A stretch of 64,000 bases of DNA from Candidatus Atelocyanobacterium thalassae (GCA_051971635.1 JBFPLN010000001.1:128001-192000); one strand, 5' to 3'; counted from the first letter of the stretch, positions 1 through 64,000 are shown. Numbers and translations are program-made. The notes: generated from the sequence alone by a model not told the origin.

Positions 1-83
1 GTTTTTACCAATTGAGGATAAAAAGAAATAGTTGTTAACGAGCCCGCGCATATACCGATCCAAGTAAAAGCATCAGCGTCCAT
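1..83 (-). CDS. SemiSWEET / PQ-loop family sugar transporter (5' part only, runs off the window edge)
   Basis: Manual translation from ATG at 83: MDADAFTWIGICAGSLTTISFYPQLVK..., the typical G..AG.LTT.SF.PQ..K N-terminus. Not in the ORF track. Confidence 0.8.
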   Translation of the reverse strand, partial: MDADAFTWIGICAGSLTTISFYPQLVK

Positions 84-435
84 AAGTCAAAATAGATGGT
101 TAATGAGTAGTTAACGATATGGTAATGACAATAATATAATTCATTAATTGCCATCCTCCATAATTAATTTGTAAGATGAGCTTAAGGCAATGAGTATCTA
201 ATAATTATACCTTAACTCCACAGTATATTCTACTAACTATAAATAACTAAAATAGCTTATATCAAATTTAGAAATCATTATTCTAGAATAGAAGAATTTA
301 ATAATCATCAGAAATACTAATAAATAACTTTAGAGAATTAATATCTAACAAAAAAAGAAGCTATATGGAACATTTTGAAGCACTAAGTTTAAAAAATTAA
401 TACTTTTTGTGAAATAGAATCACTATAAATAATCT

Positions 436-1476
436 TCAACAAATTCTTGGTAATTGTTCTCCACTTAACATATCAACGATTCTAGTTGTTCCTATTTCAT
501 TATTTAAGGTAACTAAACCTATATTTTGTTCAGTAACTTCACCAATAATACAAGAATTATTAGAGAAAGATGTCATGATTTCTAGCGCTTTATCTACATG
601 ATTCTTAGGTATAAAAGCAATAAATTTACCTTCATTAGCAATATATAAAGGGTCAAAACCTAAAATCTCGCAAGCTCCTTTCACATCTTCCATTATAGGA
701 ATTGCCTTCTCTATTATGTTTATCCTCATTTTTGCACTGCTAGCAATCTCATTTAAGCTACTAGCCAAACCACCTCTCGTTAAATCTCTTAAGCAATGAA
801 TTTTTACTCCTTGTTTTATCATCTCTAAGACTACTTGGTGAAGAGGTTGGCAATCACTTTTAATTGTTGTTTCTAATTTTAGTCCTTCCCTTGTGGCCAT
901 TACGGAAATACCATGACGACCTATATCTCCATTTATTAGGATCTTATCTCCTACTTGAACCGACTCAGGGGCAATAAATTGATCATGTTCTACAACTCCT
1001 ATCCCCGAACTATTGATAAAAATTCCATCTCCCTTCCCCTTATCTACAACTTTAGTATCTCCTGTAATAACTTGTATGTCTGCTGTTTTTGCTGCTTTTT
1101 GTAATGATTGAATAATATCCCATAAGGCTTTCATTTCGAATCCTTCTTCTATAATAAAACCTAAGCTAATGTAAAGAGGACGAGCTCCACTCATCGCAAG
1201 ATCGTTTACTGTTCCGTTAATAGCTAAACTTCCGATATCTCCACCAGGAAAAAATAAAGGATTTACAACATAAGAGTCAGTTGTAAATGCAATTTTATTA
1301 TTAGGGATATTGACTACAGAAGAATCATGAGGTGAAAGATCTTTATTCATTTGAAAAACTGAAAATATCATTTTTTCAAGTAATTGCTGCATAAGCTTTC
1401 CCCCTCCTCCATGAGCTAATAAAACTTGAGGATATTGTTCAAGGGGAATAGGACATGTTGTTTGAAAATTAATCAT
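436..1476 (-). CDS. hypE: Hydrogenase maturation carbamoyl dehydratase HypE
   Basis: [40 protein letters not shown] motifs and C-terminal PRIC. Confidence 0.97.
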
Positions 1477-1796
1477 ATATTTGAAAAATATTATTTCTTA
1501 TAATCCTATGATAAGTACTATCATAAAATTTGTATCTTTAATTTTTTAATTAAATGACAATATATAAATGTTTAAAATTCTATATATTATCTTGTTAAGT
1601 AAAAAATTATAATTACAAAAAAAATATTCACTTATTACATAATTTACGGACTTTTAGTCTAGTATATTTTTTCTTATTTCTTCGCTGAGGAGAGATACTG
1701 TCTATTAGGATTAACTAATATTATTTTTATGTATACAACATAGTACTTACAAATAATAAGTGGTAATTAGTACATGCTTATCTTAGTAAATACGAG

Positions 1797-2450
1797 TTAT
1801 CTTTCTTCAAAAATAGCTTTTCCTAAACGTATCATGGTTGTCTTCTTTTGTATCGCCAATAAATAATCATTAGACATTCCCATAGATAGATTTTTTAAAA
1901 ATAATGAAGATTTTTCTGTAATATCTTGAGCCAGTTCCTGTACTTTCTGGAAAGCATATAAAGATTCACTATCTGAAAAATTGAGTGGTAAAATTGTCAT
2001 TAATCCATCAATTGTAAGATTCTCGCATCTTTCTAATTCGGACAAATCTTTCCAAAGCTGTTCTGGCGACCATCCGTATTTATTAGGATCTGGTACGATT
2101 TTCACCTGTAAGAAAATATGAGGTGAAACAGAAATATCATTGGTAATTTTATTTAGGTGCTGTGCTAACTTCAGACTATCAACAGAATGAATCCAAGCAA
2201 AATTTTTTAGTACTTTTTTAGCTTTATTTGCTTGTAAATGGCCAATAAAATGCCAAGATATATCATTATATTCTTTCAACTCTTCCTGCTTTTCTAAAGC
2301 TTCTTGAAGACGATTTTCAGCAAAATCACGAATTCCAAAACCATATGCTTCTTTCATTTTTTCGACTGATTGTTGTTTACTAACAACAACTAGGCGAACT
2401 GAAGATGGTAATTGAGATTTGATTTCAGCAATATTTTCACTAATTTTCAA
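1797..2450 (-). CDS. yggS: PLP homeostasis protein YggS/PipY
   Basis: VVVSK, FAENRLQE, WHFIGHLQANK, LSMGMSND motifs; TTG start. Confidence 0.93.
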   Translation of the reverse strand: MKISENIAEIKSQLPSSVRLVVVSKQQSVEKMKEAYGFGIRDFAENRLQEALEKQEELKEYNDISWHFIGHLQANKAKKVLKNFAWIHSVDSLKLAQHLNKITNDISVSPHIFLQVKIVPDPNKYGWSPEQLWKDLSELERCENLTIDGLMTILPLNFSDSESLYAFQKVQELAQDITEKSSLFLKNLSMGMSNDYLLAIQKKTTMIRLGKAIFEER

Positions 2451-2659
2451 AACAATTTTTTTAAATATACGATTAAAATTTACTATAATTTCTGATAAGA
2501 TTTTATTGTAACTGATTAATTAGTACAAAATATAATTATTAGTTATTTCTTCTACTCAAAAACGTTCTATTTAAATAATAGAAATAATTTTATTATTTAC
2601 ACATAGTTAATTATATTTTAGCTTTAAAAAATAAAAATAATTTAAAAGGATCTGCAATA

Positions 2660-3604
2660 ATGAAGGAAATAACTTACAGTCCTTCTCATACGATTGTCAT
2701 AACTTATGAATGCTTCAATTATTGTACATATTGTAATTTTAGAGTTCATTCAAAACTAGACAATTGGCTAAGATTAAGCGAAGTCGAAATTTTTTTAGAA
2801 AAAATACAAACTGAGTCTGTTAGTGAAATTTTAATTCTTAGCGGGGAAATTCATCCTCGCTCTCCAGAAAGAAAAATTTGGTTGCAAAGTATATACAATT
2901 TATGTGAACTAGCGTTGTCTATGAATTTTTTGCCTCATGTAAATGTTGGACTCCTAACTTATACAGAAATGAAAATTCTACAAACAGTCAGCATTTCAAT
3001 GGGTTTAATGGTTGAGCAATCTACCCCTATGTTGTTAAGTACTGTTCATTATGACGCACCTAGTAAGATTCCAAACTTAAGATTGCAACATTTAAATTGG
3101 GCAGGAAGACTAAAAATTCCTTTTACGACAGGAGTGCTGTTAGATATTGGAGAAAAAAAAGAAAATTCTTGGGATACTTTGAAAGAAATCGCTTCAATTC
3201 ATCAAAATTGGAATCATATACAAGAAGTTATATTACAACCGTATAGTTCTCAAACAGTACAAAAATCATATAAATTAATTTTTGATCAATATCAATTTAT
3301 TAAATTTATTAATAAAGCTAGAAGTATTTTACCAGACTCTATTAAGTTGCAACTTCCTCCAAACTTAATTCAAGATTCTAATTATCTATTACGCTGTCTT
3401 AAAGCAGGTATTCAGGATTTTGGTGGAATTAGTCCTAAGGATGAAATAAATCCTAATTATTTTCATTTTTCAAAGGAAAAGCTATCTAGAATGTTAAAAC
3501 CTGGAAGGTGGAGACTAACAGTACGGCTACCTATCTACCCCAAATATTACGAATATCTACCTCAATCCCTGCGAACAGTCGTAAATTTTTGGCAAAGGAA
3601 TTAA
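2660..3604 (+). CDS. cofG: 7,8-didemethyl-8-hydroxy-5-deazariboflavin (FO) synthase subunit CofG, radical SAM
   Basis: CFNYCTYC radical-SAM motif, SMGLMVEQ, PFTTG, HIQEVILQP, PPNL, DFGGISP. Confidence 0.88.
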   Translation: MKEITYSPSHTIVITYECFNYCTYCNFRVHSKLDNWLRLSEVEIFLEKIQTESVSEILILSGEIHPRSPERKIWLQSIYNLCELALSMNFLPHVNVGLLTYTEMKILQTVSISMGLMVEQSTPMLLSTVHYDAPSKIPNLRLQHLNWAGRLKIPFTTGVLLDIGEKKENSWDTLKEIASIHQNWNHIQEVILQPYSSQTVQKSYKLIFDQYQFIKFINKARSILPDSIKLQLPPNLIQDSNYLLRCLKAGIQDFGGISPKDEINPNYFHFSKEKLSRMLKPGRWRLTVRLPIYPKYYEYLPQSLRTVVNFWQRN

Positions 3605-3878
3605 ACATCTACCTACCTAAAGATAATTTTTTCATATCTGCCTACTCCAACAATTATACCATTTAAATCATAGTTTACATCTTATTAAACTATTGAAGGG
3701 TTTCTAGACTCATTCAATAAGATAATTAGATGTAATTTTTTATCTAGTTCTTTTTGGGAACTTTATTTACAAATTTTGTGACTATTCCTTATATAACGTT
3801 TTTATGGATTGACAGCTTTCTAGTAATCTATGAGATTATCTTTATTTGTATATATAGGGTAGCTTTAAGTTAGATAAT

Positions 3879-4172
3879 ATGAAAAATAAACAAAAATTCA
3901 TAATATATGTACCCTCTGAGATTCATAAACTACCTAAAATTAGCGCGTTTACTGAAGAAGAGTCTACGCCTTTTATAGTTGAAAAATCAGTAGATACCTA
4001 CCTTAAGCACTCTAGTGAAATTAAAGAGCTAGAAAATCTGAATTACAGGAAAAGTCACCAAGTATATTTTTGTCCAGAATGTGAGACTACTGTTGTAATA
4101 AATGATAAGCAAATTCTTTCTTTAAAAAACCAATCTGACGTTATCAAAGAAAATGTTTCTTTTCATATTTAG
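3879..4172 (+). CDS. Conserved cyanobacterial hypothetical protein (Slr0373-like), CPEC motif
   Basis: 97-aa ORF with HQVYFCPEC, lying first in the conserved operon upstream of ycf46 and ycf35. Confidence 0.7.
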   Translation: MKNKQKFIIYVPSEIHKLPKISAFTEEESTPFIVEKSVDTYLKHSSEIKELENLNYRKSHQVYFCPECETTVVINDKQILSLKNQSDVIKENVSFHI

Positions 4173-4265
4173 AATAGAGAAATTCTTATTCAAATATCTT
4201 AGATAAGGAAACATTTGTTTTTTATTAATTGATATTATTAATCACTATTATCTTTAATTAATTCT

Positions 4266-5777
4266 ATGAAAGAAGAGCTTAAATTATTAATCGAAGCTCA
4301 ATATCCCTTGATATACCTAGTAACATCAGAGGAGCAAAGAGCTGAGCAAACTATTGATAAAATTATTAAAGATCTTGAAGAACCTCGACATATTTTTTCA
4401 TGGACCGTTACTAATGGAATGAAGGAATATGGTCAACCCAATAACAAAACGCAACATAATACTATTCATGCTGAATCTGCTATTGATTGGGTGAATAGAA
4501 AGAGTGAACCGGGAATTTTTATTTTTAAAGATTTACATCCTTTCATTTCTGATGCAAGTGTCGTTCGTTCTTTACGCGATTCAATAGTAAGCCTAAAAGG
4601 GTATAGGAAGTCTATCATCATAATCTCTCCTGTACAACAAATTCCAATAGAATTAGAAAAAGATATAGTTGTTCTAGATTTCAATTTTCCAAACTTAAAA
4701 GATCTTGATCAAGTTTTATCAAAGCAATTAAATCAAATTAGAACTAGTAGTGAAATTAGCACTAGCTCTCGTGAAAAGCTGCTTCACGCAGCATTAGGTC
4801 TAACAAAAGATGAAGCTGAAAAAGTTTATCGAAAAGCCTTTGTCAAAGCTGGTAAATTAACAGAAGCAGAAGTTAATATTATCTTGTCTGAAAAAAAACA
4901 ACAAATTCGTCGTAACGGAATTTTAGAATATATTGAGCAAGATGAAACTATCGGTGCTGTTGGCGGCTTAGAGGAACTTAAAAAATGGCTAACACAACGT
5001 TCGGATGCATTTACTGAAAGAGCTAGAGAATATGGATTACCTCAGCCAAAAGGAATGTTAATACTAGGAGTTCCAGGATGTGGAAAATCTTTGATCGCTA
5101 AAACCACTTCTCAATTGTGGGGATTACCTTTACTTCGATTAGATTTAGGACGCGTTTATGATTCTGCTGTGGGACGTTCTGAAGCTAATTTAAGAGATGC
5201 ATTAAAAACTGCAGAATCTATTTCTCCAGCTATACTTTTTATCGATGAACTCGATAAAGCTTTTGCAGGAAATAGTGGCTCATCTGAATCTGATGGTGGA
5301 ACTTCTAGTCGTATTTTTGGTTCTTTTTTAACATGGATGCAAGAGAAAACTTCACCTGTATTCGTCATGGCTACAGCTAATCGTGTAGAACGTTTGCCAG
5401 GAGAATTTTTACGTAAAGGAAGATTTGATGAGCTTTTTTTCGTAGATTTACCAAGTTTTGAGGAACGTAAAGCTATTTTTAATATACATTTGAGTAAACG
5501 TCGTTCAGATATTTCTCATTTTGACATTGAACAGCTGGTTACGATTTCTGATGGATTCTCTGGCGCGGAAATTGAGCAAGCCATTATTGCAGCTATGTAT
5601 GAAGCCTTTGCCGAAGATAGAGATTTCTTGCAGCTTGATATTGTTGCTGCAATTAAATCTACCTTACCATTGTCTCGGACTATGGCGGAGCAAGTAACAG
5701 CTCTTCGTGATTGGGCAAGGCAAAGAGCTCGACCGGCGTCAACTTCAATCGCTGAATATCAGCGGCTAGAGTTCTAA
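4266..5777 (+). CDS. ycf46: AAA+ ATPase Ycf46 (Slr0374-like)
   Basis: Walker A GVPGCGKS, Walker B ILFIDE, SRH TANR..LPGEFLRKGRFDE; N-terminal AQYPLIYLVT.EE.R. Confidence 0.92.
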   Translation: MKEELKLLIEAQYPLIYLVTSEEQRAEQTIDKIIKDLEEPRHIFSWTVTNGMKEYGQPNNKTQHNTIHAESAIDWVNRKSEPGIFIFKDLHPFISDASVVRSLRDSIVSLKGYRKSIIIISPVQQIPIELEKDIVVLDFNFPNLKDLDQVLSKQLNQIRTSSEISTSSREKLLHAALGLTKDEAEKVYRKAFVKAGKLTEAEVNIILSEKKQQIRRNGILEYIEQDETIGAVGGLEELKKWLTQRSDAFTERAREYGLPQPKGMLILGVPGCGKSLIAKTTSQLWGLPLLRLDLGRVYDSAVGRSEANLRDALKTAESISPAILFIDELDKAFAGNSGSSESDGGTSSRIFGSFLTWMQEKTSPVFVMATANRVERLPGEFLRKGRFDELFFVDLPSFEERKAIFNIHLSKRRSDISHFDIEQLVTISDGFSGAEIEQAIIAAMYEAFAEDRDFLQLDIVAAIKSTLPLSRTMAEQVTALRDWARQRARPASTSIAEYQRLEF

Positions 5778-5910
5778 AAGCTTTCGTCTGTTTTTTTAAC
5801 AGTCGCTAAGGCTAGCCAAAAGCTAGCAGTATACTAAAAATTGTTTGTTTAAAACAATTTGTTTAAATTTTAAGTTATTATTAATTTTTGTTCCAACGGA
5901 GGAAATGAGA

Positions 5911-6264
5911 ATGTCACACTTCAGTACCTTACGCACTAAAATTACAGATGCTGAAATCTTGAAAACTTCATTACAAGATTTAGGAATTGCTGTAAAGATT
6001 GATTCTAATGTTAGAGGCCATAATGGACAGTATATTCATTCTGATATTGTTGCCGTTTTGGAAGGAGAATATGATCTTGGGTGGTCTCTTAATAGTGATG
6101 GCAGTTACGATCTAGTAGCTGATCTTTGGGGTGTTGCCAAGAAACATAACCAAACTGAACTTATTAATTCTATTAATCAAAAATATGCCATTAATAAAAC
6201 ATTAATGGAAGTCAAACAACGTAATTTAGGTAAGGTGAACATTAATTTAGTACTTCATAATTAG
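5911..6264 (+). CDS. ycf35: DUF1257 / Ycf35 family protein
   Basis: MSHFSTLRTKITDAE N-terminus, GGAGG RBS at 5898-5902. The ORF track start (5845) is probably too far upstream. Confidence 0.88.
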   Translation: MSHFSTLRTKITDAEILKTSLQDLGIAVKIDSNVRGHNGQYIHSDIVAVLEGEYDLGWSLNSDGSYDLVADLWGVAKKHNQTELINSINQKYAINKTLMEVKQRNLGKVNINLVLHN

Positions 6265-6371
6265 TCATTCATTAAATATCTAGTAACCTAAGTAATATTT
6301 TATTTCTTATCTTTCTGATGAAACGATTACTAGACTTATTTAGCAAAACATATAAGGTACTCATTATGTAG

Positions 6372-6435
6372 TTATGCATAAAATAATAAACATTTCTATA
6401 ATTAACTATAGAAATGTTTATTATTTTATGCATAA
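6372..6435. repeat. Perfect 29-bp inverted repeat with 6-nt loop (possible terminator)
   Basis: ttatgcataaaataataaacatttctata / attaac / tatagaaatgtttattattttatgcataa. Confidence 0.9.
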
Positions 6436-6611
6436 AAATTCTGATAAATTATGGTATGTGAGATAGATAATATAGAAACAATAGCTATTTTAATTGAGCA
6501 ACTTACATAGCAATGCTTAATAAACAATTAATACATCAGAGAATGATTAATTTAGTTATATTTTTATTTTTTTTCTACATATTGATGGTTATATGTTATT
6601 CTCAGGTAATT

Positions 6612-7079
6612 ATGGAAAATCAAGATAAAGCCATTAAAGTTATTAGTAATAATCGTAAAGCTTTTTTCCTTTACGAGATTTTAGAGAAATATGAAGCTGG
6701 AATTGAATTAGTCGGAACAGAAGTAAAGTCTATTCGTGCAGGGAAAGTCAATATAACTGATGGTTATGCGTTTATCAAAAATACTGAGGTTTGGCTAAGT
6801 AATGTTCACATATCTCCTTATATAGCTAGTAGTTTATATTTTAATCATGATCCTAGACGTATTCGTAAGCTATTAATGCGTCGTAAAGAGATCAATCAAC
6901 TTATCGGTAAAATTGAACAAAAAGGGTTAACCTTGGTACCTTTAAAGCTTTACTTTAAAGGTAGCTTGGTAAAAGTTAGCCTTGGTTTAGGGAAAGGGAA
7001 GAAATTACATGATAAGCGGGAAACAATTAAAAATCGTCAAGATCAAAGAGAAATATCTAGAATCGTTAAACAATACTAA
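6612..7079 (+). CDS. smpB: SsrA-binding protein SmpB
   Basis: NRKA..YEILEKYEAGIEL.GTEVKSIR, RKLL, KGKKLHDKRE. Likely start MENQDK at 6612. Confidence 0.96.
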   Translation: MENQDKAIKVISNNRKAFFLYEILEKYEAGIELVGTEVKSIRAGKVNITDGYAFIKNTEVWLSNVHISPYIASSLYFNHDPRRIRKLLMRRKEINQLIGKIEQKGLTLVPLKLYFKGSLVKVSLGLGKGKKLHDKRETIKNRQDQREISRIVKQY

Positions 7080-7322
7080 AGCATAATATTTATGTATTTT
7101 TTCTTGAACTTTATATTGAAATCCTAATGTTCTTTAAAATAAATAACATATTCTCAATTTTCAAAGCATAAAGTTATTATTACTAGATTATCTCTATACA
7201 GAATATGTACGGTGATCCACATCTATTGAGTGTAATAATCTCAGAATGAATATTCTTACAAAATCAGAGAGAATATAGTAATAATAACATCAACATGAAA
7301 CCACCATTCTAAAACAGAGCAT

Positions 7323-9296
7323 ATGACAGTACTTGAAAAAGGCAATATTAGTATTCACACCGAAAATATTTTTCCAATTATTAAAAAATCTCTATATACA
7401 GACCATGAAATTTTTCTACGAGAATTAATTTCTAATGCTGTGGATGCTTTATCAAAACTTAAAATGGCTTCTCTTGCTGGCGAAGTATCGTATGAAGTTT
7501 CTGAACCAGAAATTGTAATTACTATTGATAAAATAGATAAATCTCTTTCGATTACTGATAATGGAATCGGAATGAACGTAGATGAAATCAAACAATATAT
7601 AAATCAGGTAGCCTTTTCTAGTGCAGAAGAATTTGTTAAAAAGTATGAAAAAAATTCTAGTGAAATTATTGGGCATTTTGGACTAGGATTTTACTCAGCC
7701 TTTATGGTGTCTAAAAAAGTTGAAATTGATACTTTATCTTATAAAAAAGATGCAGAACCAATTCATTGGTCTTGTGATGGTTCTCCTTCATTTGAATTAA
7801 CTGAATCTAGTCGTACTAAAACAGGAACAACTGTTAAGTTAACTCTGATGGATGAAGAACATGAATATTTAGAACCTGAGAGAATTCGCCAGTTAGTTAA
7901 AAAATATTCAGATTTTGTTCCTATTCCAATTAAATTTGAAGATGCTGTTATTAATAAGCAAAAAGCTTTATGGAAAGAATCTGCTCAAAATCTTAAAGAT
8001 AGTGATTATTTAGAATTTTATCGTTATCTTTATCCTTATCAAGAAGATCCTTTACTATGGATACATCTAAGCACTGATTATCCCTATCTTTTAAATGGAA
8101 TTTTATATTTCCCAAAATTACGACCTGATGTAGATGTCTCGCAGGGTCATATTAAACTTTTTTGTAATCAAGTATTTGTTAGTGATCATTGCGAAGAAAT
8201 AATTCCAGATTTTTTAATGCCTCTTAGAGGCGTGATTGATAGTCCCGATATTCCGCTAAATGTTTCTAGAAGCGCACTGACTAATCATCGTACTGTTCGC
8301 AGTATTGCAAATCATATTGCCAAAAAAATTGCGGATCGACTTAAAGAAATTTATGAAAATAATCCAGAAGAATATATCAAATGTTGGCAAGATGTAGGAA
8401 CTTTTGTTAAATATGGTTCTCTCAAGGATGAAAAGTTCAAAAAACATATTGAAGATATTCTTGTTTACAAAACAACTTATACAGTTAATGAATCTGAGGC
8501 TCCACAAGTTCAAGTTGAAGAAGAGGATGATGCCTGGAAAGATGTTGCTGGTGAAAATAATGAGCTATCTTATGAAAAAATAGGATATACGACATTATCT
8601 GCTTATTTAAATCGAAATAAAAAGCTTCATGAAAATCGTATTTTTTATTGTACAGATCCTAATGTTCAAGCCACCCATATACAGTTATATAAAAATCAAG
8701 GCTTAGAAATCCTATATATGGATTCTTTTATTGATACTAATTATTTTATTCCTTTCTTAGAAAAAGAATATTCTGAAGTAAAGTTTTCTCGTGTAGATTC
8801 TGAATTGGATGATACCTTGCTTCAAAATGATAAAGTTAATGAAATTATAGATCCCAATTCTCAAAAAACTCGTAGCGATAAAATTAAAGAGTTATTTGAA
8901 ATGTCTTTAGATAATTCTAAAGTCAATATTAAAACACAATCATTAAAATCAGATCTTCCTCAAGATGCGCCTCCAGGAGTTATTTTATTGCCTGAGGCAG
9001 CAAGACGTCTTAAAGAAATGATGGCTGCATCTCAACAACAAATAATGGAATTCCCTGATGAACATATTCTTGTCGTTAACACGAACCATCCTTTAGTTGA
9101 AAATATCTTTCAGTTAAGTCAAGCAAATATCATTCAACTAGAAAATGAATCTCCTTCAGGCCAAATGGCTAAAATGCTGTGTCGCCATATTTATGATCTT
9201 GCACTGATTACACAAAAAGGAATTGATGGCGAAAATATGAAATCCTTTATGCAAAGGTCAAATGAATTACTTACTAATCTGACCAAATCGAAGTAA
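7323..9296 (+). CDS. htpG: Molecular chaperone HtpG (Hsp90)
   Basis: FLRELISNAVDA, ITDNGIGM, IGHFGLGFYSAF, PLNVSRS motifs. Confidence 0.97.
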   Translation: MTVLEKGNISIHTENIFPIIKKSLYTDHEIFLRELISNAVDALSKLKMASLAGEVSYEVSEPEIVITIDKIDKSLSITDNGIGMNVDEIKQYINQVAFSSAEEFVKKYEKNSSEIIGHFGLGFYSAFMVSKKVEIDTLSYKKDAEPIHWSCDGSPSFELTESSRTKTGTTVKLTLMDEEHEYLEPERIRQLVKKYSDFVPIPIKFEDAVINKQKALWKESAQNLKDSDYLEFYRYLYPYQEDPLLWIHLSTDYPYLLNGILYFPKLRPDVDVSQGHIKLFCNQVFVSDHCEEIIPDFLMPLRGVIDSPDIPLNVSRSALTNHRTVRSIANHIAKKIADRLKEIYENNPEEYIKCWQDVGTFVKYGSLKDEKFKKHIEDILVYKTTYTVNESEAPQVQVEEEDDAWKDVAGENNELSYEKIGYTTLSAYLNRNKKLHENRIFYCTDPNVQATHIQLYKNQGLEILYMDSFIDTNYFIPFLEKEYSEVKFSRVDSELDDTLLQNDKVNEIIDPNSQKTRSDKIKELFEMSLDNSKVNIKTQSLKSDLPQDAPPGVILLPEAARRLKEMMAASQQQIMEFPDEHILVVNTNHPLVENIFQLSQANIIQLENESPSGQMAKMLCRHIYDLALITQKGIDGENMKSFMQRSNELLTNLTKSK

Positions 9297-9311
9297 CCAC
9301 TTTCATAAAAA

Positions 9312-9340
9312 TATGGGGGCTTATTTACCTAGCTCCCATA
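9312..9340 (+). terminator. Hairpin downstream of htpG (probable bidirectional terminator with tRNA-Met)
   Basis: tatgggggct...agctcccata stem just after the stop codon. Confidence 0.6.
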
Positions 9341-9385
9341 TAGCATATACATATTAATGGTACTTAGAAAAATAGTATTGAAAGA

Positions 9386-9459
9386 TGGCTCAAGGGTGAT
9401 TTGAACACCCGACCTTGGGCTTATGAGTCCCCTGCTCTAACCAACTGAGCTACTGAGCC
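9386..9459 (-). tRNA. tRNA-Met (CAT), elongator type
   Basis: GGCTCAGTAGCTCAGTTGGTTAGAGCAGGGGACTCATAAGCCCAAGGTCGGGTGTTCAAATCACCCTTGAGCCA cloverleaf. Confidence 0.93.
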
Positions 9460-9576
9460 AATAACGTACAAATATAATATAACATAATAAGAGTGACGAT
9501 ATATCCAATTTTTTTTTTTTTTTGATTTTTTAATTAAAAATAATATCTTATCGTTTCAATAGAAGAAAAATAATAG

Positions 9577-11043
9577 TTACCTTGTTTTAGGCAAAAAAGC
9601 CATTGGGTTTTGTGCGCCTCTTCCTCTAAGGTGAATCTCATAGTGAAGATGTGGTCCTGTACTATAACCAGTACTACCCATTTCGGCAATTTTTTGTCCC
9701 TGCTCTACCTTCTGTCCTCGCCGTACTAAAATTCTACTATTATGAGCGTATAAACTGATACTACCATCAGGATGGCGAACTCTAAGTAGATTTCCGTATC
9801 CGCCTGAACTCCATCCCGCACTTATAACTTCTCCAGAAGCTGAAGCCATGATAGGGGTACCAGTAGGAGCTGCAATATCTATACCTTTGTGCATTCTTCC
9901 CCAGCGACGCCCGAAACCTGAAGTTATTACTCCCTTACTTGGCCATATATGTCCAGAATATTTTGCAGGAGCACTAGGAAGATATTTATCGGGGTTAGAT
10001 ACTTTTGGAAGATTAGGCTTAATATCGGTCTCTAATGGAATTTGAAAAGTATTATTATAGACATCTACATAGTTAGGAACCACACCTATTAATTTAGGTT
10101 TTTGAACGTTAAATTGTGTTACGGCTCCACCTAAGTTTTTCTGATTTACGATTTTATTTAAGCTTGGAGGAGGTTCTTTATAACTAGGAAGTTTCGATTT
10201 TGTTATTTGAGACTGATTAATTGTCGTAAGGCTTTTAGAAATTTGATTCTCTTTTAGATATAAAATACTAAGACTTGATTCTTTAGACTGTTTGCTTTTG
10301 TCTACTGAAATTTGTTGTGGGATTACTAATGTTTGATTAACTCTTATAAAATTAACATCAGTAATATGGTTTGCACTTATTAACTCTGACGTCGAGATAC
10401 CATGATGACGGGCAATACTATTAAGAGTATCTCCTGGGCGAACTTTATAACTTTTCTTGTTTATAGCAATTAAAGATTGTGAAAATACTGAATTCAAATC
10501 TCCAATCAAAGTGATTTTTGGTGTAATTTCATGAGTATATGTGCCTCTAATATTCCCTGAAGTCTTTGGTTGTATTATTTTCGTTATATATCTAAATGGC
10601 GCAACAGCATTCTTAATTACTTGTGTGTTATTTAATTTAAAAAAATTATTAGAAACAACTTCATTTTCTTTATGAAAATTATTAATTAGCTTGTAGTCAA
10701 TATTTTTTGTTTTAGAATTAATACCTGTAGAGCTCTTAGGAATGATTTTTTGATTTAAATTTTTAATAGATGGAATTCTTATAATTGGTTCTGATTCAGG
10801 CTCAATAGTATCTATTTTGATACTTGATCTTGATAAATTTATAGCTGAAGCTATTTCAGTTTTAACTGTAAACATTCCTACACAAGTAGCCAAGCTAAAC
10901 ATGGCTAAAGAATGACAAAGGTTGTTTTTTTTGTTTGAGATTAATTTATTTTTGTATACCTGAGGGAAAAATATATTCTCTGATTTTATGTATTTTAACA
11001 AGTGAGAATATGCTGTTATTACTTTATCGGACTTATCTTTCAA
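9577..11043 (-). CDS. nlpD: LysM + M23 peptidoglycan endopeptidase, NlpD-like
   Basis: LysM YKVRPGDTLNSIARHHG; M23 HKGID and STGPHLHYEI motifs. Confidence 0.9.
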   Translation of the reverse strand: MKDKSDKVITAYSHLLKYIKSENIFFPQVYKNKLISNKKNNLCHSLAMFSLATCVGMFTVKTEIASAINLSRSSIKIDTIEPESEPIIRIPSIKNLNQKIIPKSSTGINSKTKNIDYKLINNFHKENEVVSNNFFKLNNTQVIKNAVAPFRYITKIIQPKTSGNIRGTYTHEITPKITLIGDLNSVFSQSLIAINKKSYKVRPGDTLNSIARHHGISTSELISANHITDVNFIRVNQTLVIPQQISVDKSKQSKESSLSILYLKENQISKSLTTINQSQITKSKLPSYKEPPPSLNKIVNQKNLGGAVTQFNVQKPKLIGVVPNYVDVYNNTFQIPLETDIKPNLPKVSNPDKYLPSAPAKYSGHIWPSKGVITSGFGRRWGRMHKGIDIAAPTGTPIMASASGEVISAGWSSGGYGNLLRVRHPDGSISLYAHNSRILVRRGQKVEQGQKIAEMGSTGYSTGPHLHYEIHLRGRGAQNPMAFLPKTR

Positions 11044-11454
11044 GAATAACCTCCTAGCAGTGAACGAGCAATTTAAACTATTGAAAGTTTACTAGAATAA
11101 CTTTTTAATAAGTATATCTACTAACAAAAAGTAGTTTGACTTTACCAATTCAAACAATATGTATAGCAGATTTACCATGAAAAATCAACTTATTCTATTT
11201 TTTAGTAAGTAGTAACTAATTATAGTTTATTCAGAAAGTTTTTATCTATTGATAATGAACTACTTGCTAGTTCTACATTTATTGTTAACTTTTATTAGAA
11301 ATTCATAATTTGCCTAATCTAACATAGGTGACGATAAAATATATAAAATGTTTCGCTAGTATTTTATTATTTTCTAGAATGATGGATAGTCGAAGAATAA
11401 TGAAAATACTTGCTTACAGTCCTTTATGAAAAAACTTAATTGAATCGCTTTAAC

Positions 11455-11540
11455 AAGTTACATAAAATAATAGCTAAACTACCAGATAAACTAAAATTTA
11501 ACTATACGAAAACCAGCTGTAAACATATGATATGAGTTCT
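11455..11540 (-). pseudogene. trmL: Possible C-terminal remnant of trmL (SpoU tRNA methyltransferase)
   Basis: Frameshifted MFTAGFR...LSGSLAIIL resembles the recalled IPMSQPGVRSLNLSVSVAVGL; gshA-trmL-nlpD synteny. Confidence 0.3.
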
Positions 11541-11649
11541 CATAACAAATTTTAAAAAAGAGCATTTGTTATGTCTTTACTAATAATAAATATTGACTAT
11601 ATTGTTTATTTATCAAGCAACATTTTTTTAGATATTTCTGACCTATCAG

Positions 11650-12789
11650 TTAAAAAGTAAACAGCTTTTCTTCTAAGATCTTTTCCTGGCATGCTACAGC
11701 TTCTATTTCCCTACTAACAATTGAAGTAATACTATTACCTAATCGATATTTACGCAACCATTGCTGAGCAAGATTTCCATCTCGTAAAATTTTTTTTATA
11801 GGAGTTAGAAAACAGCTAAATCCATTCTGTTCCGCAATAGGAAAGACCTCTTGATACAGTTTTTCAATCCATTCTTTTGTCTCAATTTTGTTACCATCTT
11901 TCCAGTTATACAACTTAGCATTCAAGCTACGTTTTGCTACTTCTAATTCATTCTGTTGAGTGATATAAAGTAATGATTCAACTGATAGTTGGCTTTTTAA
12001 GAGAGGATTTAGGGATGCAGGATTTTTTATTAACTGTAAAAGACGTGCTTCCAATAACGCAACAACAGATAGTAAAGAAACTGGATCAATTATCAAATCA
12101 CAAATTCTTAGCTCTAAGCGGTTTAAATTATAAGGACGTTCATGTCCATTTGGCCTTACTGAACTCCAAAAATGGCGAACATTTTGCATATTTTGAAGAG
12201 CTAACTGCTTTTCTGTCCAATCGATAAAATGAGCATGACTAATAAAAAAAGGAACTTTTTGGGGAGTTTGTGGAAACATATGCCAACGAGTTGAATGAAA
12301 GCCTGTAACTTCTCCATCAAGAAAAGGAGAAGATGCACTTAAAGCTAAAAAAAGAGGTGCTTCAACTCTTATTAAACTATAGGCATGCATCAACATTTCT
12401 GGATCATTGATTCCTATATTAATATGAATACTTGCTGTTACGACATCCGTTCCATAAGTATTCTCAATATAGCTATGGTAAGAATTTTTAGGATCAGAAC
12501 GGTAGAACCGATTAATGTTATCTCCTAAAGACAAAGTACTTCCTGGCACTACAGTATAGTCACCTATGTCTTCCAAATACTTTCTTAAACGTCTTCGTGG
12601 ATTAATCAAAGCGTATAATAAATTATCGTAATATAGCAAAGGTACAGTAATATACTCGACATTACGACTATCAGGCTCTTTTACGAATCCATTTAGCTCT
12701 TTAGTAATACGATCAGATAATCCTACAATTTTTCCTTGGGATGTGCCTGTATATATCTCGACTTCAATACCCTTAGATAATCGCATCAT
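11650..12789 (-). CDS. gshA: Glutamate--cysteine ligase, cyanobacterial type
   Basis: LSKGIEVEIYTG, EPDSRNVEY, TASIHINIG, SVRPNG..RPYNLNRLELRICD. Confidence 0.9.
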   Translation of the reverse strand: MMRLSKGIEVEIYTGTSQGKIVGLSDRITKELNGFVKEPDSRNVEYITVPLLYYDNLLYALINPRRRLRKYLEDIGDYTVVPGSTLSLGDNINRFYRSDPKNSYHSYIENTYGTDVVTASIHINIGINDPEMLMHAYSLIRVEAPLFLALSASSPFLDGEVTGFHSTRWHMFPQTPQKVPFFISHAHFIDWTEKQLALQNMQNVRHFWSSVRPNGHERPYNLNRLELRICDLIIDPVSLLSVVALLEARLLQLIKNPASLNPLLKSQLSVESLLYITQQNELEVAKRSLNAKLYNWKDGNKIETKEWIEKLYQEVFPIAEQNGFSCFLTPIKKILRDGNLAQQWLRKYRLGNSITSIVSREIEAVACQEKILEEKLFTF

Positions 12790-12834
12790 ATTCCTCTAAT
12801 GTTTTGGATTTTTGGATTCTCTTATTATTTACTT

Positions 12835-13290
12835 ATTATCAATGATTTTATCAATAACTACTAATTATTTATGACGGTTTTCTTCATTAGTAATATTTAT
12901 TAAATAAAACTTGATATATTTTGAACTGGTTTAAAACTTATTTGCAATTAACCACTAATAATTATCTTCATTAGTAAAAAGCGTGTTACTGTTTTAGATT
13001 ACTTTTTTGATAATAGTACTAAGATGTGAATTAAAAATACTTTTTTTCATTAAAGTCTGTTGATATTGATCGAGACTTCATAAAAAAGTTTCATTTAAAA
13101 TGCGATTGTTTAAGAAGATATATTGCTAGTAATTTTGGTTGGATAAACGTAAAAAAGAATAATAAGATCAGATCTTTCTTTCACCACAGCACCATTAGCA
13201 TAATTTTCTCAAAGTTTTTTTAAATGAAAAAAATGATAGGAATTAATTATATGGATATAACAAAGATCTCTATCAAGATTATCATAGTCA
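12835..13290 (-). pseudogene. miaE: Eroded remnant of miaE (tRNA ms2io6A hydroxylase)
   Basis: Ordered frameshifted fragments CGERK, RYPT, LTIA, IISGLI, KFY...EENRH match the recalled MiaE motifs (HCERK, RYPS, LTAIA, LVSGLI, KFY...EARH) with plausible spacing; position upstream of gshA. Confidence 0.5.
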
Positions 13291-13724
13291 AACTTACATA
13301 TTCACTAATTTAATAGTTTTAAAAATAAACTTTTAAATTAGCAAATCATATCTGAAGTCTTAAACCTATTCTTATAAAGCTTTATTATTGAATAATTAAC
13401 TAGTGCGATCGCTTTTGTTAAAAAAGTATAATCAATTTAGGATAATTATTATTAGATAATTTTTTTTGAAAAATCTTAAACATAACAAGTTCTAATTGAA
13501 TCTTTTAGTTCTTTGGTTGCTAATTTAATAACAATTTAAAAATAAGTTCTAAAAATTGGATGATCTAAATTGAACTTAGTGCCAGGAATGATAGATTCTT
13601 AATAATCCAGAAAATAAATAGGTATTAACTGAAAAATTAATACCTTGTTTTTGCTCTAGGATATCTGTAACCTTCTCAAGGTAAAATGAAATTGAAAAAT
13701 CATAATGAGTAATTGAGAATATAC

Positions 13725-15197
13725 ATGAAAATTCATGGAAAGAATACCTCTTTATTAGATTGGACGGGGGATGCAATTGCTATTGGCCTATTTGAAAACG
13801 AAATAAATTTAATAGGAGAACTAGATCAGTTAAATAAAAAAACAGAAGGAATCATACAGGAATTAATAGATGAGACAAGATTTGAAGGAAAGTTAGGTTG
13901 TATTGTAGCAACTCGTATTGGTGGTAATACTCTTATTCGCAAGGTATTTTTGATTGGCTTAGGAAAATCCCAAGAATTTATACCAAATAGTTTACGCTCA
14001 AATATCGCTTCTATTGCTCGCTGCGTGAGAAAAGAACACATTAAAACTCTATGTTTAAAATTTCCTACTTTTGATAATAACCCTAGTTTGACTACAGAAA
14101 TAATCGTTGAAGGGCTATTATTGTCCCTACATCAAGATAACCGGTTTAAATCTAATTCAGAGGATAAACTTTTAGAATTACAAACTATTGATATTTTAGG
14201 GATCGGAGAACAAGTAGAAGCTATTAATCATGCTGAAATAGTCTGTTCTGGAGTAATTATGGCGCGGGAATTGGTAAATGCTCCTGCTAATTATATAAAT
14301 CCTATAACTTTTACCAAAGTTGCCGAAGAATTAGCAGGTGAATACAATTTAACAATTGATATTTTAGAACGAGATGAATGTGCTAAGCTTGGGATGGGGG
14401 CGTTCTTAGGGGTTGCACAAGCATCAGATTTCCCACCTAAATTCATCCATTTGACGTATAAGCCAGAAGAGATACCTACGCGAAAGATAGCTATAGTAGG
14501 CAAAAGTTTAACTTTTGATTCAGGAGGACTTAATTTAAAAAGTTCTAGCAGTGGAATTGAAGTAATGAAAATGGATATGGGGGGTGGCGCAGCTACTTTA
14601 GGTGTTGCTAAAGCTATTGCTCAACTGAAGCCTAATATAGAAGTACACTTTATCTGTGCTGTCACGGAAAATATGATTAGTGGATGTGCAATACACCCTG
14701 GTGACATATTAACTGCATCTAATAGTAAAACTATTGAAGTTAACAATACAGATGCTGAAGGACGCTTAACTTTGGCAGATGCTCTAATATTTGCTGAAAA
14801 GTTAGAAGTGGATGCTATCTTGGATATAGCGACTTTAACTGGTGCTTGTGTCGTAGCTTTAGGAGATAATATTTCTGGACTATGGAGCACAGACAATAAT
14901 TTAATTAATGAAATAAAAACTGCATCAGAAAGATCGGGAGAACATTTTTGGCAGATGCCTATGGAAGATAAATACTTTGAAGGCTTAAAATCTCCTATAG
15001 CTGATATGAAAAATACAGGACCAAGAGCTGCAGGAGCAATTACAGCAGCTTTGTTTTTAAAACAATTCGTTGAAAAAACTCCTTGGTTACATATAGATAT
15101 AGCTGGAACAGCCTGGATTGATAAAGAAAATGGGATCAACAATGTTGGAGCAACTGGTGTCCCGGTACGTACAATTGTCAATTGGCTTGTTAACTAA
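13725..15197 (+). CDS. pepA: Leucyl aminopeptidase (M17)
   Basis: [37 protein letters not shown] motifs; alternative TTG start at 13713. Confidence 0.96.
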
Positions 15198-15256
15198 ACT
15201 GATATGAGTAACCTATAAATTAAGTAACCAAGTTGTAGTTGTACTTAATTTTTAGT

Positions 15257-17278
15257 TTATCTTATTTCCGCAATTGCTCCTTTAGCCATTTGTGCTATTG
15301 CTTTATCTGTAGCTGTAGGTAGTTGGTAATATGTACCTCCTGCAGTTGCAGCCAGTTCCTTCCCGAACCCTGTAGAAACAAATTTTTTCTCAGTATCTAT
15401 CACCAATAATTTAATACCTAACATTTTGATTTTACCGGCAATATTTAATAATTCTTCCTTAATATTAGGTTTATCTTCTTGTGATACCTCTTCACCTAAA
15501 GAACGAGACAGTGAAATATTTCCTCGACCATCAGTAATAGCAACAATTACTACTTGACCAATATCGCCCGACATTTTAGCATTCATACCTACCCTAACTG
15601 CCTGAGTTAAGCCATGAGCTAATGGAGAACCTCCACCACAAGGTAAAGTTTCTAATCTTTTTCGTGCAAGAGAAATTGAACGAGTTGGAGGCAACAAAAC
15701 ATCAGCTTGTTCTCCTCTAAAAGGAATTAGTGCAATTTGATCCCTATTTTCATACGCTTCTGTTAAAAGTCTCATAACTGCACCCTTAGCTGATTGCATC
15801 CTATTAAGAGCCATCGAACCAGAGGCATCTACAACAAAGATAATTAGTGCGCCGGCCTTTCTAACTAAGCGTTTAGAACGAATATCTTGTTTCTCAACAA
15901 TAACATTACGCTCAGGGTGACGTAAACGTCGCTTTTTTTGATACGGAGCAGCTACCCTCAAAGTTGCATCAACAGCTATCCGATTTACTTTACCTTTAGG
16001 TAACATAGGTTTGACATAACGTCCTCTATCATTAGAAAAGATTAAGTTACGGCTTCCTGACTTCCCTTGATTTTGGGACTTTTGGGCAAAAGATAATACA
16101 TCAGTATCTATAATGGCTCCTTCAATATCAAAAACAAATTCTTGAGGTACTTCTAGATTTTGCTCTTCTTTCTCATTATTGTCTTCTTCATTATTATCTT
16201 CTGGATTTTCTTCGTTTTCTTCTTGCTCATTAGAGCTTTGCGGCTCTTTAGATGGAGGTGGAGGCGGAGAGTTGCTTTCTTCAGGAGTCTCTTGCATACT
16301 TGAACGAGGAACAATTACTAGCTCTACTGCTTTTCTTAAATCATCAGTACTAACTATATCATTACCGTTCAGTGCGGCTAAAGCTTTTGCAACTTGCGTA
16401 GCAAATATTTCAGCTCTATGCCCTTCAACTCCCCCTCTAAGTGATTCCTCTACTAAATATTGAATTTGGTTACTTTTTATTTTTACTTCCTTTAGCCATT
16501 CTCTAGCCAATATAATATCAGTTTTAATACTATCTAACTCTTCATTATACTTTTTGCTAAATAGTTCTGAAGAATTAGAATAATCAATAACTTGGTTAAC
16601 AGCCTCTACTCGTTGTTCAAGTTTCAACGTACTATCAGAAGAAAGAGCAATTGCTATCCTATCTAATATGTGTTTTCTTAAAGAGCCTTCTTCAGGATTA
16701 TAAGTTGCAATAATAATAGGCTTACAAGGATGCTGAAAACTAATACCTTCTCTTTCAACTTTATTCCAACCTTCTGTTAAAACGGTTAATAATTGATTAG
16801 AGACTTGATCATCTAATAAATTAATTTCGTCAATATATAAAACTCCGCGATGAGCCTGTGCTAGTAACCCAGGTTGAAAAACTGGCTCTCCTGTTTTAAT
16901 AGAGGCTTCTACATCTATTGAGCCTAATAATCTATCTTCTGTTACGCCAAGAGGTAATTGAATGAAAGGGACAGGAATAATTTCTGTAGCAATGGAATCT
17001 AACTCAACATGTAAATATTTTTCTTGTGTATCGGAATCCCATTCTTCAGGAATATTATATTCACAATTAAAAGAATTATTTTTTATTCGTTCGATAGGAG
17101 GTAACAGAGAGTGGATTCCTCTAGCAAGTACTGATTTTGCTGTTCCTCGGCGGCCGGCGATAACTACACCACCTAATTTTAAATCTACTGCTGCTAACAA
17201 TAAGGCTAATTTAATAGATTCTTGTCCAATAACAGCAGTCATGGGAAAACTGGGAGGCGCAGAAATAGGAGTAGACAT
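15257..17278 (-). CDS. chlD: Magnesium chelatase subunit D
   Basis: AAA-like N-terminus ([17 protein letters not shown]), Pro/acidic linker, vWA domain DASGSM...TDGRGN. Confidence 0.96.
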
Positions 17279-17465
17279 TAAGAATTTTGTATTTTAAAAA
17301 AGGACAAAGTAATTTTTATTTATTATCTATGATAATCATACTCTGAAAATTTTTAACTAAAAAATAGTTTTTTGTAATGTTTTTTGAGATTTTATATTTT
17401 GATACTTAATTAATTTTTAATATATGAAGCCATACTACATGCAACACGAGCATAATGTAGTTATT

Positions 17466-17512
17466 AAATGAATATTATCTTTATTTTTAATAAATAAAGA
17501 TAATATTCATTT
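17466..17512. repeat. Perfect 21-bp inverted repeat between divergent genes
   Basis: aaatgaatattatctttattt / ttaat / aaataaagataatattcattt. Confidence 0.88.
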
Positions 17513-17612
17513 GTGAGTTTTAAATCATAAAAACCTAAGTAAATAAATTATTATAATCACGTACAATAATCTTAAAGATCCATCTGCAATTACAAAAGAT
17601 TACAAAATCAAT

Positions 17613-18731
17613 ATGTATAGTCTGCTTGAGCATTTTCCTAAGTTAATAAAACAATTCCGTGTCAAGTTGCACAATCTACGTTTTTCATACACAAAGCAAA
17701 ATGAAAAAAATGTAAAGCTATCATCTTCAAACATTCTGAATGATAGTGACTATGAATTTTTATTTAATCAACTATTAGATGGTGTTACGCATGGATGGCA
17801 TGAAGGAAGAATTCTTAAATATTTTGAAGATTTGGAAGAAAGAGGAAAAGCAAAATTGTGGGTATTATGGCTAAATAATTTTAGAGAAAAGGTCCTGTTA
17901 TCTGAAAATTCTGATCTACATCTTGCATCAAAAATGATGCGGCTTGGTGAATTAGCTCAATCTTTTCCCTCGATTGAATCTATTGGAAAGATTTCTTATG
18001 ATATTGGTCAAGAACTTTATGTGAAAAAAACAAAAAGTGAAACTTGGGGGTATATAGACGTTGAAACTTTAAACCTCACAAATAATATTTTAACAGAACC
18101 AATTTTCCCTTCCATATCATTTAAAGAAGAATCTTTAATAGTTGACGATTTAGAACATGTCGTCTTACAAGATGAAGATCTTGTGATTGACTCACCTAAT
18201 AAATCAATTTCTAATCTGGTAAATTCTCAAAGTTTAACTGCAGATACGTCTGCACTGTCTAAAAATTATTTTAAAAGAGGAATGGAAAAATTTAGTTTGA
18301 GAGATTGGGGAGAAGCTATTTTGTTATTGGACAAGGCTCTAGCAATTAATCCTTCTTTTTCTATTGCATGGTACAACCGAGGTAAAGCACTGAGATATTT
18401 AGGAGATAATGATCAGGCAGTTTCAAGTTTTAATAATGCTTTAACTCTCGATCCTCAAAATATAGATTTTCTTGATGCTAAAGCCCAGCTTTTGTATGAC
18501 TTACAAAATTGGTCTGAATCTATCAAAATATGGGATCAAATTTTAAATATTCAACCTTCTAATTATAAGGTTTGGTACAATAAAGGTAGATGTTTAGAAT
18601 CTATGAAACAAATTTCTAAAGCGATAGACAGCTACAAAAAAGCTTTAAAAATAGTCCCTAATCTTAAGCCAGTTTTGAAGCGACTTCGAAAATTGTATGA
18701 TATTAAACATAGTTTCCAAACTATAGATTAA
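17613..18731 (+). CDS. Tetratricopeptide repeat protein
   Basis: C-terminal TPRs (AWYNRGKAL, VWYNKGRCL); N-terminal cyanobacterial DYEFLFNQLLDGV.HGW block. Confidence 0.85.
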   Translation: MYSLLEHFPKLIKQFRVKLHNLRFSYTKQNEKNVKLSSSNILNDSDYEFLFNQLLDGVTHGWHEGRILKYFEDLEERGKAKLWVLWLNNFREKVLLSENSDLHLASKMMRLGELAQSFPSIESIGKISYDIGQELYVKKTKSETWGYIDVETLNLTNNILTEPIFPSISFKEESLIVDDLEHVVLQDEDLVIDSPNKSISNLVNSQSLTADTSALSKNYFKRGMEKFSLRDWGEAILLLDKALAINPSFSIAWYNRGKALRYLGDNDQAVSSFNNALTLDPQNIDFLDAKAQLLYDLQNWSESIKIWDQILNIQPSNYKVWYNKGRCLESMKQISKAIDSYKKALKIVPNLKPVLKRLRKLYDIKHSFQTID

Positions 18732-18752
18732 AGTAGTTGAATAATTTTTTTT

Positions 18753-19403
18753 ATGGACTCTCAATTACGTGTATATGTCCCCGATCATCCTCTAATTAAG
18801 CATTGGCTAGGAATAGCTCGAGATATTAATACTCCAAATATTTTATTTAAAACAGCTATAGTCGAAATTGGTCGTTGGTTAACTTATGAAGCAACTAGAT
18901 ATTGGTTTCCCATTATAGAAACAACTGTTCAAGGAACTTTAAGTACTTCCTCAATAGCACTAATTAATTCTCAAATACCAATTGCTGTTGTTCCTGTTCT
19001 TCGTACAGGACTAGTTTTATTAGAAGGAGCGCAAACCTTACTTCCTTTGGCTAATATTTATCACCTTGGACTTGAAAAGGATAGTAAAAACTCAGAAATA
19101 ACTTGTTATTTGAATAAACTACCTCAAAGGTTTACAGAATCAACTCAAATAATCATTCTAGACCCCGTTCTTGATACAGGAGAACGAATTATGAAAACAT
19201 TGTCAGAGCTTGTTCAACGTGGAGCAGACTTGGGCTTAGTGCGTATTATTTCTGTAGTTGTTACTCCTAAAGCATTACAAAAATTAAATCTTCAATATCC
19301 TGTTTTAAATATTTATACTGCTGCTATTGATGAGAAAATTGATGACAGTGGTAATATTATCCCTGGATTAGGAGATGTTGAGAATAGAGCTTTTGGAAGT
19401 TAA
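18753..19403 (+). CDS. upp: Uracil phosphoribosyltransferase (motifs degenerate)
   Basis: LRVYVPDHPLIKHWL, GRWLTYEA, IYTAAID...IIPGLGD. Confidence 0.9.
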   Translation: MDSQLRVYVPDHPLIKHWLGIARDINTPNILFKTAIVEIGRWLTYEATRYWFPIIETTVQGTLSTSSIALINSQIPIAVVPVLRTGLVLLEGAQTLLPLANIYHLGLEKDSKNSEITCYLNKLPQRFTESTQIIILDPVLDTGERIMKTLSELVQRGADLGLVRIISVVVTPKALQKLNLQYPVLNIYTAAIDEKIDDSGNIIPGLGDVENRAFGS

Positions 19404-19408
19404 AAAAA

Positions 19409-19450
19409 TTATTTCAGGTTAGTCTTTTAGTAAAGACTAACCTGAAATAA
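19409..19450 (+). terminator. Perfect 19-bp hairpin right after upp
   Basis: ttatttcaggttagtcttt / tagt / aaagactaacctgaaataa. Confidence 0.7.
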
Positions 19451-19646
19451 AGAAAAAAATAGCAAAAGTCAAAATTAGTAACTACTATAGAGTTTCAAAA
19501 TTATAATTTTCCTGCCTCCTAACAGTAAAGTTTTGTAGTCACTGAGTTAGGAGTATTTTTACCTTAATTTTGTTGAGATTGATTTTTTTCATAAAAAAGG
19601 TTGCCAAAAATATCATTTTATTGTTAAGATTACTGAGTGGTTTTAA

Positions 19647-19718
19647 TCCTCAGTAGCTCAGTGGTAGAGCGGTCGGCTGTTAACCGATTGGTCGTAGGTT
19701 CGAATCCTACCTGGGGAG
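19647..19718 (+). tRNA. tRNA-Asn (GTT)
   Basis: TCCTCAGTAGCTCAGTGGTAGAGCGGTCGGCTGTTAACCGATTGGTCGTAGGTTCGAATCCTACCTGGGGAG. Confidence 0.96.
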
Positions 19719-19752
19719 TCTCTTTACTAATATCCCGACTAACGATTTAATT

Positions 19753-19790
19753 TATACCAGCATGTCTTAAGATATGCTGGTATATTTTTG
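19753..19790 (+). terminator. Terminator hairpin after tRNA-Asn
   Basis: tataccagcat...atgctggtata followed by a T run. Confidence 0.65.
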
Positions 19791-19878
19791 TTATAAAAAT
19801 ATGGTATTTAATGTATTTTAAAAATTATGGTACAAAATTGAATAAATATGTTATACTCAAGCTCGAGAAACCTAAGTA

Positions 19879-19982
19879 TTCGGTAGTAGATTTTGTTATC
19901 AGCATTGACGGGTATACCCCTTTCAGCCTTTGTACGATTCTCTCCGATCACTCAATCTCTACACATTTGCAAATTACGGAGA
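19879..19982 (+). promoter_or_regulatory. rbp-type 5'-UTR with Box III/II/I and anti-RBS pairing
   Basis: TTCGGTAG (19879), TTTGTTATCAGC (19892), TCTCCGAT (19941) complementary to the RBS TACGGAGA (19975). Confidence 0.65.
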
Positions 19983-19990
19983 TAATCTGA

Positions 19991-20278
19991 ATGTCTATTT
20001 ATGTAGGAAATCTATCCTATGATGTAACTAAAGAAGACCTTAACGAAGTTTTTACAGACTACGGTGAGGTCAAGCGTGTTCATATTCCAACAGATCGTGA
20101 TACTGGACGTATGCGTGGCTTCGCTTTCGTAGAAATGAATTCTGACGATCAAGAAGAGCAAGCCATCTCTACTCTAGATGGAGCAGAATGGATGGGACGT
20201 ACTTTAAAAGTAAACAAAGCTAAAGAACGTGAGCCTCGTGGCTCCTTCAATGGTGGTAGAGGACGTGGACGCTTCTAG
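19991..20278 (+). CDS. rbpA: RRM RNA-binding protein (Rbp), Gly-rich tail
   Basis: RNP2 IYVGNL, RNP1 RGFAFVEM, C-terminal GGRGRGRF. Confidence 0.93.
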   Translation: MSIYVGNLSYDVTKEDLNEVFTDYGEVKRVHIPTDRDTGRMRGFAFVEMNSDDQEEQAISTLDGAEWMGRTLKVNKAKEREPRGSFNGGRGRGRF

Positions 20279-20300
20279 AGATAAGCGACACTAAACTACT

Positions 20301-20350
20301 AAACAAATAGGAGTAGGGAATTTAGGTTTCCTACTCCTATTTGTTTTAAA
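20301..20350 (+). terminator. Rho-independent terminator after rbp
   Basis: aaacaaataggagtagg...cctactcctatttgttt, 17-bp stem ending in T-rich sequence. Confidence 0.8.
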
Positions 20351-20927
20351 CTTTTACTTTTGTTAGTTACCTATAACTATAACCAATTAAGTCTATACTA
20401 ATTAAAATAATTCCTTCTTGCTATTCAAGATTTATATATCATAGCCATCAAAAGTGATATTATTTTAGATTTAGAATATTTCGCTTAAATAGCAAACATA
20501 AAATTAATTACTTACTATTAGAATATTTCTTAAGTTCTACTCTTTGAATATAAAAATCTGAGTTTCTTTCTTTAGTTAAATTATTCTATAAACTATATTA
20601 TCGTAATTATTTTTACTGTAATATACAGGACATCTTAATAAAGATAAGTACTTGAAAATAATACTCACACCATATAAATAATGGAACTTTGGCCCAAAAA
20701 AAACGTCTGGGACTAAACGAAAATCATTTTATAAGATTAAAGAATTAAGTTTATTTTGAAGATATCTAATACCATTTGAAATTAAACATTGATCTCTAAA
20801 TTAGTTAAATTTTTTAAAATGTAACACTATCTTACAAGCTTACTAATAAGCTTAAATATCTTTTATATCTAACCTTATATTAGAAACTAACTGAAAACAT
20901 ATTTAATTTTAATTGGAAAATATAATT

Positions 20928-22088
20928 ATGAGACAACTTAAAAAATGGTTAAAAAATAAACTTGTTAAAATTTTAGTACCAGAAATTGATCAGCAGTTAG
21001 GAATTAATCAAAAACTTGAAGAGATAGGGCTATATGGAACAGCACCATGGTATAGAGAAAATCTTTGGGAACCTACTGTACAACTAGTCTTAAGAGATTT
21101 ATGTCTTCCTGGAGATACAGTTTTCGACGTAGGAGCAAATTTTGCTGGTTTAACAACCATTATGTCTCGTATGGTCGGTCCTAAAGGAATAGTCTGTTCT
21201 TTTGAAGCTAGCCCTCGAATTGTAGATAAATGTCAAAGAAATATCATCAATAACGGATGCAGTAACACACAGCTATTTCATTCAGCTGTTTATTCAAAAT
21301 CCTATGAAAAAGTTCCTCTGTATTTAGGTAGCCACCTTAATGATAGCATTTACAAAGATTATTCTATTGGGGAGGCTGCTTATGAAATTCCTACCATTGC
21401 TTTAGATGATTTTGTTGAACATACCAAATTAACACCCAATCTTGTTAAGATGGATATTGAAGGGGCAGAATTTGATGCAATACAAGGAATGGAAAAAACC
21501 ATTAGATCTGCCAAGCCTCATTTAATTTTAGAAACTCAAGCTGAAGATAGCCGATGCTTAGATTTCCTATCTGCACTTGGTTATATTTCAATTGATTTAA
21601 ATACTTACAAGATCATTAAAACTCCTGAAGATTATCCATCAGGTGTAGGAATAAGAAATAATTTATACATCCATCAAGATAGGCTATCAGAAACTCCTTA
21701 CAATCCACCTTTTAACTTTAAAACAATTACTACTTTAGAATCTAATCATTTCAAAAAAGGAAAAGATGGTTCTATAAATCTTCAAACGCCATTAAGTCTT
21801 AGTAAAGGTAGATATTTAATTGACGTGATGTTTACTGCTGAAGGAACTGATAATGATTTAACTTGTGGGGTTAATATAGCTGGAAAGTCAATCTTCCGTT
21901 ATCATGCATATAGTAGCTTGCTTGCGTCTCACTATCGTGATTGGGTAATTCATATCTCCAGTGATTCAGACATTGATTTATACTTTAATTTTCTTAATCA
22001 AACATTTGATGGTACCTTATCAATCCAGGGAGCTACAATAACGGAAATTTTAGACTTTAAAAATACATCTACTAATCTATACATATAA
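20928..22088 (+). CDS. FkbM family SAM-dependent methyltransferase with C-terminal beta-rich domain
   Basis: VFDVGANFAG, SFEASP, LVKMDIEGAE motifs. Confidence 0.88.
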   Translation: MRQLKKWLKNKLVKILVPEIDQQLGINQKLEEIGLYGTAPWYRENLWEPTVQLVLRDLCLPGDTVFDVGANFAGLTTIMSRMVGPKGIVCSFEASPRIVDKCQRNIINNGCSNTQLFHSAVYSKSYEKVPLYLGSHLNDSIYKDYSIGEAAYEIPTIALDDFVEHTKLTPNLVKMDIEGAEFDAIQGMEKTIRSAKPHLILETQAEDSRCLDFLSALGYISIDLNTYKIIKTPEDYPSGVGIRNNLYIHQDRLSETPYNPPFNFKTITTLESNHFKKGKDGSINLQTPLSLSKGRYLIDVMFTAEGTDNDLTCGVNIAGKSIFRYHAYSSLLASHYRDWVIHISSDSDIDLYFNFLNQTFDGTLSIQGATITEILDFKNTSTNLYI

Positions 22089-22115
22089 AATTTTCCAAAA
22101 AATTACTATAATACT

Positions 22116-23903
22116 ATGTTAACTCCACTTATTGGTTTTTTTATTGGTTTAATATTATTAGAATTATGTTTTGGGATGTATACAAGTCGGATCGTTTCAT
22201 CCTTTTTTTTTAATATTTATCAGGTAAAAAACAATTTTTTCTGTATTTTAGGATTAGTTTTAATTTCTATTGCTTTAATAATTGGAATGGCAGGCTATTT
22301 AAGCTACATCACTGCTTATCAATTAAAAACTATAAGAATACTACTAAGTATAATAGGACTTCTATTTCTGATTTTTGGTTTTCTTCAAAGTTTTAACATA
22401 ATTAAAAACTTTAAGAAATACTTGAATCCTTTTTCTTATTTAATTTCAACTAAATTAATTTTAAGCTTTCTTTCTCTAGGAATATTATTTTCCATTTTTT
22501 TAATTAGTTTTTTTGATTCTAATTATGGTGGTGATGCTTTTATGTATCATTTACCATTTGCAGCAAGGATTTGGAATATTATTACTCCTGAAGAATATAG
22601 TTTTGAATACTATACTGAACACCGTTTTCTAGGATTTCCACTGTTTGCAAATTGGTTACAAGGTTTTTTTTGGAAGCTTTTCCAAAAACCTGAAGCAACT
22701 AACTTAGTGAGCTATCTTAGCTTGTTAACCATGATTTCATATCTTAAATTGTATTTAAGAATTCCTTTTTATATGGCTTCTTTATCTCTTTTAGCCATAC
22801 CTATGGTTCATATGCATGCGGCAAGAAGTTATATAGATCTACCTGGAAATGTTTTTGTTTCAATTCTTATCTTAACTACTTATTCTTTATATATTAAGAG
22901 AACTTCTTTGGATACAAAAACTCTCTTAATCATTTTTGCTTCGTCAACTATAGCGGCTAATACAAAATTTCAATTAATTCCTGTTGTTTTCATAGTTTTA
23001 TGCTTTGTCCTTTTTAAAATAATGGTAGCTCTACTAAAAAACAAAAACAATATTAACAACCTACTTAAAAGTTTATTAATATGTTTTTTAGCGAACTTAA
23101 TCATTTTTTTCACACCTATCAAAAATACAGTTATATACTCTAATCCTTTCTATCCAGTACAAATAAAAGCTGCAGGATTTGTTTTAAACAATAAAGAAAC
23201 ACCTCCTGATTTTATGCATGAAAATATTAGGAAACTCTCGCCTTATTTAAGATGGGGAAGATCAGTTCTAGAGATTGATGTTTTTGATGATCGTAGGCCT
23301 TGGCCTTGGACGTTAGGGATGGACTTCATATCTTGGGATGAAGAAAAATTTGGTCTAGGAGGATATTTTGGAAATTATGTAATTTGTAATTTTTTGTTAT
23401 TTATATATTTATGTTGGCTAAATTACAATTTAGAGTCAAAGGTGGCTCTATCTACTATTAGCTTAATGACTATAATTACTCCTCTTTTTCCTCAATCATA
23501 TGAACTGAGATACTATATGTACTGGATGATAGTACTGGTAAGCTTAAATTCTTTTTTAACTTGTCAGCTAGTCCAAAAATCACCTCAAAAAATTATTAAT
23601 CCCAAAAATATTACTCTGGTTGCTACAGTTTTTCTGATAACTTTTATAGTTAAAACTAAATTTTTTTTTACTATCCCTGAATTTGCATCTTTTGATAAAC
23701 AGATTATAAGAGAAGATATTGTTGATCAGAATATAATACGTGATATTAATGATGGAGATAATGTTTGTATTATTAATAAAGCACCACACACTTTTTTATA
23801 TAGTTCTCATTTTCATTCACCTAATAAATACTCTGTAAAAGCCGAGTTTAATATAGATTTAAATGAAGAAGAGTGTAACGGTAGAAAGATCTTAAAAAAT
23901 TAA
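22116..23903 (+). CDS. Polytopic membrane protein, possibly a GT-C fold glycosyltransferase
   Basis: More than 12 hydrophobic segments; GDAFMYHLP luminal motif, YIDLPGN, NPFYP, ELRY. Confidence 0.65.
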   Translation: MLTPLIGFFIGLILLELCFGMYTSRIVSSFFFNIYQVKNNFFCILGLVLISIALIIGMAGYLSYITAYQLKTIRILLSIIGLLFLIFGFLQSFNIIKNFKKYLNPFSYLISTKLILSFLSLGILFSIFLISFFDSNYGGDAFMYHLPFAARIWNIITPEEYSFEYYTEHRFLGFPLFANWLQGFFWKLFQKPEATNLVSYLSLLTMISYLKLYLRIPFYMASLSLLAIPMVHMHAARSYIDLPGNVFVSILILTTYSLYIKRTSLDTKTLLIIFASSTIAANTKFQLIPVVFIVLCFVLFKIMVALLKNKNNINNLLKSLLICFLANLIIFFTPIKNTVIYSNPFYPVQIKAAGFVLNNKETPPDFMHENIRKLSPYLRWGRSVLEIDVFDDRRPWPWTLGMDFISWDEEKFGLGGYFGNYVICNFLLFIYLCWLNYNLESKVALSTISLMTIITPLFPQSYELRYYMYWMIVLVSLNSFLTCQLVQKSPQKIINPKNITLVATVFLITFIVKTKFFFTIPEFASFDKQIIREDIVDQNIIRDINDGDNVCIINKAPHTFLYSSHFHSPNKYSVKAEFNIDLNEEECNGRKILKN

Positions 23904-23941
23904 CACAATAATATTTAAAGTTTGAAATACTAGTTTTTCTG

Positions 23942-25501
23942 ATGCTAAAAATTAAGCAATACTCTAAGGTCTACCTTACTATTACTCTTGTTTTTGCTTT
24001 TATATTAAGAATAATATACTTAGATGATATTCCAAATGGCTTTTTTACAGATGAAGCATCTAATGCATATGATGCTTATTCAATTGTTCATACCTTGAAA
24101 GATCAATATGGAAATTTTTTACCATGGTACTTTAAATCAGCCAATGATTATCGTGAAGGGTTGTATATGTATCTCATGTTTCCTTTTATTAAATTTTTTG
24201 GTTTAAATCCATTTGGTGCAAGAATTATTTCATCTTTAACTGGTACACTTACAGTTTTAGTTACTTACTATTTATCTAAAGAAATTTTCAACAAGCAAGT
24301 TGGGTTATTATCTTCTCTTTTTTTAGCAATAATCCCTTGGCATATCCATTTTAGTCGTATAACTTTTCGAGCAATTTTAGTTCCATTATTATTTTCTTTA
24401 GGTTTATTATTTTTTATAAAAAGTTTTAAACATCCTAAATATTTAACAATATCTAGTTTTGTATTTGCTGTAAGTATTTATACTTATAATTCTGCAAGAT
24501 TATTTATACCATTATTTTTAACAGGACTAGTACTCATATACTGGAAACATCTCTGGAAAAATAAAAATTTAACAATTATATCTTTTATAATTTTCTTCAT
24601 AATATTTTTTCCTCAACTTATTTACCAATTATCTCCTGAAGGTATGGCCAGGGCCAATACAGTAGGAATTAAAACAGATATAAGTATAATATTTCACAAT
24701 TACTTCTCTTACTTTAATCCTAAATTTCTATTTTTTGAAGGTGATCCAAGCCCGCGTCATACAATCAATAAAATGGCTGGATTGTTTATATTTCAATTAC
24801 CTCTGTTAATAATAGGTATCATAAGTCTGCTTAGGGAAGTTAATCCCTATAGATTACTTATTTTGCTTTGGTTGGTATTATATCCAATACCTGCCGCTTT
24901 TATTTCAGCAGATAGTGCTGTAAGAACATTAGTAGTTACACCTCTTTTCTCAATTATTTCAGCTTATACAGTCTTTAAAACAATTAATATTTTTAGTAAA
25001 AAATATCAATATATGGTTACCTGTTTAATCATTTTCATGATTGTTTCTAATATAGTAATTTTTTGTAAACGTTACTTTATTGAATACCCAACTTGGCATA
25101 CTGATGTTTGGCTATCTACGCTAGGAGAGACAATAACCTATGCTAACGAAACTCCTTATAAATGTATTATTTATAGTAGTAACGCCTATGGAAACTATGC
25201 ATACATATTAATTCCATTTTTTACACAAATAGCTCCTAATCAATATCATAAGTTTAATGTGGATGTTTCTACAAATCGTTTAGATATGGGTAAGTGGAAT
25301 ATAAAAGAATTAAAGACTTCTAAAGATTTAGATACTAGTTGTCTTTATCTTTTAAGTGGTGATCCAAGTGCCAATAATCCTAAAGGACAAGATGGACAAA
25401 CACTAAAAGCTAAAGGCTATGAAGAAAAATTTGTTTACTCCATAAAAGATATTAAAAATCGTGAATTTTTCCGCCTAGTGGAAATTCAAAAGTCTTTATG
25501 A
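23942..25501 (+). CDS. ArnT/PMT (GT39/GT83-like) glycosyltransferase
   Basis: LRIIYL..IPNGFFTDEASNAYDAYSI, ARIISSL.G.LTV, PWHIHFSR motifs. Confidence 0.85.
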   Translation: MLKIKQYSKVYLTITLVFAFILRIIYLDDIPNGFFTDEASNAYDAYSIVHTLKDQYGNFLPWYFKSANDYREGLYMYLMFPFIKFFGLNPFGARIISSLTGTLTVLVTYYLSKEIFNKQVGLLSSLFLAIIPWHIHFSRITFRAILVPLLFSLGLLFFIKSFKHPKYLTISSFVFAVSIYTYNSARLFIPLFLTGLVLIYWKHLWKNKNLTIISFIIFFIIFFPQLIYQLSPEGMARANTVGIKTDISIIFHNYFSYFNPKFLFFEGDPSPRHTINKMAGLFIFQLPLLIIGIISLLREVNPYRLLILLWLVLYPIPAAFISADSAVRTLVVTPLFSIISAYTVFKTINIFSKKYQYMVTCLIIFMIVSNIVIFCKRYFIEYPTWHTDVWLSTLGETITYANETPYKCIIYSSNAYGNYAYILIPFFTQIAPNQYHKFNVDVSTNRLDMGKWNIKELKTSKDLDTSCLYLLSGDPSANNPKGQDGQTLKAKGYEEKFVYSIKDIKNREFFRLVEIQKSL

Positions 25502-25716
25502 ACTGAAAATCACAGGATAGATCATTAATTCAACATCAGAAAGAGGATAAATAAAGGAATAACATAAAGAGATGCTTAATCAATATAGGTTTATATTTTA
25601 AAATTATGTTTTTTATTTAAAATGAAGATATTATTTAATTCTTAAAAAAAGGAACAACTAAGCTAAAGTCTATTTAAATATTATAAAATTGTTAAAAATA
25701 AAGACTATGGTTAATA

Positions 25717-26661
25717 ATGGCCAGTAACGTTAATTCTATTTCGTTTTCGAAAATTCCAATCACACCTAAAGGATTTAAATCGGGATTCATAGGAATCATT
25801 GGTCGTCCTAATGTTGGCAAGTCAACTATTATGAATCAGCTAATAGGACAAAAGATAGTAATTACTTCCAATGTTTCTCAAACTACTCGTAATCGTCTTA
25901 AAGGAATTTTAACTACTGATACAGCACAGATGATTTTTGTTGATACTCCAGGGATTCACAAACCTCACCATAATCTTGGCAAGATTATTGTTAAGAATGC
26001 AAAAATTACAATTAATTCTGTAGATGTCATTCTGTTAGTTGTCGACAGTTCTACTTTATCTGGAGGAGGCGACCGCTATATTATTGATTTATTAAAAAAT
26101 ATAAATAAGCCAGTAATAGTAGGTCTTAACAAAAGTGATAAGCAAACTTTTGATCATGAAAATCTAGATGAAAGTTATCTAAGTTTAATAAGGACATATG
26201 AATGGCCAATCGTTAAGTTTTCGGCTCTTACAAAAAAAGGGTTAGATAATTTGCAGAATTTATTAATTGAAAATTTAGATTGTGGACCCTATTACTATCA
26301 TCCTAATTTAGTTACTGATCAGCCAGAAAAATTCATTATCCAAGAATTAATTAGAGAGCAAGTTTTAAATTTAACTAAACAAGAAATTCCTCATTCTGTA
26401 GCTATAGTCATTGAAAAAATAGAGGAAACATCTACTTTAACTAAAATTTTTGCTGCTATTAATGTAGAAAGAAACTCCCAAAAAGGTATTATCATAGGCA
26501 ATAAAGGTAATATGCTTAAGTCAATTGGTTCTCAATCGCGAATACAAATTCAGAAGCTTATCGCTGGAGAAGTGTACTTAAAATTATTTGTTAAGGTTGA
26601 ACCTAACTGGAGATTTTCTAATACACATTTAGCAGACTTTGGATATGGTTATGAAGAATAA
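25717..26661 (+). CDS. era: GTPase Era
   Basis: GRPNVGKST, QTTR, DTPG, NKSD, KH domain with SQKGIIIG. Confidence 0.97.
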   Translation: MASNVNSISFSKIPITPKGFKSGFIGIIGRPNVGKSTIMNQLIGQKIVITSNVSQTTRNRLKGILTTDTAQMIFVDTPGIHKPHHNLGKIIVKNAKITINSVDVILLVVDSSTLSGGGDRYIIDLLKNINKPVIVGLNKSDKQTFDHENLDESYLSLIRTYEWPIVKFSALTKKGLDNLQNLLIENLDCGPYYYHPNLVTDQPEKFIIQELIREQVLNLTKQEIPHSVAIVIEKIEETSTLTKIFAAINVERNSQKGIIIGNKGNMLKSIGSQSRIQIQKLIAGEVYLKLFVKVEPNWRFSNTHLADFGYGYEE

Positions 26662-26731
26662 AAAATAAAGAAATTTATATATGAAGTTAGCAACTTTTTA
26701 GTCTAGAAAATTTTTTGACAGAACTGATTTG

Positions 26732-26809
26732 TTTCTTAAAAGATTTATGATTATAAGATAATCATAAATCTTTTAAGAAAAATAGGGATGTTATATTAAC
26801 ATCCCTATT
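26732..26809. terminator. Two back-to-back perfect hairpins (23 bp and 13 bp) between convergent genes
   Basis: tttcttaaaagatttatgattat/aag/ataatcataaatcttttaagaaa, then aatagggatgtta/tat/taacatccctatt. Confidence 0.75.
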
Positions 26810-26873
26810 ATGAAATCAATTTTATATTTTTTCGGAAAAATCACACAAAATAATAACTATAGCTAACTCCAAT

Positions 26874-29312
26874 TTAGAGATTAACTGTAGTTTTAAATTG
26901 TCCAAAGATTTTGCAGAATTCATCATAACTTAACTCATAGTCACCACTAGTATCTGCTATCTTAAGCATTTGCTCAATTTGACTATCTGATAGTCCTGTA
27001 TCAATATCTCTTAAGCATAATCTTAGCTCTTCAAGACTGATATTTCCTGAGCCATCCATATCGAAGAAGCGAAAGCGTTGTAACATTGCTTCTTCTTGTG
27101 TATTAGTTAAACTACAATGCATAAGACTAGTAAATTCAGCAAAAGTAAGATCTTCACTCCCCCGGCGACCAGTCATCATATCCATAACTTCTTGAAGTCT
27201 TTCAGAAGAATAAGAACGACCAACTGCTCTTAATAAAGCATGCAATTCAGCCATTGACAGGGTATTATTCCCATCTTTGTCAAATTTTTTGAATGCTTGT
27301 TGATAAAATACCATTTGTGTTTCATCAATTGGACCAACATTGCAGGCAACTCCTTCTTTTCCTTGTGCAATAGCATCTATATGCTCAATTGCGCTAAGAG
27401 TGTATGCCATCGTTTTCCATAAATGATGTGGATTTGAATTAGTTAAGATATCTTGCTCTTCCTCAGGTGTGATAGAATACTCTTCCCGTATATCTTCAAC
27501 CATTTTCAACTCTTTAGCTGATAGTTTTGAAAGAACGTTGTTAAATGATTCAAATCCCTTTTTGCCAATCATTATGTCATAAAGACTTAAAATAATTGCC
27601 TGGTGGGGATGATCTTTAGATGCTTCAACAATAGTATCGAAAAGTGATTGACGATAACTTTCTTGTCTTAACCAATCTTCACGGTTCTTATCATCTCGTA
27701 CTTCATGAATACTAGGATTTTCAACTTCAATTTCTGTTAACACTAAATCATGTTCTTTATCAGAAATATTAAGCTCTAATCGAACCTGTTCAAACATTCC
27801 GAGACTGGTCGCAGCATTAACATAACCCTCTGCTAATGTTTCCCTAACTATTCCTTTATAAGCTTGTAATCTTTTCTCTTTATCAAATCCAGGAAGTATT
27901 TTGGCAAGAACATACACTTCATCAGCATGAAGATCGTCTAGTGATCTTCCTTCTAAGAATTGAGAAACATCAAGCTTTAATTTTCCTAACTGTTTACGGA
28001 GACGACCAGCCAAGCTTTCTCTTTGATATAGATATGGGTTTCTAGGCCAAGTTCTATATAACCATAAAGAACTAACAATCGCCATTATTACAGGGAAAAG
28101 ATACTCTAGTGAGGAAGGTAACAATCTAACTGCAGTACGGCCACCAAAAACAAAGAAGAAGTTGTAAATTATAAATGTTCCTAATGCAAACATTCTATGA
28201 CGAACAATTTCATTATTTACTAACTTATGATGACGGAATAAATATGCTTTATAACGTTTTTCAATAAAACGACCCAACCAATAGGCTGCTAAACCAAATA
28301 TGGCAAGAACTAAAGGAGCCGCAACTAATTTAGGAATAGGAATAGGGGTATTGAAAATATATAAACCTGGTCTAAATAAATCAGCTACCTGGTCTTCATG
28401 AGTATAAACACCAGCGAAATAATATTCCCAATTACCTGCAAAAAGATAAAAATAAACGAAGAAACCAACAGTTAATCCAAAGTACCCATAATGGAGCCAT
28501 TGCTGTTCAGGTTTTGTTATATTTTCCCAATATGTACGTTCTGCATCAATATCTATACAGGGAGTTTTACAAGCTACACAAGAGCTAGTTTCTACACCTT
28601 CTGCATTAGTAGTACGACACATAGACTGTGTAATTAATTTCCGTTCTCCCTCTCCTTCATGGGCAGTACTATTAAGAAGTCCTCTAGGTTCTGCAAAAAT
28701 TTTCTGTACAGGAGACATAGGACAAAAATACTGACACCAAGATTTTCCTCCAAATAGGAATCCTACTGATATCGCAGATAAAATGGTTGCTACCAAGAAA
28801 AGTCCTAATAGAAGACGATCTGAATTAACAAATAAGAGACGAAGAGTAATTCCTATATAGAATAATAGTAATTGCAAATACAAGTGATTTCGACCTAGCC
28901 AAGATTTTTTATCAACTCTAGCTACTTCAACACGAGTTTTGCCTGTTATAACATCTACTCGTCTACGATGTCTCTGCCATCCCAAAGCACGAGGAATTTG
29001 AGATAAAAAAGATAAAGGACAAATTCGTCTCCATAATTCATGTCCGCCTACTAATAAAGCAACTATGCCTGTTGGAACAATCCAGCCCCAAAACAAAGCG
29101 GCTCCCATTGCATAAGGTTCTTCTTCTATGCAGTTTCCTTGAAGTTTGACACATACCGTATAGTCAAGAGCGAAAGGACTCCATGTATTTTCTGGCTGTG
29201 TAAACCAAGGAGAAACTGGGTCCCAAAATAAAGAAAGAATGAGAACTAGCCAGCCAATAGCTAATACCCATCGCACATAGTGCATTTGTCGTTCAGGAAT
29301 TCTCGCAAACAT
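26874..29312 (-). CDS. Membrane 4Fe-4S-binding (NapH/FixG-like) protein fused to a calmodulin-like EF-hand domain
   Basis: TM helices with WRRICP, WCQYFCP and CVACKTPC; C-terminal EF loops DKDGNNTLSMAE, DMDGSGNISLEE, DTSGDYELSYDE. Confidence 0.85.
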   Translation of the reverse strand: MFARIPERQMHYVRWVLAIGWLVLILSLFWDPVSPWFTQPENTWSPFALDYTVCVKLQGNCIEEEPYAMGAALFWGWIVPTGIVALLVGGHELWRRICPLSFLSQIPRALGWQRHRRRVDVITGKTRVEVARVDKKSWLGRNHLYLQLLLFYIGITLRLLFVNSDRLLLGLFLVATILSAISVGFLFGGKSWCQYFCPMSPVQKIFAEPRGLLNSTAHEGEGERKLITQSMCRTTNAEGVETSSCVACKTPCIDIDAERTYWENITKPEQQWLHYGYFGLTVGFFVYFYLFAGNWEYYFAGVYTHEDQVADLFRPGLYIFNTPIPIPKLVAAPLVLAIFGLAAYWLGRFIEKRYKAYLFRHHKLVNNEIVRHRMFALGTFIIYNFFFVFGGRTAVRLLPSSLEYLFPVIMAIVSSLWLYRTWPRNPYLYQRESLAGRLRKQLGKLKLDVSQFLEGRSLDDLHADEVYVLAKILPGFDKEKRLQAYKGIVRETLAEGYVNAATSLGMFEQVRLELNISDKEHDLVLTEIEVENPSIHEVRDDKNREDWLRQESYRQSLFDTIVEASKDHPHQAIILSLYDIMIGKKGFESFNNVLSKLSAKELKMVEDIREEYSITPEEEQDILTNSNPHHLWKTMAYTLSAIEHIDAIAQGKEGVACNVGPIDETQMVFYQQAFKKFDKDGNNTLSMAELHALLRAVGRSYSSERLQEVMDMMTGRRGSEDLTFAEFTSLMHCSLTNTQEEAMLQRFRFFDMDGSGNISLEELRLCLRDIDTGLSDSQIEQMLKIADTSGDYELSYDEFCKIFGQFKTTVNL

Positions 29313-29864
29313 AAGCTGTGTTTTCCAACTCTATAGAGATAAAAAAGATTTCTCCAGGCTGATTTCACACTGGATAGTAAATAGACTACACATTTTTATT
29401 ATCCCTGATTTTACCCAGTTTTGGTAGAACTTTTTTATCTACTAGAATAGATTTCTCATATACTAGAATCATATTAAGAAACTAATTTAGATAAAAACTC
29501 TATAAATAAATGCAATTAGTGTAGATAAAAATGATAATAATTTATCTAAAAAATGAAATTATGATCATTTTCGTACAAAAGATTCTTTTGAATCAATTTA
29601 ATAATGTTTTAGATAAAATAATTTCATTTTTTAGTAGTAACAAATTTTCTTAAGTAATAAAATCTTGTAGAAAAAATACCCTTTTTCAAAATCTTCTTAT
29701 TGTTCATTTTTCAAAATGTCATGAATCTATAAGTTAATCTTAGTAAATTTTACATTAAACTTTTTTATATACAATAATAAATTGATCTTCTACTTTAGTT
29801 GTTGTGAAAGATTAATTTTTCACAACATAAAATGTCTGAAAATTTACTAATGACAAGTAGAGTA

Positions 29865-29937
29865 CGGGTGTGACAGGACTCGAACCTGTAGCCGACAGCT
29901 TAGAAGGCTGTTGCTCTATCCATTGAGCTACACACCC
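29865..29937 (-). tRNA. tRNA-Arg (TCT)
   Basis: GGGTGTGTAGCTCAATGGATAGAGCAACAGCCTTCTAAGCTGTCGGCTACAGGTTCGAGTCCTGTCACACCCG. Confidence 0.96.
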
Positions 29938-29976
29938 ACGGAATATATTGTAACGTTTTTTTAGATAAATAACATA

Positions 29977-30654
29977 TTAAAATTCAAATTCATTCAATCT
30001 TCTGCGTAACATGCTTGGAAACTTAGCATAATACTGCTTATTAAGTGGTGAAGGATGAGGCAAAGGTAATAGATGAACTTCCTTCTCATAATGTCTCCCT
30101 TGAAAGTCTATCGCTTTTAAAATTACGGTGAGCTTAGACTCATATCGATCACGACGCTGCCAGAATTCTTCAATTTTCCCAACTGTACAATAGGGAGAAA
30201 ACCATTTAAAGGCTTCTGTTCCTAGGGTGATAATCTGATTTCCTTGCCAATAGACTACTAATAACTGTTCAATAAATGGTCTAAACCTTTCTTTCACCTT
30301 ATGTGAATATGCCTTATTCCCTGGAGGTTTATAAGGAACTGTATTAGTTAAAAGAGCACGCCTACAAATTGACTGAATATCATCTTTTGTAGTAATTTCC
30401 TGAGAATATAGCGCTCGATGAAATTCTCTACGAACTAACATACCTGAAGCACCTATCAAAGGTTGTCCTTGCGCAACTTCATCTCTACCCAAGTCTCGGC
30501 CGAAGAAACAAATTTGAGTATTAAACTTTCCAGCCCAAAGTATAGCTTCTGTAGGAATTTTCCCTGCAGATTTGTACACAGAAACGTCAATAGGGAATTC
30601 TTCTTTTTTTGCTTCTTCGCAAATTTTTTCTAAAAGAATTCTAGAATCATTCAT
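29977..30654 (-). CDS. Uracil-DNA glycosylase superfamily protein
   Basis: GRDLGRDE...GQPLIG, TNTVPYKPPGN, IITLG, LPHPSPLN. Confidence 0.85.
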   Translation of the reverse strand: MNDSRILLEKICEEAKKEEFPIDVSVYKSAGKIPTEAILWAGKFNTQICFFGRDLGRDEVAQGQPLIGASGMLVRREFHRALYSQEITTKDDIQSICRRALLTNTVPYKPPGNKAYSHKVKERFRPFIEQLLVVYWQGNQIITLGTEAFKWFSPYCTVGKIEEFWQRRDRYESKLTVILKAIDFQGRHYEKEVHLLPLPHPSPLNKQYYAKFPSMLRRRLNEFEF

Positions 30655-30856
30655 TTGATAAAAATTAAGGAATGTTTCTATTGCTTATATTTTAATTGCT
30701 TAAAGAGTATTTACATACATGGCAATTAATTTGATCTAGATAGTGTCTATTTAGTTTAATAGGCACTATCATACGTTAACATATAATAGTAAAAACATTA
30801 AATAAAATTCTTATTTAATTTACTATTAAAAGCATAAATAAAAAAATTATTATTAT

Positions 30857-31051
30857 ATGAATAACAAGTTAGGCTTTATTTGTAAAATTACAATTTTTTC
30901 ATTTCTATTTTCGTTTGGTATAAAACGCTTAGCTCCTCTATATCCTATTGAACCTAGTCAAACTAATATTTTAATAGGTGTCACAATCCTTCCGCTAACA
31001 ATTTTCTTCTTATTGGTATGGAAGTATAGAATCCAACCTTCCAAATTTTAA
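30857..31051 (+). CDS. Small two-TM hypothetical membrane protein
   Basis: 64-aa ORF with two hydrophobic helices, resembling conserved cyanobacterial small proteins (IK...P...I.P). Confidence 0.6.
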   Translation: MNNKLGFICKITIFSFLFSFGIKRLAPLYPIEPSQTNILIGVTILPLTIFFLLVWKYRIQPSKF

Positions 31052-31101
31052 ATTAAATAATTATTTTATTTCTATCTTAAATATCAAAATTGTAATTAAT
31101 A

Positions 31102-32169
31102 ATGAATTTTGCTCATTGGACTGGTTTTGTTGTCTTATCATTTTCTTTTTATATCATATGGAAAGTTAGACAGTTACTAATCTTATTATTTACAGCAATT
31201 ATTATTGCTAATCTTCTAAATCACGGAGTCCAAGCCTTACAAAGATTGGGTATTAAGCGTTTTTATTCAGTCTTATTACTTATAATATTTTCAATTGTAA
31301 TATTATTACAATTTTTTCTATATATATTTTATCCTTCTTCTGAACAATTTCCAGAGTTATTTTTGTTAGTTTCTCAAGGTATTGATAGATTAACTGCTCC
31401 TCTTCATGATTTCGTACTACAGCTTGATCCAGAACTAACTAAAACACTTCCAAGCCTTGATAAAGTTATTGAACAGCTACATCCGCTATTTCAGAAAATT
31501 GCTGGACAAGGACTATCTGTATTTTATACAACCTTAGGAATTCCTTTAACACTCCTACTGCTGCTGATATTAAGTTTGATGTTACTAGTTAATCCCATTG
31601 CATATAGACAAAGTTTTATTAGACTATTTCCATTTTTTTATAGATCAAGGATAAATTTAGCTTTGACAAAATGTGATCTTCTCCTCAAGGGCGAATTGAT
31701 AGCTTTATTGTTTAGAATGATTATGATTTTCATTTTGGCTTTGACTGGATTATCAATCTTAAAAATACCTTTGAGTTTTACTCAGGCAGTTTTGATAATG
31801 ATATTAACTTTATTTCCTAATATTGGACCAATATTAAGCTTTATACCGCCAATGGCCATAGCTTCATTGGAGACTCCACTTAAATCCCTAATCGTTTTGT
31901 TTATTTTTATCTTTTTTTATTTAATTATCAGACAGATAGAGAATAAGATTATTACACCTTTAATAATTAAAGATAGAATATCCCTACCTCCAGGATTTAT
32001 ACTACTATCCCAGGTTTTATTTGCGACTTTTTTTGGAGTCTTAGGATTTCTATTGTCTACACCTTTAACAGTAATAATTTCAGTGCTGGTAAAAGAAATT
32101 ATAGTTAGAGATATTTTAGATAAATGGGGCCTAAGCTATCGTTTCAAGAATAATAGACACAAGGCTTGA
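31102..32169 (+). CDS. AI-2E family transporter
   Basis: Multi-TM; FPNIGP, QIENKIITP, FGVLGFLLSTPL, DILDKW. Confidence 0.87.
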   Translation: MNFAHWTGFVVLSFSFYIIWKVRQLLILLFTAIIIANLLNHGVQALQRLGIKRFYSVLLLIIFSIVILLQFFLYIFYPSSEQFPELFLLVSQGIDRLTAPLHDFVLQLDPELTKTLPSLDKVIEQLHPLFQKIAGQGLSVFYTTLGIPLTLLLLLILSLMLLVNPIAYRQSFIRLFPFFYRSRINLALTKCDLLLKGELIALLFRMIMIFILALTGLSILKIPLSFTQAVLIMILTLFPNIGPILSFIPPMAIASLETPLKSLIVLFIFIFFYLIIRQIENKIITPLIIKDRISLPPGFILLSQVLFATFFGVLGFLLSTPLTVIISVLVKEIIVRDILDKWGLSYRFKNNRHKA

Positions 32170-32305
32170 AGAACTGTTTTGAGTAAATCTTTTATGTACA
32201 AAACTTTTAAAAACTACAGAGATAGAGTTTTTAAAAAAGTTTATCTATTAGTAATATAAGTTTAATTTTTACTTTGTTTATTTTTAACGACTAGTAACTA
32301 ATCTT

Positions 32306-33097
32306 CTAAAATGCAGCCGTTCCTTTTCCTTGAAACATTATCCATGATAGAAAGAAATTAATAATAAAGACAGCAAGCAAAGATGTAACAACTGCTGTAG
32401 TAGTAGATTGTCCTACTCCTTTTGCTCCTCCACTTGTAGTTAAACCCCAACTACAGCCAATTACAGCAATTAAGCCTCCAAAGGTAATAGCTTTAATAAT
32501 AGAAGTTATTAAATCCCAAAGTTCGAGGAAATTACGGACTGATGTAAGAAAAACATAAACAGATATATCATATAAACCATTAGCGATGAGCAATCCACCT
32601 GCCATACCAGTTATTAAGGAAAGAATATTGAGTATGGGCAACATTAAACAGCAGGCTAAAACTCGTGGAACAACTAGGTAACTTATAGGATCTGTTTTTA
32701 GCATATACAATGCATCAACCTGTTCGGTAACACGCATAGTTCCTATTTCAGCGGCAAAGGCAGATCCAACACGACCAGCAACCACGACAGCAGTTAAAAC
32801 AGGAGCTAATTCTCTAGTTAATGCTAATGCTAAAACACCTCCAACTGTCGATACCGCACCAAAACTTATGAATTCTCTAGCTACTTGAATAGTAAATACC
32901 ATACCCACAAAAGCAGCAGTTATCACCGAAATTGTGAGTGATTCTGGACCTACAACACTCATTTGCTCTAATGTGTTTCGCTTATGTATTTTAGCTCTTA
33001 AAATATGAAAAAAAACTTGTCCACCTAAAAGAATAGCTGCTATTAACCTCTCAAACCAAATATTTAGCCCTTTACGAGAATGTGTCAAGTTTGCCAT
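32306..33097 (-). CDS. mlaE: MlaE/TGD1 (Ycf63) lipid ABC transporter permease
   Basis: RELAPVLTAVVVAGRVGSAFAAEIGTM..TEQ.DAL, GGAKGVG.STT.AVV. Confidence 0.92.
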   Translation of the reverse strand: MANLTHSRKGLNIWFERLIAAILLGGQVFFHILRAKIHKRNTLEQMSVVGPESLTISVITAAFVGMVFTIQVAREFISFGAVSTVGGVLALALTRELAPVLTAVVVAGRVGSAFAAEIGTMRVTEQVDALYMLKTDPISYLVVPRVLACCLMLPILNILSLITGMAGGLLIANGLYDISVYVFLTSVRNFLELWDLITSIIKAITFGGLIAVIGCSWGLTTSGGAKGVGQSTTTAVVTSLLAVFIINFFLSWIMFQGKGTAAF

Positions 33098-33265
33098 TAC
33101 TGTTCATCTCTATTTTCTTATTTAGTTATGTTTTAAATTTATAATTGTGTCTGATATAAATGAATGTTTAACTATAATTTTGATTAAATAATAAAGTCTT
33201 AACTATCAAAATTATTGATTACTTTTCTAATATACTAGCTTTTACTTATCATTTTTAATAATGGC

Positions 33266-33826
33266 TTAAATATTTTTTCTTAGTTTTTCTAATTCATTAT
33301 CTAGTTCCCAACGTTGGAAATCATTTTCTAAAGAATCAGAAGCTTTTTTAAAGTTATTTTCTTTAATGTTTTGCTTTTCATCAGTGAAATAGTCAGGGTT
33401 TGCTTCATCAGCTTTAAATTCTATTTTCTTAGCTTTAATTTCTTGCCTTCTCTTCGTAATTTGACTTAGCAAAGTTTTACTTTGAAGAATCTTTTGTTTT
33501 GCCTTTTCCATTTTTTCCCACAGTTGGGTTCCCTGTTGTACTAATAATAATTCTCTTTCTTGAGAAGCTTTTGATAAATCCAAACGTTTTGCCAATTTTG
33601 CTTTCAAGGTTCTACGGTGCCATACTTTAACTTCTTCGGCTAGAGATATGATCTTATTTTCAAGATTTTTTTTCTCTTCTTGGTTTTCTGTAATTAACTT
33701 AAGAGTTTGTTCTTCTTGTTCTCTTAATTGTTCAGAAAGATACTGTAATTCTAAATTAGGATTACTTTGAAGAAATTCTTCTAGACGTGTCTCTAAAAAC
33801 TTTCCTAAGTCACTTAATAAATTCAT
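33266..33826 (-). CDS. TIGR04376-type coiled-coil protein (PspA/Vipp-related)
   Basis: FLETRLEEFL..NP.LEL N-terminus, coiled coil, FQRWE.D.ELE C-terminus. Confidence 0.72.
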   Translation of the reverse strand: MNLLSDLGKFLETRLEEFLQSNPNLELQYLSEQLREQEEQTLKLITENQEEKKNLENKIISLAEEVKVWHRRTLKAKLAKRLDLSKASQERELLLVQQGTQLWEKMEKAKQKILQSKTLLSQITKRRQEIKAKKIEFKADEANPDYFTDEKQNIKENNFKKASDSLENDFQRWELDNELEKLRKNI

Positions 33827-33917
33827 ATGACATCTTTAAATATATTCAGACTGTTTAATTCTAGCAAAATGAAGATAAAAATTTTACGAGAATATAATTT
33901 TAATAGGATATTAAACT

Positions 33918-33951
33918 ATTATATATATTGCAACAAAGCAATATATATAAT
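33918..33951. repeat. Perfect 14-bp inverted repeat
   Basis: attatatatattgc / aacaaa / gcaatatatataat. Confidence 0.75.
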
Positions 33952-34226
33952 CTTTGCAAAACTACTTTAAACTAATAAACTATTGAAGATTCTTGCAAAG
34001 ATAAGTTGAAGTATATTTACTACTAAAATTTAATTAAAAATCAGATATTAAATTAATAAAAAAATTAATGACTAAAAGTTACTCTTTTTATCAAGAGTCT
34101 AAACGACTTTACAGTATCTAAATATTAATTAATGTCAAGTCAGTCTATAATTTTTCTATTTTTGAAGTATCATTTTTTATAGTAAATAATTTTAAAAATT
34201 ATTCACATCACTAGACTATTTTTTTT

Positions 34227-34502
34227 ATGACTGTAAAAATATTAATTCCTACTTCTCTCCAGAAATATACAAATGATCAGGCTGCTCTGGAGTATGATGT
34301 TGATACGATTGATACTCTAATAAGCGTTATTGCGAGAAACTTTCCTAAAATAAAGAGTCATTTAATCGATGATAATAATAACCTTTATCGATTTCTAAAT
34401 TTTTATGTAAATAATGAAGACATACGATTTCTTGATAATAGACAAACTAAGTTAAAAGATGGAGATGAAGTCAGTATCATTTCAGCAATTGCTGGAGGTT
34501 GA
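34227..34502 (+). CDS. MoaD/ThiS family sulfur carrier protein
   Basis: IPT.LQ, YVNNEDIRFL, DGDEVSII.AIAGG with C-terminal GG. Confidence 0.9.
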   Translation: MTVKILIPTSLQKYTNDQAALEYDVDTIDTLISVIARNFPKIKSHLIDDNNNLYRFLNFYVNNEDIRFLDNRQTKLKDGDEVSIISAIAGG

Positions 34503-34791
34503 AGATTAAAATTTATATGCGAATGATTATGGTCATATTTGGGCATAGAATGTACGTATTAAAACTACTATATTTAAATTTTAGGACAATCTATGAGTGC
34601 TAACACATGGTTGTTCTTCTTAATTATTAGACCTTTACGCATTCTCAATAATATTTTGTAAAATAAGGAAACTATCTCTAATAAAAAAACCTTAAACTTG
34701 CATTTTTTTTAAAAAGTCTTATTTATAATGTTAGCAAACAAATAGGCTGAATCAATATAAAAAATAAAAACTATTATTAAATTATTTATAA

Positions 34792-34839
34792 ATATCAGTA
34801 GAGACACATTATAGATTTACGATGTGTCTCTACTGATAT
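34792..34839. repeat. Perfect 18-bp inverted repeat upstream of recN
   Basis: atatcagtagagacacat / 12 nt / atgtgtctctactgatat. Confidence 0.85.
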
Positions 34840-34944
34840 GAGAACTTAATATGAGAAAATGAGTTTTAATCTATTTTAAAACTTTATATAATTGATATAG
34901 TTTTAATTATCTTTTAAACTTTATAATTTAATATAATCTTATCC

Positions 34945-36705
34945 ATGCTTTCCCTACTACACATTGAAAACTTTGCCTTAATTGATAACTTAACTGTTAA
35001 TTTTAGTAATGGTTTAAATGTCTTAACAGGAGAAACTGGTACTGGAAAATCTATAATCTTAGATGCAATTGATATTGTTTTAGGTGGAAAAACAAATCAG
35101 CGTTTAATTCGAATAAAAACACAGCATGTTTTTATAGAGGCAACATTTCAAGCTAACTTTTTTATTTCAGAATTATTACAAGAAAGCAAGATTAATTCTC
35201 GACAAGATAAAAAAATAGTATTTTCTAGAGAATTTTCTCTATCCGGAAAAACTGTTAGATCACGTTTCCGTATTAATGGAATTTTAGTTAAATTACAGTT
35301 AATTAAGCAATTACGTAATTTTCTAATAGAGATAACTGCTCAAGACAGATTTTCACTACTAACAGATTCTATTAAACAGAGAGAGTTATTAGACTCATAT
35401 GGATATAAATTTATATTTAAAAAAAAGGAATTGGTAAAATCTAACTATGAAAATGTTCAAAATCTGGAAAGAAATCTTAATAAATATAAAGACTCTCGAA
35501 TAGAATATTTGAAACGTTTAACCTTATTAAGAAATCAATTCAAAGAACTACAAGAAATTAAGTTATCTGATAAAGACGAGTTAGAAATCTTACAAAAAGA
35601 ATATGATCGCCTTTCCCATTCTGTAGAACTACAAAGTTTTAGCTATCAAATTTTTGAGTTGCTTTATCAAAATGAAAACGAAATACCTGCAGTTATAGAT
35701 TGTTTGGGTACGATAGAAGCTTTATTCCTTAAAATGATGGAATATGATGATAGTGTTCAATCATTAGTAGAAATGCTAAGGTCTGTATCGACTCAAGTTA
35801 TCGAAATAGGACAAGAAATTAATAGGTATGGATATAATTTAGATACTGAACCTCAAAGACTAAAAGAATTAGAAAACAGAATTTATCTCATTAGGCAATT
35901 TTGCCGAAAATATAATATAAACTCTGACGATTTAATTGATTACCATAAAAAAATAATATTAGAATTAAGCGATTTGGAGGACTATGACAAGTCCATAGAA
36001 AATTTAGAAAAAGAACTTTTTACTTCTAGAAAGCAGTTATTAGATAGTTGTCAAAAATTAACTACGCTACGCAAAAAAGCTGCAAAAGAATTAGAGAAGA
36101 AACTAATTGAAGAGCTGAAATCTTTATCAATGGGAAAAATAATTTTTAATTGTAAAATAAGTCCCTCTTCTATTAGTACTCATGGAAATAATAAAGTCGA
36201 TTTCTACTTTAGTCCTAATGAAGGAGAAAAGATGCAACTTTTATCTCGTACTGCATCAGGTGGAGAAATGAGTCGCTTTTTGCTAGCATTAAAGGCTTGT
36301 TTTATTAAATCTGAACAATGTACAAGATCATTAATATTTGATGAAATAGATGCTGGCATTTCTGGAAGGATAGTACAAGTAATTGCTGAAAAACTTCATA
36401 ACTTAAGTACTTATCATCAGGTTTTATGTGTTACTCATCAGCCAATGGTTGCAGCCATGGCTACAAGTCATTTTCATGTAGAAAAACATGTTATTGAAGA
36501 AGAATTGATAATTGAAAACCAAAACAATAAAATATCAAAAGTATTAGAATCTAGAACGGTTGTAAGAGTTAAAAAGTTGGATAGTGTTAAAGATAGGAAA
36601 CAAGAATTAGCTAAATTAACAGGAGGTAATTCTTCAGAAAATGCAATGAACTTTGTTGAATCATTGCTAATTCGAGCTGATTCTTATCGTTCAAATAAAC
36701 AATAA
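34945..36705 (+). CDS. recN: DNA repair protein RecN
   Basis: LTGETGTGKS, ASGGEMSR, IFDEIDAGISG, VTHQP motifs. Confidence 0.95.
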   Translation: MLSLLHIENFALIDNLTVNFSNGLNVLTGETGTGKSIILDAIDIVLGGKTNQRLIRIKTQHVFIEATFQANFFISELLQESKINSRQDKKIVFSREFSLSGKTVRSRFRINGILVKLQLIKQLRNFLIEITAQDRFSLLTDSIKQRELLDSYGYKFIFKKKELVKSNYENVQNLERNLNKYKDSRIEYLKRLTLLRNQFKELQEIKLSDKDELEILQKEYDRLSHSVELQSFSYQIFELLYQNENEIPAVIDCLGTIEALFLKMMEYDDSVQSLVEMLRSVSTQVIEIGQEINRYGYNLDTEPQRLKELENRIYLIRQFCRKYNINSDDLIDYHKKIILELSDLEDYDKSIENLEKELFTSRKQLLDSCQKLTTLRKKAAKELEKKLIEELKSLSMGKIIFNCKISPSSISTHGNNKVDFYFSPNEGEKMQLLSRTASGGEMSRFLLALKACFIKSEQCTRSLIFDEIDAGISGRIVQVIAEKLHNLSTYHQVLCVTHQPMVAAMATSHFHVEKHVIEEELIIENQNNKISKVLESRTVVRVKKLDSVKDRKQELAKLTGGNSSENAMNFVESLLIRADSYRSNKQ

Positions 36706-36824
36706 ATCCTAATTGATTTGTAGTGTTTTAACTAAAAGAGATTATCATAACTATATTTGCATAAATTATTTTTGACATATTTTTACTATAACCATACGAA
36801 ACTATACACTAAGCTGTAAATAAA

Positions 36825-37955
36825 ATGATTGATGAAAATGTAGAATGTTCTGATCATCCTCTAGCAGAATATATTAATCGTTTAGAAAATAATGATACTC
36901 TCCTTACTGATTCACCACAGAATGTTATTGAAGTTGTGGGAATATTAAAAAGTTACGGAATTATTTTAGACTCGTATTCTCAAAATTTAAACTATATAGC
37001 AAGTCATCAGGTTTTAATCTTTTTTCCACTTTTTAAATACTTTAATGGAAAAATATCTTTTAAGAAAATATTAAGACATTTAAAGCATCAGCGTATCAAC
37101 TATGAATATGCAGAATACTGTGTAAGAACTATGATGTGGCATGGCGGTGGAGGTTTAGATATTTATCTAGATAGTGAAGAATTTATAGAAAATGTGAATA
37201 ATTTAATTTCAACTAAATTCAAATATAATTTATTGATTAAGATACTCCATAAAATCTTTCCTGAATTTTTTATAGAACAAATGAGAATGATGGTCTACTA
37301 CAAATGTTTAGGTGAATTTTGGAAAGAGATGTCTCATATTTTTTCATGTCTTTCTGATAACTATGATCGGTATGAAATCCAATCTATTCCTGACATTGTT
37401 GAACATATTCTAGATAATCTTAAAGAAAAAGCACATCAATCTATTTGTTATGAAGTTGAAATAAAAAACCAGAAATTTACAATCATACCAAAGCTAGCAA
37501 ATCTGAAGTTATTCCAAGATGTTGTTATTCCTTATGCAGAATCTATTTTCTTCAGAGGAACACCATTTCCAGGCACTGTTTCTTATAATGCTCAAGCGTA
37601 TCAAATTCCTTCAGAAAAATCTTCTTTTACATACGGAATATTATATGCAGATCCCCTTCCTACAGGTGGAGCAGGCATACCTCCAACTTTATTAATGAAA
37701 GATATTAGTCGCCATATACCTGACTATCTTCATAGTGTTTATTCTCAAACTATTCGTCAAGAGGATGTTCTGTTGGTACAAATCTGTAAAAGTTTTCAAA
37801 AATCTATGTTTTGTGTAACAACAGCTGCAATTAAAGGCCTAGCACCGTATTCGCTAAGTACCACTAATATTGAACAAAAAAAGCAAAATAGAATCTTTTT
37901 AAAGAAATGGATGAATCGCTTTCAGTATTCACAGATTTCAATTATTAATGATTAA
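36825..37955 (+). CDS. cupB: CO2 hydration protein, CupB/ChpX type
   Basis: HPLAEYI.RLE, RINYEYAEYC..MMWHGGGG, SYNAQA.QIP, YADPLP.GGAGIPPTLLM; 376 aa fits CupB better than CupA. Confidence 0.88.
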   Translation: MIDENVECSDHPLAEYINRLENNDTLLTDSPQNVIEVVGILKSYGIILDSYSQNLNYIASHQVLIFFPLFKYFNGKISFKKILRHLKHQRINYEYAEYCVRTMMWHGGGGLDIYLDSEEFIENVNNLISTKFKYNLLIKILHKIFPEFFIEQMRMMVYYKCLGEFWKEMSHIFSCLSDNYDRYEIQSIPDIVEHILDNLKEKAHQSICYEVEIKNQKFTIIPKLANLKLFQDVVIPYAESIFFRGTPFPGTVSYNAQAYQIPSEKSSFTYGILYADPLPTGGAGIPPTLLMKDISRHIPDYLHSVYSQTIRQEDVLLVQICKSFQKSMFCVTTAAIKGLAPYSLSTTNIEQKKQNRIFLKKWMNRFQYSQISIIND

Positions 37956-38101
37956 CAAAATAATTATTTTATATATTTCACCGAAAAATAGATATTTCAA
38001 AAGTAATAATTTAGTCTACAGTAAAGATAATTAAAATTAAGGCTTTATTATTTGAAGCAAAACATTTAATATAGAAGGTGAGGTCATTAACACTTTTTAC
38101 C

Positions 38102-38356
38102 ATGAATATTGCAGATATTATTACCACACTTTCTTGGGATACACTCTTAGCAGCATTAACTTATTTAGCCTTAGGTATTTCATATCTCTTATTAGTACCA
38201 GGTTTAATGTATATCTATCTTAAAAGTCGTTGGTATGTAGCGAGTTCCATTGAAAGAACTTTTATGTATTCTTTAGTATTTTTCTTTTTCCCAGGAATGC
38301 TTCTTTTAAGTCCTTTCTTGAATTTCCGTCCAAAGCGTCGTCAATTAAATGTATAA
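38102..38356 (+). CDS. ndhL: NDH-1 subunit L
   Basis: [35 protein letters not shown]; alternative GTG start at 38078. Confidence 0.93.
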
Positions 38357-38386
38357 GTTCAAGAATACATATATTTCTAAATTATT

Positions 38387-38683
38387 ATGAGACGAATTGA
38401 TGTAATTTTTATTAGCCTACTTTCTTTTGCTGGAGGAGGATTCATTTATCTCGCGTTTAGATTAATTGGTTTTGATAACTTATCGGCTGGGATATGGAGT
38501 CAAATGCTCTTAGTATTAGGTTTAGTAGGTTGGACCTCGACTTATCTGTTTAGGGTTGCTAATAAGAAAATGACCTATAATCAGCAATTAAAAAACTATG
38601 AAGATGCTGTACTTCAAAAATATATTGAAGAAATGACTCCTGAAGAGCTTGAAGAATTAGAGAGAGAAATTGAGAATGAGTGA
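38387..38683 (+). CDS. DUF3007 family protein
   Basis: MRRIDVI, AGIWSQ, YLFRV..K.MTY.QQ...YE; conserved neighbour of ndhL. Confidence 0.88.
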   Translation: MRRIDVIFISLLSFAGGGFIYLAFRLIGFDNLSAGIWSQMLLVLGLVGWTSTYLFRVANKKMTYNQQLKNYEDAVLQKYIEEMTPEELEELEREIENE

Positions 38684-38719
38684 AAATTTTGTGTAAAATC
38701 TTAATAGTTACAAAGTTTA

Positions 38720-39300
38720 AATTCTTTTTAACAAGAAAGACCACAATATTACACGAAAGCTATAAATTTATATTGTTAATTAATAAAAATATAAATTTAT
38801 TATTAATAATATTATTCTCATACCAAAAAAATTTCAAATCTTAGAATATATAAGTCTAAACTACAGTCTTCTCTTCTTGAAAAATTAAGTTTGAGAACAT
38901 TTTAAAAATAGTAGAGACATATCTTTTAGTTGTATTGAAATGAAAATTGTTTACAATGATATGATTCTATTATTTCTATAATTAATTATTTATAAGCAAA
39001 AATATTTTTCTATAATACTCTTAATCTATGAAAACCATTTCCTACAAGGGGATTAACATGTTTTTAAAGTTTAAAGTTGTCAATTCCTAAAATATTTTAA
39101 GATAATATCAACTAGAATAACTAAAGTTTTTATTCTTAAAATATATTTACATAGCTCATTTAAAATACTATATTTTATATGTACAAATTAATTATTTATA
39201 AAGATTATTAGACTAATTGTGATATTGACTATCATCAGTTTCACAATATATGTTTTAAATTTATCTATAATGTTATCTAGTTAATTAGATATTAATTAGT
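38720..39300 (+). pseudogene. trpA: Eroded remnant of trpA (tryptophan synthase alpha)
   Basis: At 39012, IILLIYEN-(frameshift)-ISYKGINMFLK matches the recalled TrpA IILFTYYNPI.YRG...FL at the expected distance; ndhL-DUF3007-trpA synteny. Confidence 0.55.
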
Positions 39301-39371
39301 GAAGAAATTATAATTTAATAAACAACTATTTTTCTCTTAAAACGAAATACATAATAATATTTTAGGAATCA

Positions 39372-40310
39372 ATGGATTACAAAGACTACTACAAAATTCT
39401 TGACATCAATAAAAATGCAAACGAAAACGAAATTAAAAAAGCTTTCCGTAAACTTGCTGTAAAATACCATCCTGATAGAAATCCTGGTAACAAAAAGGCT
39501 GAAGAATATTTTAAAAAAATTAGTGAAGCTTATGAGGTATTATCTGATTCTGAACAGCGAAAACAATATGATAAATTAAAAGAACCTTATAAGAACTCAA
39601 GCCATTCTTATGGTCAAAGTAATATCAAAAAAAATCAAGAGCATGCTAAAACAAATAGTCTTGATTTAAGTAAATATAGTAGTTTTGAAGATTTTATAAG
39701 TGATTTATTTGGTTATACTTCAACTAATAAAGCAACTAAAACTAAAGCTAATAATCAACCTTCAAATGAAGTTAACGATGAAACTATCCCATTTGAACAA
39801 GAAACGACGTTACATCTCACATATTCAGAAGGATTTTACGGAACACAAAAACGACTTAATTTAGGTAATAAGATTATCAATGTTCGTATTCCTTCAGGTG
39901 CTAAAACTGGCAGCCGTATTAAAATTAGACAGAATAATGATAAACATGAACAAGATTTTTATCTTAATATTCAGTTAACTCCTCATTCTTTCTTTAGTTT
40001 TGAAGCGGACAGCCTCGTTTGTGAAATACCTATTACTTTTGATGAAGCTATATTAGGTACGACTATAGATGTACCTACACCAGATGGTTTGGTAGCTGTC
40101 AAGGTTCCCTCTGGTATACGAAGTGGTACATGCCTAAGACTTCGAGGAAAAGGCTGGATTCACCCTAAAAACAATAGAGGAGATCAATTGGTAAAAATAA
40201 CAATTGATACTCCTCAGAATGTTAATAGTATAGAGAAAGAATACTATAAAAAAATATTTGATAACAGAAATTATAATCCTAGATCTAATATAAAGGATAT
40301 TAAATTGTAA
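39372..40310 (+). CDS. DnaJ-class (CbpA-like) co-chaperone without Zn finger
   Basis: J domain with HPD (KYHPDRNP), C-terminal DnaJ_C (LRLRGKG, RGDQLV). Confidence 0.9.
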
Positions 40311-40433
40311 GTATTGCTAAGATAGATTCCTCTGAACTATTCAATTTTATTTAGCTAGTTCTAAAAAGTATATTAGATATTTGCCTAGGAAAAATCTTTA
40401 AGAACTAGTAAATACTCAGTCATTCCTTCTTTA

Positions 40434-40507
<74 letters not shown>

Positions 40508-40564
40508 TTGCTTTGCATAAACAATCATAACACTAAGTTATCAAAATAGCAACTTTTTTTTTAA

Positions 40565-41518
40565 TTAAACCATGGTTAATTCTCCAATCACCTCCAAACG
40601 TTTATGTTTGGTTAAAATAGTGAATGTTTCTGATAAAATTTCAGCTACAGCTGGACTGATCCATCCCATTTGTCGTAATAAATGAATAGCGACTGTATAT
40701 TTAGCCCTTTTAGATCCATCAAGAGCTTTGATAGCTAATCCCATACCTTGTCCTACTTGCCCAACGCATTGAATACCTTCCGCACCTGTTTTACTAACTA
40801 ATTGTCCTTCTGTTAAATGCATTAGCTCTGTATCAAAACTTCCAGATCCAGCTATCATCGCAGGGTAATAGGTCATAGCCCTAAGAATCCGTTCTAAATC
40901 AAGATGATTACCTGAGGCCAACTGAGCATACAAATGAGCCATTTGTGATAGTTTCATAGAATAAGTTGGAACTCCACAGTCATCATGAGCACCAATTAAT
41001 TCTTCTCCCGGTATTTTTAAAAGTTCTCCAATTTTTTTTAAGATCAACTGTTGTATGGGAGATGCTCTTTTTAAATAAGTATTAAGTGACCAATCTCTTC
41101 GCTTGCAGACAGCTAACATTGCTGCATGTTTTCCTGAACAGTTATGGTATAAAGAGCTATTATACCCTTCAGGTATTGGACATTGTAGGGAGTTTGGATC
41201 AATATCTGTCTGCCATAAAATGTTAAAGACTTGTCGCACTTGTTCTATTCTACCCTGATGAGAACTGCAGATAATAGCTAAATCTTTATCATTTAGCTGA
41301 TAGTGTTCTAGCGTCCCTGTTCTGATCACTGCCAAAGCTTGAAACGGTTGAAGTGCAGAACGAACAAAAGCTGTAGTCTCTGCATTACCAGCAACTAATA
41401 GAGTACGTCCACGGTCATCACAAACGGTGGCTTCTACAAGGTGAGTAGATTCAATTATTCCTTCTCGAAGTAAATTAACTTCTACTTTGGGCGCTGAATA
41501 TCTTTTTGCTCTAGTCAT
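40565..41518 (-). CDS. L-asparaginase II (Rhizobium etli type) family protein
   Basis: RSALQPFQ, CSSH, HNCSGKH, DDCG, SKTGAEG motifs. Confidence 0.88.
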   Translation of the reverse strand: MTRAKRYSAPKVEVNLLREGIIESTHLVEATVCDDRGRTLLVAGNAETTAFVRSALQPFQALAVIRTGTLEHYQLNDKDLAIICSSHQGRIEQVRQVFNILWQTDIDPNSLQCPIPEGYNSSLYHNCSGKHAAMLAVCKRRDWSLNTYLKRASPIQQLILKKIGELLKIPGEELIGAHDDCGVPTYSMKLSQMAHLYAQLASGNHLDLERILRAMTYYPAMIAGSGSFDTELMHLTEGQLVSKTGAEGIQCVGQVGQGMGLAIKALDGSKRAKYTVAIHLLRQMGWISPAVAEILSETFTILTKHKRLEVIGELTMV

Positions 41519-41736
41519 GAGAAATTAAATTTATGAAGCAAAGACCGTAGTATTTTTTTGAGTAATCACAGTAATTAATTGTAATTAAAGATTGTTGTAA
41601 TTTTTATTCAAGTTAAATTAATTCAGATAACTTGTATAAAGTTCATATCTTTGAAAGTCTCGATTAATTTTCTTTATGGTAAGAATGTAATATTTTTATA
41701 AGCAAGATTTTTACAGTAATTGCTTATCCAAACTAT

Positions 41737-42237
41737 TTAAAAATAAAACCATACCATAACGTGAGTAAATATCATAAAGCTTGATATTTTAATTGCACTA
41801 ACTAGTCTATCTACTATAGGGATAACTTGATAAGACATTATTAAGCGATCACGTACAATCATTTCTGGAGGTTTTATCCAAGTTTGTCCGTCATACCATC
41901 CTGATTCTTCATAAAAAATTGTCTTCTTTTTAAGGCGTCCCTTAATATGATACCAACCCGAAGTTAACTGCAATAAAATTAAAATTAGAAGGACTGCTGC
42001 CCCTAAATCGCTAGATATAATAAATGATAGTAAAAATTCATTAGGAGGAAAACTAGCTGCAGCAAGAGGACTAGAGAAAAGCCATCCAATACTCCATATA
42101 ATAATAATATTGCGTAAGAATAAACGTTTTTCAGAAGTCGCCAAACGAAAAAACCAAGATGTTTTTAGCTCCTCATACTCATTAATAGGTTGTTGTTCAG
42201 ATGGAACAGGACAAACTTTAACAAATTGTTTTCTCAT
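41737..42237 (-). CDS. ycf36: CGLD27 / Ycf36 (DUF1230) family protein
   Basis: CPVPSEQQPINEY, YEESGWYDGQTW.KP. Confidence 0.9.
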   Translation of the reverse strand: MRKQFVKVCPVPSEQQPINEYEELKTSWFFRLATSEKRLFLRNIIIIWSIGWLFSSPLAAASFPPNEFLLSFIISSDLGAAVLLILILLQLTSGWYHIKGRLKKKTIFYEESGWYDGQTWIKPPEMIVRDRLIMSYQVIPIVDRLVSAIKISSFMIFTHVMVWFYF

Positions 42238-42620
42238 GGTTCGGTGGTTCCCAATGATGAAAGTTCTAATCTTCTAGCATTGTTCCAAAAAGCTTCTAAA
42301 TTATAGAATTCTCGCTCCTCAGGTAGAAAGATATGAGTAATTACATCTCCAAAATCTTGTAAAATCCAATTACTGTTTCTTTTCCCTTCTGAGTGTTTAG
42401 GCGTTTCATTATATTCTTGATAAACTTTTTCTTCGATTGTTTGAGCTATAGCTTTTAGTTGAGTTTTCGAAAAACCAGTCACAATAACGAAATAGTCAGC
42501 TAAATAGCATATTTCTGTAACTTCTAGAATTAGAATATTACTTGCTTTCCTATCACTAGCCGCTAGTGCTATAGTTCTTGCAAGTTTTTGGTTTAGATAG
42601 ATTTTTGTGTCTTCAATCAC
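42234..42620 (-). CDS. rsfS: Ribosome silencing factor RsfS (Iojap)
   Basis: ADYFVIVTG, WILQDFGDVI.HIF...EREFYNLE.FW. Confidence 0.94.
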   Translation of the reverse strand: MIEDTKIYLNQKLARTIALAASDRKASNILILEVTEICYLADYFVIVTGFSKTQLKAIAQTIEEKVYQEYNETPKHSEGKRNSNWILQDFGDVITHIFLPEEREFYNLEAFWNNARRLELSSLGTTEP

Positions 42621-42629
42621 TGTTAAACC

Positions 42630-42900
42630 ATTAAATAGTTTTTGATAAAGTTATTAAAACTAATTATTTATTACCCGTAAACTATATTGTACAGATCTTT
42701 GTGAAAAATAACTAATTCAATATAAGTTAATTTTATATTAATGATGTAAAGCTTTCTGCAATAAAATTAAATACAATTCATATTTATCAACAACATATAT
42801 GTAATTTTTTATTACGTATTTATAATCGAATCAATATTGATTATTATTCATAATTCTTAAAAATATACAAACAATAGTCTTTATAACAGTTCTTTAATAC
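42630..42900 (-). pseudogene. yqeK: Possible remnant of yqeK (HD-domain Ap4A hydrolase)
   Basis: Fragments NCI.FIAESF and ELVIFHKDLYNIV resemble the recalled SCIVFLADSLEP and EL.....NLYKAV; yqeK-rsfS synteny. Confidence 0.35.
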
Positions 42901-43011
42901 TTTATAGAGCAGCGCCATTCTTCTACACTGACGACAAGTATTTTAGTTAAATAATTGGTTGCTAGGAAAATTTGCGATTCATAAACAATTTGGACTATAA
43001 AACTCTTGATT

Positions 43012-46000
43012 TTATGTAAAGTTTAAACTTAATTGAATGTAATTAGATGATTGTTCTTTTGCCTCACATTTTAATTTGAATGAGCAATATTCTTCGAACC
43101 ACCATTCAGAGTTACCAGAAAGCTTTTGGTCCTTCAAAAGCCATTTTTCAAAAACCTGTTCTCTATTGTCACTAGGAGGAACTACTTGATAAACACGAAA
43201 TCTTTTTTTGCCTAATTTTTGACTTCCACAACTATTAATACTGAATCCTATTTTATCTAGTAATTTTCTTATAATTGTAATTGGGCTAGCATTATTTGCA
43301 ATACCAATTCCTATTATAGATTTAATATCTCGTTTGTTACTTATCGCTAAATGTGACATTTTTACTAAATCAGGATCAATATTAATTATTTTTCTATTTA
43401 TATTATGTAACAAAGTATGTATTCCTAAAACTTCTAATATTCCTATAGTTGCTCCTAATTGAGAACTATTGAAATCAGGTAAAAATATACTTCCTTCACC
43501 TTGTTCTATCATTTTTTGCGCTATCTTAGCATCTCTTTCTGCTAAATGAGTACGACCTTTTGTTAGAAAATAATGAATTCTTAATTTTTGGTACCATCCA
43601 TTATCATCTAGCATAACTAACTCTGGTGTAACAGGTATGGAATAAAGTGATTTTAGATTATATTTTCTTAATTTCCTTCGCTCCATAGCAGTCTTAACCA
43701 AAGATCTTTTTAAGACTTTATATTCCTCTTTAGTTAAATCTCCAGCTAGACTAATACTTTCAGATTCTAATTTATAGTTATTCTCTCTAATCTCTTCGAT
43801 AGCTTCTATTAAGCTATTCTTCTTAGGAGAAACATATAATTTTTTATTTTGAGACTTTCTCCTTTGAAGACTTTTATTCTCATTAGAAAATTCAACTTTA
43901 TGATTAGCTCTTTGAAGAAAATTAATTATTGTTTCTCGATACGTAATCATTTTTGTATTCATGCGTACTGCCATTTTCCCCCAACATAATAAGGACTCTC
44001 CTTGAAAACCTATATCTAGATCATCTAGGGACTCTAAATCAGACTGTTGCAAAAATCTAATATTTAAATTTGTTATTCGATGGCCTGAAGTTAGTAAGCC
44101 TGGAATTGATACTGAACCGTTACCTACTTTATTGAATCCATAAGAAGCAAGCCAGAGATAACGAGGAATGTTTTCCCTTATTCTCCCAAGTGATTGAATA
44201 ACAGATGTAGGATTTTGGATTCCTTGAGCTAAGCACCAGACAGAGCTAAAATGTCCTTTTATGTCAATACTAATTCCTGTTTCCAGAACAGGACTGGTGA
44301 TAACAATATCGTATTTAGTTAGTATCGAATCTAAATCATTAATACATTTATAGGCATTATGATTTGGATCTGCTAAAGATTCAGAATCAATGCGAAGAAT
44401 TTTGGTACTAGGAAATCGTTGTTGTAAATATAATTCCAAAGTCTGCGTACCCCATTTACTAGTCAATTTTTGGGCAGATAAACAAATATAAGGTTTACCT
44501 CCTTGTTGTATATGTTCTACTAAGTCTTTTAAAAATTTTCTAGGAGTATTTTCTATATAGTTGTAAGCTTTCCATGTACTTGAAGATTTAGGTATCCAGT
44601 TATTTCTAACTATATAAGGCTCTATAGGATATCCAGATAAGGCAGTTAAATACTCCACAGAAATATTACTAAGGTCAGCATCAGCAATAAATATCCTACC
44701 CTCTCCGCTCATAACTTTCTGTATTAAGCTTTTCAAACACTTGAGGATAGAGACTCGATTATTAGAACAGGTCTCAGAATTAAGACCATGCCAAAGTACT
44801 TGTTCAACTTCATCAATAATTATTAGTGCATCTTGCCAATCATGTGGATTAAAGTTTGCTTGTGATTTTTTGTGCAAAGAATCAATACATAGACCGTATC
44901 CTAAACATTCTGCCGAGTTGCTATCCTTACATTCTGTAATATATGACAGTCCAAAACGTTGACATAATTGCTCAACTAATTTGATACGGTGTCCAATTAC
45001 CAAAATTTTCTGTTTTTTTGCAATTGCTTTTTGAACAATTTTAGATAAAAACTTAGTTTTTCCTGTACCGATGCCAGACTTAATAGCAACTAGTCTTTTT
45101 GTTTCAGGTATTGATAGATTAGGGATATAGGGAGTATTAATTTCTAAATCAGAGTTAAGCGTTAAATTATTTAGTTCTTTTGCTTTCCAAGTTTCAATAG
45201 GAAAAGCTTGTTCATAACATCTATCAAAAGCGTTATTACCAGAATTTAATAAAAAGTCATCTACTCCCTTTCCATCTCTTAAATCCCAGGTAGTAACTTT
45301 AACTTGACATCCTAAAGAATTCATGAGAAATCCTAATTTTCTTACTGCTTTATTAACAGCTTTAACAGTGTTCGGTTTATTATCTTGATCAAAGGCAATA
45401 TAAACAGTTCTCCCTGTTACAACTAATTTATGTAATTGAGGAATTAAATAAGATTTTCCAATGCGATGACCAATCTCATTTTTTGGGGTACGGTAGCCAT
45501 TATTAATACCAGGAAGAGCAATCGCAACATAACCTGCAGTTAATAGTGCACCTGCTTTTTTTGCACCTTCTGTTATACAAAGTGGAATAGACTTATTATC
45601 GATTACCCATTGCCAAAATCCAAAATCTGATTGCGATTTATCAACTGTTTCCGGTTTAAATTCAATATCATACCTTTGAGCTATTCTTCGCCATAGATGT
45701 AATGGTACTCTTAAAGCAAAAATACCTGTTGGTGTCTTTGGAGGATGTTCATATCTAATTATTTTATTTTCATCATAGTTAAAACGTGGTTTGTCTGGTT
45801 TGAAGCATCCCCAAAGATCACTAGTTCCTGTCATAATGTCTATACCAGAACACCACCAACCTCCTTTCTCTACATGCTCATAACGCTTCAAGATAGAATT
45901 ACTCAATCTACCATCATTCCTTCTAGCAAGTTCATCAGAATATAGTAAATATTCTGATGGAGAAGTTCCTTTTAAAGTTTTTACGTTTAATTCAATCAAT

Positions 46001-46044
46001 TGCCTATCAACGCAACTGTTTAGCCATTCTTGTTCGTGTCCCAC
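43012..46044 (-). CDS. Plasmid-type replication protein of the CyRepA1 family (DUF3854/TOPRIM primase-like + helicase)
   Basis: YEHPPK, ITEGAKKAG.LL, IAFDQD, KGVDD (TOPRIM-like); SGIGTGKT Walker A, IIDEVEQ Walker B, SPVLETGISID, QSLGRIR. Confidence 0.87.
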   Translation of the reverse strand: MGHEQEWLNSCVDRQLIELNVKTLKGTSPSEYLLYSDELARRNDGRLSNSILKRYEHVEKGGWWCSGIDIMTGTSDLWGCFKPDKPRFNYDENKIIRYEHPPKTPTGIFALRVPLHLWRRIAQRYDIEFKPETVDKSQSDFGFWQWVIDNKSIPLCITEGAKKAGALLTAGYVAIALPGINNGYRTPKNEIGHRIGKSYLIPQLHKLVVTGRTVYIAFDQDNKPNTVKAVNKAVRKLGFLMNSLGCQVKVTTWDLRDGKGVDDFLLNSGNNAFDRCYEQAFPIETWKAKELNNLTLNSDLEINTPYIPNLSIPETKRLVAIKSGIGTGKTKFLSKIVQKAIAKKQKILVIGHRIKLVEQLCQRFGLSYITECKDSNSAECLGYGLCIDSLHKKSQANFNPHDWQDALIIIDEVEQVLWHGLNSETCSNNRVSILKCLKSLIQKVMSGEGRIFIADADLSNISVEYLTALSGYPIEPYIVRNNWIPKSSSTWKAYNYIENTPRKFLKDLVEHIQQGGKPYICLSAQKLTSKWGTQTLELYLQQRFPSTKILRIDSESLADPNHNAYKCINDLDSILTKYDIVITSPVLETGISIDIKGHFSSVWCLAQGIQNPTSVIQSLGRIRENIPRYLWLASYGFNKVGNGSVSIPGLLTSGHRITNLNIRFLQQSDLESLDDLDIGFQGESLLCWGKMAVRMNTKMITYRETIINFLQRANHKVEFSNENKSLQRRKSQNKKLYVSPKKNSLIEAIEEIRENNYKLESESISLAGDLTKEEYKVLKRSLVKTAMERRKLRKYNLKSLYSIPVTPELVMLDDNGWYQKLRIHYFLTKGRTHLAERDAKIAQKMIEQGEGSIFLPDFNSSQLGATIGILEVLGIHTLLHNINRKIINIDPDLVKMSHLAISNKRDIKSIIGIGIANNASPITIIRKLLDKIGFSINSCGSQKLGKKRFRVYQVVPPSDNREQVFEKWLLKDQKLSGNSEWWFEEYCSFKLKCEAKEQSSNYIQLSLNFT

Positions 46045-46622
46045 TCTTTTTTCTCCACTTTTAATGCCATAAAAGCATTATCTATCGTGTTAGGATCTAA
46101 ATCCTAAGGAAAAAAAACTAAATATGGAAGATACAAATAAACTACTATGCTAAAAGAATAATTTAAATATCTTAACTATAAGTTAAACTTATAGTTCCAA
46201 AATATAAAAACTTAAAGCAAATTTATGAACATATAGATATAGCTTTCTATTCAAAATCTTTTTAAATTTGATATAAGACTATGATCTTCTTACTCTTGAG
46301 AAAGAATAGTAAAGTTAAAATATTTATTATTTAAAATTAATCTGTATGTATGAATGATATTTCTCTTGATATCTAGAAGAGTGAAAAAAAAATCAGCATC
46401 TAACATATTGGTTTTATATTTAAATTCGAGAGTTAGTAAATATTCTTATACATTTCTTAAATTATCTAATTTTTTTGAAAATACAGTGTCATATTATCTT
46501 AAACTTATTTATCTAGTAATAAAACTTTAATCACAAAGAGCAACATTGCCTCTAAAATCAATGTCAGCATTGTTCATAGAATTTTACAAAACATATAAAA
46601 ATTAATTCTAGGAGGAAGATTT

Positions 46623-47660
46623 ATGATTATAGTCATGAAAAATAATTCTCGAATTGATGAAATTGAACACGTTAATAGGGAACTTGAAAATTGGGAATTG
46701 AATCCTAGAAAAATTATTAGTAAACATAAGACTATTGTTGGATTAACAGGAGAAGCTACTTCTCTTAGACCATCAGTAATTAAAGAAATTAACCCATGGA
46801 TTGAAAGTGTTTTGTTATTAGAACATCCTTTTAAGCGCGCAAGTCTAGAGTATTTCGGCGGAGAATATAGTGAAGTTATTGTTAACACTCCTAATGGAAT
46901 TATTCCAATCGGTAAAAATCATCCCATAGCCGTTGTAGCTGGTCCTTGCTCGGTCGAAGATAAAACTATGATTATTAAGACTGCTCAGCAAGTTAAGGCC
47001 TCGGGAGCTAAATTCTTAAGAGGCGGTGCATACAAGCCTCGCACTTCTCCATATGCTTTTCAAGGGTATGGAGAAAGTGCTCTGGAATTATTATCTATTG
47101 CCAAAGAAGAAACCGGTTTAGGTATCATAACGGAAGTTATGGATGCTAGTGATTTGGATAAAATTAAAGAAGTCGCTGATGTTATTCAAGTAGGAGCCAG
47201 AAATATGCAAAATTTTTCTTTGCTTAAAAAAGTTGGCTCTCAAGACAAGCCCGTTCTTCTTAAGCGAGGAATAGCGGCTACTATTAATGAATGGTTGATG
47301 GCTGCTGAATATATCTTAGCTGCTGGAAATCCTAATGTTATTCTTTGTGAGAGAGGAATTCGAACTTTTGATACTAAATATACACGCAATACTTTAGATT
47401 TATCTGCAATACCAGTTTTGCGCTCTCTAACTCATTTACCAATTATGGTTGATCCTAGTCATGGTACTGGACAAGCAGATTATGTTCCTTCTATGGCTGC
47501 TGCTGCAGTAGTAGCAGGAACAGATTCCTTAATGATTGAAGTACATCCGAATCCTGAAAAAGCTTTATCAGATGGAATTCAATCATTAACTCCAGTGGAA
47601 TTCGATAATCTTATGTATAAAATAATGATTATTGCCCAGACAGTTCATAAATTAAAATGA
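46623..47660 (+). CDS. aroF: DAHP synthase, type I-beta (3-deoxy-7-phosphoheptulonate synthase)
   Basis: AGPCSVE, RGGAYKPRTSPY, GARNMQNF, LLKRG, DPSHG; N-terminal regulatory domain MIIVMK. Confidence 0.95.
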   Translation: MIIVMKNNSRIDEIEHVNRELENWELNPRKIISKHKTIVGLTGEATSLRPSVIKEINPWIESVLLLEHPFKRASLEYFGGEYSEVIVNTPNGIIPIGKNHPIAVVAGPCSVEDKTMIIKTAQQVKASGAKFLRGGAYKPRTSPYAFQGYGESALELLSIAKEETGLGIITEVMDASDLDKIKEVADVIQVGARNMQNFSLLKKVGSQDKPVLLKRGIAATINEWLMAAEYILAAGNPNVILCERGIRTFDTKYTRNTLDLSAIPVLRSLTHLPIMVDPSHGTGQADYVPSMAAAAVVAGTDSLMIEVHPNPEKALSDGIQSLTPVEFDNLMYKIMIIAQTVHKLK

Positions 47661-47737
47661 TCAAATGCTTTTTTAATAAATTTATGCATCAGTATTTGCT
47701 ACAATTTCTTCATCTTTACTATTTTATTATTAACTAA

Positions 47738-48556
47738 ATGATTTGGCCATTTAAACTCAGAGCTAGTAAGCAAATTGCTCGTATTGAAGTTAAAGGAGTA
47801 ATAAATTCTGAAACCCGTAAGTTTTTATTAGAAGCATTGGAAACAGTAAAGCAAAAAAAATTTCCTGCTTTACTTTTACGTATTGACTCTCCAGGAGGAA
47901 CAGTTGGTGATTCCCAGGAAATTTATGAAGCCCTTAAGAGATTACAGAAAAAAGTTAAGATCGTAGCAACTTTTGGTAATATTTCAGCTTCTGGAGGAGT
48001 CTATATAAGTATGGGAGCACCATATATAATGTCTAATCCTGGGACTATTACTGGAAGTATCGGAGTTATTTTAAGAGGAAATAATTTTAAACAGTTATTA
48101 GATAAAATTGGAGTTTCTTTCCAAGTTGTTAAATCTGGACCCTATAAGGATATATTATCTTTTGATCGACAATTAACCACAGAAGAGGAAAAAATTCTTC
48201 AAGAGATGATTGATACTAGTTATCAGCAATTTATAGCTACCATATCTAAAGAACGTAATTTAGATATAAATAAAACGAAAAGCTTTGCTGATGGCCGTAT
48301 TTTTACAGGACAACAAGCACTAGAGCTAGGGATGGTGGATCGTCTAGGAAGTGAGGAAGATGCTCGACGCTGGGCTGCAGAGCTTGTTGGATTAGATCCA
48401 GAAAAAACCCCATGCTTTACTATTGAAGAACCAAAACCATTATTAAATCGTGTATTCTCTAAAGATAAAAGTCAGTCAAAATTTCTATTACTTAGTGATC
48501 GTATAGAATTTGAATTAAAAACTAGTGGACAGCTCTTATGGTTATATCATCCATAA
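47738..48556 (+). CDS. sppA: Signal peptide peptidase SppA (S49)
   Basis: RIDSPGG, SASGGVY, TGSIGV, KSGPYKD, ADGRIFTG. Confidence 0.94.
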   Translation: MIWPFKLRASKQIARIEVKGVINSETRKFLLEALETVKQKKFPALLLRIDSPGGTVGDSQEIYEALKRLQKKVKIVATFGNISASGGVYISMGAPYIMSNPGTITGSIGVILRGNNFKQLLDKIGVSFQVVKSGPYKDILSFDRQLTTEEEKILQEMIDTSYQQFIATISKERNLDINKTKSFADGRIFTGQQALELGMVDRLGSEEDARRWAAELVGLDPEKTPCFTIEEPKPLLNRVFSKDKSQSKFLLLSDRIEFELKTSGQLLWLYHP

Positions 48557-49421
48557 CTTATAATGCAATCAAGTTTATAAGGAATTAAATACTAAAAGCT
48601 AGTTTACAATAATAGGAATTATATTTTTAGGAAAATACTAAAAGTAATAATATGTAAGATATTAAACTAGATTTATAAAATAGAACGAAAAAAGAATAAA
48701 TCAAGTTTCAAAATAATACTATTACTAGTATTTACTAAGTAAATATAAACTATCAAGTTAATATTACTACTAATTAATATAAGAGCTATTATTCATATCA
48801 TAAATTTCTAATTTTTTCTTTAATTAGTAGAATGTGAACTAAAAACTAATATCAACATATCATAATCAGTAAATTTACTGATTTTTTTATTGAAAAACAA
48901 CAATATTTTCTGTAAATATAGAATGAAATTGTCATTTACGTTTTTTAATTAAACTATTATGAATAAATTACAGTTTTAATATAAGTTTACTCATTAACAT
49001 TTATAATTGCGTGAAAATATTATTTTTCTACTTTTCTAAGATGTTAAAATCATAAAGAATAATTACCCAATCTATAATATTAAATATTACAAATAAATTA
49101 TTTATGTCTAAAATAAAAGTTGAATAATAATTGTTTATTTGATGGTTCCTCTAGGGTTATTAATATATTAAAAAAAGTATATTTTACTTAATCTGTAAAA
49201 TTGAATATGTGACTAAATATAAATTTTATATTTAAGATTTTTTTATTGTATAAAATCTAAATTAATATTTATTAAACTTACTATAACTTATTAAATTAAC
49301 GAGTAAATAATTTAAAAAATCAAATGTCATCTTTTCCATGTAACTCTATTATCATAGTTCAAAACAAACTTCTTTTTACCAAATATAAACTAATAGTTAA
49401 ATTAAAAAAATTAATATTAGT

Positions 49422-49907
49422 TTACTGGGGGTTAGGACTAGAAGATAAAACATTTGGAATTTCTACTTCATTATTTATATCATCAGCAAAGTTACTAACT
49501 TTAAAGCAATTAGGCGTGAATAAAAAAATACTTTCACCAATACGTTCTTGATATCCTTCAATAGCGTAAGTTCCTCCGGCAACAAAATCTACAGCCCTTT
49601 GTCCTTCTTCTGATTCCATTGAATTCAGGTTAAGGACAACAGATTTTTGCTCCCGTAAAACTTGTATAACTTTAGGCATTTCATCAAATGATTTAGGTTC
49701 AACTACAACCACTTCAGCAATATTGCTGATTCTAGGCATTGAAACAACATTTGATTTTAACCAAGGATGTAGCTCGTTTTCACTAGAAATATCTTTTTTA
49801 TCTGATTCTTTCAACTCAAGATTAGAGTTTTCATTGACTTCCATATAATCGGAGTCATCATCAAAACATTCTGCCATAGACCAACGTTTTAATCTTTCTA
49901 AAATCAT
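49422..49907 (-). CDS. sepF: Cell division protein SepF
   Basis: [37 protein letters not shown]. Start uncertain (49907 or 49958). Confidence 0.93.
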
Positions 49908-50346
49908 TGTATATCTCACTAGTTTGCAAGTATTTACGGAAAAGTGATTAAATACCAAAACGCTATTCAGTATCTTCTAAATCCAAAGAAAAATTCTCTC
50001 AACTTCTAGAACTTTTATACAATATTCTAAAATTTCTTTTTGATCTAGAATAAAAAACTATAGATTATGGTATCTAAAAGATCTTCTATGATTGTCGTCA
50101 TGATACTCTAATATGTTCCCGTTGTATTATAAGAACCATATTTGATTTTGTAAGGATTAATTTTTTTCTTTCCACATTTTTTTATCTACCACTTATTTAA
50201 GATAGGAAATATAAGCTATTACATAGAGAAATATCTTGTCATTTTGTTATTTAATGGGAATTAGACTGAAATTTATACCAAACATAAAATTTTAAATATA
50301 GTAAGATTTTAGTTTTTATAGTTATTAAAAAGTATTTTAGTTATGT

Positions 50347-51996
50347 TTATTTTAATCGTCCTGAACGTAAAATACTAATAATTAGCCATACTCCTAAGAT
50401 ACTTGCCGAAGCGAATAAAATACTGCTTATTATAGATAACTGTTGTGTTGAAGAACCAACAGAAATAATTGCAGCCCCCATTATTAAAGAACCTAAAACT
50501 ATACTAAACGAAAGTCTATTCGCTGAAGCATCAATACTACGTCGTAAAGGTTCTAATTCTCGCAATCTTATGTTCCAGTTAAAAGTCTCTGATGATAATC
50601 TATCCAGTAAAGTTTCTATTCGCTGTGGAGTCTTTAGATAAATAGATTTTAAATCTAAAATTGTTCTCAAACCAGTCTGCAGAGGTGTATCTCCGATTAA
50701 TTGACGATAAAATAAGTTAGTCATTAGTGGATTTATTTCGTCAAAAAGATTTATAGATGGATTAAATTGTCTTGCTGTACCTTCCAAATTACCTAAACAT
50801 TTCGCATATAGTCCTAAATTTCCTGGAATTATTAATTTATTTTTTCGTGCAATCTGTAATATTTCATACACTACTTCACTGAAGTTAAATTGAGAAAGAT
50901 TTAGGTTGTGATACTTTTTTAAAATTTTCTCGTAATCATTTTTTAATCTTGATATTCCATCTATCTTATCTGATTCTGATAGCTTAAATGTCAGCTGAGC
51001 ACATCCTTGAGCATCCAAGTCAAAAATTGCTAATAATAATTCTACTAATATTTTTTGAGTATGTGAATCAATTTTTCCTATCATTCCACAATCAATAATA
51101 GCTATCCTACCATCATTTAAATAAAATAAATTGCCGGGATGAGGATCTGCATGAAAGAATCCATCAACATAAATTTGTTGAAAGAAAGCTCTAAAAAGTA
51201 AGGTAGTAATTTCTTTTCTTCTTTCTTCAGTAGATTTAATAGATTTAGGTATATTTAAATCAGCCTCTAAGATAGGTCTTCCATGTAACCATTCTAAAAC
51301 TAAAACTTTTTCTGTTGTTATTTCCCAATATACTTTAGGTGTTAATATTTCATTAGAATTAAACCAGAGACTTGAAGATAAATTATTACGAATAGTATCT
51401 GTATAACTTGCTTCTTTCGTAAAGTCTAGTTCAGACTGAATAGCTTCGCAAAACTCATCAACAAGTTTTGGAATATCATAATTTTTCCCAAATTCTGTTA
51501 ATGAAACTAATTCAGCAATTCCTTTAATTAAATTAATGTCTTGTTGTACTATTTTGTCAATACTTGGACGTTGGACTTTAATAGCTACTTCTTCTCCATT
51601 AAGGAGAATCCCACGATGAATTTGTCCAATAGAACCGGCTGCAATAGGTCTCTTTTCAATATTACTAAATATAGCCTTTATAGGCTTTGATAGCTGCTGA
51701 TTTAAAACTATTTCAATCTCTTTCCAAGAAACTGAAGGAACATTAGACTGTAAAGCAGTTAAGGCCTTAATATAGCTAGGAGAAAGAATGTCAGGACGTG
51801 TACTTAACAGTTGTCCTAACTTTACATAAAAAGGACCTAACTCTATTAGTATATTTCTTAATACCTCTGGAGTAGGAATCTGAGGATTTTCTGTTTTACC
51901 AGCTGTTAATAATCCTCTCATATATTCCCAGCCATTACTGAGAATAACTTCAAGAATTTCTCGTTGACGAGCACTAGTTTGAGTCAAAGAAAACAT
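50347..51996 (-). CDS. ABC1/UbiB/AarF family atypical kinase
   Basis: LGPFYVKLGQLLSTRPD, AAGSIGQ, VAIKVQRP, FFHADPHPGN, DCGM. Confidence 0.92.
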   Translation of the reverse strand: MFSLTQTSARQREILEVILSNGWEYMRGLLTAGKTENPQIPTPEVLRNILIELGPFYVKLGQLLSTRPDILSPSYIKALTALQSNVPSVSWKEIEIVLNQQLSKPIKAIFSNIEKRPIAAGSIGQIHRGILLNGEEVAIKVQRPSIDKIVQQDINLIKGIAELVSLTEFGKNYDIPKLVDEFCEAIQSELDFTKEASYTDTIRNNLSSSLWFNSNEILTPKVYWEITTEKVLVLEWLHGRPILEADLNIPKSIKSTEERRKEITTLLFRAFFQQIYVDGFFHADPHPGNLFYLNDGRIAIIDCGMIGKIDSHTQKILVELLLAIFDLDAQGCAQLTFKLSESDKIDGISRLKNDYEKILKKYHNLNLSQFNFSEVVYEILQIARKNKLIIPGNLGLYAKCLGNLEGTARQFNPSINLFDEINPLMTNLFYRQLIGDTPLQTGLRTILDLKSIYLKTPQRIETLLDRLSSETFNWNIRLRELEPLRRSIDASANRLSFSIVLGSLIMGAAIISVGSSTQQLSIISSILFASASILGVWLIISILRSGRLK

Positions 51997-52109
51997 AAAA
52001 TATTTATATGACTTTTTTATAAAAACAAAAAATTGAACATAGGAAATCTACATTGACTTAGTTAAAATGTTGACTAGTCTAGTCTATTAAAACAATAATA
52101 TTCAAATAT

Positions 52110-53171
52110 CTATAAGAAATTTTGGAATTCAGGATAATTCGCTATCTGTTTTAGTATTTGTTTAATATCTTGAGTACGATTTTTATCAACTACAAGAGTA
52201 ACATTTTTATCACGGACAATAACTAAATTTTCTAGACCAATAGTAGCAATCAACTCATTCTTTTCACTTGCATAAATAATAGAACCTGTCGTATCAAGAC
52301 CTATATGTTTACAATATTCTATATTAGTTGTTGTCGTGTCAGTTAATCGTTCTAGAGAATTCCAGTCTCCTAAATCATCCCAACCAAAATTAGCACTTAA
52401 TATATAGGTAAATTTAGTTTTTTCCATTAAAGCATAATCAATACTAATCTTTTCGAAATCTTGATAAGCATCTTTACCTTTCTTCCGAAGAGAGTTTAAA
52501 AGCTGAGGAGTATATTTTTCTAATTCTTGCAGCATAATATCTGCACGAAATATTAATATTCCACTATTCCAACTAAACTTACCATTTGCAATTAACAATT
52601 CCGCAGTTTTTTGATCAGGCTTTTCCATGAAACGGTTAACTTGATAGGCAGGAAGATTACCAACATAATTAATTAGTTTTCCTTGTTCGATATACCCATA
52701 ACCTGTAGAAGGATATGTTGGTTGAACTCCTAGTGTAATTATTGCATTTCCCGGAGAAGCTAATTGAAAAGCAGAATCTAAAGTGATTAAAAAATCTTCT
52801 TCGTTTTTTATCCAATGATCTGCAGGGAAAAATCCTATAATTACATTATTTCCATATCGTTTAACGATTTCTAATGTCGCCCATGCAACTGCAGGAGCAG
52901 TATCTTTCCCCTGAGGTTCAATTAGTATATTAGAGTCTACTAAATGTGGTAGATGCTTTTTAACGTTTTCAACAATAGAAGCAGTAGTAACAATCCAAAG
53001 ATTATTCCAACTTTTAGCTGCGGGCAGTAAGCGATTAGCTGTGGACTGTAATAAACTATCTCCAGTACTATCTAGAGATAAAAACTGTTTAGGATGTTTA
53101 CGGCGGGAAAGAGGCCAAAATCGTTCGCCTTTTCCACCAGCAAGAATTACAGGTATAAAAGATTGAGCCAT
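52110..53171 (-). CDS. manC: Mannose-1-phosphate guanylyltransferase
   Basis: ILAGGKGERFWPLSR...PKQF, PADH, EKP, WNSG, WDDLGDW. Confidence 0.92.
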   Translation of the reverse strand: MAQSFIPVILAGGKGERFWPLSRRKHPKQFLSLDSTGDSLLQSTANRLLPAAKSWNNLWIVTTASIVENVKKHLPHLVDSNILIEPQGKDTAPAVAWATLEIVKRYGNNVIIGFFPADHWIKNEEDFLITLDSAFQLASPGNAIITLGVQPTYPSTGYGYIEQGKLINYVGNLPAYQVNRFMEKPDQKTAELLIANGKFSWNSGILIFRADIMLQELEKYTPQLLNSLRKKGKDAYQDFEKISIDYALMEKTKFTYILSANFGWDDLGDWNSLERLTDTTTTNIEYCKHIGLDTTGSIIYASEKNELIATIGLENLVIVRDKNVTLVVDKNRTQDIKQILKQIANYPEFQNFL

Positions 53172-53540
53172 TTTGTCTGTATCATTCAGTATTTGAAATG
53201 ATTGTATCTCTAAATAACAAATTAGTTTAACTTTTAATTAATAAGTTGTGATATTGAACTTTGATGAAAATTAATAAGGAAGTTGTCAAACTTTATAGTT
53301 TTTGAATAATTATGACTACGTAAGTATAAAAAACAATATTTCCCATACTTTAGTTTTTATATAAACTTTAAAATTCTTTTATACCTTTATATTTTAAATG
53401 TTTTTATGTATATCATTATGTCTTGATTAATAGTGCTGAAGTTTATATTATTGCTATGCTATTAACTTATAATTATGCAGGCTATTAATATCCCTATAAA
53501 TTATGTATCGCACTGTTGTGAATAGTAAATCAGAAAACTT

Positions 53541-54431
53541 ATGTTAGGATTTATTGGTTTAAATAAACCATCAGGTTTAACATCCCATGATTGTATTAAT
53601 AAATTAAGAAAATTATTAGATATTAAAAAAGTAGGTCATGGAGGTACTCTTGATCCTGCCGCTACAGGTGTATTACCTATAGCAGTAGGGAAAGCAACAC
53701 GTTTATTACCTTTTTTGTCGGAAGATAAAACTTACAACGCCACTATAATTTTTGGATTACAAACTCAAACAGATGATTTGGAAGGAGAAATTATTAGAGT
53801 AAAATCTGCAATTAATCTTACTTTAGAAGACATTAAACCTTTGTTAAAAAATTTTGTAGGAGATATAGAACAAATTCCACCTTCATATAGCGCTATCCAA
53901 AAAGATGGTAAACGTTTGTATTCCTGTGCAAGAAGAGGAGAAAAACTGGATATACCAGCGAGAACAGTTAGAGTTAATATGATTAAAGTATTAAACTGGA
54001 ATCCTGGTGAGTTTCCAGAATTAACAATTAATATCCAATGTGGTCCAGGAACTTATATTAGGTCATTAGCTAGAGATTTAGGTAAAAAATTAGGTATTGG
54101 TGGAACTTTAGCTAAACTAGTTAGAACAGAAAGTTGCGGCATTATATTACCATACACATCAACTTTAGAAAGAATAAATAAACAATTAAAATATGATAAA
54201 TTTTCCCTAATCAAGCCAGAATTTTTATTAAAAAGACTTCCTGTTATAAAGTTATCTTCAGCAGAGAGTTTCCGCTGGTGCCAAGGGCAAAAAGTGCTCG
54301 CTGACATACAAAATGTAGTGTCTTTTGGAAAGTTTATTCGAATTAATAGTGAAGAAGAATTCCTGGGAATAAGTAGTTACATATATGAAAATAACGATAC
54401 ATTTCTTAAGCCTAAAGTCGTTATCAAATAA
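53541..54431 (+). CDS. truB: tRNA pseudouridine(55) synthase
   Basis: NKPSGLTSHD, GHGGTLDP.ATGVL, PP.YSA, GTYIRSLARD. Confidence 0.96.
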   Translation: MLGFIGLNKPSGLTSHDCINKLRKLLDIKKVGHGGTLDPAATGVLPIAVGKATRLLPFLSEDKTYNATIIFGLQTQTDDLEGEIIRVKSAINLTLEDIKPLLKNFVGDIEQIPPSYSAIQKDGKRLYSCARRGEKLDIPARTVRVNMIKVLNWNPGEFPELTINIQCGPGTYIRSLARDLGKKLGIGGTLAKLVRTESCGIILPYTSTLERINKQLKYDKFSLIKPEFLLKRLPVIKLSSAESFRWCQGQKVLADIQNVVSFGKFIRINSEEEFLGISSYIYENNDTFLKPKVVIK

Positions 54432-54477
54432 AGTATATAATACTCTTACTTAATTATAAGCGTTTAATAGTAAGTTA

Positions 54478-55173
54478 CTAAGAAGATAGCACATCACCAC
54501 AATTTTTATTAATAGGGATTGCTTGTTCTATTTTGGAAGGTTGGGGTAACTCGAGATTATTCATAAGATTTATAAAATCTTGACGATTAATTCCTGTAAA
54601 GCGAGAGTTAGCTCTTTTCTCTTCTCCTATAGTCGATACAGTAAATCCTTGGTAATCATGTCCTGGATACACTAAAGTTTCGTCAGGTAAATTAAAGAGT
54701 TTCATAGTTACAGAATCATAAAGAACTCCTGCATCACCACTCTGAAAATCTGTTCTTCCACATCCCCTAATTAATAGAGTGTCTCCAGTTAGTACTAGAG
54801 ATTGATTTATTAAATACGAACAGTGGCTATCTGTGTGCCCAGGAGTATATATAGCCTTAATCTTTATATTACCTAAGAATAAAATTTCTTTATCCTTAAT
54901 ATGATGATCTGCACATTTTACAATTTCGTTTTTGGGTATAATTCCTAGACATTTGGTCAATTCTCTTAACTTGCCTGTGCCTGTTATATGATCAGCATGA
55001 ATATGAGTTTCTATGCAGTATTTTAGTGTTAATTTTAATTCTTTAATTAACTTAATATCTCTTGTAACATTCTCAAATACTGGGTCAACTAAGACAGCTT
55101 CTCCCGTATGAATATCAGCAATTAGATAGGTATATGTTGATGATTCTTTATCAAATAGCTGACGAAAAAGCAT
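54478..55173 (-). CDS. MBL-fold hydrolase, ETHE1-like persulfide dioxygenase
   Basis: MLFRQLFD.ESSTYTYL, THIHADHITG, TPGHT, GCGRTDFQ, YPGHDY. Confidence 0.9.
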   Translation of the reverse strand: MLFRQLFDKESSTYTYLIADIHTGEAVLVDPVFENVTRDIKLIKELKLTLKYCIETHIHADHITGTGKLRELTKCLGIIPKNEIVKCADHHIKDKEILFLGNIKIKAIYTPGHTDSHCSYLINQSLVLTGDTLLIRGCGRTDFQSGDAGVLYDSVTMKLFNLPDETLVYPGHDYQGFTVSTIGEEKRANSRFTGINRQDFINLMNNLELPQPSKIEQAIPINKNCGDVLSS

Positions 55174-55703
55174 AAGAAAATGTAGTGATGTCACCATACA
55201 TTGTACAGTATTGGAAGAGCCTTTTTTGAAGGAATTTTGCAAATAACAAAATATATTATTATGTTTTTAATAATACAAATCATTATGATAATGAACTTAA
55301 TACTAAGTGATTTATTTCTTTAATAAACATAAATATATTTGTATACTTGTAACAATATTTATAAAATATTAGAGATTAGTATATTAAGCTAATAAACAAA
55401 GATTTACTAAGTAAAACAAAAAAAATGATGATAATATAGGTGTTTTTTTTGCACTTTAAAATACTTCTTATATTTTTAGTTGTGTCAAAATTTTATAGAT
55501 GTAGACAATACTTACACAATTAAGTAAATAAAATTATTAATTGTTTTGCTAACAACGAATAAAGCATTATAAAACGATTAATCAAATACTTTTGTATATA
55601 TAATCATATATTTTTAAAAATTTATTATACTTATTGAATATATTTATATACTGATGATTTATCTTAATTAATAAATATACAAACATGGAGAGTAGTTAAT
55701 AGA

Positions 55704-56906
55704 GTGTCATATCAAGAATTGACTCAGAAAATTGTAACTTCAGATCTTTATAGTTATTACTTTTCTAAAATTACTTGTCAAAGAGCATGGATGCAGATAG
55801 ATCTTGATGCCTTAGTTTATAACGTAACTCAAATTAAAAATTTATTATCTACTGAAACTGAACTAATGGCAGTTGTAAAAGCTGATGGTTATGGCCATGG
55901 GGGAGTTACTGTAGCTAAGACAGTACTTAAGGCAGGAGCAAGTGCTTTAGCTGTGGCTACGTTAGTTGAAGGGATAGAATTACGCGAAGCAGGTATTAAT
56001 TCACCAATATTAGTATTAGGTGTAACGAATACACCTGAAGAGGTAGTTGCGAATATTCACTGGAATTTAGAAGCTACACTTTGCTGTCCAGAACAAGCTT
56101 TTATGATTTCTAGAACTTTATCTCAATATAAAAAGCAATTATCTGTCCATCTTAAATTAGATACAGGAATGTCTCGTTTAGGTACTCCTTGGTATCAAGG
56201 GACTAGATTAATTAAATTAATACAAAAACTACCATATTTGACATTATCAGGTATTTATTCTCATCTTTCTTCATCTGATGATCAAAATACTACAAGTGTA
56301 GAATTGCAACATCAACGTTTTGAAACAGTAATTTCTAATTTGAAACACCATAATAAACCTTGTTTACATTTTGCTAATTCTGCAGCTACAATTAACCATC
56401 CTCAGTTACACTATAGTTTGGTGAGAGTAGGTTTAGCTCTATACGGTCTGTATCCATCTCCTCATTTACGTTCTAGAGTTTCTTTGAGGCCTATATTGCA
56501 AGTCAAAGCAAAGATTACTCAAATTAAAACTATTTCTCAAGGAACAAAAGTTAGTTATGGCTATCAATTTACCAGTAGGCACTCAATGATAATTGCAATA
56601 GTTAGTATAGGTTATGCTGATGGTGTTCCTCGAAACTTATCAAATCGGCTTCAAGTATTAATTCATGGTCAAAGGGCAAATCAAATTGGAGCTATTACTA
56701 TGGATCAGTTAATACTAGATATAAGTCACTTGAAAAATATAAGAGTTGGAGATATAGCAACATTAATTGGTAAAGATGGAGAACAAGAAATTACAGCGGA
56801 TGACTGGGCATCAGAATTAGGAACTATTTCTTGGGAAATTCTTTGTGGCTTTAAGCGAAGATTGCCTAGAGTCAATATTCAAAATCTTTTTAATAAAGAT
56901 CAGTAA
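55704..56906 (+). CDS. alr: Alanine racemase
   Basis: AVVKADGYGHG, HLKLDTGMSRLG, SYG, GYADG, TMDQ, GTISWE. Confidence 0.96.
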   Translation: MSYQELTQKIVTSDLYSYYFSKITCQRAWMQIDLDALVYNVTQIKNLLSTETELMAVVKADGYGHGGVTVAKTVLKAGASALAVATLVEGIELREAGINSPILVLGVTNTPEEVVANIHWNLEATLCCPEQAFMISRTLSQYKKQLSVHLKLDTGMSRLGTPWYQGTRLIKLIQKLPYLTLSGIYSHLSSSDDQNTTSVELQHQRFETVISNLKHHNKPCLHFANSAATINHPQLHYSLVRVGLALYGLYPSPHLRSRVSLRPILQVKAKITQIKTISQGTKVSYGYQFTSRHSMIIAIVSIGYADGVPRNLSNRLQVLIHGQRANQIGAITMDQLILDISHLKNIRVGDIATLIGKDGEQEITADDWASELGTISWEILCGFKRRLPRVNIQNLFNKDQ

Positions 56907-57047
56907 CTATGTAATTTATGATTTTTTTGTATGGAAGCTAAAACTAATTTTACTATTTACTCATTTACTTTTAACATTCCTCTAAAATATTGAAGATAAT
57001 ACTAAAGAAAATGAAAGTTCATAGATATTCTAAATCAACTTTAATTA

Positions 57048-57557
57048 ATGTCTATATTACACTCTATTCTAATAAACCAGGAAGAAACTCATAACATTTA
57101 CGAGTTATATACTATACATCCTACAAAATTTATAATATATAATTACGCCGAACTTTTACCTAATTGGAACAAATCTCCTCATTCTATAATTATTATTTTA
57201 CTATATTCCGCAATACCTTTAGATGACAACTCTATACGAATTAAAAAAGAAAAAAACAGACTAAGACAAAATTTTTTACAATTAGGAAAAACTATCCAAC
57301 TAATTTTACAAAAAAAACAGTACTTAGCCGAGGTTATAGATCCTCGAGATGGAAAACCAATTAGTTCAGTTTCTGGTAATATTTTTTTTGATAGTGTAGC
57401 AGTTGTTCATAAGTCATTAAAAATAAATTATATTGCTGCTAAGAAATGCAAGTTACTATATCATCCGTATAAAAAGACAAGTATTTATCCAGGCCTAATA
57501 ATCTCCAACGCTAGAGTTAATAGACTTAATAATTTAATAACAGCAAGTATTCCTTAA
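57048..57557 (+). CDS. MMADHC/CblD-like protein (cobalamin trafficking family)
   Basis: EKNRLR..FL.LG, EVIDPRDG.P, HP....YP pattern typical of cyanobacterial CblD-like proteins. Confidence 0.7.
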   Translation: MSILHSILINQEETHNIYELYTIHPTKFIIYNYAELLPNWNKSPHSIIIILLYSAIPLDDNSIRIKKEKNRLRQNFLQLGKTIQLILQKKQYLAEVIDPRDGKPISSVSGNIFFDSVAVVHKSLKINYIAAKKCKLLYHPYKKTSIYPGLIISNARVNRLNNLITASIP

Positions 57558-57737
57558 AGATTAAATCAAATAGGCTTTATATACTAATTATCAAAGCTTA
57601 TTAATTTCAAACTATCATTATTTAGCGTGAACATAGCTTACTAATATCTTCGATGTTTTGAAAATATTAAAAGACAAAAAGATTACTCTATCTCTAGAGG
57701 TGTATCTTGTTCATGAAAATATAATACAGGAATTAAC

Positions 57738-57787
57738 ACTACTTAAAAATAATTAAGATATTAATATTTTAATTATTTTTAAGTAGT
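57738..57787. terminator. Near-perfect 25-bp palindrome downstream of rpsF
   Basis: actacttaaaaataattaagatatt / aatattttaattatttttaagtagt, one G-T mismatch. Confidence 0.7.
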
Positions 57788-57802
57788 ACAAAAAGCAGAA
57801 GA

Positions 57803-58243
57803 TTAACCTTCAGAAACAACTGGTTCCGCTATTTTTGTTTCAACAGTTTCAGATTCAGAAGCTTTAGATGTAGTTTTTTCTGATTCTTCTGGTTTTTCTT
57901 TAACTTCAGAATTAGAATCATCATTATCAAGCTCAGAAGCCTGTTCAATTGAATCTTCGTCTAATTTAATTGTAAGGTAGCGTAAGACATCTTCTTCTAA
58001 ACGCATTATTCTTTCCAAAGGTTCAATTTGTGTACCATCGGCTTGGTAATTAAACTGAACATATATACCATCAAGTTTTTTCTGAATAGGATAAGCAAGA
58101 CGACGCTTTCCCCAAACTTTTACCTTGATATCAACAGCACTATTTTTGGTTAAAAAGTCTTGATATTTACTTACAGCTTGATTTGCCTGCTCTTCAGACA
58201 GATCAGGACGTAAAATATAAATCATTTCATAATGTTGACTCAT
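57803..58243 (-). CDS. rpsF: 30S ribosomal protein S6 with acidic tail
   Basis: [26 protein letters not shown]. Confidence 0.97.
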
Positions 58244-58252
58244 TACTTTAAA

Positions 58253-58311
58253 CTCCTTTTGGACATATTGGCTTCTAGTTTAGTCATAATTTTCTGATTA
58301 AGAAGCAAGGA
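58253..58311 (-). promoter_or_regulatory. S6:S18 ribosomal protein leader RNA
   Basis: Minus strand TCCTTGCTTCT...AGAAGCCAATATGTCCAAAAGGAG: stem, CCR element and pairing with the SD, as in rpsF leaders. Confidence 0.7.
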
Positions 58312-58352
58312 TCGTTGAAGACTAATGCTAATACAAAACAATAAAGTCTTAC

Positions 58353-58456
58353 TTTTGGCATAAATTCTTCAATACTACACCATTGTCGAATGTAACTCTT
58401 GCGAAAGATGAATCAGATATAGTTAACTTAACTGATTATTAACGTTTATGCCAAGA
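58353..58456. ncRNA. Candidate structured RNA (multi-branch junction), family not recognised
   Basis: Closing stem ttggcataaa/tttatgccaa encloses three hairpins, one with a GNRA tetraloop. Confidence 0.35.
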
Positions 58457-58481
58457 TTTTGAAAGTAAATTAGATTTAAAA

Positions 58482-58517
58482 TATAAAAGTTCTAAGGTTA
58501 AGCTTAGAACTTTTATA
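58482..58517. repeat. Perfect 15-bp inverted repeat
   Basis: tataaaagttctaag / gttaag / cttagaacttttata. Confidence 0.8.
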
Positions 58518-58787
58518 CTTATCTTCAAAGAGAAATCATGCTACTTTAAGTTCAATTTTTATAAAAAAATTAATTTTTACTTTGATGACATAACTTTCTA
58601 GATTTATGTAAAAAATAGTAAATCTTATGAAAGCTAACTAAAATTATTAAATATTTACTTCCTAGTTATAATTCTTATTTCTTTAGCAATTTATTACATA
58701 AGACTTCAACAAGAATGAATAGTTTACTAGGAAGATGATAAGAAAAGAGTCTTATGCATTTGTTTAAACTAATAGATTTAGACTTAA

Positions 58788-59294
58788 TTAACGAATACGT
58801 GAATAAGCAGCTTCCGAAATAGTAGGAATTTCAGCATATCTACCTAATACACTTTGAATCATAGAATAATAGGAAGCAACAAGACCTCCTAAAAATATAA
58901 GACTATAAAAAGTTTCTATGAACAAACCACTATGTCCTAAAGTGGGAATTAAAACATATTGCATTACAATTCTTGCTAAGGCTAATGAAATTGATATAAG
59001 AATAGATTGCATTGTATTGTAGCGAATAAAATGACTAATCTTTTCATTTCTTACAACTGCTGCAAAGAGTATAATAAATACTGCAAAGCTAGCAAAACTT
59101 CCTAGAGGTCCTAGCAACGATGCAAGAAGTCCATAGCTTAATTCTACTGGTAAAGCAGGAAAACAAAAAAAACCAAAAGCAGGAAACTGTTGTAATAAGA
59201 AGCTTCCAAAAAATAGAGTATCATAAATAGCAAAACAATAGACTATGATTCCAAAAATACGATCCGGTATACTTACTGATCCACGCCAGGTCAT
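58788..59294 (-). CDS. Tic20 family protein (Ycf60)
   Basis: MTWRG...DRIF, VVRNEKISHFIRYNTMQSIL, G.YAEIP.ISEAAY. Confidence 0.9.
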   Translation of the reverse strand: MTWRGSVSIPDRIFGIIVYCFAIYDTLFFGSFLLQQFPAFGFFCFPALPVELSYGLLASLLGPLGSFASFAVFIILFAAVVRNEKISHFIRYNTMQSILISISLALARIVMQYVLIPTLGHSGLFIETFYSLIFLGGLVASYYSMIQSVLGRYAEIPTISEAAYSRIR

Positions 59295-59436
59295 TCTTAA
59301 TACTCCTTTGTTCCTAAAAAATTGAATATCATTAATGTACAACATTTATAGAAAATAATATTATTCAGTTCTAATCTGTATAAATTTACATAAGATTTTT
59401 TTGAAAAACTAATTTAATATTGTAATTTCTATCAAT

Positions 59437-59976
59437 TTATTTTAAATCTAGCAATCCTTTTTCTTTTAATTTAGGATTAAATCGAATCTCAACACTACTA
59501 CCACGCTCCAAAAGAGATTTTTCAATATCACTTTGGACTTGTCTAGCAATTTTTTTCAGAAGTTTTATTTGAGATATTTCATCGCTATTAGCATAAATTA
59601 CTCTATCTTCTTCTGTCATTTTTATTTTTGCATCAATAGGCTGAGTCCACAGCATTTGATATTCGCTGTTTTTAAGAATACACTCTTCATATTGTTCAGT
59701 CCAATTCATTTTAATTTGTTCTAAGATACTGCGGTTAGGATGTTCCATAATCTCAAACTTTAGCCAATAACAATTATCTGGTTGACGTACTAAATGTTGT
59801 TTTAAACTTAAATAAATATCACGAGAATAGCCTATAAATTGGATATGTTTACCTTTATTGAAGATTGCATAAACTCCTATTTTTCTGCATAATTTGTCAT
59901 CTATTAATCCATCATCATTTAGATATGGAAAGTAATCTAATGATTGCAAATCTGATACTTTATCTTTGGTAGTCAT
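59437..59976 (-). CDS. GIY-YIG domain protein (cyanobacteria/plastid conserved type)
   Basis: IGVYAIF...QFIGYSRD...SL.QHL.RQP; C-terminal FNPKLKEKGLLDLK. Confidence 0.82.
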   Translation of the reverse strand: MTTKDKVSDLQSLDYFPYLNDDGLIDDKLCRKIGVYAIFNKGKHIQFIGYSRDIYLSLKQHLVRQPDNCYWLKFEIMEHPNRSILEQIKMNWTEQYEECILKNSEYQMLWTQPIDAKIKMTEEDRVIYANSDEISQIKLLKKIARQVQSDIEKSLLERGSSVEIRFNPKLKEKGLLDLK

Positions 59977-60506
59977 AATTTTAAAAAATTGATTAGATAT
60001 TAATACCTAGTATCTTCACTGATATAATAGTGGGTCCTCAGATGAAAATTTGAAATATTGTGGTATCTATCGTAAGTAAATTATATTAGTATAATTTCAA
60101 AACTTTAATATTTCAATAAATAAGTATCTTAGTTTAAAAACTATATATGACAATAATGACTCATTCATTAAATACTTAGTCAGTTTTTTAGTTGATCTAA
60201 ATAATATATCATTTTTTAATTAGAGATATTAGAACTTAATAAGTGACTGATATTTTTATTAAAATCATTACCTGTGATTTTTAAACTACATCTCAATGTA
60301 TCTTAGGACTTACATAACTATTATTATTAATTTTGAAATAAGATATAATGGTATCACTTTTCCATAGTTATCGTATATGGTAAAAACCTATATAACTTTA
60401 TATATAAAGCTTACTAAGTTAGTAATTAATAAAAGAATTAAATGTTTTTCTAATTTTTTGAATAGATAATTACTTAGTTTCACATTTGTTATAATATTAT
60501 TATCAT

Positions 60507-60591
60507 GGAGAGGTGGCAGAGTGGTTGAATGCGGTAGTCTCGAAAACTATTTTGTTGAAAGACAACGAGGGTTCGAATCCCTCTCTCTCCG
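60507..60591 (+). tRNA. tRNA-Ser (CGA)
   Basis: GGAGAGGTGGCAGAGTGGTTGAATGCGGTAGTCTCGAAAACTATTTTGTTGAAAGACAACGAGGGTTCGAATCCCTCTCTCTCCG, long variable arm. Confidence 0.95.
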
Positions 60592-60740
60592 TTATAAATC
60601 GTAAATATTCGAAATATTATTTTTCACTTATGATTACTTATAAATAATTTGTATCTTATTTTTTTATAATTTAGAGTAAATTGTTAACCGATGATAAAAG
60701 TAAAATTTTTTTTTATTTCTAATATAGATAAATAGTAGTA

Positions 60741-61328
60741 TTATTTTTTTAAGTAGATTGGTTGTTCGTGCAAAGAACCCAATCTATCAAAAGGCCAAAA
60801 ACGAACAAAAGCTTTACCAATAATTTTGTCTTTAGGAACGAAGCCCCAGTAATGAGAATCATAGCTATTGTTCCTATTATCTCCAAGAACAAGATACTCA
60901 TTTTCCGGTACTCTACTAGGTCCATAATTGTAATTAGGAGCCTCAAAGATATACTCCTCTAATATTTTTTTACCATTTACATATACTTTTCCCGCTTTTA
61001 CTTGAATCGTTTCTCCAGGAAGTCCTATAATTCGTTTAATAAATGCATCCTTAAAATTCTCTGCCTCAAGTGATTCTGTTGGATTAAATACTATCACATC
61101 TCCTCGAACAGGTTCTCGAAAACGATAACTTAATTTCTCTATTATTAAGCGATCATTCACTTCTAAAGTTGGTCTCATGGAAGAAGAAGGAATATAACGA
61201 GCTTCAGCAAGAAATGTTCTAATACCAAAAGAAAGAATAACTGCTGTAATAACAGTTTGTATTAGTTCAATCCAAGTATTGTTTTTAGAAACCTGAGAAC
61301 TTTTATTATTTTTCGAGCTTTGAGTCAT
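60741..61328 (-). CDS. lepB: Signal peptidase I
   Basis: IPSSSMRPTL, RGDVIVF, FIKRIIGLPG, GDNRNNSYDSH.WG. Confidence 0.96.
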   Translation of the reverse strand: MTQSSKNNKSSQVSKNNTWIELIQTVITAVILSFGIRTFLAEARYIPSSSMRPTLEVNDRLIIEKLSYRFREPVRGDVIVFNPTESLEAENFKDAFIKRIIGLPGETIQVKAGKVYVNGKKILEEYIFEAPNYNYGPSRVPENEYLVLGDNRNNSYDSHYWGFVPKDKIIGKAFVRFWPFDRLGSLHEQPIYLKK

Positions 61329-61822
61329 ATAAAAATATATTATTTAATTAAGAATTAATGTTCCGAAATTTTATTAAATAGAAAAAATATGATTTTTAAA
61401 TCCACTATTTATAAAAAAATATAGTTCTTCAAGTGAACAGAGAGGTTTTTAAAAATAACTTACTAGGTATATTTCTTAATTTTCTTCTTTAACAACAAAT
61501 TTTTAATAAATAATATCTTAATTAAGAACAGTAAGATTTCTCTTTAAAGACGCTAATAATTCGAATTAGTTGCCTAGAGTTAATAATTATAATTTATTTT
61601 TTTAACAGTTTATATAAAAAACAAATCAAAGTAGAACATAAATAATAACTTATACTGTTTATCCTTAACATCATAGATCATGTCAAAATCAATACCATAG
61701 GTAAATAACTTTGAATCTAAGTTACCTGATAGCCTTAAAATTACAAAAAAATCTTCACATAGAAAGGTAAGATAGTATCTTAATTTATAGCTAAAAATAT
61801 AATTATAATAAGAGCAATTAGT

Positions 61823-63052
61823 TCAATTATTTTTTATTGCTTGATTTGTCTTTTTAATTTGCATCAAAAAATATTCTTGATCATGGTTCAGGGAGCGGGC
61901 CAAAATCAGACCTTCCGTAAAAGCGGATAGTGCTAATTCATATTGAAACTTTTCCATATAGATTTCTCCTACTATGCCATATGTTTTCATCAATCCGTAG
62001 TAGTTATATGATATTTTTTCAATTTGAAGTAACTTTTGGTAAATTTGTAAAGCATAGTCAACTTGTTTATAACTTTCGTAAAGAGATGATAATTTTGTTA
62101 ATGCTTCTTCCGCAACCCTAAATAATTTCAACTTCCAGGCTAAAGTATAAGCTTCTTGATAATTTCTACTTGCTATTTCTGGCTGATCTAAAAGCTGATA
62201 ATCTTGACCAACATCAACTTTAAGTGAAGGTATAAAATGTATTTTTTGAGTCAGGAAATAGCTTCTTACTAGTTTCTCCTTAATTTTTACAGAATTATTA
62301 GTTTGTAAAGATGCATTATAAATACTAGATAAAATCTGTAGATAAAATTCTTCTAAATGAATGTTTTTTTTAATTTGTGCTCTATACAATAATTTTTCGT
62401 AAATTTTTGCTGCATTAGGAAAATCAAATTTAGCTAAATATAATTTTCCCAAGCCTTGTAATGATTTTTCTGCGACTAATGTAATTTGCTTTTTTTGAGC
62501 ATGTTTTAAAATTTGTTTATAAACTGTTATAGAGTTATCTAAGCTATTAAGTTTGAAATATGCATCCGCTAGAACCATCAAAAGATTCAAACTTATAGAA
62601 TTTTCTTCTTCAGATATTTTATATAAAATTGAGATTCGGTTACCAATAATTTGTACATCTTCCTTTCTCGCTAGTTCCCATGCAATTTTTCCTATCTCTC
62701 CTAGTCTATTAATTTCTTCAATTCTTCCTAATACTCTTCTTAGTCTTAATTCTCTATACCAGGTAGAAAAAGCTAGATCATCATTACCTATATTTAGCTC
62801 TTTTTGTGCTTTCAGATTTAATTTATTGAGATTTTTTCTTAATCGAGTCTTTTCTAAAATTGTTAATGGACGAACAGTATGTGGAAGTAGGTGATCTTTT
62901 AGAGGTATTTCTAAAGGATCTAATATAGGCTCTGGTAAAGATAGTGCTAAATCATAGAAAAGAACACAATTATTGAAACTAATGATAAAGACTATACTTC
63001 CCAAAGTGCGAATTTTATTTGTAGAGAAGAAATGAATCATAATAGTTGGCAA
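61823..63052 (-). CDS. Exported tetratricopeptide repeat protein
   Basis: N-terminal hydrophobic segment, WYRELRLRR block, helical TPR-like repeats. Start uncertain. Confidence 0.75.
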   Translation of the reverse strand: MPTIMIHFFSTNKIRTLGSIVFIISFNNCVLFYDLALSLPEPILDPLEIPLKDHLLPHTVRPLTILEKTRLRKNLNKLNLKAQKELNIGNDDLAFSTWYRELRLRRVLGRIEEINRLGEIGKIAWELARKEDVQIIGNRISILYKISEEENSISLNLLMVLADAYFKLNSLDNSITVYKQILKHAQKKQITLVAEKSLQGLGKLYLAKFDFPNAAKIYEKLLYRAQIKKNIHLEEFYLQILSSIYNASLQTNNSVKIKEKLVRSYFLTQKIHFIPSLKVDVGQDYQLLDQPEIASRNYQEAYTLAWKLKLFRVAEEALTKLSSLYESYKQVDYALQIYQKLLQIEKISYNYYGLMKTYGIVGEIYMEKFQYELALSAFTEGLILARSLNHDQEYFLMQIKKTNQAIKNN

Positions 63053-63324
63053 AATATTTTAATTAGAAATAATCTAAAAACTGTAATTATATTTACAAAA
63101 ATCAGTTTGCGATTATTTTTTTTATTTAAGAATAATTATAAATTTATATGTTTTAAAACTATCATATACACTTTTTCCTGAAAAGTTATTTTTCACTTTT
63201 TTTACTAAAACTATGAATTTTATGTTTATTAAATAGGTACTATTCTGATGAAAAGAAGTTCAATAATTATTCATTTAAAATGATATATTAATAGACACTT
63301 TTTAATAATTATCATGATTTCGAG

Positions 63325-64000
63325 CTATGTCGTATACTTTCGTGGATTGAATTTTTCTTTAGAACGAATTTGTTCGTATAAGGATACTTCTTCTTCACTA
63401 ATTTCTGAAGGAATAGCTATATGTATTTCTAATAATTGATCACCTCTTTGCCCTAATTCATTAAAATATCCTTTATCAGCTAGACGAAGCTTCTGCCCAG
63501 CTTGTATACCCTTAGGAATTGTTATCTTAACCATACCATCAATTGTAGGAATGGTAATTTCCTCTCCTAATATTGCTTCACTTGGAGTTAATAAAATCTT
63601 AGATATAATATCTATATTTTTTAATTTAAAAAATATATGAGGTGTTATTAGTATTTCAAGATATAAATCTCCTCCACTAAGCCCCTGGTCTTTAAGTCTA
63701 ATTTTTTGGCCATTAGTCATTTTAGATGGCATATCTACTTCTAGAGATCTACCATCTTCTAGGCGTATTCTTTCTCTACCTCCACGATACGCCTTTTCTA
63801 AAGGAATACTTAATTTAGCTTCAACATCTTGTGCACTATAAGAAGAACGAACAAAATTTGATTTTCTGTTAGTATCAGAATTGAAATTTATATCTTTAAA
63901 TTTTGAAAATTTATCCTTTTTCTTATTAATATAAGAATTAACCGCAGAAGAATCATGTCTTTTTTTATTAAATTTTAATCGATTATAGTCTGCTCTTTTA
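63325..64000 (-). CDS. DnaJ-class (CbpA-like) co-chaperone, 3' part; the 5' end lies beyond the window
   Basis: Frame stays open upstream of the ORF-track start to the window edge (KRADYN...QDVEAKLSIPLEKAYRGGRERIRLEDGRSLEVDMP); DnaJ_C motifs. Confidence 0.88.
   Translation of the reverse strand, partial: KRADYNRLKFNKKRHDSSAVNSYINKKKDKFSKFKDINFNSDTNRKSNFVRSSYSAQDVEAKLSIPLEKAYRGGRERIRLEDGRSLEVDMPSKMTNGQKIRLKDQGLSGGDLYLEILITPHIFFKLKNIDIISKILLTPSEAILGEEITIPTIDGMVKITIPKGIQAGQKLRLADKGYFNELGQRGDQLLEIHIAIPSEISEEEVSLYEQIRSKEKFNPRKYTT

Follow-up and report, generated by a model that had tools for sequence, protein, structure and literature searches.

CcoG belongs to the Fer4_5 superfamily and acts as a cupric reductase, and the Ca2+-dependent protein kinases (CDPKs) are regulated through a junction helix and an adjoining calmodulin-like domain. 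In the account given in PMC5928378, NapH, NosR, and RdhC carry two conserved CX3CP motifs on a four-helix membrane module, and the chemistry of the motif is there described as unresolved, possibly disulfide-based. Proteins of the NapH/NosR/RdhC type have been proposed in the literature as links between the membrane and cytoplasmic redox carriers. The gene described below lies in a 64,000-nucleotide stretch of DNA from Candidatus Atelocyanobacterium thalassae (GCA_051971635.1 JBFPLN010000001.1:128001-192000; hereafter the window), and its product can be compared with all of these systems. The gene and the landmarks of its N-terminal membrane core are as follows.

26874..29312, minus strand: the whole gene, one ATG-started open reading frame of 812 amino acids plus stop
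26781..26809, minus strand: a terminator-like hairpin (13-bp stem and T run) 65 nt past the stop codon, from a consensus scan only
27981..29312, minus strand: the membrane core, residues 1-444, with 8 predicted transmembrane (TM) helices
29016..29033, minus strand: the half motif W94-R-R-I-C98-P99 (WRRICP), at the cytoplasmic end of TM2
28719..28739, minus strand: the canonical CX3CP motif, W192-C193-Q-Y-F-C197-P198 (WCQYFCP), after TM4, within the Fer4_5 match
28539..28619, minus strand: the cytoplasmic cysteine cluster C232-x12-C245-x2-C248-x3-C252, CRTTNAEGVETSSCVACKTPCIDIDAE, then the acidic D254-I-D256-A-E258

The eight helices of the core, predicted from model and hydropathy profile, span residues 7-29, 70-97, 143-162, 166-186, 268-292, 328-360, 367-389, and 400-421, and both termini of the core are probably cytoplasmic; the loop at 100-140 is very basic. 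An AlphaFold2 model of the core from 122 sequences (pLDDT 94.4, pTM 0.92) places both CX3CP-type motifs directly after TM2 and TM4. Across the alignment of these 122 diverse homologues, in which the window protein is the reference row, the invariant residues are W94, C98, and P99 of the half motif, where Trp takes the place of the first Cys in the NapH-type CX3CP; R158 and G189; C193, C197, and P198 of the canonical motif, within a Fer4_5 match spanning residues 173-208; and C232, C245, C248, C252, and D254 of the cysteine cluster, with D256 and E258 conserved in at least 90%. All seven cytoplasmic cysteines are thus invariant. Two further cysteines, C54 and C61, form part of a modelled beta-hairpin in the first loop on the outside, with a conservation of 90% or more in the cyanobacterial set; they fall outside the invariant or near-invariant columns of the 122 sequences and are absent from more distant members that keep all seven cytoplasmic cysteines (for example P0135, P0203, and P0224). 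The three motifs that the sequence-only reading had quoted for an N-terminal polytopic domain (WRRICP, WCQYFCP, and the third cysteine motif) could all be re-derived from the window coordinates.

Neither sequence nor model of the core shows a membrane-embedded cysteine bridging the two faces; its cysteines include no canonical 4Fe-4S ferredoxin spacing (CX2CX2CX3CP), the first CX3CP being a half motif; and the 122-sequence alignment contains no conserved TM histidine pair or other mark of a membrane-spanning cofactor chain. A Foldseek search of the core against the PDB gave 0 matches at E<=0.001 (best 0.35), and Z did not exceed 4.2 when VIA-align compared the core with 48,161 chains, a lack of a fold relative that is not proof of a new fold; the best rows (Rh/Amt, GPCRs, and Hrd1) all stand at E >= 0.35 or Z <= 4.2. 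A PDB sequence profile search matched the cNMP overhang of the alignment alone.

Judged by its sequence, the core is a member of an uncharacterised, mostly cyanobacterial family which has in common with NapH, NosR, RdhC, and CcoG only a TM helix followed by CX3CP. Fer4_5 scores 20.6 bits on the protein by hmmscan against a cut-off of 22 (26.4 in a six-frame genome search) and matches 24/27 core-family members at E<=0.01, and a protein atlas returned only cyanobacterial clusters labelled Fer4_5 or 4Fe-4S binding protein. The NapH/MauN model TIGR02163 does not match the window protein at E<=1 and matches 8/27 relatives weakly (best E 0.0012), and an hhalign comparison with E. coli NapH extends over 27 columns only (probability 78.8%), pairing the window motif with the second CX3CP. 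Of the NCBIfam families, CcoG scores highest against the core, albeit weakly (6 of the 27 family members, best E 1.8e-5), and its model TIGR02745 gives the window protein 10.9 bits (E 0.16) against a cut-off of 316.7. We therefore rejected membership in both NapH and CcoG/FixG/RdxA (cut-offs missed by far, first CX3CP without its first Cys, no CX2CX2CX3CP ferredoxin motif); the initial description as 'NapH/FixG/RdxA-like' survives for the single TM-helix-plus-CX3CP motif and fails as a statement of family.

Specifically, the window protein resembles NapH, NosR, and RdhC (PceC) in having a TM helix followed by W-C-x3-C-P on the cytoplasmic face, with Cys-rich cytoplasmic sequence after the fourth helix, but it differs from them in that i) its first CX3CP is W-x3-C-P; ii) a single C-x12-C-x2-C-x3-C stands where NapH and NosR have two CX2CX2CX3CP motifs; iii) it has 8 TM helices, four of them extra; iv) it lacks an FMN-binding domain; v) in its family the partner reductase is cytoplasmic, of the FAD/NAD/2Fe-2S kind, instead of periplasmic; and vi) its family bears C-terminal second-messenger sensors. 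Like CcoG/FixG/RdxA it is a membrane protein with cytoplasmic cysteine motifs; unlike CcoG it lacks the ferredoxin-type double 4Fe-4S motif, has a different helix count, and adds a linker and an EF-hand module. The features beyond the core are as follows.

27438..27980, minus strand: helical cytoplasmic linker, residues 445-625, from alignments and all-helical in a model of residues 426-812
27360..27437, minus strand: amphipathic Leu-Trp helix, residues 626-651 (L631, W632, M635, L639, I642, I645)
26877..27332, minus strand: calmodulin-like module, residues 661-812, four EF-hands by Pfam and model
27246-27281, minus strand: EF1 loop DKDGNNTLSMAE, canonical
27135-27170, minus strand: EF2 loop GRRGSEDLTFAE, degenerate, failing at positions 1 and 3
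27027-27062, minus strand: EF3 loop DMDGSGNISLEE, canonical
26919-26954, minus strand: EF4 loop DTSGDYELSYDE, canonical

The linker has no Pfam family over it and is common to all family architectures up to about residue 560; forms without EF-hands stop just short of the Leu-Trp helix, in which W632 is kept in 80/80 and L631 in 77/80 EF-type homologues. Pfam EF-hand_7 scores 72.7 bits over two stretches of the C-terminal module (cut-off 30), EF-hand_6 57.8, and EF-hand_1 52.9. EF1, EF3, and EF4 are 12-residue loops with ligand residues at positions 1, 3, 5, and 12, and these positions are kept for EF1 in 25/25 four-EF homologues, for EF3 in 23/25 four-EF and 54/55 two-EF homologues, and for EF4 in 20/25 and 45/55, respectively; the three canonical loops are not due to chance, since most homologues keep their ligand positions. 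EF2 is degenerate in all 25 four-EF homologues. The model of residues 426-812 (pLDDT 80) contains four helix-loop-helix units, for which the best Foldseek matches are calmodulin and GCaMP (E 2.4e-8, with about 145 columns superposed at rmsd 2.4-2.7 A and 29-33% identity), and VIA gives the module Z scores of up to 18.9; Pfam, loop conservation, and the calmodulin-like model thus bear out the original call of C-terminal EF-hand pairs with three canonical loops and one degenerate loop.

Structure modelling predicts that the Leu-Trp helix is the intramolecular target of the EF-hand module. A complex model of residues 661-812 with residues 600-660 and 3 Ca scored 0.82 (best of 3 controls 0.00), a mark reached by 51/78 solved complexes and 2/108 mismatched pairs; the runs agree on 82% or more of the contacts, with a partner pLDDT of 60 or higher. 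The contacts involve residues 626-629 and 631-649, with L631 and W632 reaching the C-lobe (778-786) and 637-649 the N-lobe. The two pieces are adjacent in one chain, and the pass may reflect the model's memory because the complex is so like solved calmodulin-peptide complexes. As in calmodulin and the activation domain of CDPKs, the module has four EF-hands in two lobes; a Trp-anchored amphipathic helix, predicted to be gripped by both lobes, lies just upstream; CDPK activation domains are among the VIA matches (3pm8_B and 3khe_B), aligned from the helix onward. Unlike calmodulin or a CDPK, however, the window module is neither free nor attached to a kinase but tethered to a polytopic membrane redox core, its EF2 is degenerate, and its predicted target helix, instead of being basic, is neutral to acidic.

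The C-termini of the core family vary, carrying EF-hands, cNMP, FHA, PilZ, or a fused FAD/NAD/2Fe-2S reductase. Among 49 long representatives scanned, 26 have cNMP_binding (as the sequence-only reading had said of homologues of this N-terminus), 16 have FHA or FHA-like domains, 2 have PilZ, and 6 end in NAD_binding_1 plus Fer2, combined with FAD_binding_6 in 4 of these 6 and with PilZ in the other 2. The window protein is 44-58% identical over its first ~560 residues, with the same seven cysteines, to cyanobacterial paralogues annotated as '4Fe-4S binding' or 'cyclic nucleotide-binding domain-containing'; beyond that point the paralogues have cNMP, FHA+cNMP, reductase modules, or nothing, and the window protein has four EF-hands. 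Synechocystis slr0593, described as a 'cAMP binding membrane protein', is a possible cNMP-type member. Short forms of the family were followed into their neighbourhoods: of 20 loci fetched, 19 were counted (L134 was omitted, having no family open reading frame under the motif filter), and in 14 of the 19 a gene combining FHA, FAD_binding_6, NAD_binding_1, and Fer2 lies directly downstream on the same strand; a Ser/Thr kinase-WD40 gene lies upstream in 9 of the 19. In two of three short-form loci sampled earlier, a reductase gene of this kind lies no more than 113 nt away (Fer2 undetected in one); the third has a homologue, assigned by BLAST clustering, 2.3 kb away. An adenylate/guanylate cyclase gene adjoins 2 FHA+cNMP forms. 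EF-hand forms have no conserved neighbour outside the genus in 20 loci; their clade is nested far from the PilZ-reductase forms in a tree rooted on the latter by choice, and the reductase partners are those of short forms and fusions, not of the EF-hand clade. A redox or electron-transfer role, as first proposed, appears the best reading because relatives are fused to FAD/NAD/2Fe-2S reductases or encoded beside them, and the varied C-termini together with the short forms beside an FHA-reductase-2Fe-2S gene argue for a signal-gated redox core fed by a [2Fe-2S] donor.

The gene is real, expressed, and unusually well conserved in a nitrogen-fixing endosymbiont. It is single-copy in its own 1.47-Mb genome (one match in a homology search), and is there both the sole EF-hand gene, PF13499 matches being confined to the 26874..29312 frame, and the sole Fer4_5 gene, PF12801 matching nothing else. 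Free-living relatives have several core paralogues, and the four-EF form alone is kept in this genome, which also keeps an Na_Ca_ex exchanger gene, lacks any FHA domain, and lacks a homologue of the FAD/NAD reductase found as the short forms' operon partner, against which only four small Fer2 open reading frames match. A scan of the 552-nt spacer upstream of the gene found no minus-strand promoter-like site. The gene is intact in 3/3 genomes of the genus, with full synteny around it that free-living relatives do not share, and ranks first of 43 window open reading frames when these are compared by identity with two genomes of the genus (96.8% and 97.8%); a published figure for the average genome-wide amino-acid divergence between two sublineages is 14%. 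Its dN/dS of 0.026 to 0.027 is below that of six neighbours (0.04 to 0.21), and the value lies between 0.01 and 0.04 for all three domains, showing very strong purifying selection. Such selection is the likely cause of its higher GC (0.36 against 0.298 for the window). The earlier remark that it is less AT-eroded than its neighbours is true but does not make it unique (a UDG-like gene has 0.363 and mlaE 0.37). Our literature searches found no paper on UCYN-A with EF-hand or on FHA/WD40/kinase/ferredoxin reductase, nothing to the point on EF-hand/cyanobacteria/cNMP/4Fe-4S or on Crocosphaera/Cyanothece/EF-hand, and none of four locus tags in main texts; a nitroplast imaging preprint leaves the gene unmentioned.

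The distribution survey that the sequence-only reading had called for gave a divided answer on co-occurrence with nif genes. The core family occurs in 89/201 sampled cyanobacterial genomes, namely 25/55 nifH-positive and 64/146 nifH-negative ones, and co-occurrence of the whole family with nifH is accordingly rejected; two-EF forms, too, are found in nifH-negative genomes (G146 and G213). The four-EF subtype alone leans towards diazotrophs: among 25 genomes of the window genome's own family, 8 of 9 holders are nifH-positive (the exception is a genome 81% complete) against 7 of 16 non-holders, counts that are not independent because the genomes are related to one another. Four of these seven nifH-positive relatives have no core-family match at all, including two small genomes, of 3.1 and 3.7 Mb, and the four-EF form also occurs in a heterocystous nifH-positive genome of another family (G166). 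The gene lies outside any nif cluster, that of its own genome being on a different contig, and is near nifH (12 kb) in one genome only, G205. The comparison of expression with nifH that the sequence-only reading had proposed comes out in its favour: in published arrays, transcripts of the orthologues track nifH in UCYN-A2 (r 0.94 and 0.89), UCYN-A3 (0.75), and Crocosphaera (0.83), and less closely in Cyanothece (0.67, p 0.15), where the peak falls at D2, the start of the nif period as nifH switches on. N2 fixation falls at opposite times of day in these organisms. One of the two array studies of UCYN-A lists the gene as 'not diel', and co-phasing is weak evidence because many genes share the phase of nifH. 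Overall, the sequence-only interpretation is supported in part.

The reading that we favour, and hold to be somewhat on the probable side, is that the protein is a membrane redox module, fed by a [2Fe-2S] donor and passing electrons on within the membrane, whose activity is set by cytoplasmic Ca2+. It has three units: the 8-helix core, which places the seven invariant cysteines and the acidic D-x-D-x-E patch on its cytoplasmic face; the helical cytoplasmic linker; and a putative calcium switch made up of the Leu-Trp helix and the calmodulin-like domain. The core cysteines, through Fe-S or thiol redox chemistry, would take electrons from a ferredoxin-type [2Fe-2S] donor, for which free 2Fe-2S ferredoxins are the likely candidates since the reduced genome encodes no dedicated reductase. 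The electrons would then travel onward inside the membrane, with the quinone pool as the most probable acceptor, which is a guess because the core has no conserved TM histidine pair or sign of a cofactor chain. EF1, EF3, and EF4 would be competent to bind Ca2+, EF2 is degenerate, and the Ca2+-loaded domain would clamp the Leu-Trp helix as calmodulin does a target peptide, moving the linker to the core, so that the cytoplasmic Ca2+ level would set the activity of the core.

Other readings account for parts of the same evidence. The reductase partners would suit any reductase chemistry, including that of a CcoG-like metal reductase or metal-handling protein in which the cysteine centre, regulated by Ca2+, reduced Cu2+ or Fe3+ at D254-x-D256-x-E258 and delivered the metal to a transporter or cofactor pathway; CcoG tops the NCBIfam relatives of the core (6/27, best E 1.8e-5), the acidic patch right after the cysteine cluster is invariant or near-invariant, and a multicopper oxidase gene lies 1.2 kb from one EF-form locus (L029). 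We nevertheless judge this unlikely, given that the window protein reaches only 10.9 bits against the CcoG cut-off of 316.7 and lacks CcoG's two ferredoxin-type 4Fe-4S motifs, and that the 38 loci sampled outside the genus show no metal-transporter gene recurring as a neighbour. The same reductase modules, whether fused or in an operon, are enzymic electron donors, and for that reason are hard to explain if the protein were a sensor or gated channel or transporter, with the cysteine centre sensing redox, the EF-hands sensing Ca2+, and the 8-TM domain carrying an ion or small molecule or signalling to partners. Domains of the cNMP, EF-hand, and PilZ types are typical regulators of channels and transporters and are the commonest C-termini of the family, the four-helix module described for NapH/NosR/RdhC has nothing that corresponds to TM helices 5-8, and there is no evident acceptor site, but the fold searches returned no channel or transporter relative (best E >= 0.35 or Z <= 4.2), and we regard this reading as improbable.

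Two further readings concern a thiol relay and a role in N2 fixation. In a transmembrane thiol-disulfide relay of the DsbD/CcdA kind, reducing equivalents would run from the cytoplasmic cysteines to the outward pair C54/C61 and from there to targets in the periplasm or lumen, which would fit the position of that pair in an outside-loop beta-hairpin of the model, its conservation of at least 90% in the cyanobacterial set, and the possibly disulfide-based chemistry of CX3CP as described in PMC5928378; the pair is gone, however, from distant members with all seven cytoplasmic cysteines, and no membrane-embedded cysteine joins the two faces, making a relay very improbable in our estimation. A dedicated nitrogenase-support component, the narrow form of the first proposal, serving N2 fixation alone as an electron route or by respiratory protection from O2, would account for transcripts that follow nifH (UCYN-A2 0.94 and 0.89, UCYN-A3 0.75, Crocosphaera 0.83), for the Cyanothece peak at D2 when nifH switches on, and for four-EF holders being 8 nifH-positive to 1 nifH-negative, plus the heterocystous G166. 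Against it, the core family shows no relation to nifH, the nifH-negative G146 and G213 have two-EF forms, the four-EF form is missing from seven nifH-positive relatives (and any family match from four of these), the gene is on another contig from the nif cluster and 12 kb from nifH only in G205, and related genomes are not independent samples; we think so exclusive a role decidedly improbable.

Among oceanic N2 fixers UCYN-A, the nitroplast lineage, is a major one; it also serves as a model of organelle origin, and its haptophyte host is calcifying. It is doubtful that this protein is the point at which the calcifying host, or Ca2+ signalling of the symbiont's own, switches the electron economy of the nitroplast. 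If that were true, the protein would be a Ca2+-gated oxidoreductase of the ferredoxin:quinone type, splitting reduced ferredoxin between nitrogenase and the membrane, where its share would either support ATP formation by cyclic flow round photosystem I or feed the respiratory removal of O2; and the family would be an unrecognised class of signal-gated cyanobacterial membrane oxidoreductases, in Ca2+, cNMP, c-di-GMP, and phospho-Thr versions, and a candidate for the long-sought route from ferredoxin to plastoquinone.

The gene offers a testable handle on the control of UCYN-A: it encodes the sole EF-hand Ca2+-sensor domain of the genome, joined to a membrane redox core; it is nearly unchanged across the genus while its neighbours drifted; and its transcripts are in step with those of nitrogenase. 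The same seven-Cys core, joined within the family to four different signal inputs and to a reductase of the NAD(P)H/2Fe-2S type, suggests that the family may represent a regulated electron route in cyanobacterial membranes, undescribed in the literature searched. Together, a Cys-rich membrane core and a calmodulin-like switch make this protein a candidate route for calcium control of symbiont energy metabolism.

The focal gene is a single ATG-started open reading frame of 812 aa in a window with a G+C content of about 30%, and every motif that the sequence-only reading had quoted from its product was recovered when re-derived from the window coordinates. The locus is laid out as follows:

26874..29312, minus strand: focal gene, with a hairpin and T run 3′ of its stop codon
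29313-29863: AT-rich spacer (552 nt), in which a consensus scan found no minus-strand promoter
29864-29938, minus strand: tRNA-Arg(TCT), co-directional with the focal gene and 552 nt upstream of it

Pfam places the EF-hand pairs far over threshold (EF-hand_7, 72.7 bits against a cut-off of 30; EF-hand_6 and EF-hand_1 at residues 670-698) and Fer4_5 below it (residues 173-208, 20.6 bits against 22). The gene is single-copy in its assembly (1,469,411 bases, 6 contigs, 99.74% complete), where it is also the only EF-hand_7 match and the only Fer4_5 match. Public records name the protein by its EF-hands alone; a protein 97% identical to it falls in a 90%-identity cluster whose records are assigned to Candidatus Atelocyanobacterium thalassa and 'endosymbiont of Braarudosphaera bigelowii', and the next relatives beyond that cluster are from Crocosphaera (67-74% identity). 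We accordingly assign the genome to the UCYN-A/nitroplast genus.

An alignment of 122 diverse homologues has 13 invariant columns (W94, C98, P99, R158, G189, C193, C197, P198, C232, C245, C248, C252, and D254), while C54 and C61 are conserved in cyanobacterial members only. The AlphaFold2 model built on this alignment for residues 1-450 (pLDDT 94.4, pTM 0.92) has eight long helices. Because the loop following helix 2 is strongly basic, and because relatives carry reductase or sensor domains at the C-terminus, we infer that both termini would be cytoplasmic and that the seven invariant cysteines would lie on the cytoplasmic face, right after helices 2 and 4. Foldseek matched the core model to no solved structure at E<=0.001, the highest Z that VIA-align reached over 48,161 chains was 4.2, and matches in a PDB sequence profile search were confined to the cNMP overhang.

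The sequence-only reading had called the membrane domain NapH/FixG/RdxA-like, a description that fits its superfamily and its second motif but does not extend to membership in NapH or CcoG. As set out in the RdhC paper (PMC5928378), NapH, NosR, and RdhC share a module that consists of four membrane segments and carries two CX3CP motifs, whose chemistry is there called unresolved, and NapH and NosR carry two further 4Fe-4S motifs; PF12801 proteins are treated in PMC8238504 as 'NapH-like' transmembrane electron-transfer components. The second motif of the window protein is canonical and aligns with the second CX3CP of E. coli NapH, over 27 columns only and with a probability of 78.8%. In contrast, its first motif has an invariant Trp where the first Cys of NapH, NosR, and RdhC would be expected, and it has one C-x12-C-x2-C-x3-C group rather than the two ferredoxin motifs of NapH and NosR. 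Among 27 core-family members, Fer4_5 matches 24 at E<=0.01; NapH/MauN matches 8 (best E 0.0012) and CcoG 6 (best E 1.8e-5), both far below cut-off, and the only NCBIfam match to the window protein core is CcoG, with an E of 0.16 and 10.9 of the 316.7 bits that its cut-off requires. With cut-offs missed and motifs different, we reject a NapH or CcoG identity for the core, and on these sequence comparisons conclude that the core family is a distinct family inside the Fer4_5 superfamily.

A word-indexed search with the window protein gave 2116 matches among 8000 scored candidates, and 269 clusters passed E<=1e-30 when representatives were searched exhaustively. The conserved part of the family spans approximately residues 1-560; what follows is variable, and includes the cNMP-binding variants named in the sequence-only reading.

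C-terminal content of 49 long representatives of the core family, by Pfam scan
cNMP_binding without FHA: 15/49
FHA or FHA-like with cNMP: 11/49
FHA alone: 5/49
NAD_binding_1 + Fer2 reductase module: 6/49 (FAD_binding_6 detected in 4; PilZ present in the other 2)
Fer4_5 alone: 5/49
No Pfam family: 7/49

EF-hand forms are either about 710-775 aa long, with a single EF pair, or about 800-820 aa long, with two. A quick maximum-likelihood tree was built from 72 cores, with the PilZ-reductase forms chosen as the root. In it, the EF-hand forms and the sensorless forms of about 625 aa cluster as a clade (SH-aLRT support 99); all but one of the 14 four-EF forms fall in a single clade (support 100); and the window protein joins the two named UCYN-A proteins (support 100) within a Crocosphaera-type group (support 99). 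The 625-aa forms, which stop just short of a conserved Leu-Trp helix, look like EF forms that have lost the EF module.

No conserved neighbor was found for EF-hand forms in the loci sampled outside the genus. For short forms, we fetched 20 further loci and recognized the family ORF in 19: i) a gene encoding FHA, FAD_binding_6, NAD_binding_1, and Fer2 lies directly downstream on the same strand in 14/19, the remaining five having unrelated downstream neighbors; and ii) a Ser/Thr kinase with a WD40 propeller lies directly upstream in 9/19. Three short-form loci collected earlier are similar: the reductase gene is within 113 nt in two (Fer2 being undetected in one of these), and a homolog known by BLAST clustering alone is 2.3 kb away in the third. 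The one-strand trio of Ser/Thr kinase-WD40, short seven-Cys core, and FHA + FAD/NAD + 2Fe-2S reductase thus recurs in other cyanobacteria (loci L137-L149 and L152; for example L143:2856-8411), and suggests phospho-Thr control of electron input. Taken together, fusions and operons argue for an NAD(P)H-flavin-2Fe-2S donor as the working partner of the core, with access to that donor apparently under signal control by phospho-Thr, cNMP, c-di-GMP, or Ca2+. In the window's own genome we found neither an FHA domain nor a homolog of the flavin part of the reductase partner, which is matched there only by four small Fer2 ORFs of 104-129 aa; this would point to a free ferredoxin as donor.

Two other kinds of neighbor were seen. 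A divergently transcribed Tll0287-like adenylate/guanylate cyclase adjoins two FHA+cNMP forms (L044:7377-8966 and L045:6925-8454), pairing a messenger source with its own sensor. Flavin amine-oxidase/CrtI-like genes lie near three family members (L027:11743-13320, L038:5551-7740, and L148:1421-2938), one of them fused to an LCIB-type carbonic anhydrase domain.

The model of residues 426-812 (pLDDT 80) has an all-helical linker followed by four helix-loop-helix units. Its top Foldseek matches are calmodulin in the compact, peptide-wrapping state (GCaMP and calmodulin-peptide complexes; E from 2.4e-8, rmsd 2.4-2.7 Å over about 145 columns, 29-33% identity). In VIA, the two highest-scoring rows (Z 18.9 over 170 aligned residues, Z 18.7 over 165) begin at model residues 202-204 and so take in the helix preceding EF1; the VIA matches include CDPK activation domains as well, aligned from that helix onward. 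The helix carries L631-W632 (Trp in 80/80 and Leu in 77/80 EF-type homologs), with further hydrophobic residues at 635, 639, 642, and 645. When residues 661-812 were modeled as a complex with residues 600-660 plus three Ca, the median score over three runs was 0.82 (best of 3 controls 0.00), a score that may stem from likeness to solved calmodulin-peptide complexes and that concerns pieces adjoining in one chain; the pass mark is reached by 51/78 solved complexes and 2/108 mismatched pairs. At least 82% of contacts agree between runs, partner pLDDT is at least 60, and L631 and W632 are predicted to contact the C-lobe and residues 637-649 the N-lobe. The complex model supports, without demonstrating, a predicted intramolecular Ca2+ clamp.

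Canonical EF-hand loops by subtype
EF1: 25/25 four-EF forms; not present in two-EF forms
EF2: 0/25 four-EF forms; not present in two-EF forms
EF3: 23/25 four-EF forms; 54/55 two-EF forms
EF4: 20/25 four-EF forms; 45/55 two-EF forms

The reduced genome also retains a CaCA-type Na_Ca_ex exchanger outside the window (contig 1, 81886-82827; a 366-aa frame with two Na_Ca_ex repeats).

On the best-supported reading, the window protein would be a membrane redox module that is switched by Ca2+ and receives its electrons from a 2Fe-2S donor. Its acceptor may be a quinone, the preferred guess, since NapH-type modules are proposed in PMC5928378 to work with quinones and the 122-sequence alignment of the core gives no sign of a cofactor chain across the membrane. 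Rival readings are a CcoG-like metal reductase, a redox/Ca2+ sensor or gated transporter, and a thiol relay.

The focal gene is intact in all three genomes of the genus at 97-98% identity, and its membrane core, linker, and EF module each have a dN/dS of 0.01 to 0.04.

Pairwise dN/dS of the focal gene and other genes
Focal gene: 0.026-0.027
mlaE: 0.04
era, UDG-like gene, AI-2E gene: 0.08-0.12
Glycosyltransferase-like gene: 0.14-0.15
recN: 0.21

Among the 43 window ORFs with orthologs in both congeners it ranks first in identity (96.8% and 97.8%), with HtpG, SmpB, and ChlD behind it; genome-wide mean amino-acid divergence between two sublineages is reported as 14%. The gene's 'less AT-eroded' look thus probably reflects strong conservation. 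Three other ORFs of the window are recorded here:

58788-59345, minus strand: 185-aa ORF, runner-up in conservation among the 43 (95.7% and 97.2% identity), for which no NCBIfam match was found at E<=1e-10
36825-37955, plus strand: retained ChpX/Y homolog (CO2-hydration protein; TIGR01964, E 3.9e-144), 79% and 84% identical to its congeners, in a lineage described in a paper's abstract as without carbon-fixation genes
43012-46044, minus strand: 1010-aa ORF matching the CyRepA1 plasmid-replication family (E 2.7e-179), on the largest contig of the reduced genome and 88-91% identical in two congeners

Expression was taken from the supplementary tables of published arrays, whose locus tags we matched with the window gene on four grounds: annotation, length, identity, and the lack of any other EF-hand gene in the genome. 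Transcripts of the UCYN-A orthologs (mBio 2019, PMC6315102) have a minimum at D3 and a maximum at D12-L3, with a range of about 1.7-1.9 log2 units, and clusters of that shape contain nifHDK, NDH-1, and ATP synthase genes according to that paper; in three sublineages covered by PLoS One 2023 (PMC10153697, supplement 3), expression is highest at D12; the Crocosphaera watsonii ortholog, 66% identical, is high all night with a midday minimum; and Cyanothece cce_1844 peaks at D2 with two probes, as nifH switches on. The diel parallel with nifH sought in the sequence-only reading, to be read with care since such phases are common to many genes, is borne out in UCYN-A2 (r 0.94 in the PMC6315102 supplement and 0.89 in PMC10153697), UCYN-A3 (r 0.75, PMC10153697), and Crocosphaera (r 0.83), and less closely in Cyanothece (r 0.67, p 0.15, six points); PMC10153697 flags the gene 'not diel'.

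The proposed co-occurrence with nif genes fails for the family as a whole: the core is present in 89 of 201 cyanobacterial genomes sampled, 55 of which have nifH above cut-off, and it occurs in 25/55 nifH-positive and 64/146 nifH-negative genomes, hence no association. A nif-specific role for the whole core family is excluded. Of the 25 genomes in the window's own family, 9 have the four-EF form, eight of them nifH-positive and the ninth an 81%-complete assembly with no nifH match, against 7/16 nifH-positive among those without it (Fisher p 0.04, overstated because related genomes are not independent). The four-EF form is also present in G166, a heterocystous, nifH-positive genome of another family; two-EF forms occur in two genomes without nifH; and no match to the window protein was seen in two relatives that are nifH-positive (3.1 and 3.7 Mb). 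In G205, a free-living relative, the four-EF ortholog (C4:201980-204415) lies about 12 kb from nifH (C4:216242-217060); in the other genomes checked, they are either distant from each other or located on separate contigs. For the four-EF subtype, a role linked to the metabolic phase of N2 fixation is plausible.

In line with the sequence-only reading, a literature search, with many subscription papers outside its scope, found no study of the protein or the core family. We conclude that the core family is a distinct, uncharacterized branch of the Fer4_5 superfamily, one whose signal inputs can be swapped, and that its Ca2+ version is held under exceptional constraint in a nascent organelle.
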